Of a stretch of DNA of 64,000 nucleotides, positions 1 to 64,000 are shown piece after piece. Made by a program: the position numbers and the translations under genes. How positions within the stretch are numbered: the first letter of the stretch is position 1; every line of letters begins with the position of its first letter. Source of the DNA: Chiloscyllium plagiosum. Lineage: Eukaryota. The stretch spans positions 9,673,700 through 9,737,699 of the forward strand of contig NC_057754.1 in the NCBI RefSeq assembly GCF_004010195.1. Reading direction: 5' to 3'. The notes under the pieces are model-generated. The model had not been told where the DNA came from. It worked only from the letters and a program-made list of their open reading frames with translations, and did not search any database.

Positions 1-1602
1 GTTCCTTTATCTGGAATCATAGGTGGCCCCTCATTAAGCTGAAGAAGCTACAGCTTCCACAGGCAAGGGGTGGATTGGACTTCCCAGATTTTAGGAAATA
101 TCAATTAAGTTCCCTATTAAGTTATATAGCTGATTGGGTCTTGTCTGATCCACAATCAATCTGGTTGGACATCGAGGCTTCTCAAGTAAAATACCCACTT
201 ATTAACCTTTTATTCTCAGACAAGAGGAAAATCATTACAGATCACTGTAAAAACCCTATTATACTAAATACAATCAAGGCTTGGAATATAATGCGGCAAA
301 ATGAGGGTAATTCACATAAAACATCCCCCTATGCACCGATAGTGGGAGCATGGGGATTCCAACCGGGGTTATCAGATGCCACTTTTAAACTCTGGAGAGC
401 CAGGGGTATCTCATGTCTTGGGGATTTATTTAAAGATGGGGTCCTGATGTCTTTTGAACAGCTGCGTCTGAAATTCGGATTACCTAATGGAGACCTCTTT
501 CGATATTTCCAAATTCGAGATTATGTACAGAAGAAGACTACGTTATTAGATAGTCTTTATAAATCAGATAGAGAATGTAGAGTGCTACGACCAATGTGGG
601 TATCTTCCGTCAGTACTATTTATCATTTACTACATGATGAAGTATCGGGAGATATGGATAATCTGCTTAAAACATGGGATCAGGATTTGGGACTAGAAAT
701 CTCTATAGAAACGTGGAATGATATTTGGGAAAATGCTAGAAGAATTACTATCTGTAACAGAACCCAGGCTATCCAGCTGAAGATACTTCATAGGGCCCAT
801 ATAGCACCGGTTCAATTGGCAAAATTTAAGGCAGGAGCATCTCCAATGTGTCCCTAATGCAAAATAGAGGTGGGCACTCTTGTACATTGCCTATGGACCT
901 GTCATAAGATCCGTAGATATTGGACTAAAGTAGCAAGTACCCTGGCAGAAATTTTAGGAACAGAAATTAAAGTGGACCTTGTATTTCTCCTCTTGGGCTT
1001 TTCGAACTTTCCCTCCCTGGACACGTACGGGAAGAGACTATTTTCTTTTCTATTCTTTCTTTCTGTGCAAGGAAAAATATTTTGGTGAACTGGGAGGCTG
1101 AGGGCCCCCCAGACTTTCAAATTGGCACAGATTAATTATGGAATGTATTCCCCTTGACTTCCTTACAAATATGGTGCACCGAAAGACCAAATTATTTTAT
1201 AAAATATGGCAGCCCTTCTTGAATTACATAAATACAGATATTTCGGCTATCCTAACAAGGGCTTTTATTTAATTGAGATTACAAACCTGGCTGGTCCGGG
1301 GCCCCTCGGGGGAGGAATCCCGCACGAATACGGGTTTTATTACATCTGATGTTAACACATTCCGAGCATGTAAGAGACTTAAATATACACTCTGGTTAGT
1401 CGTAGGTTAGATTAGTAGATAGTTGAGTTTTGTTTGTTTTTTTTCTTTTTTCAGGTTTTTTTTTGTTTTGTTTTTTTGTTAAATTTTGGCTATTGTATAT
1501 TTGAGCTAATTGTATATCAATGTTTATATCTGAGAGTTTTGTTTATTTTTGTAAACTTGTAAAAATGTTAAATTTCTAATAAAAATATCTATATAAAAAA
1601 AA
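1..1602 (+). mobile_element. L1-clade LINE, 3' end (ORF2 C-terminus, 3'UTR, A-tail), decayed
   Basis: ORFs 75-857/870-1088 give L1 ORF2 C-terminal motifs (GG..PDFRKY, LFRYFQIRD, KILHRAH..P, CP*CK...GTLVHCLWTC zinc-knuckle with a stop); T-rich 3'UTR, AATAAA at ~1578 and A-tail 1595-1602. Confidence 0.9.
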
Positions 1603-1893
1603 GCGCACAGAGCACAAGAACAAGGCGATGTTGAATGTGAGTGTGACGCTTGTTAGACGTCAGCTGGAATATTTTGCGCAATGTGGGCATCACATTATAA
1701 TTGAGATGGGAATGCACTGCAGATAGTGCAGAAGGAATTTACACAAATGGCCTCAGGAATGAAAATCTTAAGTAATGAGAATAGGTCTAAGAAGAAAAGT
1801 CTGAGAGGAGATTTTATAGCGGTTTTCAAAATCATGAGACAGATCAGAATAAACTGTCCTGCTCGTAAAAGGGACAAAAATGAGAGGGAATAG
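1603..1893 (+). mobile_element. Old CR1 LINE fragment, left part (continues at 10422)
   Basis: Similar to the CR1 3' regions elsewhere in the window (e.g. 38500-38800); joins seamlessly to 10426+ when the LTR is removed (gagggaATAG|agttaaag). Confidence 0.75.
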
Positions 1894-2365
1894 TGAGACA
1901 GTCTACAGCCTTAAAACTTGTGTTTAAACATTTAGCTTAAAATATAATGCTGAATTATACAGCACATTTACGACACTAGGAAATAGACAGGCAGAAAGGC
2001 TCAGAAAAAGGGGGGAACTCAAGGAATGCAGAAGATAGGGACATCTGGGCTCACCAAGTGATAACAGGATGCTGTAAGACAATTAAGAACATTTGCCTCA
2101 GCATCGGTGAATCTGTGTGAACAGGACACCAAGTGATAACATTCACAGCCCTTCCCTTGTGAAATTAAGGACAGTGTTCGATTCTGACCCTGAAACAAAA
2201 CTCAGTACTATCAAAAGCTTTGTAATTAATGGTCAGATGCTGCCAATTATAATGGATTCTTATTACCCCCTTGCAAGCGGGACAGACATAGAGAGAAAAA
2301 AAAATCTTTGCTGTTACAGGACCCTGACTTGAGAGTTCAAAAGGACACGAGAGAGAGAGACCATT

Positions 2366-2624
2366 TTAGTACTGAGGCTGTTGGAGCCAGTAGAAAATTA
2401 ACACTTAGTGCTTATCTGCTATGGATTGAATTTAATTGCATTTTGGGACTTTATGATGATACTGAGTAGCCATTACCGGTTACTAAATACAAAACTTAGT
2501 ACTGAGGCTGTTGGAGCCAGTAGAAAATTAACACTTAGTGCTTATCTGCTATGGATTGAATTTAATTGCATTTTGGACTTTATGATGATACTGAGTAGCC
2601 ATTACCGGTTACTAAATACAAAAC
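2366..2624. repeat. 130-bp direct tandem duplication inside the LTR
   Basis: 2366-2495 repeated at 2496-2624 with a 1-bp indel. Confidence 0.95.
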
Positions 2625-2971
2625 TCTGTAAAAGGTAATATTCGTGAAGATTTAACTTACTTGCTGTTCTTGCAGACCACTCCATAGACCTTACAGACTG
2701 CCCCACTGTCAATTTTAACTAATCAGATCTTATTTAAATTTGAATCACAACCTTGAAAAGAAAGCATGTTTAATTCAAAGACTAATGAGTTAGTTTATAT
2801 GCAACCTTATGGTAACATCTCAGCCTCAGGTACAGAGTGATTCAGTGCTTAAAGAGCAGGAGTCTGCTCCTAGCGTAGAAATTATTCTAAGCGTAACATT
2901 GAAGAGATTCTGGTACAATATGTCAGGAAGCTATTTTATGATCAAAAGTTTTGTAAAACAATTGTATCTGA

Positions 2972-4932
2972 TAAGGGAATATCAAGAGGTTCTTCATCCT
3001 CAAAGCTATTCAGGAGGCGAGAGAGAGGTGGGGAAAACTGTCCCAACTCCAGGAAAGTATGCAGAACCTGCTCCTGCTGCAGACAATGGGGGTCGATGTC
3101 ACGGAGGACCTCAAGGAGGTGAAGGTCCAGCAAGCCTCGCTCTTAGCCTCAGAGGCCTCCAAGATAATCTTCCAGTCCAGGGTCTGCTCACGTTTTTCTT
3201 CCAGAAAGAGCTCCGTGCTCAGTAGCCTGAAGGAAGAAGATAGCTTGGTAACGTCATCTCAGGCTGACACCATGAGGATCAGCAAATTCTTCAATGCCAG
3301 TCTGTCTGACTCGAAGCCAACTGACAGCGTGGCCTCCCAGTCATTCCTGTCCTCTATCACGGAGGTCTTAGATGACAGAACACGGGAGAGGCTGGACCAG
3401 CCACTATCTCTGGACAAGCTGACCAAGGCCCTCGAGTCCTTCGAAAAGAATAAAACTCCCGGAAGCGACGGCTTACCGGTCGAGCTCTATTCTGTTCTAT
3501 GGGACTTGCTTGGCCAGGACCTGTTGGAGACGTATGTCAGTATGCTTCGGGCAGGTACCATGAGCGAATCCATGATGAAAGGCATCATCACCTTCATCTA
3601 CAAGCAGAAGGGGGACAGGGAGGAAATCTGAAATTGGAGACCAATCTCACTATTAAATGCAGATTACAAAATCTTGGCAAAGGTCAACACCAACCGGGTC
3701 AGGTCAGCTTTGGGATCGGTGATCCATCCTGACCAAACCTGTGCTGTGCCGGGCAGGAAGATCGCTGAGAGTCTCGCACTCCTCAGGGATACGATTGCCT
3801 ACAGGCAGGACAGGGGGTTGGACACCTGCCACATCAGCCTGGACCATGGAAAGCCTTTGACAGGATATTACACACGTACATGAGAGATGTCCTCTCCTAA
3901 ATGGGCTTTCGGGAGGGAATCTGTAATTGGATCCGACTGCTCTACACCAACAGTGTCAGTGCAGTCTTAATCAATGAGTGGGAATCAGATAGCTTCCCAG
4001 TCAGATCTGGAGTCAGGCAGGGCTGCCCTCTCTCTCCCGCCTTGTTTGTGTGCTGCATAGAGCCATTTGCCAAGTCCATCAGGAAGGATGTGAGCCTGAG
4101 ATGCGTGATTATTCCTGGCAGCGGGGGCCTACAGGTTAAGGCCTCCCTGTACATATAGTGTCCTTGACACCCTTCAGGAAAAGGAGAGGGCGGATCCTGT
4201 CAAGCGGTTCCCTGAGCAGACTGTCAAAGTCATTTGGCAGAATGCCTCATCGCCAGAACTTCCAAACAAAGACATGAGCCTGTGAGATCCTTTATGCAGG
4301 CCTGGACTCTCTGCCGCACCACACACAGCCCTCGAAGCGGCTGTGGAGGGGACAAGACTGTCACATGCCTCTTTCTGGAATGTGCCTACGCATAGGAAGT
4401 CTGGAGACGAATGCAGTGGTGTTTGTCAAAGTTTCGTCTCGAGCAGCTCCGTGACACGGGACTCCGTGCTCTACGGTCTGTGCCCCGGGACACACACCAA
4501 GACGAACATCAACTGTGCCTGGAGGATCATCAACTCGGTCAAAGACGCTCTTTGGTCTGTATAAAACCTATTGATCTTCCAGCTGAAGGAGCTGACCCCG
4601 ACTGAGTGTTGCGGACTGGCACATTCCAAGGTCCAGGACTATGTGTTGAGGGACGTGCTGATGCTTGGGGCAGCTGCCGCCAAGGCGCGGTGGGGAAAGA
4701 CCACCGTGTAAGGTCTGCCTGCCTAAGAAGAACAGGGGGCCCACTCAGAAATAGGGCCCCGCTGATACCTCAGCTAAATATCTTGATGGTCAATGTATAG
4801 ACTTGTACATACGAATGATTAATTCCGATCTCTATATGTAAAGAAATGCAATGTGTGCATAAGAATGGCACAACCAATTGTATAGATATCAAAATAATTT
4901 TATGAATAAAATATTATTGAAATTTAATAAAA
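2972..4932 (+). mobile_element. Tx1-clade LINE copy 1, 5'-truncated, internally deleted
   Basis: Closely matches 7077-9896; KTPGSDGLP and GVRQGCPLSP RT motifs; jumps at ~4155 from SLY(MDD) to the region matching ~9107; own 3'UTR with AATAAA. Confidence 0.92.
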
Positions 4933-7900
4933 TCTACTGCCTGCAGGATTTCCCCAGTCTGGGCTATTTTGATGTGACCTTCAGGAGTGTGAAGCAGGGC
5001 GAGCAGCTCCTGAAGGTTTTCAAGGAGAAGGAAGAGGAGTCACTGTTCTCCATCTTGTCTGTGGTCCTGTTGTGTGTGCTCCCAGCACAGAGGAGTTGGG
5101 TTGTCATCATCCATATGTACAACCCCCATGTCCCAGCAGCTGATGTCCTGACCTTTCTGGGATGGTAAGTACAGGTCGAAGGAGACAGCAACTGATGTGG
5201 TCGACCCTTTCAGAATCCGGACCAGCAAGTGGCTGGTCGCGGTGGATGCCAGCAGGAACATCCTCCACCCACCCTCCAGCTTCGCAATCCGAGGGAGCAG
5301 AGGTTACCTGACTTACACAGGGCAGCCGAAAGTGTGCCGAACCTGCGGGAGGTCAGGCCACATGGCGGCGGATCTTCAGGAACTGTAAGCAGGAGGGTCA
5401 CCTGACCAAGAACTGCAAAGAGGCGAAGAACTGTAACCTGTGTGGAGAGACGGGCCACATGTACAAGGCCTGCCCAAGACGAGGGGGGCAGCCACTTACG
5501 CGCAGATGGCCGGAGGTGGCAAAGGTGAGCCATGGACCCCCAAAGACCAGCAAGGTCCAACCAGACAGCAGGGAAATGGAGTCTGGGGGTACCTAGAAGG
5601 AAGGACAGGGTGGAGCGGAGCAGACGGCAGCCAGCGGAGAGGTACACCAGTCGGCCCAAGCTCCAGCGGGACGGATGGAGGCAATGGAGGAGGAGGTAAC
5701 CAAGGAGGTAAGGGAGTGGATACCTGTGACAAACAGGAAAAGGAAAATCTGCCAGGTCCCCAAAGCCTCCCAGCAAAGGGGGAAACAGCAGCTGCACGAG
5801 GAGGATACAAACAGCTCTTCAGATGGTGAAGGTGGGTGCAAGGAGGGTCGTCACCTTAAGAAGAGGCAGAGCATTGAGGGGAGAAAGGAGGGTAGCACCC
5901 TCCAACCAGGAAGCGAAGCACCCTCTGAGGGGGCTGGTAAAGGCAACCCCCCCAACCACTGAGAACCAGGAGATACCCACTACACCACAGCTCCAGGTAA
6001 CTGGGAACCGCGAACCTTTGGCAGCCCCACTGTCAGACACAGAACTGGATTGTGCGGACCCTGGTCCCGACCTGCTGACACCAGAGCGGGGAAATGACCC
6101 CCAGCGAGGAGCTGGACAGCTACCTCAGCTCTGTGAGGGTCCAGCAATTCGCCTTCACTATGGGGATGCAGACAGCTGCCCCAGAGACAGGACCATTGAC
6201 AAACGGACAGTGATAACTTTGTAAACTGTAAAATGGGCGTTAAAATTGCAAGGATTAAGATGCGTAGCGTTAAATCTTCTACGTGATGTGTTTCTACATT
6301 GGCCTTCCTAGCCAGCGTTAAAGCTGATGTCCCGTTTCTGCAGGAGTGTGGGATACCGCACCTGAGCAGTTACAGGAGGTGGTCGAGCTTGTGGGCCCAT
6401 GGGCCGTCAGTTTGGTCGGGGGGGCAATGATAACCACTCCTCCGGCCTAGGTATCCTGCTGTGAGGAGGCAGCTTCACCATCTCCAAGGTTAAGGAGGTG
6501 GTGGGCGGGCGCCTCCTCATCACCGACGTCATGTACAGGAATGCTCCCCTGAGACTGATTAATGTGTACGCCCCAGTGGGTCAGAGGGAACGTCTGGCCA
6601 TCCTGCAGCAGCTTCCACTGTTGCTGGCTACATCCAGGCCGGTCATTCTGTATCATTGATGCAGATGGACGATCCGGCGGGGGGGACAGTAAACTGGACG
6701 CCACATCCAGAGTTCTGATGGAAACTGTCAAAAATGCCAAGCTGCATGACATCTTCAGCACCCCTGCAGACGGAGCGCAGAGTAGATACACCTGGTCATG
6801 GGCAGACAGGTCTATCCGCTCAAGGATAGATTACCTGTTTGTGTCCCAAACGCTCTCGGTCAGATCCACCGACGTCAAGCCGGTGTTCTTCTCCGACCAC
6901 TGCCTCCTGCTGGCCAACTGTCACCTACAGGACGAGCAGCGGGCTGCTAAGGGAACGTGGAAGCTGAACACAAAGCTGTTGACCCTGGGAAACATTGAGG
7001 AGCTCAAGAGGGACTACGCAGGTTGGAGAACCATGAAGCCCCTCTTTGAGTCTCCAGCGGACTAGTAGGAAACGGTTAAAGGGAACATCAAGAGGTTCTT
7101 CATCCTCAAAGGTGTTCAGGAGGCGAGAGAGAGGCAGGGAAAACTGTCCTAACTCCAGGAAAGTATGCAGAACCTGCTCCTGCTGCAGACGATGGGGGTG
7201 GATGTCATGGAGAACCTCCAGGAGGTGAAGGGCCAGCACGCCTCGCTCTTTGCCTCAGAGGCCTCCAAGATAATCTTCCGGTCCAGGGTCCGCTCGGTGG
7301 AGCAGGACGAGATGTGCTCACGTTTCTTCTTCCAGAAGGTGCACAAGGAGAACTCCGCGCTCAGCAGCCTGAAGGAAAAAGATGTGTTGTTAACGTCATC
7401 TCAGACTGACATCATGAGGATTAGCAAATCCTTCTATGCCAGTCTGTATGACTCGAAGCCAACTGACAGCGCGGCCTCCCAGTTGTTCCTGTCCTCTATC
7501 ACGGAGGTCTTAGACATCAGAACACGGGAGAGGCTAAACCAGCTGCTATCTCTGGAGGAGCTGACCAAAGCCTTCGAAAAGAATAGAACTCCCAAAAACA
7601 ACGGCTTACCAGTCGAGTCCATTTCTGCTGTGTGGGACTTGATTGGCCAGGACCTGCTGGAGGTGTATGTCAGTATGCTTCTGGCAGGTACCATGAGCGA
7701 ATCCATGAGGAAAGGCATCATCACCCTCATCTACAAGCAGAAGGGGGACAGGGAGGAAATTAGAAATTGGCAACCAATCTCGCTGCTAACTGTAGATTAC
7801 AGAATCTTGTCAAAGGTCATCGCCAACTGGGTCAGGTCAGCTTTGGGATTGGTGATCCATCCTGACCAAACCTGCGCTGTACTGGGCAGGAAGATCGCTG

Positions 7901-9896
7901 AGAGTCTCGCACTCCTCAGGGATACGATCGTCTACGTGCAGGACAGGGGGCTGGACACCTGCCTCATCAGCCTGGACCAGGAGAAAGCCTTTGACAGGAT
8001 ATGTCCTCTCCTAAATGGGCTTTGGGGAGGGAATCTGTAATTGGATCCGACTGCTCTACACCAATATTGTCAGTGCAGTCTCAATCAATGGGTGAGAATC
8101 AGAAAGCTTTCCAATCAGATCTGGAGTCAGGCAGGGCTGCCCTCTCTCTCCTGCCTTGTTTGTGTGCTGCATAGAGCCATTTGCCGAGCCCATCAGGAAC
8201 GATGTGAGCCTGAGTGGGGTGACTATTCCTGGCAGCTGGGGCCTGCAGGTTAAGGCCTCCCTGTACATGGATGACGTCGCCGTTTTCTGCTCGGATCCGC
8301 TGTCCATGCGCAGACTCATGTGCATATGTGACCAGTTCGAACGGGCCTCGGGGGCCAAGGTAAACCGAGGCAAGAGCGAGGCCATGCTCTTTGGGAATTG
8401 GGCTGACCAATCCTCCATCCCCTTCACCATCAGGACTGACCACCTGAAGGTGCTGGGTATTTGGTTCGGAGGGGCTGGGGCATGCGCTAAGTCTAGGGAG
8501 GAGTGTATCAGTAAAGTGAGGCAGAAACTGGGCAGTTGGAAGCAACGGTCACTCTCCATCACGTGAAAAAACCTGGTCATCAGGTGTGAGGCACTGTCAT
8601 TGCTATTATACATGGCACAGGTCTGGCCTATTCCCAGAACCTGTGCTGCTGCAGTCACCCGGGCCATCTTACATTTTATGTGGAGATCAAAGATGGACCG
8701 GGTCCAAAGGGACTCGATGTACAAAGCTCTGTGCAATGTGTGAGGCACTGTCATTGCTGTTATACGTGGCACAGGTCTGGCCTATTCCCAGAACCTGTGC
8801 CGTCGCAGTCACTCGGGCCATCTTACATTTTATGTGGAGATCAAAGATGGACTGGGTCCAAAGGGACTCGATGTACAAAGCTCTGTGCAATGGCCATCAA
8901 GCTGTGCGTGGATCCCTGGTATGCAAACACCAAGTGTCACTATGTACTGAGGTTCTACCTGTCCCCGGTGTTGCGAAGGATGGGCCTGGCCTCGCTGCCG
9001 CGGAACGCTCCAAGTAGTTGGACTGTTCCATATCACCTGTCCTTCGTGGAGAAGTTTATGAAGAAAAACACCTTTGACCACAAATCCATCAGGAAGTGGT
9101 CAGCACGTAGTGTCCTTGAGACCCTTCGGGAAAAGGAGAGGGCGGATCCTATCGAGCGGTTCCCTGAGCAGACTGTCAAAGCCATTTGGCAGAATGCCTC
9201 ATCACCAGAACTTGCCAACAAGCACCAAGACATGGCTTGGCTGGTGGTGAGAAGGGCTCTGCCTGTGAGATCCTTTATGCAGGCCCGGACTCTCTGTCGC
9301 TCCGCACGCTGCCCTCGAAGCGGCTGTGGAGGGGATGAGACTGTCACACACCTCCTTCTGGAATGTGCCTACGCAAATGAAGTCTGGAGACGAATGCAGT
9401 GGTGTTTGTCGAAGTTAGTCCCGAGCAGCTCCATGACACTGGACTCCGTGCTCTACGGCCTGTTCCCTGGGACGCACACCGAGCCGAACATCAACTGTGC
9501 CTGCAGGATCATCAACTCGGTCAAAGACTCTCTTTGGTCTGCCCAAAACCTGTTGATCTTCCAGCTGAAGGAGTTGACCCCAACTGAGTGTTGCAGAATG
9601 GCACATTCCAAGTTCCAGGACTACGTGTTGAGGAACACGCTGAAGCTCGGGGCAGCTGCCGCTAAGGCGCGGTGGGGAAAGACGACTGTGTAAGGTCTGC
9701 CTGCTTAAGAACAGGGGGCCCACTCAGAAATCGGGCTCCGCTGACAAGTCAGCTGAACACCTGGATGGTTAACGTACAGACTTGTACATACAAATGACTC
9801 AGTCTGATCTCTGTATGTAAAGATGTGCAATGGCATCACCCACTGTACAGATTTCAAAAGAGTTTTATGAATAAAGTATATGTTTGGAATTAAAAG
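4933..9896 (+). mobile_element. Tx1-clade LINE copy 2, near full length (ORF1 with CCHC knuckles, ORF2 APE-RT-Zn), disrupted
   Basis: ORF1 remnants CRTCGRSGH, CNLCGETGHMYKAC; ORF2 from ATG 6233 to stop 9693 with SRIDYLFV/SDH (APE endonuclease), DQEKAFD, YMDD and CPRSGC..ETVTHLLLEC; several stops and frameshifts; 12-bp TSD AATTGTATCTGA at 2960-2971 and 9897-9908 flanks both copies together. Confidence 0.95.
8584..8891. repeat. 154-bp tandem duplication in Tx1 ORF2
   Basis: 8584-8737 repeated at 8738-8891. Confidence 0.95.
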
Positions 9897-10421
9897 AATT
9901 GTATCTGACATGTGAGCTGTGCAACGTTACCTTATGAACTCTCCAATTAGCTCAGACTTTATGATAAGAGTTTATCTCACTAGCAGGCGCCTAACTCAAC
10001 TGGGTATGTTTTTCCCACCTGATGAATGGCTTAGGGTCTGTTGGAATGATTAATCAAGTGTGCACAGACCTGTCAATTACGAATTATTGTCTTTCATTGT
10101 CTAATTAAGAACAGGCAATGTTTTTTAAATTATTGTATATAAAGTAAGCCAATGTGTATCACTACATCAGATCAGCTTGCTGGGGCACTTGAAGAGCTGG
10201 TACCCTACTCTCCTAGGTTATTAGAACCTAGTTAGTTTAGCTTGTGTTATATTGCAACAGTGATGCTATTAGTGAATAAAGGGGATGGCTAAAATTAAAC
10301 TAAACTGTCCGTAAGAGGGTTTTATTCCAAACTTCCAAAGAGTACGATCTCCGGGATGAACCAAGAGAGAGGCTTTACAGGTCTGAGTCCACGGGGATTC
10401 CCTCAAATCTCCACTTTAACA

Positions 10422-10680
10422 ATAGAGTTAAAGTGACGTGCAAATAAAAGCTCAAGCAATGTCGGAAAAAAACTTTTTCACGCAGTGAGTCTTTATAGAG
10501 TATGGAATGCACTACGTGGAAATGTGGTGGAGGTAGGCTCAATTCAAGAGAACATTGGATGGTTATTTGAAGTAGTGTTCAAAGGTTTGGAGAAAAATCA
10601 CTTGGCCTGTGGTAATGATGTTTCTCTCAAGAGACAGTGCAGGCACAATGGGCTGAATTTATTGAGAGGCGCAACAATTC
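10422..10680 (+). mobile_element. Old CR1 LINE 3' end (right part)
   Basis: ttttcacgcag...tggaatgcact...gtggtggagg CR1 3' signature; continuation of 1603-1893. Confidence 0.75.
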
Positions 10681-11336
10681 TGAGAGTTTGAGACAAGACG
10701 GTGTTTGGAGGTGGGGTAGTAGTTTTCAAGAATATTGCAGTCAGGTGTATACATTTTGAGCAGATGGTGATGACAGCAGATTTGAGGAGGAGAGACAGTA
10801 TTTGAAAAGAGAGAGATCTTTGAACAAAGTAACGGACATGAGAACGTTGGGGGGGGGGGGGGGGGGAAATCAGGCATTTCGTAGTAATAGGGTCAATGGA
10901 CCAGGAGGTGGGACTGATGAACATGAGCGGTACAGAGAGTGTGTGATGAGACAGAGGAGAAAGCTGTGGATTCAAGGCTCAGGCAAACAAGATGTATCTA
11001 GGTACTTTGCTGCCAATGATGAGTGGAAAGCAGGGAGGCAGCCGGTTAGATAATGTTAATCTTAGTGACAAAAGAGGTTGCAGAAGCTCCCTTACACGTG
11101 TTGTTGGAGGTGAAGATGAAGGAGACAGGAGAGTGACGTCCCATCAAAAGGAACTTACTTCTATTAGCAATGTTTAAAAGACTTGACAGACTGTGTTCAT
11201 GACAAAGCTGATTTATTTGACTTTTATCCAGAATATTAATGCTTATGACTGGGCAGAAGTTTATTAGTATCAGCAGGAACCCAATGAACTTGGTCCTGTC
11301 CTTGATCTGATTAACAGCAGAATCTCATCACTGTAG

Positions 11337-12206
11337 TTATTTATGAACTCGCTGGTGTCTAACCAAGGTGGATGACTTAGTAAATCCCATTCCACACTCA
11401 AAGCAGCTGAATGGCCTCTCCCCAGTGTGAACTCGCTTATGCTCCAGTCGACTGGATGAAGTTGCGAATCCCTTTCCACACAAGGAGCAGGAGTACGGCT
11501 TCTCCTGAGTGTGTACTCGCTGGTGTCTCAGCAGGCTGCAAGACTGAGTAAACGTGTTCCCACACTGCAAGCAGGTGAATGGTCTCTCCCCAGTGTGAAC
11601 TCGCTGGTGTCTCAGCAAGCTGAATGACTGAGTGAAACCCTTCCCACAATCGGAGCAGGTGAATGGCTTCTCAGCGCTGTGAACCTGCTGGTGTTTCTGC
11701 AGGTTGGGGAACTGAGCGAATCCTTTCCCACACTCAGAGCAGATGAACGGTCTCTCCCCAGTGTGAACTCGCTGGTGTACAGTGAGGTGAGATGATCGTC
11801 TGAACCCAGACCCACACTGAGAGCACCTGAAAGGTCTGTCATCAATGTGAACACCTTGATGGCGAATCAGTTCCCCAGAGCTTTTATAGCACTTCCCACA
11901 GTCTGGACATTTGAAAGGTCTCTCGTCAGTGTGAACTCTCTGGTGTGTCAGTAGGTTGGATGACAGAGTGAATCCCTTGCCACACTCTGGGCAGGTAAAT
12001 GGCCTCTCTCCAGTGTGACTGCGTCGATGAATTTCCAACTGAGATGGGGATCTGTATCCCTTCCCACAGTCTTCGCATTTCCATGGTTTCTTCCCAGTGT
12101 GACTGCACTTGTGTCTCGACAGGCCAGACGATTGACTGAAGCCTTGTCCGCACGCACGACACATGTATCGTTTCTCCTCACTGAGAACAGTGCTTTTACC
12201 TTCCAT
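11337..12206 (-). CDS. Tandem C2H2 zinc-finger protein A (10 fingers, no KRAB/SCAN/BTB)
   Basis: Open frame from ATG 12206 (MEGKSTV) with 10 C-x2-C-x12-H-x3-H fingers and TGERP-type linkers; likely acceptor tttcccAG at 12315-12316; AATAAA on the minus strand at ~11213. Confidence 0.93.
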
Positions 12207-12839
12207 GTTCACAGTCCAATGTTATTCAGGTGGGACAAATTGGACAATTCCATCAGATCGAGATGTGATTTTGGGTTTCAGTTTTCCGATTTCAAATCCT
12301 CCTGTTCTAATTCCCTGGGAAATTGATTTGAAACAGAAAAAAAGGGAATGAGAGAAATCCCAAACAAATGCAGGTTATGAACTTGATCTGGATGAATCTA
12401 GTAACTTATGGGGCTGGCATGAGTAAACTATAAACCATATGAACCTCAAGACTGTCATAAAAATCCAACTGGCTCACTACTGACCTTCAGGGAATGGATA
12501 CTAGCCACACTGCCTTGGCTTACACATGGCTCTGGTCTCTACATAAGTCGAAAGAGACCGAGGTGTTCCACACAGCTACAACGTGACCAGGACTTTGACA
12601 GAAAATCCCAAACAACCTCCATCCCTGAGAAACACTACAGCAGCAGGCAGATGTGAACTCCATCAGCTACAAGTTCCTCTCCACACACTTCCTGACTTGG
12701 CCGAAGTGCAGAAAGAATGAGAAGAAATCTCCATTAGAAAGACTGAAGCTACTATTTCAGTCTCTGCTACAAAGGCCAGTTCTGAATACACCCTCCAAGC
12801 ATCTGAGGCTGAACTGAATTGTCAAAGTCATGCTGAAAT

Positions 12840-14440
12840 ATTTCAATCCAAGTTGAGCTTCCCACCACAAATCTACATCATCTAAATTACTTTGCTCTTC
12901 AGTGGTGGAGTCAGGGAGAGTGCCAGTGAACTCAAACATTGCTAAAGAACTACCCCTGTTTAAGAAGGGAGGGAGATTGAAGACAAGAAACATAGGCTGG
13001 TTAACATGACCTGGGTCGTTGGTAACACTTTACAGTTCTTTATTAAGGATGAGATTATAGAGTACTTGGAAGTGCATGATAAAATAGGGCTGAGTCAGCG
13101 TGGCTTCGTCAAGAGTAGGTCATGCTTGACAAAGCTGTTACAACTTTTTGAGGAGGGAACAAGCAATGAAAAGCCAGTGGGCATGATTTATTTGGATTTC
13201 CAGAAAGCCTTTGACAAGGTGCTGCACAGGAGGCTGCTAAAAAAGATCAGAGCCCGTGGTATTAGGGGAAAGGTATTGGCATGGATAGAGGATTTACTGA
13301 CTGGTAGAAAGTAGAGTCGGAACAAAGTGGTGTTTTTCAGGATGGCAGCCAGTGACTAATGGAGTTCTGAATGGGTCCATTTTGGGACCACAAGTATTCA
13401 CGTTATATATTAACAATCTGGATGAAGGAACTGAAGGAATTGTTGCTATGGTTGCAGATGACAAAAAGATAGGTGGAGGGATGGCGTTGAGGGAGCAAGG
13501 AGGCTGCAGAATGACTGGATCAGGCTACGAGAGTGGGCAATGAAGTGGCAGATGGAATATAAAGTGGGTAAGTGTGAGGTTCTGCATTTGGTAGGTAGAA
13601 TAGAGGCATAGACTATTTTGTAAAAGGGGAAAGGCTTCAGAAATCTGAAGCACGATGAGACTTGGGAGTCTTAGTTCAGAACTCTCTTCAGGTTAAAACG
13701 CAAATTCATTAGGAAGGCAAATGCAACGTTCGCATTCATTTCAAGACAGCTGGAATACAAGAGTCGAGAGTGTGATGCTGGAAAAGATTTTCCTGCTACT
13801 CAGATGCTGCCTAACCTGAAGTGCTTTTCCAGCACCACACTCTCGACTCTGATCTCCAGTATTTGCAGTCCTCACTTTGTACTGGCTGGAATACAAGAGC
13901 AGAGATGTACTGCTGAGGCCATATAAGGCTCTGGTTATACCGCATTTGGAATATTGGGGGCAGTTTTGGGCCTCATATCTAAGGGAAGATGTAGTAGCCT
14001 TGAAGGATGTCCAGGGTGAAAGGTTTGTCATTTGAGGAGCATTTGAGGACTCTGGTTCTTTACTCAATGGAGTTTAGAAAGACGATAGAGGATTTTATTG
14101 AAACTTACAGAATACTGAGAGGCCTGGAGACAGTGGATGTAAGACAGGCTATAACTCAAGGGCACTGCCTCAGATGAAGTAGAGAACCCTTTAGAATTGA
14201 GATAAGAAGGAACTTCTTCATCTAGAAGGTGGTTAATCTTTGGAACTAATTGTGATAAATGGCAGTGGAGGCAAAACAATTTAGTGTATTTCAGATGTAC
14301 GTTCTCGATTAGTAAGGTGATCAAGGGTCACAGGGACAAGGCAAGAGAAGAGGGTTGAGAAACATAGAAGCTATGGTGAAATGGCAGAGCAGACCTGGTG
14401 GGCTGATTGGACTAATTCAGCCCCTGCATCTTATGGTCTT
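12840..14440 (+). mobile_element. CR1 LINE 3' half, decayed
   Basis: SQRGFVKSRSCLT, YLDFQKAFDKV, GSILGP..F.LYINNL RT motifs; (TCTTATGG)-type tail at ~14428. Confidence 0.9.
13764..13884 (+). mobile_element. Collapsed fold-back PLE derivative (family 1)
   Basis: 15-bp TSD GCTGGAATACAAGAG (13749-13763, 13885-13899); short inverted arm plus a tail matching 26305-26518. Confidence 0.85.
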
Positions 14441-15052
14441 AATAAAAACAGAAAATGCTGGAAAACCCAGCAGGTAAGGTAGCATCAATGGACAGAAAGA
14501 TTGTATAGGTTTCCATTCAGGTGACCCTCCCTCAGAAATGAGGAAAGAGAATTGAGTGTGTGAAAGTCAAAGGGGGTGCAGGGGAATAGGGGGAGGAAAC
14601 AAAACAGCAAATCTGTGATCAGGCAGATCCACCTCAGTAACGTCAGCCAACTTTCCTTCCGTCTCAGCTGTTTCTCAAACTCTCATCAATTCCTTCTTAC
14701 TCTCTAGACTTGATGATCCTAACACCTTCCTATCCAGTTTTCCATAATGAATCTCTATCAACTTGGGACCATACAATCTCTGCTGTGTTCTTCCTCACCC
14801 CATGTCCCCTCTATCCATTGTTCCTTAACTCTGCCTATTGATCTGCAAAGGCTCCTGGTTAAGCACTCCTCAATATTAAAATTTACCTCTAAAATATAAC
14901 AAAGAACTTCGGATACTGGAGATCTGAAACAAAAATAGAAGATGCTGGAGAAACTCAGCAGATCTGAGTCTTCAAAGAGTTGATCGTGAAGTATTAACTC
15001 TGCTTTCTTGCCACAGTTTCTCCAGCAATTTCTAAATTTGTTTAAAATTCAC

Positions 15053-15244
15053 CTCCCTGTCATAATTTCTCCACAGTCTTTTCCTTTTCATTTTGAGGTT
15101 CAAATTTTTCTCCACAGACGACCTGCAATCCTTCCACATTCAGAAGCTGTTTGTATTCATGTTCTGATTAATCGACGATTTCAGATCTTGATCTGGGGTT
15201 CTTCATTTGAGTACCCCATTGAGAAAACTTTCCCTTCTAACCTC
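15053..15244 (-). other. Putative non-coding exon derived from a decayed ZNF coding-exon start
   Basis: Acceptor ttctacAG (15245-46) and donor GAG|GTGAAT (15051-52); colinear similarity (ttagaa..gatctga..tgaata..tgaa.gtggaagg) to the 5' part of the ZNF-A exon 12200-12314. Confidence 0.5.
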
Positions 15245-15399
15245 CTGTAGAAGGAGTCCTCCAGAGGTGGGCACCATGGGAGATACAGTGCTTTATTTCC
15301 CCCTCTGGTTACATTTTGAGTTAGTCCCTTCCCTTCCTCCCTACCACCATTTCACTTTTGATGGCTTGCATTGCCCGTAATGGGATAAGCCCCATCGGG

Positions 15400-15900
15400 T
15401 TCCCTGATGTCCTGCAGGGGAGAGGATCTGGCCACCTTTACCTGCTGTGGCCCACATGGCAGACCACAATCTCCAGCTATTGTGCTGTCATTCTCTTCCT
15501 GCCCGTGCAGGGCCGCGCATGCGCTTCACCGCCCTGCCCCCAACAAAGATGGCGGCGGTGGGCCAAGGACCTTCCACCGGGGAAACGCGACTGCCGGTCC
15601 AGGGTTAACCCCGGCACCAGTCGTTCTTTATTCGGGGCCATAGAGTATCACCGCGTGTTTATGAAGCCTGCATGCTTACAACGCCATCTGTATTATCCTC
15701 GTACAATCGGTTTCAGCTCACGGATTGACCGTTCGAGATCCTCGGTGTCATTGTACCCAGGTTCCGCAAGGCGCATGCGCTGGTCTCTGCCCTATGCTCC
15801 GCCCACATTGCGCAATTATTGCGTGTCGTCAGGACAAGGCACAATGGGAGGCGACCATTCAGCCCATCGGCGCAATGTCTTCCGTCCTGAGCTACATCCA
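15400..15900 (-). promoter_or_regulatory. CpG-island promoter candidate of ZNF-A
   Basis: CpG-rich; two NRF1-type GCGCATGCGC palindromes (~15515, ~15771); YY1-type AAGATGGCGG (~15546); minus-strand donors at 15678-79 (GTAAGC) and 15440-41 (CAG|GTAAAG). Confidence 0.75.
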
Positions 15901-16070
15901 TGTCATTTGAAAAGCTATGTTGTTGAATAAAAGAATGCTTTGTTTGTTACAGACCAGGCCAGACACCCCTCAAAACATTTTTAAAAAGTGGGCCAGACCC
16001 TAACTTTTTATGTTTTTTTCAGTTAAAAATCACACAACACCAGGTTTAGTCTAACAAATATATTTGGAAG

Positions 16071-16105
16071 CACTAGCTTTCGGAGTGCTGCTCCTTCATC
16101 AGGTA
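16071..16105 (-). ncRNA. Minimal type I hammerhead ribozyme motif (family 2)
   Basis: Minus strand CUGAUGA-A-GGAG(CAGCA)CUCC-GAAA-GC-UA; short stem I (UAC/GUG). Confidence 0.7.
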
Positions 16106-16245
16106 GCTAATGGGGCAGAATCATAGAACACAGAATTTATAGTAAAAGATCAAAGTGTCAGACAACTGATGAGATGTATTGAACAAAGATTGCTGTTAAG
16201 TCTTTAATCACGTAGAATGGGGATGAGGGTTTCGATTGATTAATA

Positions 16246-16456
16246 CAGGGCAACCCCTGTATCCACGGAATTGTTTCCCCCGTTTCAGTTACCTGCGGAT
16301 TACTGCACCCCGAACATATTATAGGGAACCAGGGACCAGGAGGCTGCCGGGAAGGTAAGTTTCCCATTGAAATGAACGGGTTCGCTCCTATCCACGGTTT
16401 CAGGTTTCCACAGTGGGTCCTGCAATGTATCCCCTGTGGGTACGGGGAGACCACTG
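16246..16456. mobile_element. Tigger/pogo-like MITE
   Basis: CAG...CTG ends with imperfect TIRs, flanked by TA; paralogous empty site ttaattaaTAtgtaaatc at ~44953-44970. Confidence 0.85.
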
Positions 16457-17360
16457 TATGTAAATCCCAGAACTTCTTTCAAGTCACAGTCCTGAGATAA
16501 CTTAAGGTGATTTACCTACTAATCATTCGAAACCTGCAACCCATTCTAAGTGATTAAAGACTTAACAGAAATCTAGGTTTGTTTAATACATCGCATCAGT
16601 TGTATTTCACTTTGATCTTTTTCTATAAATGCTATGATCCCGCCCCACTAGCTAACTGGCAGCGCTCCAAAAGCTCATACTTCCAAATAAACTAGTTGGA
16701 CTACAAAAGTGGTGTTGTGTGATTTTTAACTTTGTCTTCCCCATCCAAAACCAGCTCCTCCACATCATTTCTTTTAGGCGATTGTAAAGGGAATATTGCA
16801 GGAGTAATGCAGCTGGTCAAACCACTTGGCTTTAAACAAAACAGAATGTATTTAAACACTACGGATAAAACACGAAGGAAAACAATTAGAATAACAACTC
16901 ATTTGAAAACCCAACCAACTCTATGGCGAGTTAACAAAGGAGCTGTTCAAAACCCTGCAACATCCCATAAACGCACTCCTCAGCAAAAGGTAAATTCAAA
17001 TACAGGTTCTTACAGGCAGGAGAGACTTCCAGAGAGAAAGTTAAAGCAAGACCTCTGTCGAAGCATGGAACATCTTTTCAATGTAGCTGCTTCTCTAGGT
17101 CCTCAGCAGTTTTTGACTGCCTGCTGAAACTAAACCAAATTTAAAAAAAACCTGAACTGGGAGAACTGGCCACTCCCCTTTCATTGTAAAACTGTTTTTA
17201 AAAACCTAAAGATCTCTTTCCATTGTTGACTTAGGGAGGGTCTGTCAGCCATTTCGGCATCACTGACTTTACAATCCCTCTTGAACAAAAACCAAGGCAA
17301 CATAACCTTGTTAAAGGGACAGCATCATCATGTGATCTATCATGATTGCAGCTGCAGGGA

Positions 17361-17687
17361 TTGAATCCCTATACTGTGGAAGCAGGCCATCAGTCCATTA
17401 AGTCCATGCTGACCCAACCCCCTACTCTAACTCAATAACCTTGCATTTCCCACGGCTAATCCGCCCAGCCTAGATATCCCTGGACACTATGGGTAATTTA
17501 GCACGGCCGATCCACCTAACCTGTACATCTTTGTCATGTAGGAGAAAATCAGAGCACCCAGAGGAAACCCACACAGGCGGGGAGAATGTGTGAATTCCAC
17601 ACTGATAGGTGCTTGAGGCTAGAATCGAACTCAGGTCTCTGACACTGTGAAGTGACAATGCTAACCACTGAGCCATCGTAATGCCCC
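17361..17687 (-). mobile_element. HE1-type V-SINE
   Basis: tRNA-derived head, V-domain and CR1-like tail. Confidence 0.85.
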
Positions 17688-18075
17688 GACTGATTGTTAA
17701 ATCATTTGGTACAGCATCCAAAGTGTACAGGCCATTTACTACACCTCTGTCCTAAGTAATTAACAGCAGAATAACACCCCCCCCCACCCCCAGTTAGAAC
17801 TCAGTGTCAGAAAACGGGTAAAAATGTTGAACCTCCAAGTTTCTAAACCTTAGTCAGATGTGTTTTCCATCCCCCTAGCCTGACAGATGGCATCTTGACT
17901 CAGATCCTGCAGAGTTGTGCTGTTTACAGACTCTTGAGCAACAATGGGAAACTCCACAAGCTCAATAATCAGCGAAGAGAATTACTGTCGCTGCTTCTCT
18001 TAAGGCTGATTTTAAAAAATCAGTCTTTACCTTGAAAACATGGTCAGGGAATGCAATATATAATGTCATAAAAAT

Positions 18076-18428
18076 GGGCAGCATGGTGGCTCAGTGGTTA
18101 GCGCTGCTGCCTCACAGCACCAGGGACCCAGGTCCGATTCTAGTCTCGGACAACTGTCTGTCTGGAGTTTGCACATTCTCCCCGTGTCTGTGTGGGTTTC
18201 CTCCGGGTGCTCCGGTTTCCTCCCACAATCCAAAGATGTGCAGGTTAGGTGAATTGGCCATGCTAAGTTGCCCACAGTGTTCAGGGATGTGTAGGTTAGG
18301 TGATTGGCAGGGGTAAATATAGAGTAATAGGATAGGGAAAGGGTCTGGATGGGGTACTCTTCAGAGGGTCAGTGTGGACTTCTTGAGCCAAATGCCTGTC
18401 TCCACACTGTAGGGATTCTACGATTCTC
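18076..18428 (+). mobile_element. HE1-type V-SINE
   Basis: ggtggctcagtggttagc A-box head, V-domain gtgggtttcctccgggtgctccggtttcctcccaca, GATTCTA tail. Confidence 0.9.
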
Positions 18429-18589
18429 TGAAAAAGGCCGAATGACTGTGAAAGTAGCAACTTTGATGTTGGGGAATGTAAACTGATAGCAAGTTACAGC
18501 AAAGACCTGGCAAAGTGTTTTGAAAGGGCAGTTCTGGTTCAGTGGTTAGGACTAAAATCTGTGCCAGTAGAAAAGCAGGAATAAATAAA

Positions 18590-18755
18590 ACAAAATACAG
18601 TGGCTGCTGGAGAGTTAAAACAAATACAGAGAATGGTGGATAAATTCAGCAGGTCTGGCACATGTGTGCAGAGTAAAACAATGTTTTGATTGGCACAATA
18701 CCGTGGATGCTGTCAGATCTGCTGAGTTTCTCCAGCATTCTCTGTGCTTGTTCTG
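18590..18755. mobile_element. Decayed fold-back PLE derivative
   Basis: Inverted aaattcagcaggtctggca / tgtcagatctgctgagttt arms; related to 14900-15043 and 59975-60090. Confidence 0.55.
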
Positions 18756-19200
18756 GTAAGACTCTTGTTATCCAATGGTTGCAACCCTTCTCTGTCACTC
18801 CTCCACATTTGTTCCCAACCCCATATGCTAGGTTTGATGTGAAACTCTGATTTTGTCTTTCTTTGCTGTTTCAATGGATGGGATTGTAAATCCATACCAT
18901 GGGAGTGACAGCACTGAACCCTAACTGCTAAAACACCGGTGAAGATGTTATGACACACGTAACTCGTCTTAAAGACACCGTTTTTGCATTTTTTTCATTT
19001 CAGATCACTTTCACCAGAGGTAAGTTTCTCCTACAAAATGACATAGCAGTCGAACACAAACTTCACAGCCACTGACAATGAATTTGCTGTTTGATGGAAC
19101 ATTTGCTTTTCCTAAAGTTCCTAAAAGCCCAAACTCTTTCACCAAACATTTCCTCATTTTCCCTCACGTGTGGCTTGGTGTCAGACTTTGTTATAGACAT

Positions 19201-19550
19201 GGGGCAGCATGGTGGCTCCCTCACAGCACCAGGGACCTGGGTTGAATTCCAGCCTCGAGTGACTGCCTGTGTGGAGTGTGCACATTCTCCCTGTGTCTGC
19301 GTGGGTTTCCTTCAGGTGCTCCGGTTTCTCCCACAATCTAAAGATGAGCAGGTTAGGTGGCCTAGCCAATGTACGTTGCCCCAAAGTGTCCAGGGATGTG
19401 CAGGCTAGGTCAATTAGCCAAGGGAAATGCGGGGATACTGTGTGTGTGTGTCTGTCTGTGTCTGGTGCTGGGGCTGGGTGGGATACTCTTTGGAGAATCA
19501 ATTCAGATTCAATCTGCCGAATGCTTCTTTCTGCAATTTAGGAATTCTAT
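19201..19550 (+). mobile_element. HE1-type V-SINE
   Basis: Same family as 18076-18428. Confidence 0.85.
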
Positions 19551-19599
19551 ATTTTCTCATCAACCTGGAGCTTTGTTCCTTATTGTAACGGATTTTGTC

Positions 19600-20230
19600 A
19601 GTAATCAGGATCTCCCTGCATCCATCATCAACATCAAAATGTATTAATAATCATGATTATAGACTACTAATAATCAAAATTCTACTGTATCAATGACATA
19701 GGTCCTGCTGCATCAATGCTCAGAGACTGATTACATTAATATCAGCTTCCCATTGCTCAGCCCTATCACATTAAGACTCAGGATACTAACACATTGATAA
19801 TCAGAACACAATTACATTAATAGTTTAGTGCCGACTGTAGCTACAATCAGGGTCTAAATTGAGAGATATTCAGTGTTATAATTACAATAATAACGTTAAT
19901 GATCTTGATCTAATTATTTATACAGTTCCTGTTATCAGCCATGATTGAATGGCGGAGTGGCGATGGGCCGAATGGCCTTACTTCCGCTCCTATGTCTTAT
20001 GGTCTTATGTTACATTGATAACCACTTGCCCAGTCCATCATTAATCAGGCAATTATTGCATCAATAATCAAGATGCACATAAATAAAAATAAAATTATTT
20101 CAATAATTTAGCTATATGCTATCAATAATCAGTTTACATTAGTTATTTGTCAACTGCATCAATAGATTGTATAAGATAAATAATACAGACTAATGTATTA
20201 GTCATCCAAATACATTAATATTCTGTTAAT
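19600..20230. repeat. Highly decayed AT-rich ~21-bp minisatellite with an inserted CR1 tail (~19932-20010)
   Basis: Recurrent ..ACATTAATAATCAG.. units. Confidence 0.5.
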
Positions 20231-21427
20231 AACCACCTACATGTCTCCCACTCCACCAGCCTTCAACAACCCTCATACCCCTCCGAAACTTTACTCTGGG
20301 GTCTCACCAAGTCCGAGGCTTTGAAGGGGTTACACCACAAAGGACTTTGGGGAGGAATCATATAATGCAAGCCCGTTCGGGACTTTAAATGCACTTATTG
20401 CTCAAATAATGAACATACAATGATATGTCTCCCTGTTTGATCTTGCTGAGAGAAGCAGTTGTTATTCTTGGTTATCAGGAAGCAGTGTGGGTTGCTGATT
20501 TTGGTGTTGGTATTTATTTACTCCCTTCCTCATCCTGAAACTGTCGGAGGTGGTGCAGTCAGATGGTCCAGGACTAGATTAGACCGAGGAGCTTTGTCAT
20601 GCAGACAATTTCACCAAAATCTCGTTGAATCTGGCTCTACTTGACAGCATTGGAAGGTTTAAAGAGATCGACAGAAGTAAGGTAAGGGAGTTTACCCTAT
20701 TCCCTGCTTCTCTTGCATTGGTGAGTGGAGAAGATCCTGTCTGCTCTGGATTGGCCTGCAGAGGACCCTGCACTTTGCTTCTGGAAGCACTCAGTCTGAG
20801 AGTAGATGAGCTCTTTTAAACATGATTCTCGTGGAGGCTTTCCCCATGACACTGATTGAGATATCCCTGTAGTCACTGCAAGCCCCTCTCTGTCCCCTTT
20901 CTTCATGCAAATTGTGATTTTGTTCCATCACCCATCCTGTAGGATAGATCTGTTGACCTTGCAGAGGAGGAAGGTATGGATGAGAAAGTGTGGGGGTAGA
21001 GGAGACGGCCTGTGTTTGAGCAGTTCAGCAGGAGTTCCTTATGCCGGAGCAGCCTCTTTGTGTGCAAAGCAAGCAAGAGCCTTTGCAGCCTTTCGGCTTT
21101 GTTGGTCAACTCAACCGCGACAGGAGGGCACCAGAGACTGGGAGATGTCAATTTCATCAGAGTATAATTCTCAGTCATGTTCAACCCCAGCAGGACATCT
21201 GTGAGGGCTTCACCATCTGGCCACAACAGGTGGAGAAATGGCTTCACCCAGAGAGTGGTGAGCCTGTGGAATTCCTGCCATAGAAAGTGATGGAGGCTAA
21301 ACATTGAATGATTACAAGTTTTTTTTAATTCATTCAAGTGACATGGGTGTCGCTAGATATAGTTCTGAAGGCGAAAGGGATCAAAGGGGAGGACTGAGAA
21401 AGGTACTGAGTTGGATGATCAACCAGG

Positions 21428-21652
21428 ACATTCTCCCTGTGTCTGCGTGGGTTTCCTCCGGGTGCTCCGGTTTCCTCCCACAATCCAAAGATGTCCAGGT
21501 CAGGTGAATTGGCCATGCTAAATTACCCACAGTGTTAGGAGCATTAGTCAGAGGGAAATGGTTCTGGGTGGGTTATTCTTCGGAGGGTCGGTGTGGACTG
21601 GTTGGGCCGAAGGGCCTGTTTCTACACTGTAGGGAATCTAGTCTAAATCTAA
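21428..21652 (+). mobile_element. HE1-type V-SINE, 5'-truncated, after a CR1 3' fragment (~21215-21425)
   Basis: V-domain and (AATCT)n tail. Confidence 0.85.
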
Positions 21653-21889
21653 ATTCAACCAGGCTCGAAGGGCTGAATAGCTTCAACTGTCATGGGCAGT
21701 TTTGAATAGTCTTTTGAGAAGTTTTCCTGCCTACTTTCATCCTATTGCTGTGCCCATTGAGCATCGCCATGGCTGTCCTTTTTGCTTCAATAGCAGATAC
21801 CATCTCTGCTGGGTTGGCCTCAAACTAGACTGAAAACAAAAATTTGCTGGAGATCACAGCGGGTCAGGCAGCATCCGTGGAGAGAGAGC

Positions 21890-21930
21890 AAGCTAACGTT
21901 TCGAGTCCAGATGACTCTTCATCAGAGCTT
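21890..21930 (-). ncRNA. Minimal type I hammerhead ribozyme (family 3) within PLE remnant ~21826-21960
   Basis: Minus strand AAGCU-CUGAUGA-A-GAGUC(AUCUG)GACUC-GAAA-CG-UU-AGCUU: intact core, 5-bp stems I and II, palindromic ACGU stem III. Confidence 0.8.
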
Positions 21931-22797
21931 CCACGAAGTGTGGAGAGGACAGCATTTATGCCCGTGAAGGCTGAAACTCACGTGAGGTCAGTCTGAGTCG
22001 TTGGCCATCACTGACAAATGTGGCTGTGAAAGCCAGTTTTGGCAAACGCCAGCAGTGAAATAGAAAGCAACGAAGATTTACACTGTGATAAAAAAAAAAC
22101 AGAATTCCTGTCGGAGGGAAGAGCACAATTTCTTCAGGATGGGGGCCTCAAACTGGTCTTTGTCATGGGTTCTGCCTTCAGTCAATATTGTGTTACAAGT
22201 AACTGAACTCAGCAAATGTAATCACTATCAATGATGATTCATGAAGTTTGTATTGGTGTTATTGTAAAATATTTCACTATTCTGTTTCAAGTCCCCTGAC
22301 AATTTAGTTTCATATTGGAGTACTGTGTACTCACTGTAACACACTGTGTATGTCAGTAAGAATTGTCAACCCAAATCAATCAAGACTTTCGAATAAGTGA
22401 TGTTCATCTGTGGAACCTTTCAGACATTGAATTGTAGATTTTACACCAAAGATCCATTTAGGATTGAAGTAACATTTCACAGTTATATTGTGAATGAATT
22501 CCTGTCGAGAGTTCTTGAATTAGGCGAAAGATCACAGATACAAGTATTAATAAAGAATACTGCATGTCTAAAACTTCAGCAACATCTCCAGAATATTAAA
22601 TTCCAGGCAATTATATAGCTGCTAATATCAGCAGAAATGAACTAAACCTTTTTGTGTCACTATTCCCGGGTGTGATTAACAACAGCACCCAATCACCCAA
22701 TTATCGCAAATCGCTTCCTGAGCCGGTAAATGGCATCTCTCCGGTTTGATGGTATTAGCCCACAGCAGATTTAGCAGATTTACTGCTGAAACTCTGC

Positions 22798-23838
22798 TCA
22801 GGATGAAGTGCAGCTGAATGGTTTCTCCTTCGTGTGAACTCGGTGGTGTGACTGGAGGCCAAATAAGCGAGCAAATCCCCTCCCACACACAGGGCAGGTG
22901 AACGGTTTCTCTCCGGTGTGAACACGCTGGTGCCTGACCAGATCGAAGGACTGAGCAAATTTCTTAGCGCACACAGTGCAGGTGAACGGTCTCTCCCCGG
23001 TGTGAATCCGTTGATGTACAGTGAGCTTGGATGAACTGCTGAAGCTTTTCCCACACTCGGGGCAGCTGAATGGCCTCTCGCCGGTGTGAATTCTCTGGTG
23101 TGCCATGAGGCTGGACGAATGCTTGAACCTCTTCCCGCAGGAATCGCAGCTGAATGGATTCTCCTGGGTGTGGATGCGCTGGTGTGACTGGAGGCTGAAT
23201 AACCGAGTGAATCCCCTTCCACACACGGGGCAGGTGAACGGTCTCTCCCCCGTGTGAATTTGCTGGTGCCTCACCAGATCAAAGGACTGAGCAAACCTCT
23301 TCCCGCACGTGGGGCAGGTGAATGGCCTTTCCCCGGTGTGAGTGCGCTGATGGGCAGCGAGGGTGGAGGAATGCCTGAAGCTTTTCCCGCAGGAAGTGCA
23401 GCTGAACAGGTTCTCCTCGGTGTGCACTCGGTGGTGTGACTGGAGGCCAAATAAGCGAGCAAACCCCTTCCCGCAGACAGGGCAGGTGAACGGTTTCTCT
23501 CCGGTATGAACCCGCCGATGCCTGACCAGATCGAAGGACTGAGTGAATCCTTTCCTGCACACGGAGCAGGTGAACGGCCTCTCGCCGGTGTGAATCCGCT
23601 GGTGTGCAGTGAGGGTGGAAGAGTTGTTGAATTTCTTACCACAGTAAATGCAGTTGAAAGGCCTCTCCTCAGTGTGAACCCTCTGGTGTGACATCAGAGA
23701 GGTTGTTTGAGTAAATCCCTTCCCACATACGGAACAAACAAATGGCTTCTCCCCAGTGTGACTGCGTCGATGGCTTTCCAGCCGGCAGGAATAAGTAAAT
23801 CCTTTCCCACAATCCTCACATTTCCATGGCTTCTCCAT
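22798..23838 (-). CDS. Tandem C2H2 zinc-finger protein B (12 fingers plus a truncated 13th)
   Basis: ATG at 23838 (MEKPWKC), in-frame TGA upstream, 12 canonical fingers; acceptor ttttctAG at 24027-28. Confidence 0.93.
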   Translation of the reverse strand: MEKPWKCEDCGKGFTYSCRLESHRRSHTGEKPFVCSVCGKGFTQTTSLMSHQRVHTEERPFNCIYCGKKFNNSSTLTAHQRIHTGERPFTCSVCRKGFTQSFDLVRHRRVHTGEKPFTCPVCGKGFARLFGLQSHHRVHTEENLFSCTSCGKSFRHSSTLAAHQRTHTGERPFTCPTCGKRFAQSFDLVRHQQIHTGERPFTCPVCGRGFTRLFSLQSHQRIHTQENPFSCDSCGKRFKHSSSLMAHQRIHTGERPFSCPECGKSFSSSSKLTVHQRIHTGERPFTCTVCAKKFAQSFDLVRHQRVHTGEKPFTCPVCGRGFARLFGLQSHHRVHTKEKPFSCTSS

Positions 23839-24430
23839 GGTTCCAGTGTTTCGGTGTCTCTCCTGGTTGGACAATCAGATGAAGCCCCAACCATGCACAC
23901 AATTCGTGGAATTTCTCTCCTCGCTATGAGTGTTGAGATTTATTTCAAACTGTATCCAGTCTGGGTGAATCAAATGACTCTGTTAATGTTTAAGGCGTTT
24001 CTCATCTGTGAATCTTTCCCAATGTCCTAGAAAAGGAATTTACAGACGTTATCACTGTCAGTAAAACAACAGAAATTCAGATGAAACAATTCCCTTGTCT
24101 CTGAAGCAATTTTTCTTCTCCTGTTCCCCCAAAGCTGGAAATTCCCAGATCAGCATAGCTGCCACCGCCCCCCTGTTGGAATTCAAACCCCTCACATCAT
24201 GGAGCACAGATAAGGTGAACAGCCAAGGCCATTTCCCTGGGGTGGGGGAGTCCTGAACTAGAGGGCATAGGTTTAAGATGAGAGGGGAAAGATTTAAATG
24301 GGACCCCAAAGGGGCAACCTTTTCACACAGAGGGTGGTGTGTATATGGAACGAGCTGACAGAGAAAATGGTAGAGCCTGGTACAATTACAACATTTAAAG
24401 GACATTTGGACAGGTGTATGGATAGGAAAT

Positions 24431-24768
24431 GGGGCAGCAGGGTGACTCAGTGGTTAGCACTGCTGCCTCATTGCGCCAGGGACCCGGGTTCGATTCCAGC
24501 TCTCAGGCGACTGTGGGGAGTTTGCACATTCTCCCCATGTCTGTGCGAGTTTCCTCCAGGTCCTCCAGTTTCCTCCCACAATCCAAAAGATGTGTGGGTT
24601 AGGGTGGATTGGTTGTGCTAAATTGCCCATGGTGTTCTGGATGTGTAGGTTAGGTGCATCAATCAGGAGTAATAGGGTAGGGGAATGGGTCTGGGTGGGT
24701 GACTCTGCAGAGGGTCGGTGTGGACTTGATGGGCCGAAAGGCCTGTTTCCACACTGTAGGGATTCTAT
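24431..24768 (+). mobile_element. HE1-type V-SINE inserted in a CR1 3' fragment (~24200-24805)
   Basis: Full head, V-domain and tail. Confidence 0.88.
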
Positions 24769-24828
24769 TAAAAAACCTGGTCTATTTCCGTGCTGTGTGA
24801 CCCTTTAACCCCAACTTCTTTCCCTCAC

Positions 24829-24890
24829 TCCCAGTTTCCTCCCTCCCTTTCCTCTGCCTGGGCTTCAGTTCTCCAACTCCTGTCTACAGA
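24829..24890 (-). other. Putative 62-nt non-coding exon of ZNF-B
   Basis: Acceptor ttgtttctcAG (24891-92) and donor GTGAGG (24827-28) in unique sequence between SINEs. Confidence 0.45.
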
Positions 24891-24911
24891 CTGAGAAACA
24901 AATCAATTAAG

Positions 24912-25204
24912 GGTGGCACTGTGGCGAGCACTGCTGCCTCCCAGCATCAGGGTCCCAGGTTCGATTCCAGCCTTGGGTGACTGTGTGGAGTTTGTCCGTT
25001 TTCGTGTCTGTGTGGGTTTCCTCTGGGTGCTCCAGTTTCCTCCCACAGTCCAAAGATGCGCAGGTCAGGTGAATTGGCCATGCTATATTGCCCGTAGTGT
25101 TAGTCAGAGGGAAATGGGTTTGGGTGGGTTACTCTTTGGAGGGTCGGTGTGGACTGGTTGGGCCGAAGGGCCTGTTTCCACACTGTTGGGAATCTAATCT
25201 AATC
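24912..25204 (+). mobile_element. HE1-type V-SINE
   Basis: B-box ggttcgattcc, V-domain, (AATCT)n tail. Confidence 0.9.
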
Positions 25205-25399
25205 CTCGTTCTGGCAAGACTGTGCGAATTCCACCCAGTATCTCAGGGTTTCCCTCCCTGACCAGAGCCTCATTGATACCCTCACCCAACCCAATAGTGG
25301 GTTGACCGACCCTTCTCCCTCAGAGGATGGGGGGGGGTGGGGGAGGGGTCCATATCCCCAGCCAGGAAAACTGCCTGGCTGCACCACACAAAGCAATGC

Positions 25400-25750
25400 G
25401 TTTGCTGGAGATCTGGGTCAGAAGGTGCGGGAGAAATTCCGCCTCTGTGCAGAGAAAACCGCGTTAACGTTTACGACTGCAAGTGGTCCCCCTTGTTCAG
25501 CAAGCGCCCTGGGACACCCTGCAGAGCCAATGCAGCGCGTTTCCCTTACCCTGAGGCCAGATCCCCCGGCGGCGCCCTGGCTGATTGACGGCAGGTCCTG
25601 ATCAATCCGAAGGAGCGGGCTCACCCTGCAACCAATCGGGATGGAGCGGGGGCGGGAGCTTGGATCACGGCCATCGGCTCCAACGCCGCCTCAGTTTGGG
25701 AATCCGTGTCGAGACTTCAGGGGGGGAAAGCGAGCTCCATGTTCCTGGCT
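25400..25750 (-). promoter_or_regulatory. CpG-island promoter / first exon candidate of ZNF-B
   Basis: CpG-rich; CCAATC at ~25632, GGGGCGGG at ~25648; minus-strand donors AGG|GTAAGG (25548-49) and AGG|GTGAGC (25623-24). Confidence 0.75.
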
Positions 25751-25967
25751 TTAACCCTGTGAGGAACCAATGCACAAATCATTTCAAGGGTGGATGCAGG
25801 CAGAGATCATTGGAGGGAGTAACACAATGCAGGACCGAAAGGAATATTCAGTGTCATGGTTGGGGAACTGGGGGTTTGCAAACTGAAGGCTCTGGAACGG
25901 GAAGGATCCGTTGGGTCGGGTGGGGGGGGGTAAAAACGCCGAGCCCCAGGAAGCTCGGTGGAGAAGT

Positions 25968-26240
25968 TTGAGATTCCCTGCAGTGTGGAAACAGGTCATT
26001 CCAACAAGAGTAACCCACCCCAGACCCACTTCCCCCTGACTCATGCACCGACTGGGTAATTTAGCGTGGCCAATTCCTCCGCACCCGCGCATCTTTTGGA
26101 TTGTGGGAGGAAACCGGAGCAAACCCACACAGACACGGGGAGAGTGTGCAAACTCCAGACGAGCCAGTAGCGGGCGGCTGGAATCGAACCTGACCCCCTC
26201 CCCTGGCGATGTGAGGCAGCAGTTCCTCACCACAGTGTCC
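25968..26240 (-). mobile_element. HE1-type V-SINE
   Basis: Reverse-complement V-domain. Confidence 0.8.
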
Positions 26241-26304
26241 TGAGCCCAAGCATTTTAGCTGCTTCAGCAATGACCTTCCAGTGGAGACCAAGGGGTGACC
26301 TTAT

Positions 26305-26518
26305 AGAGCTGAAAATGTGTTGCTGGAAAAGCGCAGCAGGTCAGGCAGCATCCAGGGAACAGGAGAATCGACGTTTCGGGCATAAGCCCTTCTGAAGGGT
26401 TTATGCCAGAAACGTCGATTCTCCTGTTCCCTGGATGCTGCCTGACCTGCTGCGCTTTTCCAGCAACACATTTTCAGCTCTGATCTCCAGCATCTGCAGA
26501 CCTCACTTTCTCCTCAAA
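26305..26518 (+). mobile_element. Fold-back PLE derivative (family 1), 88-bp near-perfect hairpin
   Basis: Arms 26305-26392 and 26394-26481 (2 mismatches), ~37-nt tail, TSD GGTGACCTTAT (26294-26304, 26519-26529). Confidence 0.92.
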
Positions 26519-26558
26519 GGTGACCTTATGGAGGTTTGTAAAATCATGAGGGGCATGG

Positions 26559-26787
26559 ATAGATTAGATTAGATTCTCTACAGTGCGGACACAGGCCCTT
26601 CGGCCCAACCAGTCCACACCGACCCTCCAACAGTGACCCACCCAGACCAATCTCCCTCTGACTTATGCACCTAACATTATGGGCAATTTAGCATGGCCAA
26701 TTCACCTGACCTGCACGTCTTTGTGACTGTGGGAGGAAACCGGAGCACCCAGAGACATGAGGAGAATGTGTAAACTCCACACAGACA
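26559..26787 (-). mobile_element. HE1-type V-SINE, 5'-truncated
   Basis: (TAGAT)n tail and V-domain. Confidence 0.88.
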
Positions 26788-27112
26788 TGCTGTACATCTC
26801 TATCACTCTTCAGGGGTCTGTGAATAATTACCCCAAGATCCCTCTGTTCCTCGCAGCTACCCAGTCTCCTGCCATATTCCTGAATGTTTTCTCAAGTGCT
26901 CATCCAAATACTTTTTAAAGGATGTAAGGTTTCTGGTCTCCACTACCTTCCCAGGCTTTGTATTCCAAATTCCCACCACTCACTGAGTGAAAAGCTTCTT
27001 TTCCACATTCCCTCTGAATCTCCTGCTCCTTACCATAAAACTATGCCCTCTCGTTATTGACCCCTCAACCAAGGGGTCTCTATTCATTCTGTCCATACCC
27101 CTCATAATCTTG

Positions 27113-27759
27113 ATTTGGAAATGCCGGTGTTGCACTGGGGTGGAAAAAGTTAAAAATCAACTAGGTAAAAACAATGACTGCAGATGCTGGAAACCAGATT
27201 CTGGATTAGTGGTGCTGGAAGAGCACAGCAGTTCAGGCAGCATCCAAGGAGCTTCGAAATCGACGTTTCAGGCAAAAGCCCTTCATCAGGAATAAAGGCA
27301 GTGAGCCTGAAGCGTAGAGAGATCCACATTGATGCCCTGGGGTTGAAGTGTTCCGAGGCGGAAGATGAGGCGTTCTTCTTCCAGGCGTCTGGTGGTGAGG
27401 GAGCGGCGGTGGGGGAGGCCCAGGACCTCCATGTCCTCGGTAGAGTGGGAGGGGGAGTTGAAATGTTGGGCCACAGGGTGGTGTGGTTGATTGGTGCGGG
27501 TGTCTCGGAAATGTTCCCTAAAGCGCTCTGCTAGGAGGCGCCCAGTCTCCCCAATGTAGAGGAGACCGCATCGGGAGCAACGGATACAATAAATGATATT
27601 AGTGGATGTGCAAGTAAAACTTTGATGGATGTGGAAGGCTCCTTTAGGACCTTGGATAGAGGTGAGGGAGGAGAAAAAATCACACACCAGGTTACAGTCC
27701 AACAGTTTATTTGGAAGCACTAGCTTTCGGAGCGCTGCTCCTTCATCTGGTGGTTGTGG
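27113..27759 (-). mobile_element. Short family-2 PLE end (~130 bp) interrupted by a GIY-YIG Penelope fragment (27160-27674)
   Basis: Outer TSD CTCATAATCTTG (27101-27112, 27760-27771); inner TSD AAAAATCA (27152-59, 27675-82); IIYCIRCSRCGLLYIGETGRLLAERFREH GIY-YIG domain. Confidence 0.9.
27259..27292 (-). ncRNA. Minimal hammerhead ribozyme motif (family 1)
   Basis: CUGAUGA-A-GGGC(UUUU)GCCU-GAAA-CG-UC. Confidence 0.7.
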
Positions 27760-28238
27760 CTCATAATCTTGCATACCTCAAACATGTTCCCCCTCAGTCT
27801 TCGCTGTTCTAAAGAAAAAGAAGCTGAGCCTTTCTAGTCGTTACTGGTAGCTCAATTTCTCCATCCCAGGCAACATCCTAGTGAAGCTCTTCTATTTGAC
27901 TCGAGTGCTAGCGCATCCTTCCTGGAGTGAAGTGGGCAGAACTGCACATAGTACTCCAGCTGTGGCCTAACCAACGCTCTGTACAACTTCAACATTACCT
28001 CCTTGCTTTTATACTCTATGTCACGACAAATGAAAGCAAGTCTCCCATATGCCTTCTTAACTATCCTATTTGCATGCTCTGCCGACTTCAGGGATCTGTG
28101 AATAGTTACCCCAAGATCTCTCTGTTCCTCTTAGCTACCCAGTGTCCTGCAATTCGTTAATACTCCCTCATCTTGTTTCTTCTTCCAAAGTGCATCACCT
28201 CACACTTATCTGGGTTAAGTACCATCCACCATTGGTCT

Positions 28239-28478
28239 CGATCGAGATTGTGGTGCTGGAAAAGCACAGCAGGTCAGGCTACATCCGAGGAGCACAGAAT
28301 CGATGTTTTGGACATCGGCCCTTCATCAGGAAAGAGCTTTTCTCTTTCCTGATGAAGAGCTTATACCCGAATCGTCGACTCTCCTGCTCCTGGGATACTG
28401 TCTGACCTGCTGTGCTTTTCCAGCATCACACTCTTGAGTCTGATCTCCAGCATCTGCAGTCCTCACTTTCTCTTACTG
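28239..28478 (+). mobile_element. Fold-back PLE derivative (family 1) with two opposed degenerate hammerheads
   Basis: Inverted arms around ~28340; TSD CCATTGGTCT (28229-38, 28479-88). Confidence 0.88.
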
Positions 28479-29289
28479 CCATTGGTCTACCCAACTGATC
28501 AAGCCATCTGTATCTTCCTACAACCTCCATGCATTTCCCTCGTCAGTAACCACTCTACCAATTTTGGTGTCATCTGCAATTTTGCCAACCACTTCCTCCA
28601 CATTTTCATCGGTATCATTTATGTATATAACAATCAATAACAGCCTCAGTCTTGGTTCTGTGGGACACCACTGGACACCAGCCTCCAGTCACTTGAACAG
28701 CTTTCTACCACTATCCTTTGTGTCCTATTACTGAGCCAGTTTCTGATCCAACTCGCCAGGTTTCCCTCAATTCCATGTGCTTTATCCTTCTCGATCAGTC
28801 TCCCCAGTGGGACTTTGTCAAAAGCTTCGCTAAAATCTATATTAACTACATCTGAACTAAACTCCCCTCATCCACACACTTGAACACATTTTCAAAAAAT
28901 TCTAACAAATTTGTTCGGCATGTCCTCCCTCTGACAAAGCTATGCTGACAATCTTTAATTAACCCATTCCTTTCCAAGCGGGTATTAATTCACTCCTTCA
29001 GAATATGCTCCACTAGTTTCCCTCCCATTGACATGAGACACACCGGTCTCTAATTTCTTGGTTCATTCCTATCATCCTTCTTAGCCATCCTCCAATCCTC
29101 TGGCACCTCCCCTGTGGCCAGAGAGGAATTAAAAATTGAAAATTAAAAATCAGAGCCCCTGCCTCACTTTCCACAGCAGCCTGGGGATGCAATTCACCCA
29201 GATTAGGGCATTTGTCCCTTTCTAAGCCCTACAGAATCTCCAACACCTCCCCATTTCATATGGTGGGGAGGAGGGATAAGGAAACTGAT

Positions 29290-29520
29290 GAACCCCCTCC
29301 TGCATCTCCCTGTCGCCTTCCCAGCCACTTTCCCCCCTCCACCCGCACCCCTCTATTTATCTCTCAGCTCCCATTCCCCCTCCCCCACATTCCTGATGAA
29401 GGGCTTATGCCTGAAATGTCGATTCTCCTGCTCCTTGGATGCTGCCTGACCTGCTGTGCTTTGCCAGCAACACACTTTTTGACTCTGATATTCCAGCACC
29501 TGCAGTCAGCATTTTCTCTC
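29290..29520 (+). mobile_element. PLE 3' end with hammerhead motif (29393-29420)
   Basis: Pyrimidine-rich tract, then CUGAUGA-A-GGGC(UUAU)GCCU-GAAA-UG-UC and the family-1 tail. Confidence 0.8.
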
Positions 29521-30067
29521 TGTGAAAGTTCCTCACAGACCCTTTTCCTGAATTCCATACCTCTTCCAGAGTGAAGACCGAAGGGAAGTGTTCATTTAAT
29601 AATCCTTCCAATGTCCGTAGCTTCACACACTGGTTGCCCCCTTGGTTTCTAATGGGCCCAGCTCTTACCTGGTTGACCACGTCCCTTTAATATATTTATA
29701 AAATATCTAGGATTCTCCATAATCCTGTTTGCAAGTCCCTTTTTGCTTTTCCAATTGCTGATCAAAATCCCTCTTGCACTTCCCATATTCCTGGAGGGCT
29801 GAATTGCTCCCTTTGGACTTGCTTTTCTCTTGTTCCTCACCCAGTCCCAAATTGTTGTCAACATCTAGGATTTTCTGAACGCATTGCTCCTACATTTCCC
29901 TCGAAAGGGTACATGTTGGACCTGAACCCCCGCCCCCGTACTCCTTTTCCTGAATTGCCTCCTGCCACTGCTCCATTGCAGACTCACCCGCAAGGAGCTG
30001 TTCCCACTCAACAGTGACCAGACCCTGCTTTACTTCAATAATCCTTTTATCCTGTCCTGAAGAAAGG

Positions 30068-30299
30068 TTTAGATTAGATTAGATTCCCTACAGTGCGGAA
30101 ACAGGCCCTCCGGCCCAACCAGTCCACACTGACCCTCCGAAGAGTAACCCACCCAGACCCATATCCCTCTGACGAATGCAGCTAACACTACGGGCAATTT
30201 AGCACGGCCAATTCACCTGACCGGCACATCTTTGGACTGTGGGAGAAAACCGGAGCACCCGGAGGAAACCCACGCAGACACGGGGAGAATGTGCAAACT
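30068..30299 (-). mobile_element. HE1-type V-SINE, 5'-truncated, inside a PLE end
   Basis: (TTAGA)n tail, V-domain. Confidence 0.88.
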
Positions 30300-30617
30300 C
30301 TTACGCCCTGAAATGTCGACTTCTCCACCTCCTGATGCTGCCTGGCCTGCTGTGTCTTTCCAGCCTCCTGCCTGTTTACTTCCCCTTATCCAAAGCCATC
30401 TTTTGCAGGCCATCTTTATTCTTGTCCAGCACAAATTTGAACCACACCATGTTGTGCCAGCTATCGCTTAGATGTTCTCCCACTGCCACATCAAACATTT
30501 GTCCGGCATCTTTCCCCACAACCAGATCCAGCCCCTTGCTGGGCCTTCAACATGTTAATACAAAAATTCTCCTGGATACGTTTCAAGAAATCCACCCCCC
30601 TCTCAACCCTTAATACT

Positions 30618-30966
30618 AGGGGGCAGTGACGGCCTAGTGAATCTGTGAATCCAGAGACTCAGGTGATGTTTTTGGGGACCTGGGTTTGAATCCTACCACG
30701 GCCAATGGTGGAATTTGAATTAAATAAAAATCTGGAATTAAGAGTCTCATAATGACCGTGAATCCATTGTCAATTGTCAGGAAAAACCCATCTCGGTCAG
30801 TAATGTCCTTTAGGGAAGGAAACTGCCATCCTTACCTGGTCTGGACTACATGTGACTCCAGACCCACAGCAACGTGGTTGACACTTAACTGCCCTCTGGG
30901 CAATTAAAAATAGGCAATAAATGCAGGCCTAGCCAGTAATGCCCACATCCTATGAATGAATTAAAA
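30618..30966 (+). mobile_element. tRNA-derived SINE of a second (non-HE1) family
   Basis: ggcctagtg A-box, gggtttgaatcc B-box, aaaacccatct..gtcctttagggaaggaaa core, (GAAT)n tail; related copies at ~41890-42185 and ~12440-12540. Confidence 0.8.
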
Positions 30967-31403
30967 GAACGATGATTATCTCAATGTATGTTGGGAAATT
31001 TGAAATCCCTCGTATAATTCCCTGATTGTTACCCTTACACCTCTTTGTGAACTATCTGTACATTTGCTCCTCTATTTCCTGCTGACACTTTGATAATAAA
31101 CTCCCAGTAAAATGGCTGCCCTCTTAACATTCCAAATTTCGACATACAAAACCTCATTTGAGGTCCCTTCCGAGAGATCATCTTTCCTTATTGCACTAAT
31201 TGGCTTATTAATCAATAATGCTCGCCTAAAGATCCTACATCCAGTAATGTTGAGTTCCCAGTTCAGCCTTTTTCTCAACCATGTTTCTGTGAATGATCCA
31301 CACTATTAATTCATCAGTTTTACCTGTTACGTTTATAGCATTAAAGTAAAGCCTATCCAGTTTTGCCTTAATCTCTTGACACTCAACATAGCTGAACTCT
31401 GAC

Positions 31404-31662
31404 AGAATCCCTACAGCGTGGAAGCAGGCCATTCAGCCCACCCTGATCTTTGAACAGCATCCTACCTCTTCTGCCCTATCCTTGCAACCCCACAATAGCC
31501 ACCTAGCCTGCACACTATGGCCAATCCACCTAACCTGCACATTTTTGGATTGGGGGAGAAAACCAGAGTATCTAAAGAGACTGTCACCCAAGGCTGTAAT
31601 GAAACCCGGGTCCCTGGTTCTGTGAGGCAGTGGTGCTAACCACTGAGCCACCATACCACCCC
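31404..31662 (-). mobile_element. HE1-type V-SINE
   Basis: Head and tail recognisable, internal deletion. Confidence 0.8.
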
Positions 31663-32959
31663 TTTTCTTCCTTTGCGTATTGATACTCTGTGTCCCCTTC
31701 CCCTGCCAGACTTGTTTGAACTCCTCCCAACAGCACAAGCAAACCTACCTGTTCGTCTCACTTGTACATGTCCCACCTTCCCCAAAAACAGTAGCAGTGA
31801 TCCAGCAACCTAAAACCCTCCCTCTGGCACCAACTCTTCAGGCACGCATTCATCTGCTCTATTTTCCTATTTCTATACTCACTAACACGTGGCACTGGGA
31901 CGAATCCAGAGATTACAACCACTGAGGTTCTGCTTTTTAATCTGGTGCTTGGCTCCTTGAATTCTTGATGCAAGACCTCATACCTTCCTTTGTCCAAGTC
32001 GCCCATACCAACATGTACTATGACTTCTAACTCATCAACCTCCCCTTTCAGGATGCCCTTCAGCTGTTCAGTGACATCCCTGACCCTGGCACTAGGGAAA
32101 CAACACTATCCTCAAGTCATATCATCAGCTGCAGATACGCAGGTCTGCTCCCCTGACTAAAGGATCCCCTATTACTATTTCACCTTCCTTGCTTCTTCAT
32201 CCTCCCCTGTACAGTCAAGCCACTCGCGGTGCCAGGAGCTTAGATCTAACTGCATTCCTCTGAGGTACCAGCACCCTCATCAGCCTTGCGCACTCCTGCA
32301 GTACCCGCCTGTTCTTTCTGGGTTGGCTGGTGGTCACCCATCCTTTCTTTCCTCTAAGTGCCATCTTAGCCTTGTGGATGTACTGCAATGTCTTTCACCA
32401 TTGCTCAACCTCTGACACCCGGAGCTCCAGTTTCTGCAGCTGCAGTTTCCTGCAAATGTGGTCATCCATGACACTGGCAGCATCCAAGACACCCCACATG
32501 TGACACGTTAGACATTCTGCTTGGCTGGCCTCACCTGACATCTCTTAAATTTACAATTAATGCCTTAGACTAGAATTATTAGACTTACTTTGTTCGATTC
32601 CCCACTCTATCACTATGGTTATGAAAAGGTTACCTAACTATGATTCCACTGCTTTAAATCTGTATGATAAGAAAGGGTTAACCAGTAATTGTCAGGCGCC
32701 CAGAACTCACTGAATCGGAGCATTGCTCATCTTTTGAAACTCTATGATATGAACAGGAGCTGCACTTTTCATATACTGCACACATTTAATTATAGCACCC
32801 TCAGTTCTGCATTGACCACCTCCCTTCATCATATTTGTCCTCTGATGTGCCTGAAATTATAGACATGGAATCCCTACATTTCAGAAAGGGGCTATGCAGC
32901 CCATTGAGTCCAAAGCGACCCTCCGAAGAGTATGCCACTTAAATCAGCCGCTTGTGGTT

Positions 32960-33648
32960 TCTCTGCAGCTTACTGGTTACTGTGTACTCATCTCCCAGCT
33001 GCTTCTGCTGCTCTGAGATAAGTGCCCTGTAAAATCTAGGCCCGAATCCACACAATGGTAGATATACAGGCTTACCAGTTACTGTGTTCTTCCCCACCTC
33101 CCAGCTGCTGCTGCTGCTCCAGGATAGGTGTCCTGTAAAGACTAGGCCCGAATCCGCACCACACTACATTTATAGCCTTATCAGTTAATATGTTCCTCCC
33201 AGCTGCTGTTGGTCCATCCTAAGTGCCCTGTAAAGACTAGGCCCGAATCCACACAGTGCTAGATTTTACAGGCCTATTAGTTACTGTGTCTCTACCTCTC
33301 GGCTGCTGCTGCTGCCCTGAGATAAGTGCCCTGTAAAGACTAGGCCTGAAACCACACCGTGCTACATTGATAGCCTTACCAGTTAATATGTCCTTCCCTG
33401 CCTCCCAACTGCTGTTGCTCCAAGCTGAGTGCCCTGTAAAGACTGGGCCCAAATCCACACAGTGCTAGATTTATAGGCTTACTAGTTACTGTGTCTCTAC
33501 CTCCCGGCTGCTGCTGCTGTCCTGAGCTAAGTGCCCTGTAAAGACTAGGCCTGAATCTGCACCGCATTGCATTTATAGCCTGACTGGTTAATATGTCCCT
33601 CCCTGCTTCCCAGCTGCTGTTGCTCCAAGCTAAGTGCCCTGTAAAGGC
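32960..33648. repeat. ~103-bp tandem repeat, about 6.5 units, alternating A/B subtypes
   Basis: GTGCCCTGTAAAGACTAGGCC starts at 33022, 33128, 33223, 33326, 33429, 33532, 33634. Confidence 0.9.
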
Positions 33649-33649
33649 T

Positions 33650-35820
33650 ATTTCTAAATTTCTCTCATCTCTGTTCTGAAGTGTCTTCCCTTTGCTCTGA
33701 GGCTGTGCCATCGGGTCCTAGTCTCGCCTACAAGCGGAAGCATCTTTTTCACTTCCACTTGAGCCAGGCCTCTCACTATTCTTTTAGTTTTCAATGAAGT
33801 GCCCACTCCACCTCACCCAACATGACTAAACTCCTTTCTGTACAGACCCAGATTCCTCAACTGCACCTTATACGACAAGCCCCTCATTGCTGGAATCATT
33901 CTTATGTACCTCGTCTGGAACCCCTCCAAGGCCAGCACATCCTTCCCTAGATACAGGGCTCAAAACTGCTCAGAATATTCCAAATACAGTCTGACTAGAG
34001 ACTCATATAGCCTCAGCAGTACATCCCTGCTCTTGTATTCTAGCCCTCTAAAAATTAATTGCATTTCTAACTGCCAACTAAACCTGTGTGTTAATCTTAA
34101 GATAATCATGAATGAGGACTCCTAATTCTCTTTGTACTTCAGATTTCCAAGCCTTTCTCCACTTAGAAAATAGTCTATGCCTCTATCCTTCCCACTAAAC
34201 CTCACACTTGCCCATATTTCACCTGCCACTTCTTTGCCCACTCTACAGTCTGTCCAAGTCTTTTTGCAGTCCCCCGCTTCCTCAACGCTACTTGTATCTC
34301 CATCTATCTTTGTGTCACCTGCAAACTTCGCAACAATGCCCTCAGTTCCTTCGTCTAGATCATTAATGTAAAACATGCATAATTATGGTCCAACGCGACT
34401 CCCTGCAGAACTTCACTAGTCATAGTTGCCAACCTGGAAAAAAAACCTTTATTCCCACTCTCTGCCTTCTGCCACTCAGCCAATCCTCTATCCACACCAA
34501 TACCTTGCTTTATTTCACAGCATCCTGCCTTGCCAAGACCTTCTGGAGAAACAAATCAATGACGTTCATTAACTTTCCTTTGTCTAATTTGCTCGTCACC
34601 TCCTGAAAGAATTCGAAAAGATTTGTTGTTTTATCAGGTGCTATCAAGTAGTCTGCAACCTCATCCGTAAAAATAGATTCTTAAATCTCCCCAATGACTG
34701 AGGTCAGGCTAACGAGCCTATAATCTCTCGTCTTTTGACCCCTCCCTTCTTAAAGTGATGTTATATTAGTCATTTCCCAATCACTGGGATCCTCCCTGGC
34801 TCCAATGCCTGGACAATATCCTCAGCTATCTCCTTCAAACTCGAGGGACTAATCCATCCAGTTTTATCCACCTTCAGACCTTTCAGCTTCCCCATCACCT
34901 TCTATTTAATGATGGCCACTACACATACTTCTGCTCCCTAACTCTCTTGAAGTTCTGATGTGCTACTAGTATCTTCCACCATGAAGACTGATGCAAAGTA
35001 TCTTTTCAGTTCCTCAGCCATTTCTTTCTTTCCCCATTACTACTTCTACAGTTTCATTTTCCAGTGGTTCAATGTCCTCTCTTGCCTGTCTTACCTTTTA
35101 TAGATCCAAAAAAGTCCTTGCAATCTTCTTTTATATTACTAGCTGGCTCATCCTCACATTTCATCTTGTTCCCTGTTATTGCTTTTTTAGTCGCCCTCTG
35201 CTGGTTTTGAAAGGTTTCCCAATCCTTTGGCTTCCCAGTAAATGTCACCATATTGCATTCTTTCTCTTTTATGCTGTTCCTGACTTCCCTGATCAGCCAT
35301 GGTTGCCTTGTCCTCTCCTCAGTATGTTTCTTCTTGCTCGGGATAAATCTCTGCTGTGCATTCTGAACTACCCCCAGAAACCCCTGCCATTGCTGCTCCA
35401 TCATCTTCCCTCCTCGGCTCCTTTTCCAATCAATTCTGGCCAGTTCCTCCTTCATATCATTGGAGTTATCTTTACTTAATTGTAGTACTGTTATACCTGA
35501 TTCCAGTTTCTCCCCCTCAAACTGCAGGGCGAATGCTACCATCCTGTGGTCATAGGGGTTCCTTCACAAAATTTAACGCTCACAAGTTCTATGCCTCCTA
35601 ACCCTTTGTCACTTCTTGCTATTGATTTAAATTCATTTCTTACTAACAAGGGAACTTCACCCCCTCTACCCATCCTTTTGAATATTTAGTTCTGAATCTG
35701 AACCCCTGGCAGTCACAGCTCGCTGATGCCCATCCTATTGTACCTGCCAATTTCAATCTGTGCAACACCTTGTTTCATTTACTGCATGTATTTAAGTACA
35801 ACTCAGTTCTGCTTTGACCT
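33650..35820 (-). mobile_element. CR1 LINE, decayed
   Basis: YINDLDEGTEGIVAKFAGDTK; QQWQGFL..AQQRFIP..QPWLIRE tether region. Confidence 0.88.
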
Positions 35821-35874
35821 TCAGGTACTTGTAGAATCCCTTTGGATTCTCCTTTACCTTAACTGGTAAAGCTT

Positions 35875-36890
35875 AGGTACCCATGAGGATGGGACCTTGG
35901 GTTCATGTCACACTACAGGTGACCCCACTACACTATACATTCTCTCACACACACACTCTTACTTACTCACACACTCATGCAGGCTCTCTCTCATACACAC
36001 ATACACACCCCATTCTCACATCCTCTTCCAGGCTTATACCCCATCACACTCACACACAAATACACACTCTGACATGTACTCTCTCTTTCTCTCTCTCCTG
36101 CACACGGACACACATATAAGTCTATGGGGTGGATTTGTATTTGCAGAATTATATTTTGCTTAAAAAGTACACAATTGTTAGGTAGTCAATGCAGACAGTT
36201 AATCCATATAATATTTTATAAATTCCACTTTGAAAACAGACCCAGTCTGAGTCAAGATTGGGATACAGACAGACTCTGACCTCACACCTTTAAGGCATTG
36301 TCTGAGCTGAAATGTCACCTTTTTTTTAATATGAAAAGTTAACTTAGTCACTGGGATCTTCCCTGGCCCCAGTGATTCCTGAAAGATTACCACCAATGCC
36401 TGGACAATCTCCTCAGCTATCTCCTTTCGAACTCTAGGGTCTAATCCATCCAGTTTGGGTGATTTATCCACCTTCAAACCTTTCAGCTTCCCCATCACTT
36501 TCTACTTAATGAAATGTAGAAGCAGTTGGGATTCAAGTGAATTCCTTGAGGAAGATGGAGGGTGTTGGACTATACCTAAGAGAGAAAAGAGCTAAAAGGC
36601 AACACGCGCTGAATTTGGCAGATAGCTTATCTTGAGAATGAGGCTTAAAAGTAGTTCTGGGATTTACATATTAAGGAACCAAAATCTGTCACTCATTCTA
36701 AAAGATGAAAGACTTAACAACAATCAAGGTTTGTTAAATATATCATTTTACTTGCACAACACTACAATCTTGTTGTGATAAATTCTGTGTCTTATGGTCC
36801 TGCTCCACAATCACCTGAAGGAGCAGCGCTCAGAAAGCTAGTGCTTCCAAATAAACCCGGTCTATAACCCGGTGTTGTGTGATTTTTAAC
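35875..36890 (+). mobile_element. Family-2 PLE derivative with (CA)n tract, split by a templated insertion
   Basis: Reverse complement of 44732-45400; degenerate hammerhead at ~36814-36843. Confidence 0.7.
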
Positions 36891-37577
36891 CTTATCTGCC
36901 AAAGCCAGCTCATGTCCCCTTTTAGCTCTTTTCTCTCTTAGGTGTACTCCACTACCCTCTACCTTCCTTGTGGAATTCACTTGAATCTCAGCTGCTTATA
37001 CATTTCATATGCCTCCGTATTTTTCTTGACAAAAGGCTCAATAATTCTAGTCAATCCAAGGTTCCCTACTCCTGCCATCCTTACCCTTCACTCTAACAGG
37101 AACATACTGGCCCTGAACCCTCATTAACTCACTTTTGAAAGCCTCCTACTTACCAGATGTCCCTTTGCTTGCAAATAGCCTCCCCCAATCAACTTTTGAA
37201 AGTTCCTGTCTAAGGCCATCAAAACTGGCCTTGCCCCAGTTTAGAACTTTAACTGGTAGACCACACCTATCCTTTTCCATAGCTTTTTAACAACTGAAGG
37301 AATTTTGGTCACAAATTACTCCTCTTCCATGATTTGCCCTGCCTTACTTTCCAGGAGGAAGTAAGTTTTGCCCCTTTTCTCATAAGGTCATTTACATATT
37401 GCATGAGATATTCTTCCTAAACCCAAGTTATAAATTTCTTTCCATCCAAGCCCTTAACACTGTGGCAGTCCCAGTCAATGTTAGCAAAGTTAAAATCCCC
37501 GATTGCAATCCTATTATTCTTGCAATTTTCTGTGATCTACCGACATATTTGCTCCTCAATCTCCCACTGACTTTTCA

Positions 37578-37664
37578 TCCACACAGTCAGTCACCGGAGG
37601 CGGGAATTGAACCCGGGTCTCTGGCACTGTGAGGCAGCAGTGCTAACCACTGTGCCACCGTGCC
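37578..37664 (-). mobile_element. HE1 SINE head only, flanked by a 38-bp duplication
   Basis: 37540-37577 is identical to 37663-37700. Confidence 0.9.
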
Positions 37665-37882
37665 GACATATTTGCTCCTCAATCTCCCACTGACTTTTCA
37701 CTGTTGTCCCAATACCGATAGTGTTCCACAAAATACATCCATTTTTCCCACACCACCCCTTCAACATGTACTTACCTATCTTCTAATCTCCTTACCAATT
37801 TCATGTGGCTTACGATCCAGAGATTACAACCTTTGAGGTCCCATTTTAATGTTGTTCCTAATTCCTGATATTCCTTAAATAA

Positions 37883-39085
37883 CAAAGAGGTTTGATGAGG
37901 GCAGAGCGGTAGATATGATCTATATGGACTTCAGTAAGGTGTTCGACAATGGGAGACTGGTTGGCGAGGTTAGATCTCATGGAATACAGGGAGAACTCAC
38001 CATTTGGATACAGAACTGGCTCAAAGGTAGAAGACAGTGGGTGGTGGTGGAGGGTTGCTTTTCAGACTGTAGGCCTGTGACCAGTGGAGGGCCACAAGGA
38101 TCAATGTTGGGTCCACTACTTCTCATCATTTATATAAATGATTTGGATGTGAGCATAAGAGGTATAGTTAGTAAGTTTGCTGATGACACCAGAAATTGGA
38201 GGTGTAGTGGACAGCAAAGAAGGTTACCTCAGATTCCAATGGGATCGTGATCAGATGTGCCAATGGGCAGAAAAGTGGCAGATGGAGTTTAATTCAGATA
38301 AATGGGAGGTGCTGCATTTTGGGAAAGCAAACTTAGCAGGACTTATACACTTAATGGTAAGGTCCGAGGGAGTGTTGCTAAACAAAGAGACCTTAGAGTG
38401 CAGGTTCATAGCTCCTTGAAAGTGGAGTCACAGGTAGATAGGATAGTGAAGGTGTTTGGTATGCTTTCCTTTATTGGTCAGAGTATTGAGTACAGGGGTT
38501 GGGAGGTCATGTTGCGGCTGTACAGGACATTGGTTAGGCCACTGTTGGAATATTGCATGTAATTCTGGTCTCCTTCCTATCGGAAAAATGTTGTGAAACT
38601 TGAAAGGGTTCAGAAAAGATTGACAAGGATGTTGCCAGGGTGGGAGGATTTGAGTTATAGGGAGAGGTTGAATAGGCTGGGGCTGTTTTCCCTGCAGCGT
38701 CGGAGGCTGAGGGGTGACCTTATAGAGGTTTATAAAATCATAAGGGGCATAAATAGATAAAGTCTTTTCCCTGGGGTCAGGGAGTCCAGAACTAGAGGGC
38801 ATAGGTTTAAGGTGAGAGGGGAAAGACATAAAAGAGACCTAAGGGGCAGCTTTTTCACTCAGAGGGTGGTACGTGTGTGGAATGAGCTGCCAAAGGAAGT
38901 GGTGGAGGCTGGTACAATTGTAACATTTCAAAGGCATCTGGATGGGTATATGAATAGAAAGCATTTGGAGGGATGTGGGCGAGGTGCTGGCAGGTGGGAC
39001 TAGATTGGGTTGGGATATCTGGTCGGCATGGACGGGTTGGACCAAAGAGTCTGTTTCCATGTTGTACATCTCTATCACTCTATGC
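37883..39085 (+). mobile_element. HER1/CR1 LINE 3' fragment, relatively young
   Basis: [34 protein letters not shown]; ctctatcactctatg tail. Confidence 0.93.
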
Positions 39086-39619
39086 CCTTCATCTTGGCAA
39101 CAGATAGATAACACACCATGCAGGCCTCTCAGTCTTCCTCACAGACAACACTATCTGTCTCCCGAATTATCAAATCCTCTACCGCTACGACTTTCCTTTG
39201 TTCTCTTATTGCATGGCTTCTTGGATCATTGTGCTGTGGTCAGTTTAATCATCCTCTTTCCTCATCCAACCATCCAGGGAGCAAGCACCTTGGACAAGAT
39301 GAAGAGCTGAGGCACCTTCAGTGCAATTTTCAGAATCCCTCTACCTGCCTCAGTGGTTGTCACACCCTCCTGTCCCTCACCAGTGGCCAAATTTGAAATA
39401 TTTAAGCTACACATTGTGACTGCCTGCAATACAGCATTAACGTAAGCTCTCGCCGTCCTGGGTGTGTCACAGAGTCTGAAGATTGGATTCCTGTTCATCA
39501 ATTCAGATGCTGCTTGAGCTGCAGTCACTCAGTGCAGTTGCGACTGCTTGTAATGGAATCCAAAGCTCGAAAACAAAACAAACAATACATCACCTGTGCT
39601 GCCATTTCTAATATAGTTA

Positions 39620-39733
39620 AAAAATCACACTACACCAGGTTATAGTCCAACAGGTTTATCTGCAAGGACGATAACCAGGTGTGTGATTTTTAACTTTGTC
39701 CACCCCAGTAAAACACTGGCACTTCCGCATCAC
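39620..39733 (+). mobile_element. Collapsed fold-back PLE derivative (family 2)
   Basis: 14-bp TSD TTCTAATATAGTTA (39606-19, 39734-47). Confidence 0.88.
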
Positions 39734-39899
39734 TTCTAATATAGTTAGTTAGATTTTACATATTGTTAAAAAATTGATTGGTCCTACATTGTTGTACTCC
39801 TTTCTGAATCTACTACTATTTAATGTCAGTCCCTAACTAGCCAATCAAACCAAAACTTCTCCACTTCATTCTTCCCTCCCTGCGACTCAGGCATTCTGA

Positions 39900-40192
39900 A
39901 CACTTTCTCTGCTCTTTCCCAGACTGCGTCACTGTTAGGCCAAATGCAAGGACACACTCTTCTCAGAGTGCTTCATTAAGATGCCAACTGGGAGGACACC
40001 CTTCCCAGACTGGTTCACTGTGATACCAACAGCAAGAAACCCCTTCCCAGACTGCTTCAAGGCAATGTTGACTGTGAGGACGCCCTTCCCAGACTCCTTC
40101 ACTGTTAGGCCAACTGTAAGGACACACTCTTCTCAGAGTGCTTCATTATTATGCCAACTGGGAGGAAAGCCCTCCCAGACTGCTTCAAGGCA
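39900..40192. repeat. ~42-bp tandem repeat (CCCTTCCCAGACTGCTTCACTG core), resumes at ~41772-41806
   Basis: About 7 units, interrupted by CR1 40195-41770. Confidence 0.85.
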
Positions 40193-40194
40193 AA

Positions 40195-41770
40195 ACAGGA
40201 ACAAAGAACATTTACAGCCCGGGAACAGGCCCTTGGGCCCTCCAACCCTGAGCCAATCCAAATCCACTGTCTAAATCTGTCGCCCAATTCTAAGCATCTG
40301 TATCCCTCTGCTCCCCACCTACTCATACATCTGTCCAGACGCATCTGAAAATGAATCTACCGTGCCTACCTCTGCTGGCAATGCATTCCCAGCGCCTACC
40401 ACCCTCTGTATGAAGTACTTGCTTTGTGTATCCCTCTTAAACTTTCCACCTCTCACCTTGAATGCATGACCTCTCGTTATTGAATCCTTCACCCTGGGAA
40501 AAAGCTTATCTCGATCCACCCTGTCTATACCCTTCATGATTTTGTAAACCTCAATCTCCTTTTTTCTAATGAAAACAATCCTAACCCACTCAACCTGTCT
40601 TCATAGCTAGCACCTTCCATACCAGGCAACATCCTCGTAAAACTTCTCTGCACCCTCTCCAAAGCGTCCACATCCTTTTGGTAACGTGGCAACCAGAACT
40701 GTACACAGTATTCCAAATGTGGCTGAACCAATGTGTACAATTCTAATATGACCTGCCAGCTCTTATACTCAATACCCAGTCCGATGAAGGCAAGCATACC
40801 ATATGCCTTCGTGACCACTCTATCCACCTGTGCAGCAACTTTCAGGGTACAATGGACCTGAACTCCCAGATCTCTCTGCTCATCAACTTTTCCCAAGGCT
40901 CTTCCGTTGACTGTATAATTGGCTCAAGAATTAGACTTCCCAAAATGCATCACCTCACATTTGCCTGGAGTGAACTCCATCTGCCACTTCCCCGCCCAAC
41001 TCTCCAGACTATCTATATTCTCCTGTATTCTTTGAAGTCCCCTATGCTTTCTGCTACTCCACCAATCTTAGTGTCATCTGCAAATTTGCTGATCATACCA
41101 ACAGTGCCCTCTTCCAGATCATTTATGTATATTACAAACAACAATGGCCCCAACACTGATCCCTGTGGAACACCACTGGTCACCTTTCTCCTTTGAGAAA
41201 CTCCCTTCAACTACTACTCTCTGTCTCCTGTTGCTCAACCAGTTCTTTATTCACCTAGCTAGAACAACCTGCACACCACGTGACTTCATTTTCACTATTA
41301 TTTTACCATGGGAACCTTATCAAACACCTTACTAAAGTCCATGTATATGACATCTACAACCCTTCCTTCATCTATCAACTTGGTCACTTCCTCAAAGAAC
41401 TCTAAGTTGGTAAGGCATGATCTCCCCCGCACAAAACCATGTTGCCTCTCACTGATAAGCCCATTCATTTCCAAATATAAACAAATTTTAATCCCTCAGT
41501 ACCTTCTCCAGCAACTTTCCCACAACTGACGTCAGGCTCACTGGTCTGTAGTTACCCGGAATATCCCTATTACTGTTCTTGTACAGGGAGACAACATGAG
41601 CAACCCTCCAGTCCTCCAGCACCTCACGTGTGTTTAAGGATGCTACAAAGATATCTGTCAGGGTCCCAGCTATTTCCTCTCTCACCTCCCTTAGCAACCC
41701 TGGGATAGATCCCATTCGGTCCTGGGGATTTGTCCCCTTAATAACCTCTAGCGTACCCAACTTCCTTACA
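40195..41770 (-). mobile_element. CR1 LINE 3' fragment
   Basis: [41 protein letters not shown]; (GAACAAA)n tail. Confidence 0.93.
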
Positions 41771-43023
41771 TAAGGCGATCCTGACTGTGAGGATGCCCTT
41801 CCCAGGTAAAGCCACTGGAACATATTCTGGAAATATTTTGGTGAAGCTTTTCACTGTGCCTCGGAACATGTGACAATAAACTCAATTCAATTCAAATCCC
41901 AACATGAAATATAAATTCCATAAATCAAATTTGGAATTGAAAGTTAGTCTCAGTAATGGCAACCATGAAACTAACAGAGTCATCGAAAACCCATCTGATT
42001 CACTGATCTACTCTGCATGTGGAAACTTACCGTCCTTCCCCAAACGTTCATGTGACCCGAGATCTACTGCAATGTCGGTCATTTCTTAACCACTCTCTGA
42101 AATAACCTCGCAAGCCATTCAGTTCAAAATACAAATCAGGAGTGGCAACAAATGCACTTATCAGTGATATCCACGTCCCACAAAAGACTTAGAAGAAAAA
42201 AAGACAACAGTGCTCCAGATCGACACCAGAAACCGTATGAGAGTATTGGAATAGTCAGGTTAGGAATAGAAGAGGCACGAGCGAGAGTTTTAGCAGCAAA
42301 TCGGCTGAAGGCGGAGGAGATGGGAGGTGCCACAGAAGTGAAAATGGACAGCCTTGATGGAACAGATGTGTATCAGAATATCAGCTCAGGGTGAGGAGGT
42401 TTTGTTCAGGCTCAGACATTGCAAAAACAGAATCCAACCGATTAAGTCAGATGTGAACTCTCACTTGCAGAGTAGGCATGACTGGCTAAATGGCCTGTGC
42501 CAGCTTGAGTTCCTGATACCCATGCCCAAGAACCATTAACAATATGAAGGAAAAAGTGGGCATGTGGCCATGAGTGGCATACAGTGTAATTGCAAGAGAC
42601 TTGAGGGAGAAAGGGAGTGTCATGCAAAGCAATGAGCACTGAGACGCCATCAGACAGACAAGGAAAAATTACGGAAGGTTCTGGGTAAACGGATAGGACA
42701 AGGGGAGATGTTCAAGGCAGGCTCATGGGAGCATGTGAAGCAGCAGAAACGGTGGTTTGTCTCAATCTTAGTGACAAAGGAGTCAGTCAAGTCCTCGTGC
42801 ATCTTGTTGCTGGTGAGGATGGAGGAGACGGGGAGAGGAGGAGCCCTTTGAAAGTAAACAGCTTGTGTTAGAGATATTAAAGAGTCAACACACTATACAT
42901 AATAAAGCTGATTTGACTTTTATCCAGAATATTAACACCAATAACGTAGCTGTGAATATATCAACTGAGACGGACTCCAATGAACATGGTTCAGTCCTGG
43001 GTGTGAGTAGCAGCAAAATCCCA

Positions 43024-43734
43024 TCACTGTAGTGACTTGTGAACTCGCTGGTGTCTCAGCAATGTGGATGAATCAATGAAACTCTTTCCACACTTAGAGC
43101 AGGTAAATGCTCTCTCCCCACTATGTACTCGGCGGTGTGTCAGGAGGTTGGATGAATTAGTGAAGCCCTTCCCACACTGAGTGCAGGTGAATGGTTTCTC
43201 CCCATTGTGGGTGCGCTGGTGGGTTAGCAGGGTGGACGATTGAGTGAATCTCTTTCCACACTCAAAGCAGGTGAACGGCCTCTCTCCAGTGTGAATTCGC
43301 TGATGGGCAGTGAGCTCGGATGATCGCCTGAACCCAGTCCCACAACAAGAGCATGTAAATGGTCTCTCATCAGTGTGAACAAGTTGATGGGACGTCAGTT
43401 CCCAAGAACTTTTATAGCATTTCCCACAGTCTTTGCATTTGAAAGGTCTCTCCCCGGTGTGAACACGCTGGTGTTTCAGCAGGATTGATGACTGAGTGAA
43501 TCCCTTCCCACATTCAGGGCAGGTGAACGGTCTCTCTCCGGTGTGACTGCGCCGATGAATTTCCAACTCAAATGGATAATTGAATCCCTTCTCACAGTCT
43601 CCACATTTCCAGCGTTTCTCCCCAGTGTGGCTGCGCTTATGTTTTGACAGGCCAGATGACTGGCTGAAGCCTCGTCCACACACAGGACACGTGTACGGTT
43701 TCTCTACACTGTGAGCAGTGCTTTTACCTTCCAT
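43024..43734 (-). CDS. Tandem C2H2 zinc-finger protein C (8 fingers), paralogue of A
   Basis: ATG 43734 (MEGKSTAH), 8 canonical fingers, ends HKSLQ*; fingers 1-5 colinear with ZNF-A. Confidence 0.93.
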
Positions 43735-44072
43735 GTTCAAAAATCGGATAATGTTCAGGTTGTGACGATTTGGGTTTCAGTTTTTCCACTGCAGTTCCAC
43801 CTTTCTAACAGAGAACTAGGTTTAAAACAGCATTAGGTGAGGGACAAACAACTAAAAAAAACACAGGCAGAATCTGAAACTGAGCTGAATGAATCTTGTC
43901 ATTCATGGGACTAACACTAGGGTAAAGTGAGCATCAAAGCTACTAGATTGTGATAACGCAGCTGGTTCACTGATGTTTTTCAGGGAACCCAACATCTGGT
44001 GTGGACCTATATAAGAACCTGCCCTTTATGAGAGGAGAGAGTGTGAGGGAAAGAATCAGGCAGGGGGGAGGG

Positions 44073-44292
44073 NNNNNNNNNNNNNNNNNNNNNNNNNNNN
44101 NNNNNNNNNNNNNNNNNNNNNNNNNNNNNNNNNNNNNNNNNNNNNNNNNNNNNNNNNNNNNNNNNNNNNNNNNNNNNNNNNNNNNNNNNNNNNNNNNNNN
44201 NNNNNNNNNNNNNNNNNNNNNNNNNNNNNNNNNNNNNNNNNNNNNNNNNNNNNNNNNNNNNNNNNNNNNNNNNNNNNNNNNNNNNNNNNNNN
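44073..44292. other. Assembly gap (N run)
   Basis: 220 consecutive n. Confidence 1.
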
Positions 44293-44731
44293 NTCTGGAC
44301 AGATGCATGAGTAGGTGGGGAGCAGAGGGATACAGATCCTTAGGAATTGGGCGATAGGTTTAGACAGTGGATTTGGATCAGCTCAGGCTTGGAGGACCGA
44401 AGGGCCTGTTCCTGGGCTGTACATTTTCTTTGTTCTTTTTCTTCTTTGAAACTATTCACCTCAACCCTTCGGAGTGGGAGTGGATTTCACTCCTCACCAC
44501 CCTCCGAAGGAAGATGTTTCTCCCAAATTCCGGACCAGATTTCCTGGTGACCACCTTGTGTTGAAGATCTCTCTTTGTCTGCATCCCCACGAATGAAGAT
44601 ATTCTCTCTCTCTCTCTCTCTATCCCCCGTGTCAATACCTTACATTATTTCAAAGAACTCTAACAGGTCACTCCCTCAGCCTTCGATTTACAAGCAGAAA
44701 GGAGACCCAGATTGTTAACCACTTCCACATA

Positions 44732-46175
44732 AAGTTAAAAATCACACAACACTGGGTTATAGACCAACAGGTTCATTTGGAAGTACCAGCTTTCGGAGCT
44801 CTGCTCCTTCATCAGGTAGCTAGTGGGACAGGATCATAGGACACAGAATTTATAGAAAAAGATTAAAGTGGCGTACAACTGAGGCAATGTATTGAACTAA
44901 TCTAGATGGCTGCTCAGTCTTTAATCACTTAGAATGGGACTGCAGGTTTCGATTAATTAATATGTAAATCTCAGAACTTCTTTGAATTCACATTCCTGAG
45001 ATAATTTAAGGGTTTTTTTTAAAAGAAAAGGTGACATTACCACTCAGACAATGCATTCCAAGTATAAGGTTAGACTCTATCTGTATTCCAACCTTGAGTC
45101 AGACTGGTTCTATTTCCTAAGTAGGAATTTATAAAATGTCACGTGGACTGACTGCCTGCAGATTGTGTGCTTTTTGAACAAAATAGAATGTTTCTGCAAA
45201 CACAAATCTGCAAATGCAAATTTATCCCACAGACTTGTATGTGTGTGTGTACGTGTGTGTGTTGTGTGTGTGTATGTGTGTGTGTGTGTGAGTGTGAGAG
45301 AGAGGGAGGGAGGGAGAGAGAGAGTGTGAGTCAGTGAGTGAGTGTGAAAAAGAGAGAGAGAGAGAGAAAAAAAAGGTGGTATCATGGGATGATACTGAGA
45401 GACATTACATATATGAAATGCAACCAGAACTTCTAACAAAACCTTCTAAATCCCAAACTTCCACCATTTGAACAGAATAAGGTATTGGGCTGTTGTGTGC
45501 ACTATCGCATTCAAGTTCCCCTCCATTGTTCACTTTCCACTGTACTCCCGTTACTTTGGTTTAATCTGAGTACACATGACAATAAATCTGATTCTAATGT
45601 GAAATTGTTCTTGCTGATTTGGACTCATTATTATTCCTTCATTCTTTACTGTGTGAAACTCCTCACCTGACAGGCCTGTGGGAGTCCCTTCATTACATGG
45701 ACTGCAATTCAAGATAGTCTCCATAGGCAGCTGGGGATTGAGGATATTTGCAAGATACCGAAGGGGGAATGGGAAGAGGACAAGCTGATTTGCCTCTTTT
45801 AGGGAACCAACACAGGCAAAACTGGCTAAATGACTTCCTTCTCTGTCAATCTGACATAGCACTGGGACACAGACAGACTTACACACCTATTGTTCAAAAA
45901 CCACTGCTGTGTTGGGAATGTAATGTAAAAGTAGTTCTGGGATTTACATACCAAAGAACAGAAACCAGCATATCCTGTTTTAAAAGATGGAAGTTTAAAT
46001 CTAAGATTGTTTACTGTATCACATCTCCCTGACACTGGGACTCCTTTGGCTATAAATTCTGTGAGTGTGATCTTAACCTCCACAACCACCTGATGAAGGA
46101 GCGACACTCCGAAAGCTAGTGTTTCCAAATAAACCTGTTGGACTATGACCTGGTGGTGTGTGTGATTTGTAACTC
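44732..46175. mobile_element. Two opposed family-2 PLE derivatives (44732-~45400 minus, ~45910-46175 plus), possibly one large fold-back
   Basis: Inverted termini; (TG)n/(GA)n tract at 45236-45367; hammerhead motifs at 44787-44815 (-) and 46090-46118 (+). Confidence 0.75.
46087..46121 (+). ncRNA. Minimal hammerhead ribozyme motif (family 2)
   Basis: CAC-CUGAUGA-A-GGAG(CGACA)CUCC-GAAA-GC-UA-GUG. Confidence 0.75.
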
Positions 46176-46899
46176 CTTCAGTCTTGGAATTACGCAATGA
46201 TTTCACAAAAAGGGTTAATGAAGACAAACCTCTGTGAGTAACACCCACCTTGTCTCTAGACTCAGGCTTGGGAGCAACGCCTGCAAGAAAGTAACAGTAA
46301 GATATCTGCTACAAAATGAATAAACTCTGAAAATGTTCAGCAGGTCAAGCTGTATCTATGAAGAGAGAAACAGTTAATGTTAGCATGTATGCACAAGAAT
46401 TTGAAAATTAAAAATTATGCCGATACTGAAGATCAATGTACAGTAATAGAAGATAAAATGGACTGGAGCACAGAAAAAAAATCAGTTGCTGACTATGGAA
46501 GGGTCTCTAGGGAGATAAAAGTTGATCAGTGAGTAGCACATGGTTGGGAATGGTTCAGACACATTAAGACATGGTCAGTGGAAGTTAACAGTGAAACAAT
46601 GAACAGAAGTAAATATACCACTATCATTTATGGAGGCAGTTAGACAAATCGCAAAGAGGTGATTTTGGAGTATAGAGGCGAAACACACGAGTGGATACGG
46701 ACAGAGTCAAGGACTCTCCCACAGATACGCGATCACAGCACCAAAGGTTCAAACTGTAGATGTATTGTCAAAAATACTCACCTTGGAAGCAACTTTTGTT
46801 TTCAAGTTAAAAATCTCCTGCTGGAACCCGAGGCTGGAACGTTATCATAAGAACTACTCAGTTCGGATGGTGAGGTTCCAGAACATGCTAAGATTAGTA

Positions 46900-48855
46900 A
46901 GTAGCAGCTTTAGCAGGCATAAAGATGCATAAACCCCCAGCAGCTGATGAGATTAATCCCAGGCTGCTTTGAGAGGCAAAGGAGGAGATTGCTGAGGTCC
47001 ATGTGGAAACATTTATGTTGCTAGCCACAAATGAAGTCCCAGATAACTGGAAGATAGTTAACATGGTTCTTTGCTTGAGAACGACAGCAGGGATAGGCCA
47101 GGTTAGTCTGACTTCAGTGGTAGGGAAATTACCGGAAAAAATTCTGAGGGACAGGATTAATCAACATTAGCAAAGGTGGGATTGATCAGAGAAAGTGAGC
47201 ATGGATTTGTTAGAGGGAGATCCTGCATGACTAATTTAATTACATTTTTTGAAAAGGTGACTAAATATAATGATGAGGTAGTTCAGTCAGTGTGGTTCAC
47301 ATGCACATCAGTAAGGTTTTGGCAAGGCCCCAAATGGAAGGATTGTCCAAAAGGTAAAGGCCCATTGGATCCAAGGTGAGTTAGCAAACTAGATCCAAGA
47401 TTGGCCTGCAAATAGGAGGCAAAGGGTGAAGGGAGGTTTTTGTGATTGGAAGCCTGTGACGAGTGTTGTACCATAAGGATTGCTGCTGGGACCCTTGCTG
47501 TTTGCAACCTATATTAATGACTTGGATGTGAACACAGAAGGTATAAGTTTGTAAGTTTGCAGATTGCACAAAAATTAGTGTTGTTGACAGTGAGCAGGAT
47601 GATCGCAGGCGACAATCTGATATTGAGCAACTGGTAAATTGAGCAGAGCAACAGCAGGTGGAATTTAATCCTGGTAAGTGCAAGGTGATGCATTGTGGAA
47701 GGTCTAATAAGGGAAGGATATGCACAAGGAATGGTAGGTCCCTGGGGAGTATTGAGGAACAAAGGGAATCTTAGCGTACAAGTCTGTAGATCCCTGAAAG
47801 TGTCAGTACAGGTAGGCAGGTTGGTGAAGGCGGCATACAGGATGCTTCCCTTCATGAGAAGAACCCCTCATCTTTTACCTCAGAACCCTCCAACCCCAGG
47901 GCATCAATGTGGATTTCACCAGTTTCCTCATTTCCCTTCCCCCACCTTACCCCAGTTTCCTCATTTCCCTTCCCCCACCTTACCCCAGTTCCAACCTTCC
48001 AGCTCAGCATTGCCCTCATGACCTGTCCCACCTGTCAATCCTCCTTCCCACCTATCCGCTCCACCCTCCTCTCCGACCTATCACCTTTACCCCTTCCTCC
48101 ATCCACCTATTGCAGTCTCAACTACCTTCTCCCCAGCCCCCTCCCCCCATGTATCTCTCCACTCCCGAGGCTTCCAGTCTCATTCCTGATGAAGGGCTCC
48201 TGCCCGAAATGTCGATTCTCCTGCTCCTCAGGTGCTGCCTGACCTGCTGTACTTTTCCAGCGACTCACTCTAATCTTGACTCCCTTCATTAGCTCGAACG
48301 TAGAACATAAGAAAAAGAAAATCTGTTACAACTTGATAAAATATTGCTTAGACCACAGATGGAATTCTAGTTGCCACACTATCGGAAGGACATGATTGCA
48401 CTGGAGAGGGTGCAGAGGAGATTCACCAGGATCTGGTTTGGGATGGAAAGTCTCAGTTACAGGGCAGCCTATATAGGCTGGGTTTGTTTTCCTTGTAGCA
48501 GAGGAGGCTGAGAGGGGATCTGATTGAGGTATAAAATTGTGAGACATATAGACAGGGTACATTGTGAGGTTCTCCCAATGGCAGACATGTCGAAGACCAA
48601 GGGGTACAATATTAAGCTGAGGCGTAAATGGCTAGAGGAGATCTGAGGAAAGAGTTTTTTTCACCCAGAAGATGTCGAAACATAGAACGTGTTGCCTGAG
48701 GTGGCAGAAACAATATTTAAGAAGAATCTGGATAAGCAGCTAAAATTCCAGAGCATGGTAAGCAATGGATTAAGTGCAGGGAAATGGAATTTGGTCTTTT
48801 TGGTCAGCATATACATGGTGGGGCAAAGGGCATGTTTTTATGCTGTATGACTGAC
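46900..48855 (+). mobile_element. CR1 LINE, decayed
   Basis: SEHGFVRGRSCMTNLITFFE and downstream RT remnants. Confidence 0.85.
47856..48280 (+). mobile_element. Penelope 3' fragment with hammerhead motif (48186-48213)
   Basis: TSD TCCCTTCAT; end of GIY-YIG ORF (QP.GINVDF); CUGAUGA-A-GGGC(UCCU)GCCC-GAAA-UG-UC; internal 34-bp duplication. Confidence 0.85.
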
Positions 48856-49249
48856 TGGAGTCAGAAAAATAAAGTTGCACAATGGAGGCAGGTCATGACA
48901 CCGTGCAATTCTGAAGGACTGAGGAGGGGTGTGGGGCTTCAAGTGCATGATTTCCATGGCAACACTAAGATTGTCTTCATCACAGCAAAGGAGACTGAGG
49001 GGCGATTTGATTGAGGTATACAACCTCATGGTATTTTAGACAAGATACAGGAAGCAAGTCTGGTCCCATTAGCTGCTGTAAAAAACACAATGGGCAAGAG
49101 ATGGAAGGAGATGAGAACAGAGGGGAAAGACTGAAATCTGACTTCCAACAAAAAGTATCTTGCACCACTTAAACTCCAAGGCTGGTAACATCCAGGTTCT
49201 GGTAATTTGGGTCAGCTCAAAATCTGATATTTTACCTCATATTTCAAGT

Positions 49250-49527
49250 GAGTGGCATTGGTTAGCACTGCTGCCTCACTGCGCCAAGGACTGGGGTTTG
49301 ATTTCAGCCTCGGGCGACTGCCTGTGTAAAGTATGCACATTCTCCCACTGTCTCTGTGGGTTTCTGCCTGGTGCTGTGGCTCCTCCCACTATCAAAAATG
49401 ATGTGCAGGCTAGGTGGATTATCCATGCTAAATGCTGGGTAACGGGGACAGGATGAGCCATGGGTCTAGCTGGGATACCCTCCACTTGATGGGCTGAATG
49501 GCCTCTGACTGCACTGTAGGGATCCTA
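49250..49527 (+). mobile_element. HE1-type V-SINE, diverged
   Basis: Head and V-domain. Confidence 0.8.
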
Positions 49528-49589
49528 TACTACATTTCCACCTGCAAAACCTCACATCATAGCCACTTGAAAAGAAGCTTCCAAAATGA

Positions 49590-50962
49590 ACAAAAGCAAA
49601 TAGTGTTATGGAGAATCCAAAGGGTTTTTTTCAAATACATGAAGGACAAAAGGGTAACATGGGAGAGAATAGGGCTCCTTAAAGATCAGCAAGGCTGCCT
49701 AATGTGCAGAACTGCAGGAGATTGGGGAGATGCTGAACAAATATTTTGTGTCAGTTCTTACTATGCAGAAGGAATGGAAGCTAGCGAACTCGGGAAGATA
49801 AATAGCAATATTTTGAAAAGTGCCCAAAATACAAACGAGGAGGTGCTGGATGGTTCAAAATACATAAGGATGGATAAGTTCCCAGGACTGGATCAGGTGT
49901 ACCCTCGAACCTTATGGAAAGTTAGGGCCTCTGGCTGAGATATTTGTATCATCGATAGCAATGGATGAGGTGCCAGAAGAACGGAGGTCGTGTAATGTGG
50001 TGCCACTATTTAAGAAAGGTGGTATGGAAAAGCCAGGGAACTAAAGACTGCTGAGCCTGATATCATTGGTGGGCATGTTGTTGGAGCTGTTTCGGAGGGT
50101 CAGGATTTACATGCATTTGGAAAGGCAAGGGCTGATTAGGAATAGTCAGCATGGCTTTGAGTGTGGGAAATCATGCCTCATTGATCTGACTGAAGTTTTT
50201 GAAGTGACAAAGAGGGCTGATGAAGGCAGCGCCTTGAACATTGTCTAAATAAATTTCATTAAGGTGTATGACAAGGTTCCGCATGGTAGACTGGTTAACA
50301 AGGTTAGGTCACACGGAATTAAAGGGAGAACTAGCCATTTGGATACAAAATTAGCTAAAAGGTAGGAGACAGAGAGTGGTGGTGGAGGGCTGCTTTTTGG
50401 ATTGGAGGCCTGTGACCAGCAGTGTGCCGCAAGCATCAGTGCTGGGTCCACTGCTTTTTGTCATTTATATAAATGATTTGGATATGAATGTAGGAGTTAT
50501 GGTTGGTAAGTTTGCAGAAGACATCAAAATTGATAGAATAGTGATAACCAAGAAGGTTACCTCAGAGTACAATGGGACCTTGATCAGACGGGCAGAGGAG
50601 TGGCAGATGTTGTTTCATTTAGATAAACGTGAGCTGCTACATTTTGATCAGGCAAATCAGGGCAGGACATGCACTTAGTGGCAAGGTCTGGGGAGTGCAG
50701 GTTCATAGTTCCTTGAAAGTGGCTTTGCAGGTAGATAGGGTAATGAAGAAGTCATTTGGTATGCTTGCTTTTATTGGTCAGTGCATTTCAGTATAGGAGT
50801 TGGGAGGTCATGTTGCAGCTGTACAGGACATTGGTTTGGCTAATTTTGGAATACTGCATTCAGCTTTGGTCTCCCTGCTATAGGAAGGATGTTGTGAAAT
50901 TTGAAAGTGTTCAGAAAAGATTTACAAAGATGTTGCCACAGTTGGACGGTTTGAGCTATAGC
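49590..50962 (+). mobile_element. CR1 LINE interrupted by ERV; 3' end resumes at ~53442-53605
   Basis: [20 protein letters not shown]; breaks at gagctatag. Confidence 0.88.
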
Positions 50963-51432
50963 TGAGAACATGTATAGAGTATAAGCAGGTTGGGAAAGAG
51001 TCAAGTTCTGAGTTTTGTAAAACAAGAGGTTCAGCTGGGCACGGCCCAGATCAGATACGAACTTACAGTTAACAATGGGGCACTGGAGACAAGGGTTAAC
51101 AAGGTGGAAAAGCATTCATTATGTACAGCCATTTAACAATATGGAAGCATTCAGTATGTAACGTCAGTTTAACAAGGTGATAAGTATTCATTATGTGAAG
51201 CCAGTTAAGATTAATTGTGTAATAGCAAATGACGTGATCTTTGCTATTGACACTCGCTGATTGTAACAATCACCCATTCAATCTGTATGTTGCCTTATCT
51301 GGATGCTCCTTCCTGTAAAATGACTATATAGTTCCAGTGTACATGGGTGATTGTTCTCTCTCCCTCCAGGGCCCAGAATAAAGGTGAAGGAGGTAAAACT
51401 TCCGGGGGGGGGGGGGGGGGGATGGGATGACA
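50963..51432 (+). mobile_element. ERV 5' LTR
   Basis: TG...CA ends, TATATA at ~51325, AATAAA at ~51377, immediately followed by a PBS. Confidence 0.8.
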
Positions 51433-51436
51433 ATAT

Positions 51437-51454
51437 TGGAGTAGTCAGCAGGAT
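51437..51454 (+). promoter_or_regulatory. Primer-binding site, tRNA-Ser type
   Basis: TGGAGTAGTCAGCAGGAT matches 16/18 to TGGCGTAGTCGGCAGGAT, the complement of the vertebrate tRNA-Ser(AGA) 3' end as recalled. Confidence 0.8.
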
Positions 51455-51635
51455 CCAAACAGACAGTTATGGTCAGGGTGGCTAGGCCCACAAGGGAAGA
51501 TTTTAAACCTTGGTACCTCTTGCTGTTCCTGTGCGCTGGAGACGGTTCCCTTGCTCCATCATTCTCTATTCTATGGATTCCTCGAATGGTAATAAGTTCA
51601 ATCGAGAGACAAAATTTCGCAAGTGCACTGGCAGG

Positions 51636-52320
51636 CAGAGGTTCGAGTCCTCTGTGCTGCTTTGGGGGAAGGGGGGTATGATTGAGGTTCCGGTCCTCTG
51701 CACGGTATTGAGATTCAAGTCCCCTGGGGTGGGTGTAATTGAGGTTCGAGTCCCCTGGGGTGGGTGTGATTGAGGTTCGAGTCCCCTGGGGTGGGTGTGA
51801 TTGAGGTTCGAGTCCTCTGCGCAGTACTGGTGTTTGATTTCCCTGGGGTGGGTGTAATTGAGGTTAGAGTCCTCTGCACGGTACTGGGGTTTGATTCCCC
51901 TGGGGTGGCTATAATTGAAGTTTGAGCCCCCAGGGTGGGTAATTGAGGGTTGAGTCCTCTGCACAGTATGGGGTGCGAGTCCCCTGGGGTGGCTGTAATT
52001 GAGGGTCAAGTCCTCTGCGCGGTACTGGGTTTTGATTTCCCCTGGGGTGGTTAATGAGGGTAGAGTCCTCTGAGCAGTACTGGGGTTCGAGTCCCCTGGG
52101 GTAGGTAATTGAGTTTCGAGTCTCCGCTCTGTGGTAAGGTTCGAGCCCTCTGCACGGCACTGGGGTTCAAGTCCCCCAGGGGTGGGTGTGATTGACGGTT
52201 GTGTCCTCTGCGCGGTACTTGGTTTTGCTCTCACCTGGGGTGGGTGTAATTTAGGTTTGAGTCCCTCGCTCTGTGGTAAGGTTCGAGCCCTCTGCATTTG
52301 AGCGAGGTTCGAGCCCCCGT
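51636..52320 (+). repeat. ~27-31-bp minisatellite in ERV leader, each unit carrying a GGTTCGAGTCC-like motif
   Basis: More than 20 variants of GGTTCGAGTCC alternating with CCTGGGGTGGGTGTAATT or TCTGCGCAGTACT spacers. Confidence 0.92.
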
Positions 52321-53221
52321 GGGGAGTAAAGCGAGAAAGGGGTTAAAGTCCCCTAGTGGTGAAATTTGAGGCTCTGAGAGTCTTTGTTCTGGGGGCAAGA
52401 GTGAGGCTTGGATTGGTGCACCATGTGGTCCGTTGTGAGGGCTCTGGTTTTATAAATGTAATTTTAATGAGAGAATGCAAAACAAAATGAGAAATGCTGA
52501 AATTAAGGCTGTACTAATACCTGGGTTGAAAAGGAAAGTTTCAATGTGAATTTTGCCATGCTGTGTGTGTGTGATGTTTAAAAATTTTGGTTTGTTAAAA
52601 GCCTGGTTCAGAAAATCCTTTTAAGTAATTGTTTTGCCTTGTTTGAATTAGGATCTCAATTGAATGTGTTTTGTGGGTTATATAATGGGGCAGATTTTGT
52701 TTTTACATTAAAATTGTACAATTTTATGTCCTTTTTTAAAATAATCAAACTTGCAACCTTTAAAACAATTTGACTGAGTGCCTTGAGCCACTGATGTGTT
52801 TGAAATTCTACAATCACTGTTTAAAAAGGAACAGTTGGGTCAGTGGTCATGCTTTAGCCAGATGAGAGTACAGTGTATTGTATTAAAATATCTTCAATGA
52901 CTAAAGCACAGGAAACATTTTGTTTTCTTGCTGTTCCAGACTTTTGAAATACTTATCCTGACAGCTTTCACATTAGCCAAGTATCAATTTGTTAAAGGAA
53001 AATTAGTTTTGAATAACCCTAGAGAATTTGATTTTAGGACCATTGATTGTTGTTTATAAATGACTGACTTGTTTAGGCAGGACAATTTACAAGTTTATGG
53101 ATTGTATAAAACTTGATGATGTCATAACTAGTGAACAGAGTAACAGATTTCAAGAATTCAAAGAATGATGAAATAGGCAGACACAATTTAGCGTAGTTAA
53201 AACCACCTTAGCAAGGAAGGA

Positions 53222-53330
53222 ATGAGAGAGGAAATGCAAAGATACTTTCAGCAGCTAACATTGTCTCTAGAGTTTCTCCATTCGCAGGTAAAACATGCCT
53301 TCTGCCCACCGCCCACCCTTCCACAGCCTG
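53222..53330 (+). mobile_element. Retroviral integrase C-terminal remnant
   Basis: MQRYFQQLTLSLEFLHSQVKHA then, frame-shifted, PPFHSL resembles the Y..L...L..LH.QV..A.P....H.L segment of class I ERV integrases; short, recognised by eye. Confidence 0.55.
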
Positions 53331-53359
53331 ATCCAATGGATTCAATCAGCTCCCCAGTC

Positions 53360-53442
53360 ATGGGCACAAAAAGTGAAGAAATTAACAACAATGAAGAAGA
53401 GGCTTTTTGTCAGTGGCCTTCCTATGGACATTAAACCATGTG
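53360..53442 (+). pseudogene. rbpms2: Fragment of RBPMS/RBPMS2 (Hermes)-like coding sequence, frameshifted and truncated
   Basis: ATG..MGTKSEEINNNEEE, 1 nt, then LFVSGLPMDIKP matches the RBPMS-family N-terminus EEEVRTLFVSGLPxDIKPRE with an 8-nt loss; paralogue identity (RBPMS vs RBPMS2) uncertain. Confidence 0.8.
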
Positions 53443-54382
53443 CAATTACAACATTTAAAAGGCATCCAGAGGGTCATACGAATATGAAGGGCTTAGATAT
53501 GAGCCAAATACTAGCAATGGGACTAGGTTCATTTAGGATGTCTAGTCGGCATGGACAAGTTGGATCAAAGGGGCTGATTCTCTGCTGTCCATCTCTATGA
53601 CCCTGTGGGAATATATGAATTCGGTGCCACAATGGGCATGACCCTGCATTGTCTGATCCATCATTCGGTAAGATTGCAGCTGATCTGACTGTAACCTCAA
53701 CTTCACATTCCCAGCTACTCTCCGTAACATTTCACTGCTTTGCTTATCAAAAGTCCATCTACCGCTACCTTAAAAATATTCAATTAATCGGCTTGCACTT
53801 CCATGTTTGATTCATGCATGGGATGTGGGTGCCACTGGTTCAGGCTGCTTTTGATTTGGAAGACCACTTGCAGTTGGCGGTGTTCGCATGCGTCTGCATC
53901 CATGGCGTTTTTAGGTTGCAGATGTTGCTGGTTTGGAAGGTTCTGTAAAAAGAATTTTGGTGAGATACTGTAGTGCATCTTGTAGATGGCAGTCATTATC
54001 ACCACCATGTGCAAAGTTGCAGGGAGTGAACTTTGAAGATGGTGCATAGGTTGCTAATTGAGTGGACTGTGTTTTACTGGGTGATGCTTGTAGGTGATTA
54101 TTAGCACTGGTGATAGGCATTTAAGAGTCCTACAGCACGGAGACAGGCCCTTTGGCCCAAACTGGTCCATGCTGACCAAAATGTCCATCCACGCTAACCC
54201 CATTTACCTGCATTTGGCCCATATTCATCTAAACCTTTCCTATCCATGGATTTGTCCAAATGCGTTTTGAATGTTGTTAATGTACCTGCCTCAACCACTT
54301 CCACTGGCAGCTCATTCCACCCTCTGTTTAAAAAAAGTTGCCCCTCAGGTTCCTTTTTATTCTTTCCCCTCTCACCTTAAAC

Positions 54383-55139
54383 TGAGTTCAACCCTGTCAA
54401 GTGTGAGGTTGTCCATTTTGGAAGGTCAAATAAGAATGCGGAATACAGGGTTAACGGTAGGGTTCTTAGTAAGGTGGAGGAGCAGAGGGATCTTGGGGTC
54501 TATGTTCATAGCTCTTTGAAAGTTGCCACTCAGGTGGATAGAGCTTGTAAGAAGGCCTATGGTGTATTAGCGTTCATTAGCAGAGGGATTGAATTCAAGA
54601 GTCGTGAGGTGATGTGGCAACTGTACAGGACCTTGGTAAGGCCACATTTGGAGTACTGTGTGCAGTTCTGGTCACCTCATTTTAGGAAAGATGTGGTGGC
54701 TTTGGAGAGGGTACAGAGGAGATTTACCAGGATGTTGCCTGGAATGGAGAATAGGTCGTACGAGGATAGGTTGAGAGTGCTAGGCCTTTTCTCATTGGAA
54801 CGGCGAAGGATGAGGGGTGACTTGATAGAGGTTTATAAGACGATCAGGGGAATAGATAGAGTGGACAGTCAGAGACTTTTTCCCCAGGTACAACAGAGTG
54901 TTACAAGGGGACATAAATTTAAGGTGAAGGGTGGAAGGTATGGGGGGGATGTCAGGGGTAGGTTCTTTACCCAGAGAGTGGTGGAATGCGCTGCCTGTGG
55001 GAGTGGCAGAGTCAGAATCATTGGTGACCTTTAAGCGGCAATTGGATAGGTACATGGATAGGTGCTTAAGCTAGATCAAATGTTCGGCACATCGTGGGCC
55101 GAAGGGCCTGTTCTGTGCTGTATTGTTCTATGTTCTGTG
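54383..55139 (+). mobile_element. Young CR1 3' fragment
   Basis: Open ORF 54474-55034 (LYRTLVRPHLEYCVQFWSP..LERVQRRFTR); (TGTTCT)n tail. Confidence 0.93.
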
Positions 55140-55485
55140 ATGCCCTCCAGTCCTCGATTCCCCAACCCTGGGAAAACGACTGAGTGCATTCACCCTGTCC
55201 ATGCCTCTCATGATCTTATACACTTCTATAAGATCCCACCTCAGCCTCCGCCACTCTAAAGAAAAGGTCCTAGTTTGTCCAATCTCTCCCTATAACTCAA
55301 ACCTTTCAGTCCTGTCAACATCCTTGCAAATTTCTTCTGCGCTCTTTCGAGTTTAATAACATCCTTCCTGTAGCAAGGTGACCAAAACTGAACACAATAT
55401 TCCAAATGAGGCCTCACCAACGTCCTGTACAACTGCAACATAGCTTCCCAACTTCTATACTCAATGCCCTGACTGATGATGGCCA

Positions 55486-55583
55486 CTGTCTAGATTAGAG
55501 TGGTGCTGGAAAAGCACAGCAGGTCAGGCAGCATCCAAGGAGCAGGAAAATCGACGTTTCGGGCAAACGCCCTTCATCGGGAA
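55486..55583 (-). mobile_element. Single-arm family-1 PLE end with near-intact hammerhead
   Basis: Minus CCGAUGA-A-GGGC(GUUU)GCCC-GAAA-CG-UC (U4>C); imperfect TSD ATGA(T/A)GGCCA. Confidence 0.8.
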
Positions 55584-56439
55584 TGAAGGCCAGTGTGCCA
55601 AAAGCCGCCTTCACTGTCTACTTGAGAGTCCATTTTCAGACAACGGTGCACATGAACTCCCAGGTCCCTCTACTCTCCTTAAGGCCCTGCCATTCACCAT
55701 GAAACTCCTATTTTGATTTGACTTCACAGGCCTCACAATTATCTACATTAAATTTCATTTACCATTTCTCAGCCCACTTCCCCGGCTGATCAAGGTCCCG
55801 CTGCAGTTTCTGATAATCTTCCTCACTGTCCATGATACTGCCTACGTTAGTGTCACCTGCAAACTCACTAATCATTGATATAGATAACAAACAGCAATGG
55901 ACCCTGCACCGACCCCTGAGGCACTCCTTTAAGTCACAGGCCTCCAGTCCGACAAGCATCCTTCCACTATTACCCTCTGCTTCCTACCATCAAGCCAACT
56001 GTGTATCTAATTTGACAGCTCCCCCTGGATTCCATGCGACCTAACCTTCCAGAGCAGCCTACCATGTGGAAGCTTATCAAAGGACTTACTGATTTTACGT
56101 CTACCATCCTGCCCTCATCAACCTTCCTGGGCACTTCATCAAAGAACTCTAATAAATTTGTGAGACATGACCCCTCATGCATAAAGCCCTGCTGACTACT
56201 CCTAATCAAACACTGTCTTTCCAAATGCATGTGCATCATACCTCAATCTTCTCAAGCAACTTCCCCACCACAGATATTAAGCTTATTGGTCAATAGATCC
56301 CAGGCTTTTCTTTGCAGCTCTTCTTGAATAAAGGCACAATATTTGCTGTCCTCCAGTCTTCTGGGACCTCATCCTTGGCTAACGATGATGCAAAAATATC
56401 AGCCAGGGCATGTGCAATTTTTCTCTAGCCTCTTGGATA

Positions 56440-57004
56440 TAGAGGAACTTACATTATCTAAAATGAGCTGGGCGGGCACTATTTTGTTCAGATAATTGAT
56501 TATTCAATTAATTGAGCCCCAGAGGAAATCACAGCTTTCTGTGAAGTCTGCTCCCCATTCAAGAGACAAGGCAAAAGCACACTGTGTGCGAGACCCCGCA
56601 CCCCACAACCCCATCCAACACCGCCCGACCCCCATCCACCCCCCCAACTCCAGTGCAGCCAGACTGTACACCAACAGTTAGACTGCTGCTGCCGCTTTTG
56701 TGGGATAAGTCTCCAAATAGCGCGCGCGTGCACACACACACACACAACTTTTTGACAAGTTCCCACTCTGCCCTGTAGAGGACAATGTTAGAGAGATTAT
56801 CTAGGGAAGAGGGGGGGGGGGTGGTTAGGGTACATCCCTGTGTAGAACTCCAGGGAAAGTGTGGGGGGGGGGAAGAGAGAGAGGGCAGGAGATCAGTCAT
56901 TTAGGGACGGTTCTTTGATGTAATATTTCTATCAGGACCTTGAGATCACCTTCGGATAATCTGATATTCAGATGATTGATATTCGGATAGTCGAGCTTTC
57001 TCTG
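56440..57004. mobile_element. Tc1/mariner (Tigger-like) non-autonomous element
   Basis: TA-flanked; imperfect TIRs agaggaacttacattatctaa / ttcggatagtcgagctttctctg; host CR1 rejoins across it. Confidence 0.75.
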
Positions 57005-58499
57005 TATCTGGTCAGGACTAGGAGATTTATTGACCTCTATACATTCTAATAAGTCCAACATCTCCTCTACTGTGATATGGACGGTCCCCAAGATAGGATC
57101 ACTAACTTCCCCAAGTTACAAGTCTTCATGTCTTTCTCCTCCATGGTAAACAGAGGAGAAATATTCATTGAGGATCGCTTCCATCTCCTGTGATTCTACA
57201 CATACATGTCCACTTTGATCCTTGAGGGGTCCTATACTCTCTCTAGTTATTTGTTTTTCTTTAATATACTTAAAGAACCTCTTTGGGTTCACCCTAATCT
57301 TCTCAGTCACAGAAGATGGCTATCTGGTGTCCCCCTTTTCACCATCCTGATTTCCTTCGTCTGTAAACTCTTCTACCCCCTATATACCTCCAACAGATTC
57401 CCTTGATCCCAGCTACCTGTACCTGAGCCATGCCTCCTCTTTTCTAGTCAAAGCCTCAATATCTCTTGTCATCCAGGGTTCCCTATTCCTGTCAACCTTG
57501 CCTTTCACCCTCACAGGAATATATAGACCTTGAACTCTAGCTATCTCACTTTTAAAGGCCTCCCATTTGCCGGAGGTCCCTTTGCCTGCAAACAAACTAT
57601 TCCAATCAACTCCTGTAAGTTCCTTTCTAATTTCATCAAATTTCACCTTGCCCCAATTTAGAACTTGAACTTGCTGTGAACACACTTAAATTCCACCTCA
57701 TCGAAGTCCTTAATGCTGTGGCAGTCCCAGTCTATGTTCAGAACATTTAAATCTTCTACTATATCAATCCTATTCCTCCTGCCCGTCTCTCTATTTCCAG
57801 CATATTTGTCCCTCTAATTCTTGTTGACTATTTGGGGGCCTATAGTACATCCCCAATAACTATCACCATCCCCTTATTTCTTAGCTCCATGCACAAAGCC
57901 ATAAGCAAACAGTACAGAAACAGATGCTTCAGACTAACTAGTCCGTGCTGAATATAATCCCAAATCTAAACTAGTCTCACCTGCCTGCTCCTGGTTTATA
58001 TCCTTCCAAACCTTTTCTATTCATGTACTTATCCAAATGTCTTTTAAATATTGTAATTTTACCCACATCCACCACTTCCTTAGGAAGTTGATTCCACACA
58101 CAAATCCCCCTACGTGGGTTTAAAAAAAAAGTCCCCTTGGTGCTTTTCAAAAAAAATCTTTAACAATGTGTCCCAGAGTCTTGAAATCCCCCATTCGAAG
58201 GGAAGAAATCTACCACTAACTATCTATATCGTTCATTATTTTATAAACTTCAAGAAAGTCTCCCCCCCAACCTCCTGCACTCCAGTGCAAAGAAAATCCC
58301 AGCCTTTCTCTGTAACCGATATTTTCCAGATCTTGTTGCATTTGGATAAGGGCATGTTCCAATTCGTTTGTGCTGCTTTTATTGTGTCACCAACATTCAA
58401 AACAGACCAACTAACTCTCCTGATTCGAGTTGTGCGTGTGAAGACTCCCTCTCAAAGCTCATTGCAAAGGAGTTTGCAAAATTCAGACCAGTCTCCTTG

Positions 58500-58960
58500 C
58501 TGCTTCCTGCGCCAGGCTGGCTGCATTTGTGCCCTGGGGCATAGTGCCCCTATTAAACATGGCGGCCATGAATTGGGTCCAAGGCAGAGAGGATACCTCG
58601 CAGTTACCTTTCCTATTCGCTGCAATTGTGGAAGCAGCCGGTCCTTATTTGGTGATTGGAAGCCGCACGGAATATTTAGGAAGCTGTCTTACCTACCCAG
58701 CCCGTCCGCCCGAAAAGCCGCTCGTTGTCTTGATTGTAAATCTTACCGCGGGCAGGTCCGAGAGCTGACCGTCACACCGGCCCGTCGTCCAGAGTGCGCA
58801 TGCGCCGGAACGTGGTCGCAGCGCGATTGACAGCGACGCAAGATAAAGAGGGGCGGGTCCGGAGGACGGGGCGGGTCCTCCAACCAATCGGATTGGAAGA
58901 AGCGCGGGATCGGGTGTTTTGTCCTCGCGCCCTCCTGCCCCTTCGGGAATTCCATTGTGA
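58500..58960 (-). promoter_or_regulatory. CpG-island promoter candidate, probably of ZNF-C (or of a gene hidden in the gap)
   Basis: NRF1-type TGCGCATGCGC (~58795), ETS-like CCGGAA (~58805), two GGGGCGGG (~58850, ~58868), opposed CCAAT/ATTGG (~58884-58896), YY1-type AACATGGCGG (~58556); minus-strand donor GCG|GTAAGA (~58745). Confidence 0.75.
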
Positions 58961-59198
58961 ATTTCGTACCAAAGTTCGACTTTAGTAAACTTTGAGTTGC
59001 TGCTGAGAGTTCTCGAATTGCGAACAGAGATCATTGATGCTTTCAAATGGGTTCAGCACCGAATGTCCAACTCTAGCCCATAACCAGTATGACAAGCAGA
59101 ATCAAATATTGTTACACTATTAACCCTCAGTGACGGAATGAAATGTTAAAGGATTGATTTGTTGTGCTGACATGTAAGAAACTGGATGTCTGGGGAGG

Positions 59199-59412
59199 CG
59201 GGGTGGGGTTCTGTTTTGCAGACAGGATGTGACAATCTAATCATACTGTTTTGAGAAATAACCTAATCTCACACTTGTTTCTGGAAATAATCTAATCACT
59301 TTGTTCGGGGTGGGGTTCTGTTTTGCAGACAGGATGTGACAATCTAATCATACTGTTTTGAGAAATAACCTAATCTCACACTTGTTTCTGGAAATAATCT
59401 AATCACTTTGTT
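59199..59412. repeat. Perfect 107-bp tandem duplication
   Basis: 59199-59305 is identical to 59306-59412. Confidence 0.95.
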
Positions 59413-60110
59413 TTTGGGCGGCTGGGTCTTGCGTGCACGACTGACTGTGATGTAAAACCCTGTATGATGGGAGGATGGTTCCCTTGCTCAGAGAGTCTCA
59501 CTTGACAAGCTCTACAAGCATCACAAAGTGTTAAGTGATCCTCCAAAAGCTTGTACATGATGAAATAAATTGTGGCTGTGCACTGAAAAAAAACATTAAT
59601 ACTACATGTTAAGAAATATAATAGTAGTTCACGATTCCAGTTTCTGGAACCGTGCAAGTTCACTTCAGAGGCACTCACCTTCCTGACTTGGAAATGCATT
59701 GCCAATGTTGCTGGGTCAACAATCCCAGAATTACTTCTTCCAGCAGATGGACTACAGCGGTTCAAGAGGCAGCTAGAGACAGGCAATAAATGGGTCTGCA
59801 TCCCATGATGAATAACAAAACAAAAACCTGAACTTGTTAAGGAGTGTAACAGGCAAAGCAGATGAGCTTAGAGCCTGGATTAGTCATAGAGTCATACAGA
59901 ACAGTCCAACTCAGTTATGTTGGCCAGGATTCTCAAACTGAATTAGTCAAATTTTCCTCAAATCCCTCTAAATCTTGCAGATGCTGGAAATCAGATACAA
60001 AAACAGAAATTGCTGAAAAATCTCAGCAGGTCTGCCAGCATCTGTGGAGAGAAATCTAACGTTTTGGGTATAGTAACCCTTCAGAACTGATGGTAGCTAG
60101 GAAAAAGTTG

Positions 60111-60430
60111 AAAATGAAACAACACCAGGTTATAGCCCAACAGGTTTATTTGGAAGCACAAGCTTTCAGAGCACTGCTCCTTCATCTGGTGGTTGTGGAA
60201 TATCAGATCGTAAGACAGCATTTATATCAAAAGTTTACAGTGTGATGTAACTCAAATGATATATTGAAAAAGACCTGGATTGTTAAGAAATCACCACATT
60301 CCACAACCACCTGACAAAGAAGCAGCGCTTTGAAAGCTAGTGCTTCCAAATAAACCTGTTGGACTATAACTTAGTGTTGTGTGATTTTTAAACTTTGTCC
60401 ATCCCAGTCCAACACCGGCTCCTCTACATA
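60111..60430 (+). mobile_element. Fold-back PLE derivative (family 2) inside another PLE end
   Basis: 12-bp TSD AGGAAAAAGTTG (60099-60110, 60431-60442); inverted arms with two degenerate hammerheads. Confidence 0.88.
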
Positions 60431-60716
60431 AGGAAAAAGTTGTTTTTTATGCAGAAGGTAGGGTGGGGGTGGGGCAGGGGTCAGGAGGACATAAAGCCCA
60501 AAGAGAGAGAAGAACAGTTGGACAGACAAAGGAGTGGATTATGATCGGAATAGCTGCTAATGGGGACTATTAGTGGCTAACAATGTACCCATTGTGTAAT
60601 AGCAAGCCATGGTGGTGTGGGGTTTGGGGTAAGGACATGGGAACGGTGCCTCAAGCCTTAAGTGTTGAACTTGAATGCAGAAGGCTGTAGAATTCCCAGG
60701 TGGAAAATGAATGCTG

Positions 60717-61062
60717 TTAGAATCATAGAATCCTTGCAGTGTTGAAACAGACCATTGGCCCAACAAGTCCACACCAACTCTTCGAGTATCCCACCCAGAC
60801 CCATTCCCCTAACCTATTACTCGACATTTCCCATGACTAATGCATCTAACTTACACATCCCTGAACACTATGGGCAATTTAGCATGACCAATTCACCAAA
60901 CCTGCACATCTTTGGATTGTAGGAGGAAACCGGAGCACTTGGAGGAAACCCACGCAGACATGGGGAGTTTGCACAAACTCCATACAGACAGTCGCCCGAG
61001 GCTGGAGTCAAACCTGGGTCCCTGACACTGAGGCAACAGGGCTAACTACTGAGCCACCATGT
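60717..61062 (-). mobile_element. HE1-type V-SINE
   Basis: Full head, V-domain, (TAGAATC)n tail. Confidence 0.9.
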
Positions 61063-61389
61063 CGTTCAACTTGTGGCGAACTTTGCTGGAACACTGCAAC
61101 AAGCCTGATATCCTACAGGTTCACATTATGTGACAAAGCAAAAGCACTCTGGAAGCTTGTGATTTCAAATAAACCTGTTGGACTATAACCTGGTGTTGTG
61201 TGACTTCCGACTATGTCCACCCCCGTCCTATACCATCACATCCACAACATTGTAGCAAGCTTGAGGCAGAGATATTGGCCAAGGAACAAGATGGTGTTGA
61301 AATGGCAGTCAACTGGAAGCTCAGTCTGCTTTATGGACAGAACATAGTGGTCACCCAGTCTATATTTAGTTTCCCCAATGTAGAGGAGG

Positions 61390-64000
61390 TGAAAGGGAGG
61401 ACTGCAGATGCTGGAGATCTGAGTAAAGTCGAGACCTGAAATCTGCTGGAAAAGCACAGCAGGTCAGACAGCATCCAAGGAGCTGGAGAATCAATGTTTC
61501 AAGCGTAATCCCTTCATCAGGAATGAGGCCTGTGGGTCAGAGGGGCTGAGAGATAAATGGGAGGGGGATGGGTTTGGGGCTAAGATAGTTGAGAATGCGA
61601 TAGGTAGATGAAGGTGAGGGAGAAGATGATAGGTCGGAGAGGGGGTGGGGCGGATAGATGGGAAAGGTGATCGACAGAGCAGGAGGGCGATGCCAAGTTG
61701 GAGGCTTGTGACTGGATAATGTGGGGAGAGAGGAAATGAGGAAGCTGTTGAAATCCACATTTATCCCGTGTGGTTGCACGGTCGCAAGGCGGAATATGAG
61801 GCGTTCCTCCTCCAGGCATTGGGTGGTTAGGGTTTGGCGATGGAGGAGGCCCAGGACCTGCATGTCCTTGATGGAGTGAGAGGGGGAGTTGAAGTGTTCA
61901 GCCATGGGGCAGTGGGATTGGTTAGTGTGGGTGTCCCAGAGATGTTCTCTGAAACGATCTGCAAGTTGCCGTCCTGTCTTCCGGACATAGAGGAGAACAC
62001 ACTGGGTGCAACAGATACAGTAGATGACATCGGTGGGAGAGGGGGATAGGACGGAGAGAGGGGTGGGGCGGAAAGATGGGAAAGGTGATCGACAGGGCAG
62101 GAGGGCGGTGCCGAGTTGGAGGCTTGTGACTGGATAATGTGGGGAGAGAGGAAATGAGGAAGCTGTTGAAATCCACATTTATCCCGTGTGGTTGCACGGT
62201 CGCAAGGTGGAATATGAGGCGTTCCTCCTCCAGGCATTGGGTGGTTAGGGTTTGGCGATGGAGGAGGCCCAGGACCTGCATGTCCTTGATGGAGTGAGAG
62301 GGGGAGTTGAAGTGTTCAGCCATGGGGCAGTGGGATTGGTTAGTGTGGGTGTCCCAGAGATGTTCTCTGAAACGATCTGCAAGTTGCCGTCCTGTCTTCC
62401 GGACATAGAGGAGAACACACTGGGTGCAACAGATACAGTAGATGACATCGGTGGAGGTACAGGTAAATTTCTGTCGAATGTGGAAGGATTCCATGGATCC
62501 TTGGACGGAGGTGAGGGGAATGATATGGATGCAGATTTTGGGTTGAGGGCTGGTGGGGGTCATGGACCTGATGAGGGAGTTGTGGAGGGAATGGTCTCTC
62601 CAGAACACTGATAGAGATGGGGAGTGATGAAAATCTCTGGTGGTGGGATCTGTTTGTAGGTGGCGGAAGTAGCAGAGGATGATGTGGAGGTTGGTGAGGT
62701 GGAAGGTGAAGACTGGGGGGGTTCTGTCCTTGTTGTGTTGGGAGGTTGGGGTTCAAGGGCAGTGGTGCAGCAAGTGGAGAGATGCGCTGGAGGGAAATTG
62801 TGATGTTGGAAGAAGGAGGCCATCTGCGATTTTCTAAGCTGGAATTGGTCATCCTGGGAATGATGCGGCAGAGGCGGAGGAATTGGGAAGAAGGGATGGC
62901 TTTTTATCGGAGGCAGGGTGGGATGAGGTGTAGCTGAAGTAGGTATGGGAGTCAGTGGGCTTGTAGTGGATGTCCGTGGTTAGTCGGTCGTCGGAGATGG
63001 AAATGGAGAGCTCCAGGAAGTGGAGGGAAATGCCTGAGATGGTCCAGGTGAATTTGAGGTCAGGGTGAAAGGTGTTTGTCAAACTGATGAACTGTTCAAC
63101 CTCCTCATGGGAGCATGAGGTAGCACCAATATAGTCATTGATATAGCGGAGGAACAGGCAGGGGTTGGTGCCGGTGTAGCTGTGGAAGATGGACTGTTCC
63201 ACTTCCTCCAGCGCATCTCCTCCACTTCCTGTACCACTGCCCATGAACCCCACCCCTCCCAACGACAGAACCCCCCGGTCCTCACCTTCCACCCCACCAA
63301 CCTCTGCATACATCACATTATCCTCCGCCACTTCCGCCACCTACAAACAGACCCCACCACCAGAGATATACATCACTCCCCATCCCTATCAGTGTTCTGG
63401 AGAGACCATTCCCTCCGCAACTCTCTCGTCAGGTCCACGACACCCACCAGACCATACCCCACTCCCGGGCATCTTGCCCTGCCACCGCAGGAAGTACAAA
63501 ACCTGCACCCACACCACTCCCCTCACCTCTATCCAAGGCTCCAAGGGATCCTTCCATATCCATCAGAAATTTACCTGTACCTCTACCAATGCTATCTACT
63601 GTATCAGTTGCACCCAATGTGGTGTCATCTACATCGGGGAGACAGGACGCCTACTTGCAGATCATTTCAGAGAACATCTCTAGGACAACTGCACAAACCA
63701 ACCCCACCACTGAACACTTAAATTCCCCCTCCCACTCTGACAAGGACATGCAGGTCCTGGGCCTCCTCCATTCCCAAACTGTTACCAACCAATGCCTGGA
63801 GGAAGAAAGCCTCCTATTCTGCCTTAGGACCCAGGAACCACATGGGATAAATGTGGATTTTAACAGCTTTTTCATTTCCGCTCCCCCCACATTATCCCAG
63901 TCACAGGCCTCCAACTTAGCATCGCCCTCCTGCCCTGTCCATCACCTTTCCCATCTATCTGCTCCACCCTCTCTCCGATCTATCACCTTCTCCCTCACCT
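61390..64000 (-). mobile_element. Penelope-like element (RT C-terminus plus GIY-YIG) with inverted 5' segment (~63200-64000 on +) and a 418-bp tandem duplication
   Basis: FLRYINDYIG..TFHPDLKFT..FLEL....HYKPT RT motifs; IYCI.C..C...Y..ETGR..ADRFREH on both strands; 61635-62037 repeated at +418. Confidence 0.92.

Follow-up and report, generated by a model that had tools for sequence, protein, structure and literature searches.

A class I endogenous retrovirus derivative carrying a captured, spliced RBPMS2 mRNA in Chiloscyllium plagiosum

Results

Organization of the element

The window, the whole stretch of DNA analysed, comprised 64,000 nt of Chiloscyllium plagiosum (contig NC_057754.1, positions 9,673,700 to 9,737,699, forward strand). 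At 50963–53442, a LINE, presumably a CR1, was interrupted by the 5' two-thirds of a non-autonomous class I endogenous retrovirus (ERV) derivative, with the following features.

50701..50962, continuing further left, + strand: 3' part of the host LINE, the insertion target of the element; 81–88% identity to other copies of the same LINE
50963..51432, + strand: 5' LTR of type B, TG...CA; paired LTRs found in 14 other copies
51437..51454, + strand: primer-binding site (PBS), tRNA-Ser(AGA); 16 of 18 nt match the host tRNA gene end plus CCA
51455..51650, + strand: leader, containing a palindrome and splice-donor-like motif at 51485–51499; putative function
51652..52300, + strand: tandem-repeat leader of 31/57-nt units; length differs between copies
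52300..52922, + strand: AT-rich non-viral interior, source partly traced; 52381–52477 weakly matches G000:C32:1,452,704-1,452,800, a LINE-like piece in antisense
52923..53199, + strand: likely second host capture; match to G000:C13:18,169,689-18,168,871 (77–79% identity, E 1e-49)
53201..53333, + strand: integrase remnant, an N-terminal piece joined to the post-core linker; 53255–53287 contains a branch point, a pyrimidine tract and an AG, the likely env splice acceptor
53334..53442, + strand: captured spliced RBPMS2 mRNA, with 26 nt of 5' UTR, ATG at 53360, exon 1 and the start of exon 2; frameshift at 53402/53403; ends abruptly at 53442
53443..53607, + strand: host LINE continuing after the break; a later deletion took the remaining RBPMS2 sequence, env tail and 3' LTR together with about 225–260 nt of LINE

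Much of this layout had been proposed in an initial annotation, of which the LTR with TG..CA ends, the tRNA-Ser PBS, the repeat leader and the deletion junction back into the host LINE with loss of the 3' LTR were all confirmed. The interior, described there as AT-rich and non-coding, was AT-rich but not featureless, as 52923–53199 matched a host locus near MSL2. When compared with three other copies of the LINE, about 225–260 nt were absent after 53442, and the break is a later deletion that does not characterize the family. A contig from a related run spanned the break with 29 nt on one side, short of the 31 nt required. In the three frames of the window copy, a Pfam search found nothing retroviral, and a protein search with the fusion region returned one match, from the same species.

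The integrase-like ORF from 53222 was in frame with the RBPMS2 ATG at 53360, as initially reported. However, this in-frame fusion is a late by-product of one deletion: the integrase and RBPMS2 of the older form are kept apart by a spacer and by an in-frame stop within the host 5' UTR. The two peptide pieces reported to follow the ATG on one strand, EEE and LFVSGLPMDIKP, were both present, but in different frames because of a short frameshifting deletion at 53402/53403.

Elsewhere in the window, three minus-strand C2H2 zinc-finger arrays with an 84-nt period were located at 11337–12221, 22755–23888 and 43024–43776, and the element therefore sits in a zinc-finger gene cluster. The regions 2973–4729 and 7079–9711 formed a LINE-like tandem, a duplication spaced roughly 4.1 kb with 88–93% identity and with RVT_1 and zf-RVT frames, and an array of about seven 103-nt units occupied 32961–33677. 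Two solo-type LTR-B insertions (L150 on C29 and L151 on C7) occupied the same position of the same LINE family, about 23 nt from the site used in the window; their shared position reflects a duplication or a carried insertion.

Identity of the captured mRNA

The host RBPMS2 gene was located at G000:C40:25,026,164-25,128,988, with seven coding exons over 103 kb, six of which matched protein P0096 without mismatch, and a non-coding exon 8 beginning at 25,131,898. Window positions 53334–53401 matched host exon 1 (87%, E 2e-17) and positions 53403–53442 matched exon 2 (95%, E 2e-11). These exons are separated by 36 kb in the host gene, and their joining within 109 nt of the window supports the mRNA origin first suggested from the protein reading. 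The initial assignment to RBPMS/RBPMS2 was right as to the family, since the host gene matched exon by exon, and is narrowed to RBPMS2, not RBPMS; the contrary outcome that it had allowed for, a lack of any match to the shark RBPMS family, was not observed. In the window copy the host-derived part does not start at the ATG but 26 nt 5' of it.

In total, 87 distinct RBPMS2-bearing copies were examined, 61 of type B, the type of the window copy, and 26 of type A, which has exon 5. A better-preserved copy matched RBPMS and RBPMS2 structures (E 1e-28) and shark RBPMS2 proteins. Across the family the cargo was RBPMS2 mRNA that began in the 5' UTR, ended in exon 8 and lacked all seven introns; one exon junction was present in the window copy. 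Exons 1 and 2 were joined without interruption in all 26 A copies and in 56 of the 61 B copies. The cargo started about 75 nt 5' of the ATG and ended near nt 208 of exon 8; nt 190 or a later position was reached by 25 of the 26 A copies and 56 of the 61 B copies. The captured part of exon 8 is limited to its first 210 nt, and the first AATAAA of this exon lies 2 kb in.

Family size, forms and deletion series

Three independent queries gave 583, 634 and 638 first-look candidates (about 600 interior matches) and an LTR query gave 2019, none of these being exact copy numbers. Twenty-nine other LTR-B loci were taken from the best 40 of the 2019 candidates: 19 were without visible family interior, 6 were 3' LTRs preceded by RBPMS2, and 4 were 5' LTRs with the same leader. 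The initial annotation had named, as a finding that would speak against it, LTR-family copies without the RBPMS segment; all six sampled 3' LTRs with a visible interior, among these best 40 of 2019, carried RBPMS2. Moreover, 18 of 19 integrase-remnant loci ran on into RBPMS2, and the proposal that a non-autonomous LTR family had transduced a host mRNA holds for a multi-copy family with one shared junction. Among 29 leader loci from the best 40 of 231 candidates, 25 were followed by the same interior, and the A-lineage gag/pol queries matched none. The 29 LTR loci (best 40 of 2019) and 29 leader loci (best 40 of 231) included no autonomous element with LTR-B.

Five forms were distinguished. The rarer and older form A0 kept the integrase core and the whole RBPMS2 CDS. 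The integrase core was lost in A1, and A2 had lost the core together with a stretch from exon 6 into exon 8, so that the RBPMS2 C-terminus was gone. Form B0 had the spacer and host codons about 74–158 deleted and an AT-rich insert gained, with an A-like LTR and leader. Form B, with a new LTR, PBS and leader, accounted for most copies, including that of the window, and is the product of nested deletions, the likely second capture of DNA downstream of MSL2, and an LTR swap. The deletions in this series showed 2–3 nt of shared sequence. The median K2P divergence of LTR pairs was 0.142 for A (n=15) compared with 0.111 for B (n=14; P=0.006; 51 loci tried, 29 LTR pairs). The nesting of the deletions and the difference in LTR-pair ages suggest the order A0, A1, B0, B.

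Whole-CDS forms were a minority: about 33 of 150 scored rows reached the middle, and the C-terminus was kept in 9 of 25 analysed A copies. A FastTree tree was built from 77 of 85 copies, 8 being omitted for gaps, after the window copy and one other had been left out for poor alignment. The tree was star-like, with 93% of its length terminal, and B was weakly grouped (largest pure-B clade 42 of 55, support 0.85). In one locus (L079:2196-3281, oriented), three tandem partial 5' LTR units were arranged head to tail.

Parent element and capture junctions

Related decayed elements without RBPMS2 shared the RNase H, integrase and env tail of the family, and several also shared the leader and LTR-A. 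In one of these relatives an RT/RNase H frame matched PDB entries 4hkq, 5dmq and 4mh8 (E 4e-38), the chains of which we take to be MLV/XMRV. Another contained a gamma-type TM and matched envelope glycoproteins (best E 3e-9; syncytin-2, E 8e-5). The parent has pol and a gamma-type env. When 21 frames were scanned, the integrase core rve was found in copy L059 only (E 1.6e-7; 32.0 bits against a cut-off of 32.6); this less deleted copy keeps the core at the same place, which upholds the integrase-like nature first ascribed to the remnant. A Pfam search of nine decayed parent pieces gave no matches.

At the left junction a displaced RT piece passed into the host 5' UTR through 6 shared nt, and at the right junction exon 8 passed into the env TM tail through 8 shared nt (both read by eye). 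Neither a poly(A) tail nor a target duplication was present at the cargo ends. The cargo sits between two LTRs in the env position, env being reduced to the TM tail, and the window copy is without the 3' LTR. For the element itself, 4-nt target-site duplications were exact in 4 of 18 pairs with called ends, with 5 more at 3 of 4 nt (best of up to six boundary choices), and exact 4-nt duplications occurred in 3 of 30 LTR loci, ends being called for about two-thirds.

The RBPMS2 segment is one capture and not a stray pseudogene, because the spliced RBPMS2 sequence found across the family extends from the 5' UTR to within exon 8 and is joined to pol and env remnants via short shared sequence. The independent processed pseudogene landing in an ERV, offered initially as the alternative, is excluded by the one junction shared across the multi-copy family. 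A variant in which a LINE-made pseudogene landed in one ERV copy that then multiplied would also yield shared junctions, and LINEs are abundant in the region. It is nevertheless extremely unlikely, as the cargo ends within exon 8 and replaces most of env, lacks a poly(A) tail or target duplication at its ends, and shares sequence with the viral template at both of them. The junctions, with shared nucleotides and no poly(A), bear the signature described by Tan et al. (PMC5131818). In the capture by the retrovirus, the abundant RBPMS2 mRNA of oocytes may have been co-packaged and hence caught, with template switching during reverse transcription at each junction, and the derivative would then have spread with the proteins of a helper virus. 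This helper dependence is what we infer, since no LTR-B helper was found.

Splice signals in the integrase remnant

The branch point, pyrimidine tract and AG in the integrase remnant (window 53255–53287) point to a reason for its survival. The acceptor AG was retained in 19 of 24 A copies, 50 of 60 B copies and 9 of 10 parents, and parent-to-copy identity was 0.76 before the AG and 0.40 after it. The public model P0122 diverged from the genomic translation exactly at this AG. The palindrome with the donor-like motif was the sole leader segment common to A and B; it was matched in 17 of 29 B leaders (among the best 40 of 231) and was also present in parents. The donor regular expression located its region in 10 of 29 leaders (best 40 of 231), 9 being intact; in the window copy the motif at 51485–51499 was not intact.

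In MLV the env acceptor is located in pol (PMC5778647, PMC3185771). Together with the kept AG, the drop of identity across it, the departure of P0122 at the same point and the shared donor-like motif, this suggests that RBPMS2 occupied the env position as the ORF of a spliced RNA, and the integrase remnant likely survives as the env splice acceptor. The conservation of the acceptor in parents could be explained otherwise, because the same sequence also encodes integrase there. In an RNA run of unknown tissue of origin, depth was low and scattered, mostly below 10 apart from an inserted common repeat, and no joints were listed; no read showed the predicted splice from leader donor to acceptor. 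A second RNA run gave no coverage of the element, and the two runs together are as compatible with expression as with its absence. The parts kept throughout, namely the LTRs, PBS, leader donor motif, integrase-remnant acceptor, env tail and PPT, would be the selected cis signals of a natural splicing retroviral vector.

A likely second capture downstream of MSL2

A query with the AT-rich interior matched at least 40 loci at 81–87% with no outlier source, and the source appeared only with a rarer sub-segment. With a B0-specific query, all 23 candidates of which were scored, G000:C13:18,170,574-18,168,864 was found to hold both insert ends without viral flank. The boundaries of the homology with this C13 locus coincide with the sites at which the pol remnant is broken by the insert. 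Between short direct repeats, the locus also contains about 530 nt not present in the copies. It lies in sense to MSL2, identified by its RING (E 4e-29) and CXC (E 3e-19) domains, 5.3–7.0 kb 3' of the MSL2 stop codon (6–7 kb for the part matching the window), in a repeat-poor stretch with two AATAAA signals upstream. The insert ends therefore likely represent a second host capture, of MSL2-downstream DNA; the direction would be from host to virus, and the locus may belong to the MSL2 3' UTR.

The middle 1.2 kb of the insert was absent from the C13 locus, and part of it matched a 710-nt piece at G000:C32:1,452,428-1,453,143, whose similarity to the central part of the AT-rich insert in copy L202 was 88%. 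The antisense frame of this piece appeared LINE-like by eye, and it has 80 nt of overlap with the MSL2-downstream locus.

Fate of the captured RBPMS2

Nonsynonymous and synonymous changes (N:S) were counted against the host CDS at non-CpG sites in 60 B and 25 A copies, with a neutral expectation of 2.2–2.8. The counts were 111:42 for B singletons, 108:42 for shared B changes, 225:74 for A singletons and 119:47 for shared A changes, and the ratio to neutral was 1.04–1.25 in the four classes. The B stem gave 7:1, which was not significant (p 0.45). Copies with open frames had N/S of 3.6 compared with 3.3 in B, no different, and 2.1 compared with 3.0 in A (3 copies). The cargo changes are neutral in N/S, both private and shared, the tests on shared changes being weak because the tree is star-like. 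The frame was unbroken to RRM helix 2 in 9 of 83 copies without a clear sign of constraint. The comparison of dN/dS and intact RRM among copies that had been recommended initially gave neutral N/S and few intact frames. In one copy (L072, G000:C6:403,389 region) the 5' viral part was lost and a 200-codon RBPMS2 frame was kept; its N:S was 33:11, which is neutral.

Form B is without host codons about 74–158 and hence without RRM strand 4, and a stop occurred at host codon 161 in 23 of 45 covered B copies. The residues of strand 4 and the loop that contact RNA (PMC4783296) are missing from form B. In zebrafish, germline localisation of Rbpms2 is reported to require an intact RNA-binding domain (PMC6049948). 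Given the loss of strand 4, the stop and the neutral N/S, the earlier suggestion of germline access aided by the captured protein is not supported.

A narrower possibility is that full-length RBPMS2, expressed from an env-type spliced RNA, served the founder virus as a functional accessory gene that aided germline entry and was later dropped by parasitic derivatives. The A founder apparently encoded unchanged RBPMS2 (3 N and 15 S relative to the host, with two of these N changes on the host side), and the whole CDS with its own ATG lay 3' of the likely env acceptor. In zebrafish, Rbpms2 functions in the Balbiani body (PMC6049948), and crocodilian captures are reported to be under purifying selection (PMC4299795). 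However, the whole-CDS forms are a minority, the shared A changes are neutral, ATGs in the A spacer precede that of RBPMS2, and the most successful form has dropped the strand and loop needed for RNA binding and localisation (PMC4783296, PMC6049948). This role is considered very unlikely.

It is distinctly unlikely, too, that the cargo acted as RNA, with the kept RBPMS2 or MSL2-downstream sequence routing or stabilising element RNA in oocytes and so raising copy number. Exons 1–4 and nt 47–208 of exon 8 survive in all lineages, net A–B divergence in exon 8 is low (0.010), and zebrafish rbpms2a transcripts are reported to be enriched in the Balbiani body (PMC6049948). The net divergence of the coding parts is similarly low, however, at 0.011–0.017, and the retained parts are not CAC-rich, with 4 CAC in 210 nt compared with 11 in the 255 nt deleted in B. 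The capture also stopped far short of the first exon-8 AATAAA. Hitch-hiking explains the retained parts, because they border on the acceptor and on the env tail/PPT. An RNA-routing role, if demonstrated, would be a new route for a retroelement into the germline. A scenario uniting the two roles, in which a germ-plasm gene caught in shark oocytes gave a germline advantage, first as wild-type RBPMS2 from an env-type spliced RNA and then as cis-acting RBPMS2 and MSL2-downstream RNA routing to the Balbiani body, and caused an expansion to some 600 copies, is judged unlikely.

Overall reading and comparison with known captures

With good confidence, window 50963–53442 is read as a truncated, decayed copy of a non-autonomous class I ERV derivative with a spliced host RBPMS2 mRNA in the env position, which likely arose once by template switching in reverse transcription and likely spread with helper-virus proteins, the cargo being likely inert as a protein. 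The family shows the marks of LTR-mediated capture of a host mRNA by a class I ERV and lacks the signs of purifying selection and the intact ORF and domain that would mark a transduced gene as functional.

The captures most like it are CrocERV31-nectin3 and CrocERV29-KIT-ligand (Chong et al. 2014, PMC4299795), in which ERVs of a non-mammalian vertebrate likewise caught and then replicated a whole host mRNA; in CrocERV31, nectin3 replaced env as RBPMS2 did in the shark family. They are reported in 6 and 9 copies compared with roughly 600 here, about a hundredfold difference. Their ORFs are described as intact and under purifying selection, whereas the shark cargo decays neutrally and was progressively deleted, and the shark family, unlike them, made a later likely second capture and an LTR/PBS swap.

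In LTR-mediated retrocopies, such as human FAM8A1 in a HERV and multi-gene chimeras (Tan et al. 2016, PMC5131818), partial mRNA likewise replaces internal ORFs. The reported median microsimilarity at switch points is 6 nt, compared with 6 and 8 nt here, and both systems include several host sources per element and further non-autonomous cycles. Those cases are young, with one to few insertion sites, whereas the shark family is old and has a traceable deletion series. The layout of LTR, PBS, leader donor, pol-derived env acceptor, foreign ORF in the env position, PPT and LTR is also that of splicing gammaretroviral vectors (MFG/LN design) and of MLV env splicing (PMC3185771, PMC5778647); the shark family differs in being natural and decayed, with splicing predicted from motifs only and no cargo function shown.

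ERV capture of host mRNA is already known from other vertebrates, and the shark family is a striking new example rather than a new principle. It is notable for its scale and completeness: the parent ERV, the capture junctions, nested deletions, a likely second capture and an LTR swap are all preserved in one genome, an unusually complete fossil record of retroviral transduction. It also indicates that a cargo-bearing ERV can thrive while wrecking its own cargo, and which cis signals such an element keeps. In a literature search with a scope outside Repbase, most subscription journals and supplements, no publication on an RBPMS2-carrying shark ERV family was found. Such a family was not found in the accessible text of a 2026 review (PMC13297096), and the main text of a bioRxiv retrocopy survey (10.64898/2026.06.26.734816) contained neither 'RBPMS' nor 'shark'; its supplements may list such loci.

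Age and distribution in carpet sharks

A residue found only in whale-shark and bamboo-shark proteins was present in 8 of 8 covered A copies, and a residue changed in the present host was kept in 53 of 57 B and 21 of 24 A copies. The B deletion was carried by the Hemiscyllium model P0002, and contigs from runs under two other organism labels covered the element. Judging from these shared residues, the deletion in P0002 and the contigs, the capture falls within carpet sharks, and form B was likely present before the Chiloscyllium/Hemiscyllium split. A generation spans several years. An absolute date from 7e-10 per generation (PMC10587355), which gave 80–100 million generations, was rejected as too old for this lineage, the carpet-shark split being dated to 181 My (PMC11406177).

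The ERV family accounts for false 'RBPMS2-like' models in shark annotation (P0122, P0123 and P0194) and for the RBPMS2-astacin model P0002. In P0002, a B-type deleted RBPMS2 frame was fused to an astacin protease, a fusion that stems either from an annotation error or from genuine exonisation of the element.
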